This document shows positions 1-30,836 of a stretch of DNA of 30,836 nt, piece after piece (within the stretch, counting starts at the first letter, position 1; each line of letters begins with the position of its first letter). The position numbers and the translations under genes are program-made. This DNA is from Armatimonadota bacterium (GTDB lineage: Bacteria > Armatimonadota > Armatimonadia > Armatimonadales > Armatimonadaceae): contig JAYUUO010000201.1 in assembly GCA_043754515.1 (NCBI GenBank), forward strand, positions 1 through 30,836, read 5' to 3'. The notes under the pieces were generated by a model. That model saw only the letters and a list, made by a program, of their open reading frames with translations, did no database searches and was not told where the DNA came from.

Positions 1-110
1 GACGGACTGACGGCGACCGTGACGTTCTCCTCGGAGTACGCCGAAGACCTGGAACTCGGCACAGTGCGCATGGCCCCCCGCCCGTTCCTCGCGCCCGCCC
101 TTTACTCTAC
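1..110 (+). pseudogene. 3' fragment of an HK97-gp10 family phage tail-completion protein; no proper stop, frame runs antisense into the GH5 gene
   Basis: Frame 1 reads DGLTATVTFSSEYAEDLELGTVRMAPRPFLAPAL, matching the gp10 C-terminal signature (YA..lE.GT.+M..+PFL.PA). The 5' part lies outside the window. The next in-frame stop is at 495, deep inside the opposite-strand gene. Confidence 0.65.
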
Positions 111-1202
111 AGACCGAAGCGGTTCGCGCCCCACCATTGGATCGTCCAGCCAAGTTTCTCCCAGTCCTGATTGGCGCCCGGGTTGTTGGCAATATTCTCG
201 CCGTTCCCTGGTGCTGAATAATACTGCCACGCGAGATTTCCTGCCCAATCTCGCGACGACTCCTCACCTATGTAGGCATCAGAGGCACTGTTCTGCGTGT
301 TCGCGTCCGCTGATGCAATGTTTGCGGGGCCATGTTCGCCGAGCAAGAGCGGCTTGTCAAGCCAGGAGGCCTTATTCGGCAGGTTCGGCGAGTTACTGTA
401 CTCGTGATAGTCGTAGAAGTCCAGTCCCAGTCCGCCGTACCAACTGGGATGGTTCCCCTGATCGCCGAATGCATACCACTGCGTGCTCATGCTGACCTGT
501 GACGTGTTATGCGCGGAGCCGCCTTCCCAGTGAATCTTCTGCGCGGCAACCTGTGCAAAAGAGCGCATGTCGGTCCAGGAATAGGAACCATTGCCCGTGC
601 CAATGTTCGATTCATTGATGAGGTCGTATCCGAACACACCATTGTTGTTCTTGTATCGGTTGGCGATTGTCCAGATAGCAATATTAACGAACCGGTCGCG
701 TGCCGTACCCGAGGTAACGAAGTTCTTAAATCGTTGCGCCGCCGGGAAGGGTTTGACCCCGCTGGTTTGACAGATTGTGGTTGAGGAACGTTAGGTACAG
801 CGCGAGGCCGTTCGCGTTGGCTTTCGCAATCAGGTCATCCAAATTGCTCAGAAATGTGGATTGCACGCCGTTCACATAGCCGCTCCCATCGAACGTCAGA
901 CCCTCCATATCCTCGAAGAGCCAGACGCGTACGACATTGATGTGCATCCGCTTCATGTCGGCAAGCCACGCGTTCGCCGTGCCACTATTGTAGCCACATC
1001 CCCAGTCCCTGTGAAGAGGATTGTAGCCGATGTCGGTACCATACCGTCCAAAGAACCATGCCTGATTGACTCCATGCACATGTTGCTTTGCGCCACGCAC
1101 GTAAAGGTCCGCATTCTGCGCGTGCGCCGCGCGTGCGAAACCTGCCGTAGCCGCTAGCACTGCGGCGAAGAGAAACAGATCGGTAAACCGTCGTCGGTTC
1201 AT
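107..1202 (-). pseudogene. Secreted glycoside hydrolase family 5-like enzyme (mannanase/cellulase-like), split by a 1-nt frameshift near 728-730
   Basis: ORF 726..1202 has a signal peptide (MNRRRF...AAHAQ), HGVNQAW and NVVRVWLF. ORF 107..637 has YDLINE (acid/base), DFYDYHEY and KPLLLGEHG (nucleophile). Removing one T from ATTTAAG joins them as ...GATIKNFVTSGTARDRFVNIAIWTIANRYKNNNGVFGYDLINE... (364 aa). Confidence 0.85.
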
Positions 1203-1637
1203 TATTGTATTTCCCTTCGAGACCTGCTATGGTCTCGCCTCTGTCGTATTGATAACCGTTTGCGGAACAGGATATCTAGATAGATTCTCCTTCTCATTCC
1301 AGCGTCGCGTCCCGTACGCGACGCCGAAACAAACCATGCCATGGTTGTTTATCCGCGTTGGCAACCACGGCGATCCATACCAGCGGCGAGTTATAATGAA
1401 CCGCGCCCTCGAACTTTTTCTACATCCGAGCCGGAGCAAACCGCTTTTCTACATACATCGCTGTAATGCAAAACAGTTTGCTCGTCAAGCCCGAGAAATG
1501 CTTCGCTAAAAATATAATTTCGACAGATTCGTTGCCAGGCGAAGAGATCTAATCCGGCTCCGTTGGGACAAGTAAAATCTGTTTCAACGGATTGAGAAAA
1601 GTGACTCGAACCTGTTATCTGAAAGCGACTGGAGGGC

Positions 1638-1659
1638 AGAAATCGTCCCGACGATTTCT
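1638..1659. repeat. Inverted repeat AGAAATCGTC-CC-GACGATTTCT (possible terminator of the 1774 gene, or an operator)
   Basis: Perfect 10-bp arms in the intergenic region. No clear U-tract on the minus strand. Confidence 0.5.
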
Positions 1660-1773
1660 CTGGCTCGTTGAACCACCGCCGAGGCAGAAGGGCATCGTAA
1701 ACACGCCGTTACGCGGCTACATGTTCCAGCACCCGCGAATGTCATCAGACAACGCAATTTAGAGTCGCCTGGC

Positions 1774-2109
1774 TTAGGAAGTGTCCTGGTCCCACCCGCG
1801 AAACAGGTGCCCGATGCGGTCGGCGTCGTGCGACTCGATCACGGCGTAGCACAGATCCAGCGCAACCACGAACAGCACCTGGGCCGCGCGATCGGTCGGC
1901 TGATCCAGGACGCGGGAGAAGAACGTCCGCATTACCTCCTCGTATGTCTTCGCCGTCTCCTCGATCACGATGCGGGAATCGCCCCGCAAAGTGAGTGGGA
2001 TTGTCTCCTCTAGCGATTCGATGAACTCCCGCACGGTGGCGGGCGAAGCGCGGTGTAGATCCGCGCCGAAAGCAGCCTGTACCCGCCGTTTGAACTCGTC
2101 CTTATCCAT
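1774..2109 (-). CDS. Hypothetical helical cytoplasmic protein (~111 aa)
   Basis: Clean ORF with natural composition (MDKDEFKRRVQAAFG...). ATG at 2109, alternative TTG at 2118. Extended -10 upstream at 2161-2169. Confidence 0.75.
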   Translation of the reverse strand: MDKDEFKRRVQAAFGADLHRASPATVREFIESLEETIPLTLRGDSRIVIEETAKTYEEVMRTFFSRVLDQPTDRAAQVLFVVALDLCYAVIESHDADRIGHLFRGWDQDTS

Positions 2110-2151
2110 AGGAACCAATGATTATTCGCCCCGAAAACTCGCCCGAAAGTA

Positions 2152-2169
2152 TGGTACGCTATTGTATCA
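2152..2169. promoter_or_regulatory. Abutting opposite-strand extended -10 elements: TGGTACGCT (+, toward ribH) and TGATACAAT (-, toward the 1774 gene)
   Basis: Both match TGnTAnnnT and lie in the short divergent intergenic region. Confidence 0.5.
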
Positions 2170-2239
2170 CCGGTACGAGGTAATCCTTTGATTCGGTTTG
2201 GCGGGAACCCCGTACCCTCACATTTAGAAGCAGGAATGT

Positions 2240-2710
2240 ATGCCCAACTTTTACGAAGGTCATCTGGTTGCCACTAATCTGCGGATCGCCATCGTCGTCT
2301 CACGCTGGAACTCGTTCATCACCGAACGCCTTCTAGACGGCGCGCTTGACACGCTCAAACGTCACGGGGGCAATACCGACTCCGGCGTGGACGTGGTGCG
2401 CGTCCCCGGCACCTTCGAGGTGCCGCTCCTCGCCCAGCGACTTTCGCACTCCGGTAAGTACGACGCCGTGATCTGCCTCGGTTGCCTGATACGGGGTGCG
2501 ACGCCGCACTTCGACTACATCGCCGGGGAGTGTACTAAGGGGATCGCGCAGGCGATGATGGCGAGTGGCGTGCCCATCACGTTCGGGATCCTGACCACGG
2601 ACAGCATCGAGCAGGCGATTGAACGCGCCGGGACGAAGGCCGGGAATAAAGGCTCCGAGGCGGCGGGCGCGGCCATCGAGATGGCGAACCTGCTCAAGGG
2701 ACTGGGGTAA
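2240..2710 (+). CDS. ribH: 6,7-dimethyl-8-ribityllumazine synthase
   Basis: [54 protein letters not shown] upstream. Confidence 0.98.
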
Positions 2711-2713
2711 ACA

Positions 2714-3610
2714 ATGCTCGCGTCATTCCCGCTCTTCTCCTCGGACAGCCGGTTCCGCTTCGGGGCGCACATGCCGACGGCGGGCGGCCTGCATAAAGCC
2801 GTCACGGAGGGGTACAAGATCGGCTCCGACACAGTGCAGTTGTTCACCGCGTCCCCGCGCCAGTGGAACGCGCCCCCGCTGAGGCCGGAGTCGGTGCGGG
2901 CGTTCCGCCGCGCCGTGGATAAAACGGGGCTATATCCGCTCGTCGCGCATGACTCGTATCTGATCAATCTGGCGACCCAAGACGCCGCGCTACTCGAAAA
3001 GTCACGTGTCGCGTTCAAACACGAGATGGAGCGCGCGGAAGCACTCGGCCTTGACTTTTTAGTTACGCATATGGGGGCGCATACCGGGTCTGGCGAGGAG
3101 GCGGGGATGGCGCGGGTGTCGGAATCGCTCGACTGGTTGCACGATCAGTTGCCGGATGTCCGTGTGCGGATCGCCCTGGAAACCACGGCGGGGCAGGGAA
3201 CCGCGCTGGGCGGCTCGTTCGCCCATTTCGCCCGAATAGTATCCGCCGTGCGCGAGAAAGAGCGGATCATGGCGTGTCTCGACACCTGCCACATCTTCGT
3301 CGCGGGCTACGACTACCGAACGGCGGAGCAGGCGCGGACGGTTCTAGACGAGTTCGACAAGTATGTCGGCATGGACAAGTTGGTGTGTATTCACGCGAAC
3401 GACACGGACAAAGCGTGCGGCTCGAAGTCGGACCGCCACGCGCACATCGGCGACGGCGAAATCGGGTACGCCGGATTCGCCGCGTTTTTTGAGCAGTTGA
3501 AGGTTTATCCGAACCTGCCCGCGACGGTCGCAGTGGTGGTGGAAACCCCGGACTCGGAAACCATGGTCGCGGAAAACGTGTACCGGATCAAGCGGCTCGG
3601 GACAGCGTGA
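2714..3610 (+). CDS. nfo: Endonuclease IV (AP endonuclease family 2)
   Basis: GAHM, AHDSYLINL, LETTAGQG, CLDTCHIF, HAND and DRHAHIG Zn-ligand motifs. Confidence 0.96.
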   Translation: MLASFPLFSSDSRFRFGAHMPTAGGLHKAVTEGYKIGSDTVQLFTASPRQWNAPPLRPESVRAFRRAVDKTGLYPLVAHDSYLINLATQDAALLEKSRVAFKHEMERAEALGLDFLVTHMGAHTGSGEEAGMARVSESLDWLHDQLPDVRVRIALETTAGQGTALGGSFAHFARIVSAVREKERIMACLDTCHIFVAGYDYRTAEQARTVLDEFDKYVGMDKLVCIHANDTDKACGSKSDRHAHIGDGEIGYAGFAAFFEQLKVYPNLPATVAVVVETPDSETMVAENVYRIKRLGTA

Positions 3611-4077
3611 ACGCGCTCCCCGCGAGCATCGCGCCACGGATCGGAACCGCCATCGCGCTGATCGGCTCGGTCCCCGGCTACGAGGCGCAAGCCGCCACGC
3701 TCGGGAAGATGCTGGAAGCGGGCCGCATCCGCTTCGTGCCGACGCTCGAAGACCGCGCTCAAGCCAGCCTCACGGGAGTTATCACGCTCGGCGGCGAGCC
3801 GTTCGCCTCGGGTGCAACTACGCTCGGACTCGCGGAAACGCTCGTCCACGAACTATTTCATCGGATGCAAAACCCGCTCCTGAAATCGTCGTCGTTCTGG
3901 GCTGGTGTCTTCACCCGCTCCGATGTAATGCTACGGTACGAGCGACCGGCCTACCGCGCCGCCGAGCGGTTCATCGCCGCGTATTTGGGAGCGTTCCCGG
4001 AAGCGAACGAAGAGGCCGCGTCCGAACGGCACGCGGTTCGCGCCACATTCGAGTCGTCCTACGGCGAGCCGCTTTAG
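3607..4077 (+). CDS. Small HExxH zincin-like metallopeptidase-domain protein
   Basis: GTGA overlap with the nfo stop. LAETLVHELFH motif with downstream ERPAY helix, a possible third Zn ligand. Confidence 0.7.
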   Translation: MNALPASIAPRIGTAIALIGSVPGYEAQAATLGKMLEAGRIRFVPTLEDRAQASLTGVITLGGEPFASGATTLGLAETLVHELFHRMQNPLLKSSSFWAGVFTRSDVMLRYERPAYRAAERFIAAYLGAFPEANEEAASERHAVRATFESSYGEPL

Positions 4078-5021
4078 GACGCGCCGCGCCGACCGTCCGC
4101 CGTCAGATTCCAGACGCCGATAAGCACCAGCAACGCCCCCACCGCCGCCCAGACGGTGAATGGCTCGTGGAGGAGCGCGACGCCGATCAGAGTGCCGACC
4201 ACCGGTTGCAGGAAGATGAACAGCGTCACGTCCGACGCGTCCGTGGTCTCCAGCAGGCGGAACCAGAGCGGATAGGCGAGCAATGTACAGCCGCCGAGCA
4301 GGTATAGAGCGGCCTTCCACGCCGCGAGCGTGGGGTGCGCCGCGCCAAGTTGCACCGTCTCCCAGATCGCGAACGGCATCAGAATCAGGGAGCCGATCAG
4401 AAACTCGTAGGTCACGATGGTAAGCCCCGAGTATCGTTTCGTCAGTCGCTTCACGCTCAGCACCGCGCCTGCCTCGAACAACAGGGACAGCACCATCAGG
4501 ATATTGCCGAGGAGCGGGTTCGCCCCGCCCTCCCCACCCCCCGACCGTGTGGAGAGCACCACGGTCACCGCGCCCGTCAGCCCGAAAACGACGCCGATCA
4601 GACGAGGCAATGTCAGTTTTTCTTTCAGGAACAGCACGGCGAGCGCGGCAATCCAGACCGGCTCGGAGGACATGATCAGCGCGGCGGCGGTGCCGGATGA
4701 CAACGCCAGTCCCGCGTAGTTGAACACATATGTCAAGCCCATGCCGAGCAGGGCGAGCCGCGCAAACGCGCCGTAATCCTCCCTCTGTATGTGCAGGGCG
4801 TCCCGGTTCCGCCAAAACAGCCACGCCGCCAGCAGGAGTCCCGCGATTCCGAACCGGAAGAACGCCAGTCGGAACGGCCCGAACCCTGGAGCGTCCGGGG
4901 TCCCGATGGCGATCTTTCCGGTGACATACGCCCCACTCCAGAGAAGGGAGCAGAATGTGGCGACGAGAGCGGTTCGCGGCGTCAGGGTGGAACGGGCGGG
5001 GGCGGGCGGCGTGGACGGCAT
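4074..5021 (-). CDS. EamA/DMT family transporter
   Basis: About ten hydrophobic helices in two EamA repeats; LLWSGAY..GK, FFRF, LFLKEKL, FLQPVVG...LLHEP. Confidence 0.93.
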   Translation of the reverse strand: MPSTPPAPARSTLTPRTALVATFCSLLWSGAYVTGKIAIGTPDAPGFGPFRLAFFRFGIAGLLLAAWLFWRNRDALHIQREDYGAFARLALLGMGLTYVFNYAGLALSSGTAAALIMSSEPVWIAALAVLFLKEKLTLPRLIGVVFGLTGAVTVVLSTRSGGGEGGANPLLGNILMVLSLLFEAGAVLSVKRLTKRYSGLTIVTYEFLIGSLILMPFAIWETVQLGAAHPTLAAWKAALYLLGGCTLLAYPLWFRLLETTDASDVTLFIFLQPVVGTLIGVALLHEPFTVWAAVGALLVLIGVWNLTADGRRGAS

Positions 5022-5024
5022 CGG

Positions 5025-5648
5025 TTACGGCTTCACCTCCGGCGTCCACCGGTCGCCCTGCGGCGGCTCGAAGTCGAGGAGGCGTCGGAGCAGGATGTCT
5101 GGGGCCGACTCGGTGATCAGGGAGTCGTAGCTTTCGCGTCGCACAAAACCCTGAGCCGTAACGGTTCGTAGAAAGGCCAGCAGACCGTCATAGAACCCGG
5201 CGATGTTGAACAAGGCGACTGGCTTCCGGTGCAACCCGATCTGCGCCCAGGAAAGAACCTCGAACAACTCCTCCAGCGTGCCGAACCCGCCGGGGAGCGC
5301 GACGAAGGCGTCCGATAGTTTCGCCATCATCGCCTTGCGCTCGTGCAGTGTCTCCACCACGTGAAGCCGCGTCAGACCTGTGTGCCCGATCTCTCGCGCC
5401 ATCATCGAAGCGGGGAGTATCCCGATCACCTCGCCACCTTCGGCGAGGGCGGCGTCCGCGACAACGCCCATCAGTCCGCCGGTCGCGCCGCCATAGACGA
5501 CGCCAATCCCGCTCCGCGCCAGAAGCCTCGCTACTAGCACCGCGCCCTCGCGGTATGCTGGGTCGTCGCCGAAAGAGGCCCCGCAGTAGAGACACACGCG
5601 GCGCGGGGGAGGGGCGGTATCCACGGTAGTCGCCCTAACTCCCGACAT
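5025..5648 (-). CDS. LOG family (TIGR00730) nucleotide monophosphate phosphoribohydrolase
   Basis: [21 protein letters not shown] and [10 protein letters not shown] motifs. Confidence 0.95.
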
Positions 5649-5991
5649 AGACCGAGCCGGAGGTACAGGTCTCGTGGATAACCACCCGGCAGAGCTGGGG
5701 CAGGGCAGGCTTCAGCCGGGTCCAGACCCACCGCGCAATGTTCTCGCTGGTGGGGTTCTCGAGTCCCTCGATGTCGTTCAGATAATAGTGATCGAGCCGA
5801 TCGTAGAGCGGCTTGAACGCTTTCTTTATGTCGGCGAAATCCATCACCCAACCGGTGTACGGGTCAACCTCGCCGCGAGCGTGTATCTCGACGCGGAACG
5901 AGTGGCCATGCAATCGGGCGCATTTATGACCGGCGGGAACGTTCGGCAGTCGGTGCGCCGCCTCGAAAATGAATGTTTTGAAGATCTCCAC
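5635..5991 (-). CDS. queD: 6-carboxy-5,6,7,8-tetrahydropterin synthase
   Basis: [35 protein letters not shown]. Probable GTG start at 5991 (118 aa). Overlaps the LOG start by 14 nt. Confidence 0.96.
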
Positions 5992-5999
5992 GACGCCGA

Positions 6000-6956
6000 T
6001 TATATCGCGGCTTGAGCGCGGTAGGCTTTGCGCCATCCGCTGGGCGAGGTGCCGACGGCGGCGCGGAAGGCGCGGGCGAAATACGCCGGATCGCCGAACC
6101 CGGATGATAGCGCGACACGGGTCATCGAATCATCCCCGCCCATCAGTAGTTCTTTGGCCTTTTCGACCCGCAAATAACGTAGGTAATCACTAGGCGTACG
6201 CCCTACTCCTTGCGCGAATACCTCGGTGAATCGGTCGGGCGACAGGAACACGGCGCGGGCTATCTCCTCGACGCGTAGCGGCTCGGTGAACCGCTCCTCC
6301 ATGAACGCGAGCGCGGCGGCGACGGTTTCTTCCCCCGCGAAAGGGGCCGGATTGAAATCGGGAGGAGTGGAGGCGACATGACAGCGCGCGAGGTGTACCA
6401 GGAGGCGGAAGAACAGCCCACGCGCCAGAATCATACCCGTCGCGTCGCCGCGCTCCCACTCGGCACGCAGTTCCGTGACGGCGGCCCGCGCTTGCGCTTG
6501 CGCGGGCGGGGACAAGTGCAACCAGCGTCCACAAGGCGTCGCGGCATCACCCCCACGTGCGAGCGGCTGCTCAATGAATAGCGAGCGGAACCCCGGAGTC
6601 TCGTTCAGGACGTCGCGCATAGAACAATCGAAGATCGCGGGATGGAAATGAAAAGTGTCCGTCACCAGGGAGTGACACCCGCGGAAGTGGTGGGTCATGC
6701 CCGGCACCATCACATACACATCCCCGCGAGCGACTCCGAAAACCTCCCCCTCGATCACGTGGGTGCCCCGTCCCTGGCGCACGATGTAGAGCGAATAGAA
6801 ATCGTCATGGTAGTTAGCGGTCATTTCGAGATCTTTGCTCACGGCGTCCGACCAGATCAGTAGCGGCAGGCCCCGTCCGGCGGCCGTGTTGGGCAGACGG
6901 CTGGCGAGACGCGCGAACCGGTGATCGTTTACGGGCAGAGGGGATACGGCAGACAT
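6000..6956 (-). CDS. AraC family transcriptional regulator (cupin sensor plus double HTH)
   Basis: YHDDF...GRGTH...GDVYVM.PG..H cupin domain; C-terminal [10 protein letters not shown]...[16 protein letters not shown]. Confidence 0.93.
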
Positions 6957-6990
6957 TGGCGTAGCGACATCGAAAAGCGTTCTCGGTTAG

Positions 6991-6999
6991 ATTTTATCA
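6991..6999 (-). promoter_or_regulatory. Extended -10 element TGATAAAAT for the araC-queD-LOG-EamA unit
   Basis: TGnTAnnnT match 35 nt upstream of the ATG, in an AT-rich divergent intergenic region. Confidence 0.5.
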
Positions 7000-7058
7000 T
7001 GAGTGGAAAATAAAATTTACTCTGCCTGACTCGCTTCGGTTAGGAAGGGTTGCTTTCG

Positions 7059-7852
7059 ATGAAATTTGTTTCTTTACCGCGAATCATGGCGGGCGGTTTG
7101 TGCGCCGCCGCGATCTGTCTCATGCTCACAAGGGGCGCGTCCGCGCAGAACACGAGCCTTTCTTATTGGACCTTTAACCATGTGACGAACGGCACCACGG
7201 ACGTAAACAGCGCGGTTCGAGCCAATCTTTTCACGGTGAATGGCGGCGTAAACCAGACGCAGGCGACGATGAGTTCGTCACGGATGGCGGCGCGGGAAGC
7301 GAGATCGGCATCACTACCTTCCAGGGCACCAGCGTGAATAGCACGCTACCCGATGGCGGGGTACAAACAGCGGGTCAGGACTTGGGTCTTACGGGCGGGG
7401 TCGGGGCGGGGAGCACCAACAACAATAATAAGAGCCTCACGTTCGGCACTTCCAGTTCCGGTTATGAAAACGTCGTCGTGTCGTTCGCCAGTAGGCGCAC
7501 CAACACCGGGTTCAACAGTGTCCAGTTCGCGTACTCCACGGACGGGAGTAACTTCATCAACTTCGGATCGTCCTACACGCCCACGTCGAACTACACGGGG
7601 TCCTTAAAGACTTTTGATCTGTCGTCCGTCGTGGCGGTGGCGGACAATCCGAACGCGCTGTTCCGCCTGACGTTTAACGGCGCGAGCGGGGGCGCGAGTG
7701 CCGACAACAACCGCTTGGATAACATCCAAATTAACGGCACGAAAATCGCCGTAGCGGTTCCCGAAGCGGGGGCGGGGATTCTCGTGATACTGCCGGGGGT
7801 TGTACTCGGAGTCTTCGCCCTATGCCGCCGCAAGATCGGGAGCGGGACATAG
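7059..7852 (+). pseudogene. PEP-CTERM (VPEA variant) surface protein, frameshifted near 7270-7280
   Basis: Signal peptide ending GASAQ in 7059..7337. The Ser/Thr/Asn-rich beta domain continues in another frame (FVTDGGAGSEIGITTFQGTSVNST...NNRLDNIQING) and ends VAVPEA + TM helix + RRK. The 794-nt span is 1 nt short of a whole number of codons. Confidence 0.8.
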
Positions 7853-7883
7853 GTGTTTCCGCCGGGCACCGACTCGGGACGGT

Positions 7884-7904
7884 TCGCGAATTTGAAATTC
7901 GCGA
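7884..7904. promoter_or_regulatory. Perfect 21-bp palindrome TCGCGAATTT-G-AAATTCGCGA upstream of the secretin operon
   Basis: 10-bp arms with a 1-nt centre, extendable by G-U pairs to 7880-7908. Operator versus RNA hairpin is not resolved. Confidence 0.6.
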
Positions 7905-8020
7905 GTCGACCGCCGCGCCGCCGCGAAAACAAATCGCCTTGCCGCGTAACTTTTCTTTCGTAGACCCGTCATATCCCTGGCAGTGTTCCCCGACCGCATT
8001 GTCCCAAAGGATAATCCCCC

Positions 8021-9505
8021 CTGTCTGCCTATCTTCCCGATAACTCGTCTCGCCTCGCGCCTACCGTGCTCCTGTCCGGGGCAATCGTCATCTCGCTACT
8101 CGGCGTTGCCACCGCGAACGCGCAGGATAATGTGAATCCGCCGCTTCCTCCCGCCGCGCCGGGGGTACCGGTCGCGTCTAAAGCCGCGTCGCCCTTGCCC
8201 GAACGCGGGACTTACCGCGTCACCGGCTCCGCCGAGAAGTTGTCTGTGTTCGCGGTGTCGGTAGACGCCCCCGAACTGTTCACCGCCATCGCTTCAAAGT
8301 CCGACCTGCCGCTCCTCGTGGACGATTCCGTCTCGCGCCGCATCACGATCAACCTGAAGGACCGCCCCGCGCGACAGATAATCACCGACATTTGTAGCGC
8401 GTACGGGTTGTCGGTCGCCGATGTCGAGGGCGTGACCATGATCAGCGAAGGCATCCCGCGCTCGCCGTCCTCGTACCTGCTGTCCGATATAGTCTCCGTC
8501 CCGACCAAATATGTGATCGCGGCGAACGCCCGCACTCTCCTACCAGTGTTCTTGCAAGATTACGTGAAGGTGAACGCCGAGCAGAACGCGGTCGTGCTTT
8601 CGGCTCCGAAAGAAGTGCTGGAAAAGTTCCGCCAGGACATCGCGCAGTTCGACATCCCGGCGTCACAGATCGTGCTCGATCTGCTTCTGGTCGAGCTGAC
8701 CGACACGAACCTGGACGAGTTCGGGCTGACGACTAGCAACCTCACGGCCGGGCAGGGTCCGGCGATCAGCGCGGCGGACGGCACGATCAAATACCTGCGC
8801 TACGCGGCTACCTCGAAGGAGTTCACCGCGAGTTTGACCGCGCTGATCCAAAAAGGCAAGGCGCGTGTCCGCGCCAACCCGCGCATCGCCACCGTGTCGG
8901 GCCGGTCGGCGAGTATTTTCGTCGGTCTGCAACGCTACATCGCGACGCCGATTGATAGTGGCAACGGCGGCTCCAGCAACAATATCGCGGCGGGCGTCCG
9001 GCTGAATATCACTCCCTACACCGGCGGCACGGGGCAAATCCTCGTCAATGTCAATACCGAGGTGTCAACGCTGTCCGCGCTCGACCCGCTGACCAAGTTG
9101 CCGGAGAAAAGCACTCGTACCGCCAACACCACCGTCCGAACCGGCGACGGGCAGACTATTGTGATCGGCGGCTTGACACAACAAGAGTCGCGTAGCGTCC
9201 GCAACAAGATCCCGTTCTTCGGCGACATACCGTTCTTCGGGCCACTGTTCTTCCAAAGCAAGAACATCCAGTCCACGGAGACCGAACTCGTGTTGTTCAT
9301 CACGCCGCGCATCCTGTCCGACTCGGGGCACCTGCCCGGCGCCGAGGAGCAGTCGCTAAAGGATCGGTTCCTGCGCTCCGATCTGAACAAGCCGTTGCCA
9401 CCCGCGCCCCCGCTGGTCAATCCGCCGTTCCCCGACTCGCTGAGACTACCGAAGGACGCAACGCCGAAGCCCTCGCCCGTCGCGTCGCCTGGGGGCAAGC
9501 CCTGA
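8021..9505 (+). CDS. Secretin paralog 1 (GspD/PilQ family; N0/STN-like, N3-like and secretin core)
   Basis: Signal peptide ending ANAQ; ANPRIATVSG, GVRLNITP, ANTTVRTGDGQTIVIGGL, KIPFFGDIPFFG.LF, TELVLFITPRI. The ORF track starts at GTG 8066; an in-frame CTG at 8021 follows AAGGA. Confidence 0.92.
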   Translation: MSAYLPDNSSRLAPTVLLSGAIVISLLGVATANAQDNVNPPLPPAAPGVPVASKAASPLPERGTYRVTGSAEKLSVFAVSVDAPELFTAIASKSDLPLLVDDSVSRRITINLKDRPARQIITDICSAYGLSVADVEGVTMISEGIPRSPSSYLLSDIVSVPTKYVIAANARTLLPVFLQDYVKVNAEQNAVVLSAPKEVLEKFRQDIAQFDIPASQIVLDLLLVELTDTNLDEFGLTTSNLTAGQGPAISAADGTIKYLRYAATSKEFTASLTALIQKGKARVRANPRIATVSGRSASIFVGLQRYIATPIDSGNGGSSNNIAAGVRLNITPYTGGTGQILVNVNTEVSTLSALDPLTKLPEKSTRTANTTVRTGDGQTIVIGGLTQQESRSVRNKIPFFGDIPFFGPLFFQSKNIQSTETELVLFITPRILSDSGHLPGAEEQSLKDRFLRSDLNKPLPPAPPLVNPPFPDSLRLPKDATPKPSPVASPGGKP

Positions 9506-11307
9506 ACGCCCGCGCCGTCTCCCGCCGACTCGTTTCATGGGTGCTGTGTCTTCTGGCGTTCCTCGCGCCGGTCGCCGCCCGCGCACAACTGGCGCGGTCG
9601 TTCTATAACATCACGGGCATCGAGACTAAGGTGCTACCGAACGCGGTGCGGATCACAATCCAGACGGATGGGGACGCGAAGCTGGGCGTGGATGTCAAAG
9701 AGTTCGCGACGGTAGTCGGCACCAGTAGCGACGATTTCTATGTTACCGACGCCTTGCCGAAAACATCGCTTCGGTTACGCTTCGCCGGGGCGCGGCAGAA
9801 GATCCCTGCCTTCACGGAGATCGGAGCCTACCCGGTAGACTCGGCCGTGGTTCGCCTCAGCCGCGATAAGTTGGCGTTCCCACTTTTCGAGGACGGGAGT
9901 GACCCGACACAGGATGGCTCGGGGACGCCGGGAGTTGATCTCGAAATTCGCCTTTACGTGCCGATCAAGGTGACTTATTTTACGCTCCGCTTCGACCGAT
10001 ACTACCCTGGCTGGACCCTCTCTTACCCGGCCGTCCTCAATCCGCTCGAAGCGAGTATCGTCGTAGCACCCGATAACCGCTCCGTGGTGATCACAGTGAT
10101 GACCGACCGGGTAGAAACGGCACGCAACGAGGGGCGGCTCCGCCGCTCCCCGCCTGAAGGATGGCGGCACCGGCTCGCGGTGACTGGCGACGCCGGGCGA
10201 ATGAGCGTGGACGCCCTACACGCGACGCTGGGCGAGACGCTAACCGAAATCGCCCGCGTCTCCGGCCTTTCGCTCGAAGCGCAACCCGACGCCGTGGAGG
10301 CGGACGTTTCCTCATTCCTCCCGGAAAGTACTCCAGAGGCGAGTCTCCGGTCGCTAACACGCGGCCTAGGGTTGACGCTGACGGCGCGGACGCCGACGGA
10401 GGGCGGCGGGTATCTAGTAGGACGCTTCGGAACCAGTCTGCTGACTGAACGGTTGCCGGTGCGCAATATCGCCGCCAGCCTCGCGCGGTCGCTGTTCCCC
10501 GATGTGTTGCTACCGTACCTGCACGTGGACACGGAAGGAAACGCCCTGATCGCGACTGGCTCCCCGGCACTGATCGCGCGGCTCCGGCATGACATCGCGG
10601 TGGTTGACCGCCCCTCCGCGCAGGTCCGCGTCGAGGCGCAAGCCTACGAACTCAGCTACCCCGAGGAGGCCGCCTTCGTGATCAGCGGCGCGGTGGACGA
10701 TGGGCGCGTCGGCTGGGACGGTGACGCGGGGCAAATCACGGTCGCGCTCAAAGCCGGTCAACAGAAGTCAGTCCGGGCGCGGCTACAAGCGCTGATCACG
10801 AAAGGGCGCGCCTGGCTCGCGGCACGCCCCGAACTGGTGGTCACCTCCGGCAAGACGGGCACGTTATTTATCGGCCAGACCCGCTACATAACGATCCGGG
10901 TTAACAATTACGGCGGAACGACGGCGACGATTCTGCCGCTGATGGTGGGGACGACGCTGAAGGTGACACCGACGACCAGCGGGGAGGGCGGGGCGGTGTT
11001 ACTGGACCTGCAACCGAACTTCTCCACCGTGGACTCTATCGAAGCCGGGACGGGTCTGCCGACGCTTGGCATCCGTCAGGTGAACAGCCTGATCCGTGTT
11101 CAGCCCGGCGATAGCGTCTTGATAGGCGGTCTCGAAGAGCGGACTAGTTCACGCGCCCGGAACGCGGCACGTCCGTTCGATTCCGTTCCCTTCCTAAAAG
11201 ACGTCTTGGCATCACGCCACGACCAGGTGACCAGGGTGTCGCTCGTGATTTTCGTCTCCGCGCGGATCGTTGAAGACGCGCCGCGCCCGAAAGAAAAGAA
11301 CCTTTAG
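9502..11307 (+). CDS. Secretin paralog 2 (divergent; AMIN-like N-terminal domain)
   Basis: Signal peptide ending AARAQ; ITGIETKVLPNAVRITIQTDG; ARPELVVTSG, GTTLKVTP, VQPGDSVLIGGL, SLVIFVSARIV. Probable CTG start overlapping the paralog 1 stop (CTGA); the track start is GTG 9541. Confidence 0.88.
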   Translation: MNARAVSRRLVSWVLCLLAFLAPVAARAQLARSFYNITGIETKVLPNAVRITIQTDGDAKLGVDVKEFATVVGTSSDDFYVTDALPKTSLRLRFAGARQKIPAFTEIGAYPVDSAVVRLSRDKLAFPLFEDGSDPTQDGSGTPGVDLEIRLYVPIKVTYFTLRFDRYYPGWTLSYPAVLNPLEASIVVAPDNRSVVITVMTDRVETARNEGRLRRSPPEGWRHRLAVTGDAGRMSVDALHATLGETLTEIARVSGLSLEAQPDAVEADVSSFLPESTPEASLRSLTRGLGLTLTARTPTEGGGYLVGRFGTSLLTERLPVRNIAASLARSLFPDVLLPYLHVDTEGNALIATGSPALIARLRHDIAVVDRPSAQVRVEAQAYELSYPEEAAFVISGAVDDGRVGWDGDAGQITVALKAGQQKSVRARLQALITKGRAWLAARPELVVTSGKTGTLFIGQTRYITIRVNNYGGTTATILPLMVGTTLKVTPTTSGEGGAVLLDLQPNFSTVDSIEAGTGLPTLGIRQVNSLIRVQPGDSVLIGGLEERTSSRARNAARPFDSVPFLKDVLASRHDQVTRVSLVIFVSARIVEDAPRPKEKNL

Positions 11308-13011
11308 ATGATGATCACTATGACTCTTCGTGCATATCGTGCTATTTTCGCCGTGCTACTGATGGCATTCGCGGTGTCCGCATCCCCTCCGGCGCGAGCG
11401 CAAGACGACTCCTCGGGCGGGTCCGGCAGTGCGCTGGGCGCGGCTGTCCCGTACACCACGATCACCAGCGTCAAGGCGATGCCGCTCTCGAACGGCGTTC
11501 AGATCATGATCACCGCCGACGGCGTTCTCGACTACCGGAACAGCGGCGGGGACGGCAAAAACATCAGCCTCTCATTCCCTTCCGCGCGCAACGGCACCGG
11601 TAAGAACTTCTTCAACGTCAACCGCTACCCCGTCTCGCATATCTCGTTGACTACGCCGCAAACGACCACCAACGGCATCGGGCTGAACCTGACCATCTTC
11701 GACTTCACCGTCGCCAACTCACGCGTCTCCTCGACCCAGGATAAACAGGGCGTGCTGATAACGGTGCTCTCGGACCGAACCATCGAAGGCAAGCGCGGCG
11801 CGGTCGTCGCCGGTGTCGCGGAGAGTGCCGGTAAGCCCGATACCTCGACACAGGTGACGTTCGCGAACGGGCTGGTGTCGGTCCGCGCGGTGAGAGCCGA
11901 TATTCACGCGCTGATGGGACTGATCGCACTAAAAACCGGCATTTCGGGGGCGGTGGACGACGCGGTGGACCGCAAGGTGACCGTGAACCTGCGCGACGTC
12001 GCCCCGGCAATCGCCATGCAGAGCATCGCGACCGCGAACGGCCTCGCGCTCTCGCGTCTGGGCGATCTGTTCGTGCTGAGCGAAGGGGTGCCGACCGATC
12101 TCGCGACCTACCTTGTTTCCGGTACGCAGTCGTACCGGATGCAGAACACCAAGGCGGACACCGCGTCCGGCTTGCTCCCCAACTTTCTCTACTCGTACGT
12201 CAAAGTTAACCCGGAGCAGAACGCCGTGGTTGTGTCGGCGCCCTCGCAGATGCTGGCGAAGATCGGGCAGGATCTGAACAAGGTGGATCTGCCGTCCCCG
12301 CAGATCATGATCGAGGCGGTCGCGGTGGAGTTTACCGACAACGTCAGCCGCGACTTGGGTATCCTGATCAACAACACCGTCAGCACATCACTGTCGAACT
12401 TCGACAGTTCGAACGGGATATTCAGCTACGACACCATCGGCAAGCTTCCGCAAAGTTTCGCCACTACGCTCCGCGCCTTAGAAGTGAGCGGCAAGGCGCG
12501 GGTTCGCGCCCGCCCGCAGTTGACGGTCGTCAACGGCAACGCCGCCAATATTTTCATCGGGCAACAGCGTTTCATCCAAACCCAGACCAACAACTTCGGG
12601 CAGACGCAGACCCGCATCCAGCCGGTTGACGTCGGGGTGAAACTGTCCGTGACGCCGCTGACGGGTGGCAACGGCGAGGTGACGACGACAATCGCGCCCG
12701 AAGTCTCCAACATCACCGAGCAGGATCAGTTGACGGGGCTTCCCGTGCTCTCGACCCGCAACGCGAACACCACGGTTCGCGTCCACGACGGCGAGACCAT
12801 CGTCATCGGCGGTCTTACGCTGAATCAGGAGCAGGTGACCGACAGCAAAGTCCCGATCCTCGGCGACATCCCTATCATCGGCAACCTGTTCCACTCCCGG
12901 AACAAGACGCGAGTCCAGACCGAGCTAGTGGTTTTCGTCACGCCACACATCATGAACATGCCGCCCCCGGCTCCTCAGACGAAGGTCGTGCCGCCCGCCA
13001 AAACGCCTTGA
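11308..13011 (+). CDS. Secretin paralog 3 (AMIN-like N-terminal domain)
   Basis: ATG directly follows the paralog 2 TAG. Signal peptide ending ARAQ; ARPQLTVVNG, GVKLSVTP, ANTTVRVHDGETIVIGGL, KVPILGDIPIIGNLF, TELVVFVTPHI. Confidence 0.94.
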   Translation: MMITMTLRAYRAIFAVLLMAFAVSASPPARAQDDSSGGSGSALGAAVPYTTITSVKAMPLSNGVQIMITADGVLDYRNSGGDGKNISLSFPSARNGTGKNFFNVNRYPVSHISLTTPQTTTNGIGLNLTIFDFTVANSRVSSTQDKQGVLITVLSDRTIEGKRGAVVAGVAESAGKPDTSTQVTFANGLVSVRAVRADIHALMGLIALKTGISGAVDDAVDRKVTVNLRDVAPAIAMQSIATANGLALSRLGDLFVLSEGVPTDLATYLVSGTQSYRMQNTKADTASGLLPNFLYSYVKVNPEQNAVVVSAPSQMLAKIGQDLNKVDLPSPQIMIEAVAVEFTDNVSRDLGILINNTVSTSLSNFDSSNGIFSYDTIGKLPQSFATTLRALEVSGKARVRARPQLTVVNGNAANIFIGQQRFIQTQTNNFGQTQTRIQPVDVGVKLSVTPLTGGNGEVTTTIAPEVSNITEQDQLTGLPVLSTRNANTTVRVHDGETIVIGGLTLNQEQVTDSKVPILGDIPIIGNLFHSRNKTRVQTELVVFVTPHIMNMPPPAPQTKVVPPAKTP

Positions 13012-13034
13012 TTGGTGACTATTCGCGGCGGTAC

Positions 13035-13415
13035 CTATTGCGCGAGGGTATACATCAGGTCGTTGATAGTAAAGCCACCGCCGACGCGGCTTTCGGCTCT
13101 CCAGGTTTTGCCTGGATCCGCCGTCTCGATCACCGTCATCGCGGTGAGCGGCACCGGGTTTCCGCCGAGTAGCCCACCCAGAATGCGGTGTTGCCCGGCA
13201 TGGATCGCCCACCCGCCCCCAATTGCGGGGCCGATGACGATGGCGTCCGTGTTGTAATCATCCTGCTCCCGCCATGTGAAGTTGGTTTCCTGGACACGCT
13301 CAACCCACACCGTAACAGTGTTCCAGTCCAGTTCTCGTTGCCACCTCGCGGGAACGAATCCCGCGCCAAGAGCCTGTGTAATCGCTGCGTCCGAGTTGTG
13401 TTGAGTCGTATCCAT
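13035..13415 (-). CDS. Small hypothetical protein with ParB/Srx-superfamily (DGQHR-like) motifs
   Basis: 126 aa from ATG 13415; WQRELD...AIVIG...WAIHAGQHRI resembles the QR and [D]GQHR motifs. Confidence 0.55.
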   Translation of the reverse strand: MDTTQHNSDAAITQALGAGFVPARWQRELDWNTVTVWVERVQETNFTWREQDDYNTDAIVIGPAIGGGWAIHAGQHRILGGLLGGNPVPLTAMTVIETADPGKTWRAESRVGGGFTINDLMYTLAQ

Positions 13416-13606
13416 TGTCGTTTCACGCTTCTTTCTGACACACACAGGATAAGTCATGGGAAGGGAGCCGACAGTGACGTCGGGAACACGCGGATATGAC
13501 CCTAGTCACAAAATACGTCGGTAACAGAATCGGGAACGGGGAGCCGCGTGGTGTACCCCGGAGTATCAAAGGTGAGTCCAAGGGGGAGTAGTCTGGCAAC
13601 GCGCGG

Positions 13607-15093
13607 CTATCGCCGAGGGGATGCTAACCCTCCCGGATCCGCTTTTACCTTACCGACCGTGACTGGCTCCTTCCAAATCACAGTAAATAGACAATTTTGC
13701 TTCGCCACCTGGTAGCGTATTATCGTCGAGGACACGGAGGGATAGATCCGTGGCGGAACGGACTCCGGGGAAACCAACATCCGGTATAGCCCCTCATCCA
13801 GCATGAGGAAGGTAGGCTCGGCAGAAGCAGACGACGCCGATGTTATCACCGGGGACTTCGCGCCGACTTCGCGGAACACGGGCGAGGGTACTAACCCGTC
13901 CGAGTCGTTGTAGCGCACGTCCGGCACAAAGACACGCTTACCTCTCCCCATTTTCTGGATCGCGGCGACGAGAGGGGCGACTTCCGCCGCCCGCTTCGTC
14001 GCCCGGAACTCTGCCCATTGCAGCGACAGACTCACATCGTCGGGGAAGAACGGAATGTGAGGCGTCATGGCACTGCCCGCGAGCGGTACTGGGATCAGGT
14101 CAAGGGGATCGCACACATACTTCTCGATGAAGGCGGCCCGCGCCGCCTCCGTGTATCCGAAGTCGGTGCCGATGAACCCGCCGCTCGCAACCGTGAGGCC
14201 GGACCGCGCCTCAGGAAGTGGGGACGCGTAGCCGTTCGGCGCGACATCTGTCAGGACGACCGCCGTGACCGAATCCGGTTGCGCGAGTTCGCTCAGCCGG
14301 GCGAGAAAATCCCCGGTGTCACGTCCGGCGAGCCACCGCGTTCGGGGGTGGTATGTCGCCACTCTCGCGCCCGCCTCACGCATCACGTTCCTGCTGTACC
14401 AGGTCTCCCAGGCGATATTATCCATACCGAGGACGTTTACGTCCGGCACGCCGCCGCTCGGGACCGGTGCCAGCGGAGTCGAACTGCCTGTCGGCACGGC
14501 GACTGGGGGCCTCAAAGAACCGGGTTTGACAGGCTCGCCATACAGCGAGCAGACGAGATAGACGGGAACACCGCGCGTGGCAAGTGTCGCGAGCAAGTCA
14601 CTGACCTTCCCGCTGACTTCCTTCGCGCCAGGCGCGGGCATATCTGCCGTTGCTGACCGTCCAGTGAGGATGCCGCCAGCCCCTCCTGCCTGCACAATGC
14701 CGAAATCTGGGCGTCGCCCAAGCTCGCCTCCAGCAACTGCCACATCTCCGGCCGCGTGAGCGACGCGAAGGGGTTGATTCTGGCGTTCCCGTTCACGGAA
14801 TAGATGTACTTCGGGATCACGGTGCTGATCCCGCCGACCCACCGTAGGAGGCGGGGGGTATGATCCGCCTCGTTCTCGTTATAGCTCATCCCGATGGACG
14901 TGAACGCTAAAAACCGGCTATAGTCTCCGGGATCAACGACGAGCAGTGGGCCTTGTGTCGCCACGTCCCACGTTCCGATGAGGGACTTGTCGAATGCCAC
15001 ATCACGGCGGGTGGGTACGACCGTCGGCGGCTCGCTCTGCCTGACCGGTGAGCAAATGAGTGAAAAAAGGACGGCGGGGATGATTATGCTCAT
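13607..15093 (-). pseudogene. Exported protein with a C-terminal glycosyl-hydrolase-like (GHL10/DUF187-like) region, frameshifted near 14630-14660
   Basis: The N-terminal part (from 15093) has a hydrophobic leader and reads naturally to SSLDGQQRQI. The C-terminal part, in another frame, has RGVPVYLV, PDVNVLG, VTAVVLTD, DFGYTEAARAAFIEKY..DP and WAEFR. The 1487-nt span is not a multiple of 3. Confidence 0.55.
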
Positions 15094-15214
15094 GGTGAGG
15101 GTCGCGGATCTGACGCAGGAGTTTAAGTATTGGGAACGGGCGTGACGCTATAGAGACTCATCCGCAGGCACAATACTTCCTCACTGCCTGTTCGTTGAGT
15201 GAACCGACATGAGC

Positions 15215-16999
15215 CTACTTGAACGAGGGCAGGATGATCCCGCGCATGATGATCTTCTGCGCGAACATAAACACGATCAGCGTCGGGAGCGCGGCGAGCG
15301 TAAGTGCCGCCATAATGACGTACTGTGGGGCGGTCGCTTGCAAGTCGTACAGCCAGACCATTAGCGTCCACATGCTCGGATCCTGACACACCACCATCGC
15401 GAACAGGAACGCGCCGTAGCTCGCCGTGAACGCGTTCAGGGCGATCACCGAGAAGATGGGGAGCGAGAGCGGTACGGTAATGGTTCGGAACATCCCGATC
15501 TCGGTCGCGCCGTCCAGAATCGCCGCCTCGTATAACTCTTTTGGTAGGGAGTCGAAAAAGCCTTTCAGGAGGAAGATTGCGAAACCGTTCGCGAGGCCGG
15601 GCAGGACGAGAGCCGAAAACGTGTTGAGCAGGTGCAGGTCACGCAGGAGCAGGAAGTTTGGGATCATGGCGACTTCGGCGGGGAACGCCATCGTTGCGAG
15701 CACGAACAGCAACACCTGGTACGCGTACGGGAGCGGGTAACGCGACAAAGCGTAGGCGCACAGGGGGTTGACAATCACGGCGGACAGGATTGCGAGTACG
15801 CAGAACATGACCGTGTTCGGCACCGCGCTCCCGTGCAGGAATATGTACCCGGCGACCATGCGGAAGTTCCGCGTCGCATAGTCGTTCCGCAGTTCGCGGG
15901 TGTGTGCGCGGACGTACTCCCGGTCCAGATACGCCTGCGGGGGGACGGCGGAGGGGTTGCCGATGCTCACGCGCCACCGATTTTCCGGCGATTCGACAGT
16001 CAGAGCATCCAGCGGGGCGGAACGCGCGACGAAGGCGAGCCAGGTAGCGCGTGCCTCGCCGTTCACGGGCACACCATTCGGGAGAACATCGCCGGTGATG
16101 CCGGGGTGCTTTTGGCCGACGACAAAGGTGCGCCAAGCCGGAAGCGCGGACGCATTTACCCCGAGTAGACGGAGCGGCAGTTTCGTCCGGATGAACGCCT
16201 CCCAGTCGGCGCGTTGCCGGGTGCCCTTCGGAGCGGTACGCGGGAGAACAATCTCAGACCAGTTCTTGATGCCGGTGCCCCACGCGGCGTTGAGTGCCTT
16301 CAGACTCTCCTCGTAAACCTCCTGCCGGAGCCAGTTGCGGTACAACGGGTCGGCGATGGTCGTGACCAGAAAATTGTCGGGGAGTGATTTGCGGAACTCG
16401 ACCCAGTCGCGCACCTTGGGTTTGGTGAGGTCGGGGATCCACTCGCGCGAGGCCGTGCGCTCGAACGGGGGGGCAACGGTGTCGAACGAGACGCTTTCCT
16501 CGGTATATGCCTCGTTCATGGCGTGGATGTCCCCGCCGAACTTGACGCGGAGCCATTCGCGGTATCTGAGGAGTAGCGCGCTCGGGGCACCATCATGCTC
16601 GGCAAACCCGGCTTTGCGGTCCGTCGGCGGGAGTGTGCGCTGGAACGCCGTCCAACTGCTCGCGAGAGGCGCTGTGTCCGCGGCTACCGCAGTCGGCGCG
16701 GTGACGCTGGTCGGTTTGTCGAAATTAGTGTTGTAAGCGGCGTTGACGTCATCCAGGTTGTTCGCATATTTGTCTTCGGCGTACTTGTTGAACAGCGCGG
16801 CGTCGTTGTAAAGGTAGCGGGGAATTAGCGCGCGCGGCGTGAAATCGTTGTAGTCGTTTTGTCCCTTCATGCCGGTCGTGACCATGAGCAGAAAGGGGTA
16901 GACGGTGGTGATCGCGCCCAAAATCAACGCCAGATAAATGACGGCGATGCCGGAGCGGGTTCTGAGCGATTTACTGCCGATGCGGGCGATGTGTGCCAT
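15215..16999 (-). CDS. Carbohydrate ABC transporter permease (MalG-type) with a ~345-aa periplasmic insertion
   Basis: TM1 ending YPFLLMV..GMK; C-terminal AYALSR, MIPNFLL, EAA loop SLPKELYEAAILDGA, FAQKIIMRG. Confidence 0.93.
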   Translation of the reverse strand: MAHIARIGSKSLRTRSGIAVIYLALILGAITTVYPFLLMVTTGMKGQNDYNDFTPRALIPRYLYNDAALFNKYAEDKYANNLDDVNAAYNTNFDKPTSVTAPTAVAADTAPLASSWTAFQRTLPPTDRKAGFAEHDGAPSALLLRYREWLRVKFGGDIHAMNEAYTEESVSFDTVAPPFERTASREWIPDLTKPKVRDWVEFRKSLPDNFLVTTIADPLYRNWLRQEVYEESLKALNAAWGTGIKNWSEIVLPRTAPKGTRQRADWEAFIRTKLPLRLLGVNASALPAWRTFVVGQKHPGITGDVLPNGVPVNGEARATWLAFVARSAPLDALTVESPENRWRVSIGNPSAVPPQAYLDREYVRAHTRELRNDYATRNFRMVAGYIFLHGSAVPNTVMFCVLAILSAVIVNPLCAYALSRYPLPYAYQVLLFVLATMAFPAEVAMIPNFLLLRDLHLLNTFSALVLPGLANGFAIFLLKGFFDSLPKELYEAAILDGATEIGMFRTITVPLSLPIFSVIALNAFTASYGAFLFAMVVCQDPSMWTLMVWLYDLQATAPQYVIMAALTLAALPTLIVFMFAQKIIMRGIILPSFK

Positions 17000-17028
17000 A
17001 TTACGTGGATGTTCTCTGGCCGGGAACT

Positions 17029-17463
17029 TTACTTTTTCTTGCCGGTTTTTTCCGTCTGCTGTTTGACTTCAGCCAGATATTTGGTCTCGGCTGCTTCGAG
17101 ATCCTTCGCCGACAACCGTTTCGCTGCGTCAGGATCTAACTCGACATCTTTGAGCGCGACCAGAACGGTGTACTGAAGCGGGAAGTTCTTCTCCTTGTCG
17201 GAAAGCCCGACCCGCGCCGTCTCGGACAACCGATCCGCGTACTTCTTGCGCTCGGCGACCTCGTTCTCCTCGTGGCGGATCCGAATCGCGTCCGGGAGCG
17301 AGGAACGGTCTATCAGAATGCTTACCTCCTCGCCGTATATCTTCAAAATCGCGCCGCGAAGGTTGCCAAGATGCGTGAAATACAAGCCGCTTTTCGTGTC
17401 GGCGGCGGTCGCGTCGCGCGCGAGGATGGTTACGTTATCGCCGGCCTGGTAAGTATGTGCCAT
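17029..17463 (-). CDS. Hypothetical protein (possible SH3/KOW-like barrel with helical insert)
   Basis: Clean 144-aa ORF (YQAGDNVTI...GAILKIYG...YTVLVALKDVE). TACAAT -10-like element upstream. Confidence 0.8.
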   Translation of the reverse strand: MAHTYQAGDNVTILARDATAADTKSGLYFTHLGNLRGAILKIYGEEVSILIDRSSLPDAIRIRHEENEVAERKKYADRLSETARVGLSDKEKNFPLQYTVLVALKDVELDPDAAKRLSAKDLEAAETKYLAEVKQQTEKTGKKK

Positions 17464-17552
17464 GAAGTTCGGTGGTCTCGATTCGGGAGGGGAGATATGG
17501 GTTCGTTATTGTACAGCACCCGGCGGACGGCGGCAAACCGCCCGCTTTTGAG

Positions 17553-18917
17553 TCACGGGTCGGTGCCAGTGGCCACGTACGCCGCGTTCGCGCTGAAAAT
17601 CCGCCTCGCCAGCGCGTTTACGTCGGCGACGGATACCTCGGCGATTCGCGCGTCATACTCCGCCTCGAACCCCGCGCCGAGTCCCATCACCTGCGCATAA
17701 CCGAGTGCCGCCGCGCGATCATACAGCCGTTGCCGCTCCTTGCGGTGTTTCCCCTGTAGGAACGCTACCGCCCGCGTCATCTCGTCCGCCGTGACGGGCC
17801 GCTCCCCGCTCGCGAGTACTCGTAGTTCGGCGACCACCCGATCCTGGGTGGCACGTGCTGGCTGAGCGGTGCCTATGACGGAGATCAAGTAAAGACTCCG
17901 TGACCGGCCGGCTTCGAGAAATGCGCGGACATCGTACCCGATCGGTAGCATGTCGGTCGCGGGACGGTCGCGGAGCGCGAAGAGGCGACAATCCTTGCCC
18001 CCCGCGAGAACGGCGTCGAGCACCTGAAGCACCCCTGCTGTCTTCGCGCCCTCGCTCGTGCCAGGCGCGATATATCCCACCAAGGCGATCCGGGTTGGCG
18101 CGGCCCGGTGTATATCGAGCGGCCTCAACCCCTCCGGGATGCTTTCCGCGCTTCCGGGGTCAACCGGCACCGGCCTGACATGCGTCGGCGCGTCGTGCCA
18201 TGCCGCCCAGTCGCCTGCGAGTAGGGCGGAGCGGATCAGCCGCTCGGCGTCATCGGGCGCGATGTCGCCCGCGACCACGAACACCGCCCGGCTCGCGTCG
18301 CCCCCAATCGTCTTCGCGTAGAAACGGCGCAGACCCGTCGAAGTGATCGCGCTGACATTCACCGCGTCGCCGAGTGCGTCCCGCCCGGCGGGCGGCGAGA
18401 CGAAAACCCGACCGCGCAAGTGGTTGGTGACGTCCGAGAGCAACCCGTCCGCGCGGAGCGCACGTTCCCGCGCGATGTCGCGTCGCGCGCCCGCGATGGT
18501 AGCGGGCGGAAATAGTGGCGTGGAGACCACGTTCTGTAGCAGAGTTTGCGCGGCGACGGTGTGATCCGCTAGCCCACTTACCGTCCAGAGTTCGACATAA
18601 TCCGGGGTGCTCCAAACGCCGAGCGAGCCGAAACGCGCTACGTCACGGGCTAGCATCTCCCGCGTGCGGTTCACGCCGTCGCCGGTCCAGGCGCGTGCCA
18701 TCAGCGCGGACATGCCGCTCTCGCCCGACCTGTTCTCGTCCTCTATCCCAACTCGGAAGAACGCTTCGAGCACGACGTCCGTGTTCCCCGGCTCTCGCGA
18801 CACGACTAGGGTCGCGCCGCCCCGCATCTCGCGCACCGTGAGTGACTGCCCCCGAGACGCGGGCGCGGCGGCTGCGCAGACAGCGACCGATAGAACCGCC
18901 ACCAGCCAGCACGTCAT
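17553..18917 (-). CDS. M16 peptidase family protein, non-catalytic subunit with signal peptide
   Basis: M16 fold cues (GIEDE...SGMSAL, ITS..LRRFY, FVVAGDI, VSVADVNALARR) but no HxxEH. ATGA overlap with the upstream gene. Confidence 0.85.
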   Translation of the reverse strand: MTCWLVAVLSVAVCAAAAPASRGQSLTVREMRGGATLVVSREPGNTDVVLEAFFRVGIEDENRSGESGMSALMARAWTGDGVNRTREMLARDVARFGSLGVWSTPDYVELWTVSGLADHTVAAQTLLQNVVSTPLFPPATIAGARRDIARERALRADGLLSDVTNHLRGRVFVSPPAGRDALGDAVNVSAITSTGLRRFYAKTIGGDASRAVFVVAGDIAPDDAERLIRSALLAGDWAAWHDAPTHVRPVPVDPGSAESIPEGLRPLDIHRAAPTRIALVGYIAPGTSEGAKTAGVLQVLDAVLAGGKDCRLFALRDRPATDMLPIGYDVRAFLEAGRSRSLYLISVIGTAQPARATQDRVVAELRVLASGERPVTADEMTRAVAFLQGKHRKERQRLYDRAAALGYAQVMGLGAGFEAEYDARIAEVSVADVNALARRIFSANAAYVATGTDP

Positions 18918-20314
18918 GGAGTCGCCTCGCCGGTCGCGGGGCGGCTCAGTGCGGTGATGCCGGTCACGCCGACCACACGTTTGGCTGGTGAGACGTAGTC
19001 GGTGAGCAATCGCGTCAGGTCGGCGGGCGACACCGCCCGCACTCGCCCCGCGTACCTTTCGGCGTAGTCGCCGGGGACGCCCAGCATGTCCAGATACGCC
19101 AGGTATTGTGCCTCGCCCTCGACGGTTTCGCGGCGGTACCGCTCCGCGCCGAGTACCGACTCCTTCGCGGCGGCGAGCGCACCGTCCCGCGCCGCGTCCG
19201 CGCCCGCGGGCCGTCCGGCGAGTGCCTTGATCTCGTCCACGATGGCGTCCTCGATCCGCCCGATGTCTCGTTTCGCGCCCGTCGCATTGATCACGAACAG
19301 GGCGCGGTTCGTCTGCGGCAGGTACTCGGTGCCCACCGACACCGCGTCCAGTGCCTTATCCCCGAGAAGCCTCCCACCCAGGATGCCGCCCGCGCCGCGC
19401 CCGAGGAGTGCTGTCAGCACCTCGCACGCCGCCGCACCGTTCGGATCGGTCTGGATACGCGGGGCGCGGAAGCCTAGATAGACGGTGGCGAGTTCACGCG
19501 TGGTCTGCTCGTCGTCGGTGAAGAGTGGGGCGCGGGTGGGGATGGTGGGGAACGAAGTGGGCACTGGGGCCACGGCAACACCCACGCTTACCGCCCTGCC
19601 CTTCGTTGCCGGGAACCGCTCGTTGACCGCCGACGCCGCTTCCAAAGCGGAGACGGGGCCGCAAATCACCACGGTTAGATTCGCCGCCGCGTAGCGTGCC
19701 GCGTGGAACGTACGTAGATCGCTGGGCGTGAACCGATCAATATTCGCGGGGCCACCCATGATCGGCTGGCGGAACGGGTCGCCGTCCGGGTAGGCCGTTT
19801 CCGAGAGCGTCTGGAGTCCGAGTTTGGTCGCGTCGCTCTGCGCAACGCCTATTTCGCGCCGGATCACCGCGCGCTCGGCGAGCCAATCGGCGTCGCGGAA
19901 CGCCGGTTTCGCGAGCATCTCGCCCCAAACAGCGAGCGCGTCCTTCCACCGCTCCGGGAGAACAGTGACGCGGAAAACAGTGGCGTCGCGCGTGGTTTGC
20001 GCGGAGGCTTCGCCGCCCATCCGCTCGAATTCGCGGTCGAACGCGCCCGGCGTTCGGGCGTCGGTGCCCTTGAAAACCATGTGCTCTACGGCGTGTGCTA
20101 TTCCGTTCTCGGCGGGCGTTTCGCTTGCCGAACCCGCGCCGCGCACCCGGATCTCAATAGCGACGAGATTAGCGGAAGGGCGAAAGGAGACGATGAGATG
20201 TGCGCCGGAGGGGAGCGTCTGCCGCGAGAGTGTGGGTTGGGACGCGGGTGGGGCAGGGGCGGCTACGAACGCGGCAGGTGGGGCGGACGCGGGGTGCGCT
20301 GGGAGTGGGGTCAG
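18914..20314 (-). CDS. M16 (insulinase/pitrilysin) zinc peptidase, catalytic subunit
   Basis: NGIAHAVEHMVFKGT (HxxEH), ERAVIRRE, LRTFHAARY. Start uncertain: GTG 20380 in the track, or in-frame CTG 20314. Confidence 0.9.
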   Translation of the reverse strand: MTPLPAHPASAPPAAFVAAPAPPASQPTLSRQTLPSGAHLIVSFRPSANLVAIEIRVRGAGSASETPAENGIAHAVEHMVFKGTDARTPGAFDREFERMGGEASAQTTRDATVFRVTVLPERWKDALAVWGEMLAKPAFRDADWLAERAVIRREIGVAQSDATKLGLQTLSETAYPDGDPFRQPIMGGPANIDRFTPSDLRTFHAARYAAANLTVVICGPVSALEAASAVNERFPATKGRAVSVGVAVAPVPTSFPTIPTRAPLFTDDEQTTRELATVYLGFRAPRIQTDPNGAAACEVLTALLGRGAGGILGGRLLGDKALDAVSVGTEYLPQTNRALFVINATGAKRDIGRIEDAIVDEIKALAGRPAGADAARDGALAAAKESVLGAERYRRETVEGEAQYLAYLDMLGVPGDYAERYAGRVRAVSPADLTRLLTDYVSPAKRVVGVTGITALSRPATGEATP

Positions 20315-20382
20315 GATGCGCCGCCCCCCGGCGGAGCGACCGTCAACATCTGTCCGCCATACTCTATAAATTTGTCCCACAT
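20311..20382 (-). pseudogene. 23-aa ORF MWDKFIEYGGQMLTVAPPGGGAS, a possible truncated or fused gene remnant
   Basis: ATG 2 nt after the upstream stop, with a GGTGG RBS-like site. Its TGA overlaps the candidate M16 CTG start. Confidence 0.35.
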
Positions 20383-20384
20383 GA

Positions 20385-20612
20385 TCAGCGAGCCACCATG
20401 AGTTTGGTCAGGAGTGATTGCGTTTCCGCCTTGAGAGCCTTGTTCTCCGCGTCAATGCGAGCCATCTCGATGCGATTAGCGGCTATGCCCTCGTTTATCT
20501 GCCTCATCTCGATCAGCAGGACGTTCGACACGGCTTCGTACTGCTCCGGCGTTTCCGGCTTTGGGAACGAGGTCGTAAAATCTGAGTAAGGAACGAACAA
20601 CGATGTGCTCAT
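20385..20612 (-). CDS. Small coiled-coil hypothetical protein (75 aa)
   Basis: Heptad-like EMRQINEGIAANRIEMARIDAENKALKAETQSLL; has its own extended -10 (20633-20641) and an AGGAAG RBS. Confidence 0.7.
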   Translation of the reverse strand: MSTSLFVPYSDFTTSFPKPETPEQYEAVSNVLLIEMRQINEGIAANRIEMARIDAENKALKAETQSLLTKLMVAR

Positions 20613-20632
20613 AAGGTAAATTCTTCCTGTTG

Positions 20633-20641
20633 ATTATAACA
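20633..20641 (-). promoter_or_regulatory. Extended -10 element TGTTATAAT
   Basis: Perfect TGnTATAAT about 20 nt upstream of the ATG at 20612, just downstream of a terminator. Confidence 0.65.
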
Positions 20642-20679
20642 CATCAGCTGTGTACAACTTCAGCGGGGCTCGCGATTAG

Positions 20680-20737
20680 AAAAACCTACCGGCTCAGGGT
20701 GAGGAGAAACAAAATCGTCCTCACCCTGAGCCGGTAG
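20680..20737 (-). terminator. Rho-independent terminator of the oxidoreductase pair
   Basis: Perfect 20-bp stem (20686-20705 / 20718-20737), 12-nt loop, followed by GTTTTT on the minus strand; 12 nt after the stop. Confidence 0.88.
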
Positions 20738-20749
20738 TCTACCCGCCCC

Positions 20750-21841
20750 CTAATCTATCACGACTTCCTTACCCGCTTTTGCGGACGCGTACACGCCGTC
20801 GAGCATCTTCTGCACCATCACGCCGTGTTCCGCCGGTGCCTCGTTCGGGCGGCCGTCGCGCACGACCTCGACGAAGTGGCGCATTTTGTATTCCCAGTAG
20901 TCGTAGTTTGGGACGAAGCCGGGGGTCGCATTTAGCATGTAGCCGTTGTGGTCGGTGAATATCTGCGAGCCATCCCAGATTGCGCCGCCCTTCTCGCCCA
21001 TGATCTGGAGGTTGAACACATCCTCCTTGATGTGAGCGCAGAACGACGACTCGATGGTCAGCATGGTGCCCGTATCGAAGCGGATCATGCCGACTGCGAG
21101 GTCCTCCACCGTGTACGTCTTGTAGTCCCAGCCGGGCCACATGGACTGCACCTCGCCCGGTTTGTCGCCGATGTAGGTGAACGTGTTCCCGGTCGCGGAG
21201 ATTGGCTTCGGGTTGCCGATGATGTTGTGCGACGCTTCCAGGATGTGTACTCCGATGTCAATCATCGGGCCGCCGCCTTGCAGTTCCTTGCGCCCGAACA
21301 CGCCCCAGTTCGGGATGCCCCGTCGGCGCAACGCCTGTGCGCGGACGTACAGGATCTTGCCGAACGCGCCGCTCTGGATCTGATCGCGTATCACCTTCGA
21401 GCGCGGCTCGTAGCGGTGCTGAAACCCGATCACGAACTCCACTCCGTTCGCCTTCGCCGCGTCCGCCATGCTCTGCGCCTCGGCCGCGTTCATCGCCATC
21501 GGCTTCTCGCAGAGTACCGGCTTGCCCGCGTTCAGTGCCGCGAGCGCGGCGGGGGCGTGTACGCCGTTCGGGGCGCAGACCGACACCGCGTCAATCTGGT
21601 CGCCGACCCGCGCCAGCATCTCGTTGTAGTCTGAGAAAAGATGCTCGACGCCGTGCTTCTCCTTATACCAATCTAGGGCGGCGGGCGCGATGTCGGCACA
21701 CGCGACCACGGACACGCCTTTCATCTTCTTAAAGTAGCCGGTGTGCGTGCGGGAGATACCCCCGCTGCCAATAAAAGCGATGCGGAGGGGCTTGACGTCG
21801 CCAGTCTCCTCCGCGGTAACGGTGCTGATTTCTGTGTTCAT
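20750..21841 (-). CDS. Gfo/Idh/MocA family oxidoreductase
   Basis: IAFIGSGGIS Rossmann motif, CEKPMA, GGGPMIDIGVH, VEDLA. Confidence 0.95.
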   Translation of the reverse strand: MNTEISTVTAEETGDVKPLRIAFIGSGGISRTHTGYFKKMKGVSVVACADIAPAALDWYKEKHGVEHLFSDYNEMLARVGDQIDAVSVCAPNGVHAPAALAALNAGKPVLCEKPMAMNAAEAQSMADAAKANGVEFVIGFQHRYEPRSKVIRDQIQSGAFGKILYVRAQALRRRGIPNWGVFGRKELQGGGPMIDIGVHILEASHNIIGNPKPISATGNTFTYIGDKPGEVQSMWPGWDYKTYTVEDLAVGMIRFDTGTMLTIESSFCAHIKEDVFNLQIMGEKGGAIWDGSQIFTDHNGYMLNATPGFVPNYDYWEYKMRHFVEVVRDGRPNEAPAEHGVMVQKMLDGVYASAKAGKEVVID

Positions 21842-21850
21842 AATGTTTCC

Positions 21851-22957
21851 TTAATCGTCTAACGCGCCGTCCGAAAGCCCGAGCGGTAACATCGCCGGAC
21901 GCTGAACGGTGCTCTCCATGCGGTAATGCGATCCGGTGTCGCTAGCGTCGTGGAAGCCCCACATCGCCTCCAGAACGTGTAACCCGAGGTCGCCGCTAGC
22001 GCGGTGCGCCCGACCGGAGCGCACGGCGTACGCGATGTCCGCCGCGCCGATGCCCCGATTGTTCCCCGAATAGCCATGTGTCAGCGGTACCTCTTTGAAG
22101 TCGCCGCCCTTCGCCGTTTTCACCAACACCGGGCCGCCGAAGCTGTTCGGGTCGGGGACCTGGAGCGTGCCTTCGGTGCCGAAGATGGTGATCGGTGACC
22201 CGTGCGGTGCCCCATGGACGTCGAACGAAGTGACGAGGGTGCCGACTACGCCGCTGTCGAAATCCATCACGCCCGCGATGTGCGTGGGTACGTCCACGGT
22301 GATCTTTGTTCCCTTCAGCGGCTCGCTCGTGATCATTCGTTCCGGGAAGGTAGTGCGGGTGGAACCGGTCACGCGTCTGATCGGCCCGAGCAGGTTAACC
22401 AGCGCGGTCAGATAGTACGGCCCCATGTCGAACATAGGCCCTCCGCCGCTCTTGTAGTAGAACTCGGGTGCTGGGTGCCAGGACTCGTGCCCTCGCGAGA
22501 GCATGAACGCCGACGCGGCGACCGGCTCGCCGATCCATCCGTCATCAATCAGTTTGCGGCAGGTCTGTATGCCGCCGCCCAGGAATGTATCGGGGGCGCA
22601 CCCGACGCGCAAGCCGCGCTCTTTCGCGAGGGCGAGGAGTTCGCGCCCCTGCGCCCGCGTGATGCACAGGGGCTTCTCGACGTGGACGTGCTTGCCGGAT
22701 TCGATGACCGCTTTGCTGACCGCGTGGTGCGCGACCGGTATCGTCAGGTTGATCACGATCTCGATCTCCGGGTCAGCCAGCAACTGCTCGGGCGTGTAAG
22801 CCTTCGGGATGCCGTGTTCCTCGGCTTTCGCTTTGGCGCGGTCCAAGTCAATATCGGCGCAGGCGACGATCTCCAGGATCGGGTAAGTTTTTGTCGCGGT
22901 GAAGTAAGCGTTGGAAATATTTCCGCATCCGATGATGCCGAACTTGGTACGGGTCAT
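21851..22957 (-). CDS. Gfo/Idh/MocA family oxidoreductase
   Basis: GIIGCGNIS, GKHVHVEKP, CAPDTFLG, GGGPMFDMGPYY. Probable ATG start at 22957. Confidence 0.95.
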   Translation of the reverse strand: MTRTKFGIIGCGNISNAYFTATKTYPILEIVACADIDLDRAKAKAEEHGIPKAYTPEQLLADPEIEIVINLTIPVAHHAVSKAVIESGKHVHVEKPLCITRAQGRELLALAKERGLRVGCAPDTFLGGGIQTCRKLIDDGWIGEPVAASAFMLSRGHESWHPAPEFYYKSGGGPMFDMGPYYLTALVNLLGPIRRVTGSTRTTFPERMITSEPLKGTKITVDVPTHIAGVMDFDSGVVGTLVTSFDVHGAPHGSPITIFGTEGTLQVPDPNSFGGPVLVKTAKGGDFKEVPLTHGYSGNNRGIGAADIAYAVRSGRAHRASGDLGLHVLEAMWGFHDASDTGSHYRMESTVQRPAMLPLGLSDGALDD

Positions 22958-23119
22958 AAAGTGATTACGTGTCCTAAACAGTAAGCTAACGGCAGACATC
23001 GCCACCGCATGTGCTTAGGTTTCGCAATGCGGGCGCGGTATTCCTGCCGCGAGGACGGAATGTATTTACGTGTTTTTCCGCGGCCTGAAATATATTCACC
23101 GAACGACAGTTTAATTCTC

Positions 23120-23172
23120 TTGCGCGATCCGTGCCGACTACGATATAATCACGCTGTTCGGAAAACGTTTTC
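23120..23172 (+). promoter_or_regulatory. Sigma70-type promoter (TTGCGC-18 nt-TATAAT) with LacI-family-like operator GAAAACGTTTTC
   Basis: -35 at 23120-23125, -10 at 23144-23149, and a perfect 12-bp palindrome with central CG at 23161-23172, just after the predicted start site. Confidence 0.7.
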
Positions 23173-23377
23173 TTAATCTACCACAGTTGGTGGAACTACC
23201 CGCAGTCAATGCGCCGCGTCGCATGACACTGACACCCGACGATGGGAGACAGGAGGTTGCTTTGCAATTGTCGCTACGTAAGTAGTGCTTTGCGCCACGT
23301 ATTTAATCTAGCCAGGAACATCATCCGACCAGCCACCGGATGCACTTTAAACACACCTATGAAGGAAACCGCGACTA

Positions 23378-25237
23378 ATGAAAATCGCAAACATGCTAGC
23401 GCTTCTCAGCGTCCTTGTCATACTCGTTTCAGTTTCTGCTCCTCCCGCCACCGCGCAAACATGGGAGCGTCCCTTCGCCAGCAACAGTATCTGGAACACC
23501 CACATCGGCGACAACCCACGCTACGTCGCATGCAATATGGGTGCTCTCGGCGCGATGTGCAATGACCGAATGACGCTATATCGAGGTAATAGCAGTGATC
23601 CGTTTCGTTCGGTCTTCCAACCAGAGGGCTGGGAAAAACCGGGAGTCAATCTGCCGGACAACTACCTGATCCCCGAGGAGCCCAACGGTTGCGCCGCGTT
23701 CCTGCTCCCCGACGGCGTAACGCTCCGCGACTACAACGCACTTCGGCGGCCAAATCCTGCCACAAATCCCGTCGGCTACTATTACGGCGATTCCTCGCTA
23801 AGCGGCGACGGCATCGTGGGTGGCCAAGCCGGGTCGGGCATGTCGTCGCTGGGCGGAACCATCCGCATCGGCGAACTCGAATCGGGTAGCGCGATTCCGC
23901 ACGCGCTGAAACTCGAACTCGACTGGGCGGTTTTATATCGCAATACCGGCTCGGGATTCAATCGCCAGGAGACGTTCCGCTGGCCCGCGAATCGCTCGGA
24001 CGGCAACAGCGGCGGCAATAGCGGTGACGGTCCCGGCTACGGCGGGTCAAACCCGTCTTTGCGTATGGGATCGCTGGTCGCGCTTCCTCGTAGCGTGGAT
24101 ATAAACAGCCTCGGTCTTTCCGCAAGGGGCTTGAAAATCGCGCAGGCGATGCAGGAATATGGCGCGTATATTGTGGACAGCACCGGTGCTTTCTGGCAAT
24201 GGGGTAACGGCAGTTACACAGCATCTATCGGCATGGAAAAAGGAGCCTCGGCGGGCTACCTGCGCCCGGACAATGGGTACTACAACAACGACCAGCTCTA
24301 TAGTGACATGGATAAAATCTATCAACGCCTGGCGGTGGTAGATGATAACGGCCCCACGAGCATCGGCGGCGGAACCAATGGCGGCGGCGCAAGCACTACT
24401 CCCATCGGGCAGACCATCGCACTCCGTGCGCAAACCAACAACAAGTACGTCTCGGCGGACTTGTCGCAGGGTGACTTCAACCCTGTACGAGCCGGCTTCG
24501 CCACGAGCGTAGCCGGCTGGGAGCGATTCCGGGTGGACGACGCTGGTAGCGGGAAAGTGGCACTGTTTAGCTTGAATAACAGCCGCTACGTTTCCGTGGA
24601 CAACACCCGCGACGACAAGGGACTACGGGCGGCATGGGCAACCGGCATCGGCGACTGGGAAAAGTTCTCGTGGGAAACGCAGAGCGGGAACACCATCGCG
24701 ATGCGGAGCAACGTCACAGGGAAATACGTCTCGGCGAATACGAGTGTTAACGGCAACCTGATGGCATCGTTTGCCACCTCGATCGGAGGGTGGGAACAGT
24801 TCGAGTGGCAACCGCAGTGCCTGACGGGCGAGTACTACGACAACGCGGATTTCACCGGCCCTTTTTACGTGCGCCGCGACGCCGCCGTGAACTTCGATTG
24901 GGGAACCAACTCGCCAATGCCCGGCAAAATCGCCCCGACGACGTTCTCGGTGCGCTGGACGGGGCAGGTTGTTCCGCGCTACACGCAACCCTACACGTTC
25001 TTTGTGAACGCGGATGATGGGGTACGCTTGTGGGTCAACGGGGTGCAGATCGTCAACAGTTGGACAGACACATCGAGCGAGCGGCGCAGTAGCACGGTTA
25101 GCTTAACCGCGAATCAGAAGTACGCCATCAAACTCGAATACTACAACAACGCTGGCAATGCCCGGTGTCAATTATCCTGGCAAAGCGCGAGCCAACCGAA
25201 ACAGATTGTGCCGGACGTACAAACACGCCCGTTCTGA
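23378..25237 (+). CDS. Secreted multidomain protein: unknown N-terminal domain, fascin-like beta-trefoil, PA14
   Basis: Signal peptide ending ATAQ; RPFASNSIWNT domain; three IALR..N.KYVS...WE.F repeats; PA14 motifs LTGEYYDN...NFDWG...FSVRWTG...ADDGVRLWVNG. Confidence 0.88.
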   Translation: MKIANMLALLSVLVILVSVSAPPATAQTWERPFASNSIWNTHIGDNPRYVACNMGALGAMCNDRMTLYRGNSSDPFRSVFQPEGWEKPGVNLPDNYLIPEEPNGCAAFLLPDGVTLRDYNALRRPNPATNPVGYYYGDSSLSGDGIVGGQAGSGMSSLGGTIRIGELESGSAIPHALKLELDWAVLYRNTGSGFNRQETFRWPANRSDGNSGGNSGDGPGYGGSNPSLRMGSLVALPRSVDINSLGLSARGLKIAQAMQEYGAYIVDSTGAFWQWGNGSYTASIGMEKGASAGYLRPDNGYYNNDQLYSDMDKIYQRLAVVDDNGPTSIGGGTNGGGASTTPIGQTIALRAQTNNKYVSADLSQGDFNPVRAGFATSVAGWERFRVDDAGSGKVALFSLNNSRYVSVDNTRDDKGLRAAWATGIGDWEKFSWETQSGNTIAMRSNVTGKYVSANTSVNGNLMASFATSIGGWEQFEWQPQCLTGEYYDNADFTGPFYVRRDAAVNFDWGTNSPMPGKIAPTTFSVRWTGQVVPRYTQPYTFFVNADDGVRLWVNGVQIVNSWTDTSSERRSSTVSLTANQKYAIKLEYYNNAGNARCQLSWQSASQPKQIVPDVQTRPF

Positions 25238-25262
25238 TCTGAGACAGATGGTGGTTGACGAG

Positions 25263-25303
25263 ATCGGGTGCGGTGAAGATTCTCCTTCACCGCGCCCGAT
25301 TTT
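25263..25303 (+). terminator. Hairpin terminator between convergent genes
   Basis: 16-bp stem ATCGGGTGCGGTGAAG / CTTCACCGCGCCCGAT with one U-G pair, 6-nt loop, then TTT. Confidence 0.75.
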
Positions 25304-25305
25304 AC

Positions 25306-25794
25306 TTACGCTGTGTCTAAAATCATCAGTGCGTCGCCCGGTTGCACCAAGCCCTTATGCGCCGCCGGGATTTCGCGCACGGTTCCGGTCACCTCGGACC
25401 GCACTTCGCTGAACACCTTCATTGCTTCGATGAGACCGACAGCTTGACCGACTTCGACCGCGTCACCGACTTCGACGAACGGGGGGTCGCCCGGCGTCGC
25501 GGTGCGGTAGAAAACACCCATGATCGGGGCTTCGATCCGTACGCTGGGCACGGCTATGGTCGTCACCTCCGCCGCCTCGTCGGGTTCATACTCATCGCTT
25601 TGGTGGTCACCGGGAGCGGTCGTCACTGCGGGTGAAGCGGGGGGCGTGCCCTGCTGGCGGAAGTAAGCCGCCGTCCGAAGCGTGACGCGGACAGTGCCCT
25701 GCTCGTAGCGTAGTTCAGTCAGGTCGTGCTTTTTGAGGAGCGCGACGAGCCGGCGCAGGTCATCGGGGGAAACATCGGTGGGAGCGTTACTCAC
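25306..25794 (-). CDS. accB: Biotin carboxyl carrier protein of acetyl-CoA carboxylase
   Basis: APIMGVFYR..P...PFVEVGD and EAMKVF biotinylation motif. GTG start at 25794 after AAGGA. Confidence 0.92.
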   Translation of the reverse strand: MSNAPTDVSPDDLRRLVALLKKHDLTELRYEQGTVRVTLRTAAYFRQQGTPPASPAVTTAPGDHQSDEYEPDEAAEVTTIAVPSVRIEAPIMGVFYRTATPGDPPFVEVGDAVEVGQAVGLIEAMKVFSEVRSEVTGTVREIPAAHKGLVQPGDALMILDTA

Positions 25795-25828
25795 GGCTAT
25801 CCTTACAAACAAATTTGCACGTGCTGGA

Positions 25829-25859
25829 CGTCAGCCCGCAGGCTGACGGTATCTTAACA
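25829..25859 (-). promoter_or_regulatory. Extended -10 TGTTAAGAT (25851-25859) and adjacent 8-bp inverted repeat CGTCAGCC-cgca-GGCTGACG (25829-25848) upstream of accB
   Basis: Both motifs are seen directly. The repeat could be an operator or the modB terminator. Confidence 0.45.
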
Positions 25860-25892
25860 CCCACATACTGGTCGCGCCAACCGCACCGGAGA

Positions 25893-26573
25893 TTACCGCG
25901 CTTCACCGTCACGTGCCGTCGCCACGCGCTCGGCGGATCTGTTCGCGATCAGGAGCAGTGCGAACGCGACGGCAATGGCGAGGAGCGCGAGCCTTCCCGC
26001 CCCGGCACTATCGCCGCGTTCCATCGCGGAGTATAGCGCGAGCGGCAACGTCTCGGTTTCGCCGGGAATGCTACCCGCGACGAATAGCGTCGCCCCAAAC
26101 TCGCTGAAGGCGCGGGCGAAGCCGAGTACTGCGCCGACGAACAGTCCGCGGTGCGCGAGGGGGAGCAGAATCCCGGTGAAAACTTGCCACTCGGTCGCGC
26201 CTTCGGTACGAGCGGCGTCTAGCAGGGCGTTATCCACGCCGCGTATGCCCACCTCGGCGGCGCGAATAATTAGTGGGAGCGCGACGACTCCGGAGGCAAC
26301 CGCCGCGCCCTGCCAGGTGAACAGGAGGCTGATATGAAGGGCGTCGTTCACCCACCGGCCCACCGTCGAGCCGCGCCCGAGGAGCAAAATCAGCCCGACC
26401 CCGATTGCGGAGGGCGGCAGGATCAGCGGGAGCGTCAGCAGTGTTTCGACAAGGGTGTGTACCCACCCGACCCGCGCCCGCGCCAACCGCCACGCTAAAA
26501 ACACCGCGAGCGGGAACGTACAGAGTAACGCCACGGTCGCGACGCGCAAAGACAATAAGAGCGGGGGAAGCAT
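25893..26573 (-). CDS. modB: Molybdate ABC transporter permease
   Basis: LSLRVA, LPLILPP, LLFTWQGA, EAA loop, FARAFSEFGAT...GSIPGETETLPLA. Confidence 0.93.
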   Translation of the reverse strand: MLPPLLLSLRVATVALLCTFPLAVFLAWRLARARVGWVHTLVETLLTLPLILPPSAIGVGLILLLGRGSTVGRWVNDALHISLLFTWQGAAVASGVVALPLIIRAAEVGIRGVDNALLDAARTEGATEWQVFTGILLPLAHRGLFVGAVLGFARAFSEFGATLFVAGSIPGETETLPLALYSAMERGDSAGAGRLALLAIAVAFALLLIANRSAERVATARDGEAR

Positions 26574-26698
26574 GATCGCGGGCGATCCGAAGGGCTAACC
26601 ATTCACGCTTGTCGCACGGCTGCGCGGATCATCACAGTTTCAGTGTACCCGATCCTGGCGTCGCTAACGGGAGAATAAAGTCTTGGAAGTAGAGATAC

Positions 26699-28684
26699 TC
26701 AGCGGCTGGCTTGCAGATCACGCTCCGAAACGATCTTCCACCCGTCGCCAATGAGCCGCCACCGCAGTTCCTGAGTCACTGTCCCGCGACGTGTGCCGTG
26801 CCCGCCCCGAATTAAATATCGCTTTTGGAACCGCATCTCGGCACGCTGCCCGTCCGGACTGATCGCGATCTCCGTCCCGCTCGCGTTCAGCTCCACTTGG
26901 CTGGCATCTCCGAACACGCGCTCCTTATCCGTGCGCACCGCGCGACGCGAAACATTTCTGTTACCATAATAGCTCTCCAAACTTGCGGGATAGAACCCTA
27001 TCTGCTCCCCAATGTCGCGCGCGTTTGTAGCGGCGATCCACATCTTGAGCAGATCACGCAGTTCAGCGTCGGTGTCATCGCGTGATGGCACCACCGCTCC
27101 CTCGGGAGGACCCGAAGTCGCCTTGCCTACCTCCACGACGGGAACGGTATGGTTCGCATCCGGCGGAACAGGACGGCTCACCTCTGGTGCGGGCGAGGCG
27201 ACTGTCTCGGCGGTACGCGTAGGCATGGGGCGCGGTGCCGGAGTAGTTACGGGTGTCGGCATGGCCGCGATCACCTGACTGTTGGTTCGGACCACTGTTT
27301 GTTGCCCGCTACCCACCTCCGTAGTCCCCAGGTTAGATGCAGGTTGGGGTGTAGGAGTGGCTTGTCCCGTGGGCGCGGTTTGTGGCTCCGCGACGACCAC
27401 CGTCGCTCCCGGCGATGCCGCCCGGTGCCGCCTCGACAGCCGGAGAACTGGGGTAGGCGTGGGCGGTGGGAGGATCGGCTTGACAGCGACGACCGTCCGA
27501 GGACGTAGACTGACCCGGAGCCGCCCGTGCCGGGGAGCGGCGGGGGAGGGGGGCGCGATGCGCGGAGGGGGGGGCGATGACAGAGGCGACGCGGCCAACG
27601 CATCTAGTTCCGGCAACGAATCGGAGGCAGATTTGTAGACCAGAGTGTCACGCGATCCCAATCCCCGCACCAAGTTATGTGATGCAAGAAGGGACGCGCC
27701 CCCGAGTGCGAACAGCGCGATTACCGTTGCCGCTACCTGCCACATGGGTATGAGGCGGCGCGGCGCACGTGGTTGCGCCGCATTCGGCTCGGGCACCATG
27801 TCACCTCCGGCGGATATGTTTACGGCTAAAGGTGGCCCTGTCCAAGCTGATTGACTCGGCACCGTCGCCGACTCGGACAGGGTAGATCGGAAGGCATCAG
27901 CGAGCGCGTGGGGGGACGGGAACCGTCGTTCCGGGGTTTTGTCGAGTGCCTGTCTAAGGATGTCTGACACCTCGGCGGGGAACGACGGCGGGATGGTCGG
28001 CTCCTCGTGGACGATCTTATACAAAACGGATGGGACATTCTGCGCCTCGAACGGCAACCTGCCGATCAGCATTTGGTAAAGCAGAACGCCGAGTGCCCAC
28101 AGATCTGAGGCGGGAGTTGCCGACTCGCCGCGTGCTTGCTCCGGCGACATGTGCGACGGCGATCCGATCACACCGCCGTGCGAGGTGAGGGAAACATCAT
28201 CCTCTACATACGCGAGACCGAAGTCAGTCAGTTTAACCGCCGCGTCGGGGAGCACCATCACGTTGGACGGCTTCACGTCCCGGTGGGTAACGCCCCGCGC
28301 ATGTGCCGCCTCGAGACCCGCCGCCACTTGGTCCAGGATGTTAGCTGCTTGGCCGAATGGAAGGGGGCCATCCGCAAGTCGGTCACGCAGAGTCACCCCA
28401 TCCAAAAACTCCATCACGAGATAGTGAACACCGTCTTGTTCACCAACCACAAACACCTTTACCACGTTAGGGTGTGACACACGACCCACGGCGCGTGCCT
28501 CGCGTTGTAAGCGGCGCTTCAGTGCCTCGCTCTGCTCGGGTGAAAGGTTGGGCGGGACGCCCAGAACCTTGACCGCGACCGTGCGCCCGATACGTGTGTC
28601 TACTCCTTCGTAAACGACGGAGGCTTCGCCCCGCCCCGTCTCGCGCCTCAGTTTATAGGGTCCTAGCGTTTTTACAGTCTGCAT
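26699..28684 (-). CDS. Membrane Hanks-type Ser/Thr kinase with Pro/Thr-rich linker and C-terminal NTF2/SnoaL-like domain
   Basis: VAVK, HRDVKPSN, TDFGLA, MSPEQ, SDLWALG; TM segment WQVAATVIALFALGGASLL; C-terminal W.AA.NARD...Y...F.KRY...WKIVSE. Confidence 0.93.
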   Translation of the reverse strand: MQTVKTLGPYKLRRETGRGEASVVYEGVDTRIGRTVAVKVLGVPPNLSPEQSEALKRRLQREARAVGRVSHPNVVKVFVVGEQDGVHYLVMEFLDGVTLRDRLADGPLPFGQAANILDQVAAGLEAAHARGVTHRDVKPSNVMVLPDAAVKLTDFGLAYVEDDVSLTSHGGVIGSPSHMSPEQARGESATPASDLWALGVLLYQMLIGRLPFEAQNVPSVLYKIVHEEPTIPPSFPAEVSDILRQALDKTPERRFPSPHALADAFRSTLSESATVPSQSAWTGPPLAVNISAGGDMVPEPNAAQPRAPRRLIPMWQVAATVIALFALGGASLLASHNLVRGLGSRDTLVYKSASDSLPELDALAASPLSSPPPPRIAPPSPAAPRHGRLRVSLRPRTVVAVKPILPPPTPTPVLRLSRRHRAASPGATVVVAEPQTAPTGQATPTPQPASNLGTTEVGSGQQTVVRTNSQVIAAMPTPVTTPAPRPMPTRTAETVASPAPEVSRPVPPDANHTVPVVEVGKATSGPPEGAVVPSRDDTDAELRDLLKMWIAATNARDIGEQIGFYPASLESYYGNRNVSRRAVRTDKERVFGDASQVELNASGTEIAISPDGQRAEMRFQKRYLIRGGHGTRRGTVTQELRWRLIGDGWKIVSERDLQASR

Positions 28685-28945
28685 TTTTTCGGATTCTCGT
28701 TCGCGGGCGGCAGTTCTCTCCCCTCAAGTTACCCAACAGGAGGCGATGGGAAACGAAGTCCCGCGCCGCCAATCGTGTCTCCTTATCAACGATCCATGCG
28801 CCGTGAACGTGACGTCGGTACTACGTCCCGTGCTTCCTGTGGGAATCCGGGCCACTAAAAGGCCGGGGATCGTACCCCCGGCGGCGTCGCGTCACCGGAT
28901 TGCGGGTTCGTTCACGTTTCAGGTACAATAAGAGTCAGAGGCGGA

Positions 28946-29551
28946 ATGATGCTACACCGATATGACGCGGACGTATGGTCCGTTGCCGGGGCACTCACTC
29001 AGAGGGAGTGCGCGGAGTTCATCGCGCACGGGGGGGCGGCGGGTTTCGACGCGGTGATGGTTGCGCTAGCGGGTGGCGCACAGATGTGCACGGACTTGCG
29101 CAACAACGACCGGGCGACCGTGGACGACGAGATTTTAGCCGACACTCTCTGGGAGCGGATGCGGGAACACGCCCCCGCCGGGATAGATGGCTTCGTGGTG
29201 ACGCGGCTCAACCCACGCTTCTGATTTTACCGCTACGAGCCGGGACAACAGTTCAAGCGGCATCTGGACGGGCGCGTTCACCTCCCGACCGGTGAGGTAA
29301 GCCGCCTGACGCTACTGTTTTACTTGAATGACGGGTGTGAGGGCGGCGAAACAGTGTTCAGCGATTGGGGGTTTACAAAGGGCAAGTCCGTCAGCCCTTC
29401 GATCCGAATCACGCCCGCCGCCGGAACCGCTTTGTTCTTCACGCACGAGATATGGCACGAAGGGGCACAGGTGACGGTGGGGCGCAAATATGTCCTGCGC
29501 ACGGATGTTCTGTACGCGGGCGACGGGACCGTTTATCAAGGCGAGGGATAA
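28946..29551 (+). pseudogene. 2OG-Fe(II) oxygenase (prolyl 4-hydroxylase-like) with an in-frame TGA at 29222-29224
   Basis: One continuous frame reads ...RLNPRF*FYRYEPGQQFKRHLDG...LTLLFYLND..EGGET.F...HEIWHEG..V..G.KYVLRTD. The HxD...H...R motifs are intact; the stop is consistent with CGA(Arg) to TGA. Confidence 0.88.
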
Positions 29552-29631
29552 AGCCCGCGCCGTTCGGAGGGTGAGTATGCGTCCCGATCGCATCTAGTCC
29601 GCAGTACCGACCGTCGCGGGATCCAGGCGTC

Positions 29632-30560
29632 TCAGGGCATCCCCATCTCATCCATCGTCGCCGCGGCTAGCGCGCGGTCCTGAATCTTTTCCAGTTCCGC
29701 CACTTCGGTTGTAGACTCAACCCACTTGACGACTTCCGGGGGCGGCACCGAACTTTGCCGTGAGGATGCGCAGGCGCGAGTGCTGTTGCCCCCGCGACAG
29801 GCCCTGCGCGATGCCTTGCTCAAAGCCGATCTGTATCCCACGCTCTTCGTAAACCGAGATCATCTTCTTTATCTCTGCGTCGGGGCTGACTTCCGCCAGC
29901 CGGCGTTGAAAGTCGGCCTGTTCCGTCGCCGACTGAAATACGATGAAACGCTCGACCACGTTGACGAGTAGCGATTTTCGGGCGTCATCCGTCCGGGTTC
30001 GCGCTATGCGTACCAGTGCCTCGAACTTCTGCGCTACCCGCCCCGTTTTGCTTGTCTTCATCACCGGCGCGAGGAACGGCGCGAGCGGGTTGTCACGCTC
30101 CCGCCAATCGTCCGCCGACAGATCTGGTAGCCGGACCGCTTTACACCGGAACAAGAGCGGCGTCATCCCCAGTACCGACTCCGTGTATGTCCCCTCGACA
30201 AGACCACCCTCGCCGCCGGGCAGGTAGATCGCCAGCGGGAACACCGGTAGTTTTGTCCGGAGCCGGAGGAGCGCGTAGTACTCCCACATCCTATACGGGA
30301 AGTTGCCCCGCCGTAGTTTCTGTACGTCCACATGTATCAGGATCAGTTCCTACCCGCCATCACGCGCGTGAACTTCGGCTAGCAGGTCCACTTCGTGTCG
30401 CGCCCCTTCTGGCACGTCGGTCTGGCACGTCGGTGAACGCCTCGCCATCGCGGAACGAGACGCCGCGCGTGAAGCCCAGCCGCGCCGCCTCGACCGGGAA
30501 GAACAGTTCCATGAACTATGGGAAGAACGCCTGGAGCGGTTCCTTGAAAAGTTGATCCAA
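29632..30560 (-). pseudogene. Rpn/YhgA-like (PD-(D/E)xK, DUF4351-type) protein with multiple disruptions
   Basis: DQLFKE.LQAFFP*FMELFFP...FTDVPEG.RHEVDLLAEV...*ELILIHVDVQ...FPYRMWEYY...EERGIQIGFEQG. TAG stops at 30516-30518 and 30350-30352, a 13-bp duplication at 30408-30433, and a frameshift near 29740. Confidence 0.85.
30408..30433. repeat. 13-bp tandem duplication (TCTGGCACGTCGG x2)
   Basis: Seen directly. Removing one copy restores the Rpn-like reading frame. Confidence 0.9.
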
Positions 30561-30564
30561 ATGT

Positions 30565-30836
30565 CTATCCGCCTGTCTGCCGTGCCGCGAACTCCTCGGC
30601 GGTTAGCGAGCACCCTCGTAGTGCCGCTCCGGGTGCACGACCGAGCAAAACGAACCCTTCGCCATCCGGGTGCGCGTAGCCCCAATCCTCGGTCTGGATC
30701 GCCAGGCACGAGTTCAGGTTAGCCAAGTCGTAGTGGGCGAGGACGCCGGGTTCGCCACGATCCGCTTCCTGCTCCGAAACCGGGTTCATTACCCGCGTGC
30801 GCACCAGGTGCGGTAGCCCCATCTTTCGCGGCTCGC
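30565..30836 (-). CDS. 3' end of a LuxE-family acyl-protein synthetase-like gene (5' part outside the window)
   Basis: PHLVRTRVMNP...GEPG...DLANLNSC.AIQTED.G...F.LLGR......RGCSL is the LuxE-like C-terminal signature. Confidence 0.8.
   Translation of the reverse strand, partial: EPRKMGLPHLVRTRVMNPVSEQEADRGEPGVLAHYDLANLNSCLAIQTEDWGYAHPDGEGFVLLGRAPGAALRGCSLTAEEFAARQTGG

Follow-up and report, generated by a model that had tools for sequence, protein, structure and literature searches.

Gene organization of the secretin locus

The window, that is, the whole stretch of 30,836 nucleotides of Armatimonadota DNA analysed here, contains three consecutive open reading frames on the + strand, named S1, S2 and S3 (8021/8066-9505, 9502/9541-11307 and 11308-13011). 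As originally predicted, all three are secretin genes, with PF00263 scores of 129.1, 82.4 and 154.7 bits for S1, S2 and S3, respectively, above the cut-off of 27.5; PF03958 matched the three paralogs weakly, below its cut-off. To judge by these scores, the cassette secretins are real members of the secretin family (PF00263). The features are as follows, AHL being the amphipathic helical loop:

8021-9505, + strand: secretin gene S1, 479 aa from GTG 8066 or 494 aa from CTG 8021; from N to C terminus, signal peptide, Pro-rich spacer, N0, conserved linker helix, N3, secretin domain with intact AHL, C-terminal helix motif and Pro tail, without AMIN
8537-8596, + strand: shared N3 segment in S1
9326-9373, + strand: C-terminal helix motif of S1, GHLP..EE..L..RFL
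9502-9505, + strand: CTGA stop/start overlap of S1 and S2, which requires the CTG start of S2
9502-11307, + strand: secretin gene S2, 588 aa from GTG 9541 or 601 aa from CTG 9502; AMIN, N0, N3 and secretin domain, the AHL worn in this copy
9604-10110, + strand: AMIN-like domain of S2 (model residues 22-190)
10492-10551, + strand: shared N3 segment in S2
11305-11310, + strand: exact TAG/ATG abutment (TAG|ATG) of S2 and S3
11308-13011, + strand: secretin gene S3, 567 aa; AMIN-like, N0, linker helix, N3, secretin domain with intact AHL and short Pro tail
12172-12231, + strand: shared N3 segment in S3

S1 may start at CTG 8021 or at GTG 8066. The abutment of S2 and S3 was confirmed as predicted, and the predicted CTGA overlap of S1 and S2 is in the sequence and depends on CTG 9502 being the start of S2. 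This start is plausible because S2 then has a basic n-region and because NTG four-base overlaps occur at the same junction elsewhere: 19 of 37 cassettes have a 4-base overlap with an NTG start there, which is CTG in two of the 19. At the two junctions, the upstream stop and the downstream start are about 20 bases apart at most in 33/37 and 27/37 cassettes. No sigma-70 promoter match was found, and terminator matches were no better than chance. The cassette secretins have a Sec-type signal, a lipobox being rare.

The absence of partner secretion genes from the window was also confirmed: a Pfam scan of 31 ORFs (drawn from 121 mechanical ORFs of at least 80 aa) gave no match to any ATPase, platform, pilin, PilMNOP or pilotin family. 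Among 50 loci there was no conserved flanking gene, the commonest neighbour family being Gfo/Idh/MocA (11 loci), and the NCBIfam names of 69 flanking ORFs (139 listed) were miscellaneous.

Distribution, order and origin of the cassette

Cassette profile matches were found in 126 of 401 genomes of the phylum, about three of every ten sampled. The triplet is not confined to one strain and does not vary in number, and the order S1-S2-S3 was found in all 37 cassettes read gene by gene, which are the basis of the per-paralog counts of parts given below. Retention of the trio is near all-or-none: among 28 genomes with two hits, 24 have all three genes or pieces of them, three are cut by a contig end and one (G046) has S1 and an S3-like S2, with S3 absent from the assembly (96% complete, 9% contamination, about 250 contigs). 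In G031, G032 and G038 the operon has come apart into S1-S2 and S3, with all three genes retained, the S1 of G032 as three frameshifted pieces. The separation of S3 from S1-S2 in one lineage shows coupling to be dispensable. Three genomes (G326, G367 and G386) have two triplets each, and in each of the three gene trees the family-f27 cassette L076 lies amid f1/f2/f5 cassettes; from these two observations, the cassette is taken to be gained as a whole unit. The sole match on plasmids is distant (26% identity).

In the phylogenetic tree, the paralogs form three stable orthologous clades, each with 22 of 22 position-labelled genes (support 100/100, 98/99 and 99/97), and the branches of S2 are long. 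Together with P0067 they make up one clade (99/94), separate from PilQ; none of the three paralogs falls with the PilQ/GspD-like secretins that the cassette genomes carry, and the two PilQ secretins of the source genome fall apart from it. The nearest branches are orphan secretins of Armatimonadota, Bacillota, Aerophobetes and Fibrobacterota (L091-L093, P0153, P0138 and P0143). By the tree, the duplication is ancient, older than the spread of the carrier families, rather than local to the source genome as had been proposed, and S1-S2-S3 is an old, self-contained Armatimonadota cassette.

Division of parts among the paralogs

Models and profiles agree with the original prediction that S1 lacks the AMIN-like domain that S2 and S3 carry, which was found in 0/37 S1, 37/37 S2 and 36/37 S3. 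The S2 AMIN model matches AmiC (4bin; Z 10.1, rmsd 2.9, 103 aligned) and the PilQ B2 domain (4aqz; Z 9.5, rmsd 2.6, 100 aligned). The N3 fold is visible in the S1 and S2 models, for both of which matches to the secretin fold were obtained. The N3 segment thought to be private to the trio is present in all three paralogs and is not wholly private, looser forms being carried by sister secretins from Armatimonadota, Bacillota and Aerophobetes. S1 and S3 have paralog-specific conserved residues, strongest in the linker and N3.

The tail regex for the C-terminal helix motif was found in 34/37 S1, 15/37 S3 and 0/37 S2. In S1 the motif forms a helix in the model, whose aligned range extends to the C-terminal end of GspD 5w68 and ExeD 6i1x (as read from the range ends), which suggests that the helix may be S-domain-like in position. 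The Pro-rich tails described for S1 and S3 are present in the window (14 Pro in the last 40 residues of S1 and seven in the last 18 of S3) and vary among cassettes; the conserved C-terminal part of S1 is the short helix motif ahead of the Pro tail. S3 is the most complete of the three paralogs in parts.

The AHL, described in excerpts of PMC8134430 and PMC6140923 as a secretin-family signature that is essential for insertion, was found as a motif in 37/37 S1, 37/37 S3 and 78/81 other secretins, and in 17/37 S2. The S2 loop is shorter by at least seven residues in 13/37 cassettes, with seven changes on the tree, so that S2, as its sequences are read here, has repeatedly lost its AHL. S2 evolves twice as fast as the other two paralogs; its median identity is 0.27 vs their 0.53 and 0.52. 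The N0-N3 linker helix is missing from the S2 of the window and its closer relatives. In the 37 cassettes S2 retains a full-length barrel, a barrel-lip segment of 51 residues and the last strand; since it keeps the lip segment and the last strand, it would still fit a barrel. The barrel-lip has 3.4 aromatic residues in S2 vs 5.2 and 4.7 in the other two, at the same lip length as in S1 and S3.

Comparison with known secretins

The AMIN-N0-N3-secretin layout of PilQ (Vibrio cholerae 6w6m, Pseudomonas aeruginosa 6ve2/6ve4 and Neisseria meningitidis 4av2/4aqz) is that of S2 and, by profile, of S3, and a Sec-type signal is likewise shared; S1 differs by having no AMIN domain. PilQ 6w6m matches the S2 model with Z 10.9 over 292 aligned residues, at an rmsd of 19.0. 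However, PilQ is one gene, whereas the cassette has three paralogs and no adjoining pilMNOP, falls in a clade distinct from the PilQ of the same genome, and scores far below the cut-off of the PilQ profile TIGR02515 (134.8, 63.8 and 146.9 vs 284.35). With GspD/PulD (5w68, 6i1x and 6hcg) it has in common the secretin barrel and N3, and the S1 C-terminal helix is probably located where the S-domain of GspD sits. In contrast to the N0-N1-N2-N3 series of GspD, the cassette has N0 and N3 only, a short lip and no adjoining GspC/GspS, and is below the cut-off of TIGR02517 (142.2, 71.9 and 169 vs 351.35). It is also far below all the NCBIfam equivalog cut-offs for T3SS SctC, MshL, HofQ and Amuc_1098.

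For the short barrel, pIV (7ofh; Z 11.1 and 12.0) and RcpA (8odn) ranked first or close to first as fold matches; these are single genes of phage or Tad systems and are not known to have an AMIN domain. The solved secretins among the fold matches are, to our knowledge, single-gene homomeric rings of 12-15 subunits (12-16 across the family).

The sister orphan secretins are similar to the cassette in the linker helix and N3, but are single genes in the loci seen, some of them beside pilin-like and chaperone-like genes of which the source genome has no homologues: eight query proteins from L116-L118 gave no tblastn match there at E 1e-3, a threshold that very distant homologues could escape. A single query of the sister family returned three short contigs with a lone secretin behind sugar oxidoreductase-like genes.

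A pairing of a normal paralog with a particularly divergent one resembling that of the cassette is described for the mitochondrial T2SS-derived GspD and GspDL, for which the authors suggest an elaborated pore (PMC8134430, in excerpt). These differ in being eukaryotic, with split genes and two C-domain paralogs, and co-assembly is putative in both systems. In the accessible literature, no paper turned up that describes an operon of three secretins or a secretin that is naturally heteromeric; the cassette could be named in subscription papers and in the supplements of genome surveys.

Type IV filament machinery and partner searches

The source genome (G000) has two PilMNO(P)Q clusters, which carry their own secretins, four PilC/GspF genes, several PilB/PilT genes and 72 N-methyl pilin-like genes. 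Because of this inventory, the suggestion of a standalone pore is not supported as such. PilC-type platforms were present in 50/50 cassette-bearing genomes tested and PilC in 80/80 genomes overall. With the genome's own proteins as queries, PilM/N/O had no match in 51 cassette loci, and PilB/PilT were near one of the 51 only. None of five co-occurrence tests pointed to a partner: TonB-dependent receptors (0-7 per genome) are alike in carriers and non-carriers, N-methyl pilin-like genes range from 14 to more than 100 per genome (counts of 103 meaning at least 103) with no split between carriers and non-carriers, and neither PilC nor exosortase counts separate the two. A PEP-CTERM link, prompted by the gene upstream of S1 and a gene inserted between S1 and S2 in G239, was rejected, such genes being within 3 kb of 1/37 loci and at 0.48 vs 1.25 per 100 kb in the source genome, and exosortase being absent from 5/5 f5 carriers.

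A putative heteromeric secretin ring

S1, S2 and S3 are probably the non-interchangeable subunits of a single heteromeric ring that docks in trans to type IV filament machinery whose genes lie elsewhere. Their co-assembly is inferred from sequence, where the repeated loss of the AHL in S2 and the fixed split of parts favour a mixed ring. The three separate clades, the near all-or-none retention, the gain of the cassette as a whole, the barrel features kept by S2, the paralog-specific residues of S1 and S3 and the close spacing of the genes also speak for it. Of the outcomes that would have counted against the original prediction, neither a strain-specific or number-variable triplet nor a paralog falling with PilQ/GspD-like secretins came about. 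Coupled translation would give roughly equal amounts of the three subunits, which after Sec export may come together by way of N3 and the barrel as a ring of S1-S2-S3 repeats, four or five of them if it has 12 or 15 subunits like the solved secretins. The AMIN domains of S2 and S3, whose fold is seen in the S2 model, may tether the ring to peptidoglycan. The AHLs of S1 and S3 would drive membrane insertion, leaving S2, rescued by its neighbours, free to lose its own as observed, and the S1 C-terminal helix could staple neighbouring subunits in an S-domain-like manner. The ring would then dock in trans onto the distant machinery, where one class of pilin-like fibre, or the cargo of that fibre, would have it as its own pore for exit or uptake. 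Docking in trans is the most likely arrangement because of the N0 domains, the PilQ-like layout and the lack of own machinery; given a heteromeric ring, this docking and service are about evenly balanced between right and wrong.

Several observations count against a mixed ring. S3, with every part, could form a homomeric ring alone, and the conserved operon order also fits separate rings in one pathway. Since 17/37 S2, the worn form in the window included, keep the AHL motif, S2 would not always depend on its neighbours. The S3-less G046, the broken S1 of G032, the split operon and the absent partner machinery also weigh against it, as does the view, in an excerpt of PMC3230066, that multimers of mixed secretins would probably not function and that cells go to some lengths to keep their rings unmixed. 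Complex prediction of S1+S2+S3 (N3 and barrel, 37-row alignments, S2 scored) gave 0.00 twice, the controls not folding, and so speaks neither for nor against a mixed ring. A bolder proposal, to be taken tentatively, is a natural, obligately heteromeric (S1-S2-S3)n ring that has broken symmetry as its point, the loop-less S2 providing repeated seams or asymmetric docking sites in a gated macromolecule pore that would move between genomes as a self-contained three-gene unit needing no machinery of its own.

Alternatively, S3 and/or S1 could make ordinary homomeric rings. S2 would then be a degenerate accessory that scaffolds assembly, tethers to peptidoglycan or enters each ring once as a seam subunit. 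The low identity of S2, its lost AHL and linker helix and the presence of all parts in S3 agree with this, but it is unlikely, as the full-length barrel, lip and last strand kept in 37 cassettes exceed the needs of a scaffold, and the joint retention of S1 and S3, with distinct conserved N3 residues, is left unexplained. Three separate, co-regulated homomeric channels, each with its own fibre or cargo within one pathway, would match the single-gene rings of solved secretins, the abundance of N-methyl pilin-like genes and the four platforms against two PilMNOPQ sets in the source genome. This is quite improbable, because an S2 without AHL should not insert alone and one-at-a-time loss would be expected, of which there is one possible case in the 28 two-hit genomes. 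The stacked or double ring also considered in the original prediction, with an AHL-less S2 ring outside the membrane plane, would account for the lost membrane loop and fewer lip aromatics of S2; it is unsupported and very unlikely, as N0-N3 under the barrel in all three would probably hinder head-to-tail stacking and the S2 lip is as long as the others. Redundant duplicates with a decaying S2, suggested by its long branches and the broken S1 of G032, are already largely refuted and scarcely credible, since the S2 frame stays open over 528-704 codons in 37/37 cassettes across many families, which spread only after the duplication.

If the heteromeric ring is true, a trio with a subunit that repeatedly drops the membrane-insertion signature would overturn the single-gene-ring rule with a natural mixed-subunit pore, not yet shown for the secretin family; it would open the questions of how many AHLs a ring needs for insertion and how asymmetry affects cargo or gating. 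The idea is testable with what is at hand: in vitro liposome assays for mixed secretin rings exist (excerpt of PMC4604470), and an S1 orthologue from a cultured species is on record, P0291, named CCAX7_24460 of Capsulimonas corticalis.

Three-secretin locus

The window (62% GC) contains three adjacent secretin genes, as anticipated from sequence, and all of them exceed the Pfam secretin cut-off:

8021/8066-9505, +, S1 secretin ORF, Pfam secretin above cut-off
9502/9541-11307, +, S2 secretin ORF, Pfam secretin above cut-off
11308-13011, +, S3 secretin ORF, Pfam secretin above cut-off

The Secretin_N match is weak in each of the three (Pfam), and their pairwise identity is 28-39%. The TAG|ATG abutment of S2 and S3 noted in the original prediction is exact, and the CTGA overlap of S1 and S2 requires S2 to start at CTG; this is credible, given that a 4-base NTG overlap is found at the same junction in 19/37 related cassettes. 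The reported absence of partner secretion genes also stood, with no type IV filament gene detected by Pfam among the 31 window ORFs scanned. Named relatives belong to Armatimonadota, save one S2 match (Fibrella per one source, Armatimonadota per another) plus unassigned 'bacterium' labels.

A PEP-CTERM-like secreted gene directly upstream of S1 (7059-7852, +) is broken across two frames, one carrying the signal peptide and the other the sorting motif, with the shift near 7260-7290, as an assembly error or pseudogene. Between this gene and S1 there is an inverted repeat (7884-7904) whose 10-base arms match perfectly and are separated by one base, possibly an operator or terminator. The genome of the window (G000) contains six TCGCGA-N9-TCGCGA sites.

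Distribution and retention

The fixed trio is retained in a near all-or-none manner. The trio-core profile (E 1e-66) matches 126 of 401 phylum genomes, representing 69 of 205 genera, with a patchy spread in sampled genomes (3/25 in the window's family, 21/23 in family f5 and 0/33 in family f8). Three matches were found in 87 genomes, two in 28, one in 6 and four in 5; gene-by-gene reading covered 37 complete cassettes from 36 genomes. Among the two-match genomes, 19/28 have three adjacent genes, with the S2 profile among them, 5/28 have the three genes, whole or in pieces, at contig ends, and 3/28 miss one gene exactly at a contig end. In the remaining genome (G046), unrelated genes come after S1 and S2, and S3 is absent from the assembly; this is possibly a two-gene version of the cassette (L050 and L142), and its S2 retains the insertion loop and shares 51% identity with an S3. 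Four of the six one-match genomes have other secretins, those of G121, G255 and G316 sitting outside the trio clade in the tree and that of G162 being of the same type as G121; the match of G170, a genome outside the tree sampling, looks like the G162 secretin, and the G301 cassette is truncated by contig ends. Two cassettes each are present in G326, G367 and G386. In G031, G032 and G038 the operon is divided into S1-S2 and S3 with all three genes retained, S1 of G032 being frameshifted. A trypsin-like PEP-CTERM gene sits between S1 and S2 in G239 (L131:8242-9261).

Division of domains and loss of the insertion loop

The cassettes have a fixed division of domains among S1, S2 and S3. The predicted model of S2 has the order AMIN (22-190), N0, N3 and secretin, and that of S1 has N0, a linker helix, N3, secretin and a C-terminal helix; S3 aligns to S2 along its whole length by sequence comparison. 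The AMIN-like domain is present in 37/37 S2, 36/37 S3 and 0/37 S1, as scored with profiles built from the same rows, and the sole S3 without a match is an ORF whose mechanical start left the domain outside the scored part. A C-terminal tail motif was found in 34/37 S1, 15/37 S3 and 0/37 S2. Median identity over the 37 cassettes is 0.53 for S1, 0.27 for S2 and 0.52 for S3, and at 14 columns S1 and S3 each have conserved residues of their own; half of these columns lie in the linker and N3.

The amphipathic helical loop (AHL) is described in two sources as a secretin family signature essential for insertion (PMC8134430, PMC6140923). This loop has been lost repeatedly, in S2 only. The segment bearing it is 45-46 residues long in all S1 and S3 proteins and 38 or fewer in 13/37 S2, four of these 13 lengths having been read by eye where the profile alignment ended early. 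The AHL motif is present in 37/37 S1, 17/37 S2, 37/37 S3 and 78/81 other secretins, and the shortened state requires 7 changes on the S1 plus S3 tree. S2 retains the last barrel strand and a lip segment of unchanged length.

Here it is proposed that S1, S2 and S3 probably assemble together as one ring, in which neighbouring subunits would bring S2 into the membrane, S2 and S3 would bind the cell wall, and the S1 C-terminal helix would staple the subunits. Counted against a single ring are the possession of all parts by S3, the loop retained in 17/37 S2, and the chance that G046 manages without S3. S2 as an accessory beside homomeric rings is unlikely, and three separate channels, one per paralog, are more doubtful still.

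Comparison with known secretins

The trio cassette is real and is a novel variant within secretins. The layout of its proteins resembles that of PilQ; the trio fails the operon and cut-off tests of PilQ, GspD, SctC, MshL, HofQ and Amuc_1098. The nearest precedent found is the divergent mitochondrial GspDL beside GspD, whose co-assembly is not shown there (PMC8134430). Mixed secretin rings have been obtained in vitro, solely from variants of one secretin (PMC4604470), and PMC3230066 assumes that cells avoid mixing. No description of this cassette was found in a literature search that covered mainly open-access papers.

Phylogeny

The tree was built from sequence, with each gene labelled by its place in the cassette (IQ-TREE LG+C20, N3 plus barrel, 94 rows from 22 cassettes and 28 other secretins). 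Each of positions 1, 2 and 3 is recovered as one clade (100/100, 98/99 and 99/97), and therefore the duplications are ancient. Together with the unplaced protein P0067, the three clades form a single clade (99/94) separate from PilQ-type secretins. FastTree with 291 rows recovered the same three groups, but positions 2 and 3 were weakly supported. The secretin P0067 (570 aa) branches at the base of the three clades and is known solely from short contigs; it may mark an early form.

In each of the three subtrees one family f27 cassette (L076) nests among those of f1, f2 and f5, and G326 has its two cassettes on different branches, which suggests that the cassette moves as a unit, with family labels standing in for a species tree. 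The branches closest to the trio hold single secretins from Armatimonadota, Bacillota, Aerophobetes and Fibrobacterota, all of which have the N3 segment in looser form. The secretins of loci L116-L118 (G162, G255, G316) are among these nearest relatives; each is a lone secretin gene that follows a gene for a secreted protein of 516-606 aa and one or two secreted genes of pilin size, and these stretches show no obvious motor gene.

Partner machinery

No conserved flanking gene was found in 50 loci, and PilB/PilT is close to just 1/51. None of TonB receptors, pilin counts, exosortase, PEP-CTERM genes and PilC tracks the cassette; exosortase (PF09721) is absent in 5/5 f5 genomes (G078, G102, G113, G123, G140). 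PilC platforms are present in all 50 carriers tested, so independence from type IV machinery is not demonstrable. Because of the N0 domains and PilQ-like layout, the best guess, at about an even chance, is that the proposed trio ring docks in trans on this machinery, the main alternative being a motor-free gated pore.

Besides the trio, G000 has two more secretins (five in all), each of these two ending a pilMNO(P) cluster, as well as 12 T2SSE-family matches, four PilC/GspF genes and 72 N-methyl pilin-like genes; the machinery is thus present elsewhere in the genome and the trio is additional to it. On contig C86, PilQ is immediately preceded by a gene of 244 aa that has STN as its sole domain and a Gly-rich tail (L006:7706-8440), and on C305 sigma-70 region 2 is fused to two MshEN domains (L112:8689-10248) adjoining a T2SSE-family ATPase. 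A gyrase A frame of >2000 codons on C1 (L115:1-6162) has three intein and three LAGLIDADG matches. Across 67 Armatimonadota genomes, N-methyl pilin-like genes number from 14 to >100 each, and TonB-dependent receptors just 0-7.
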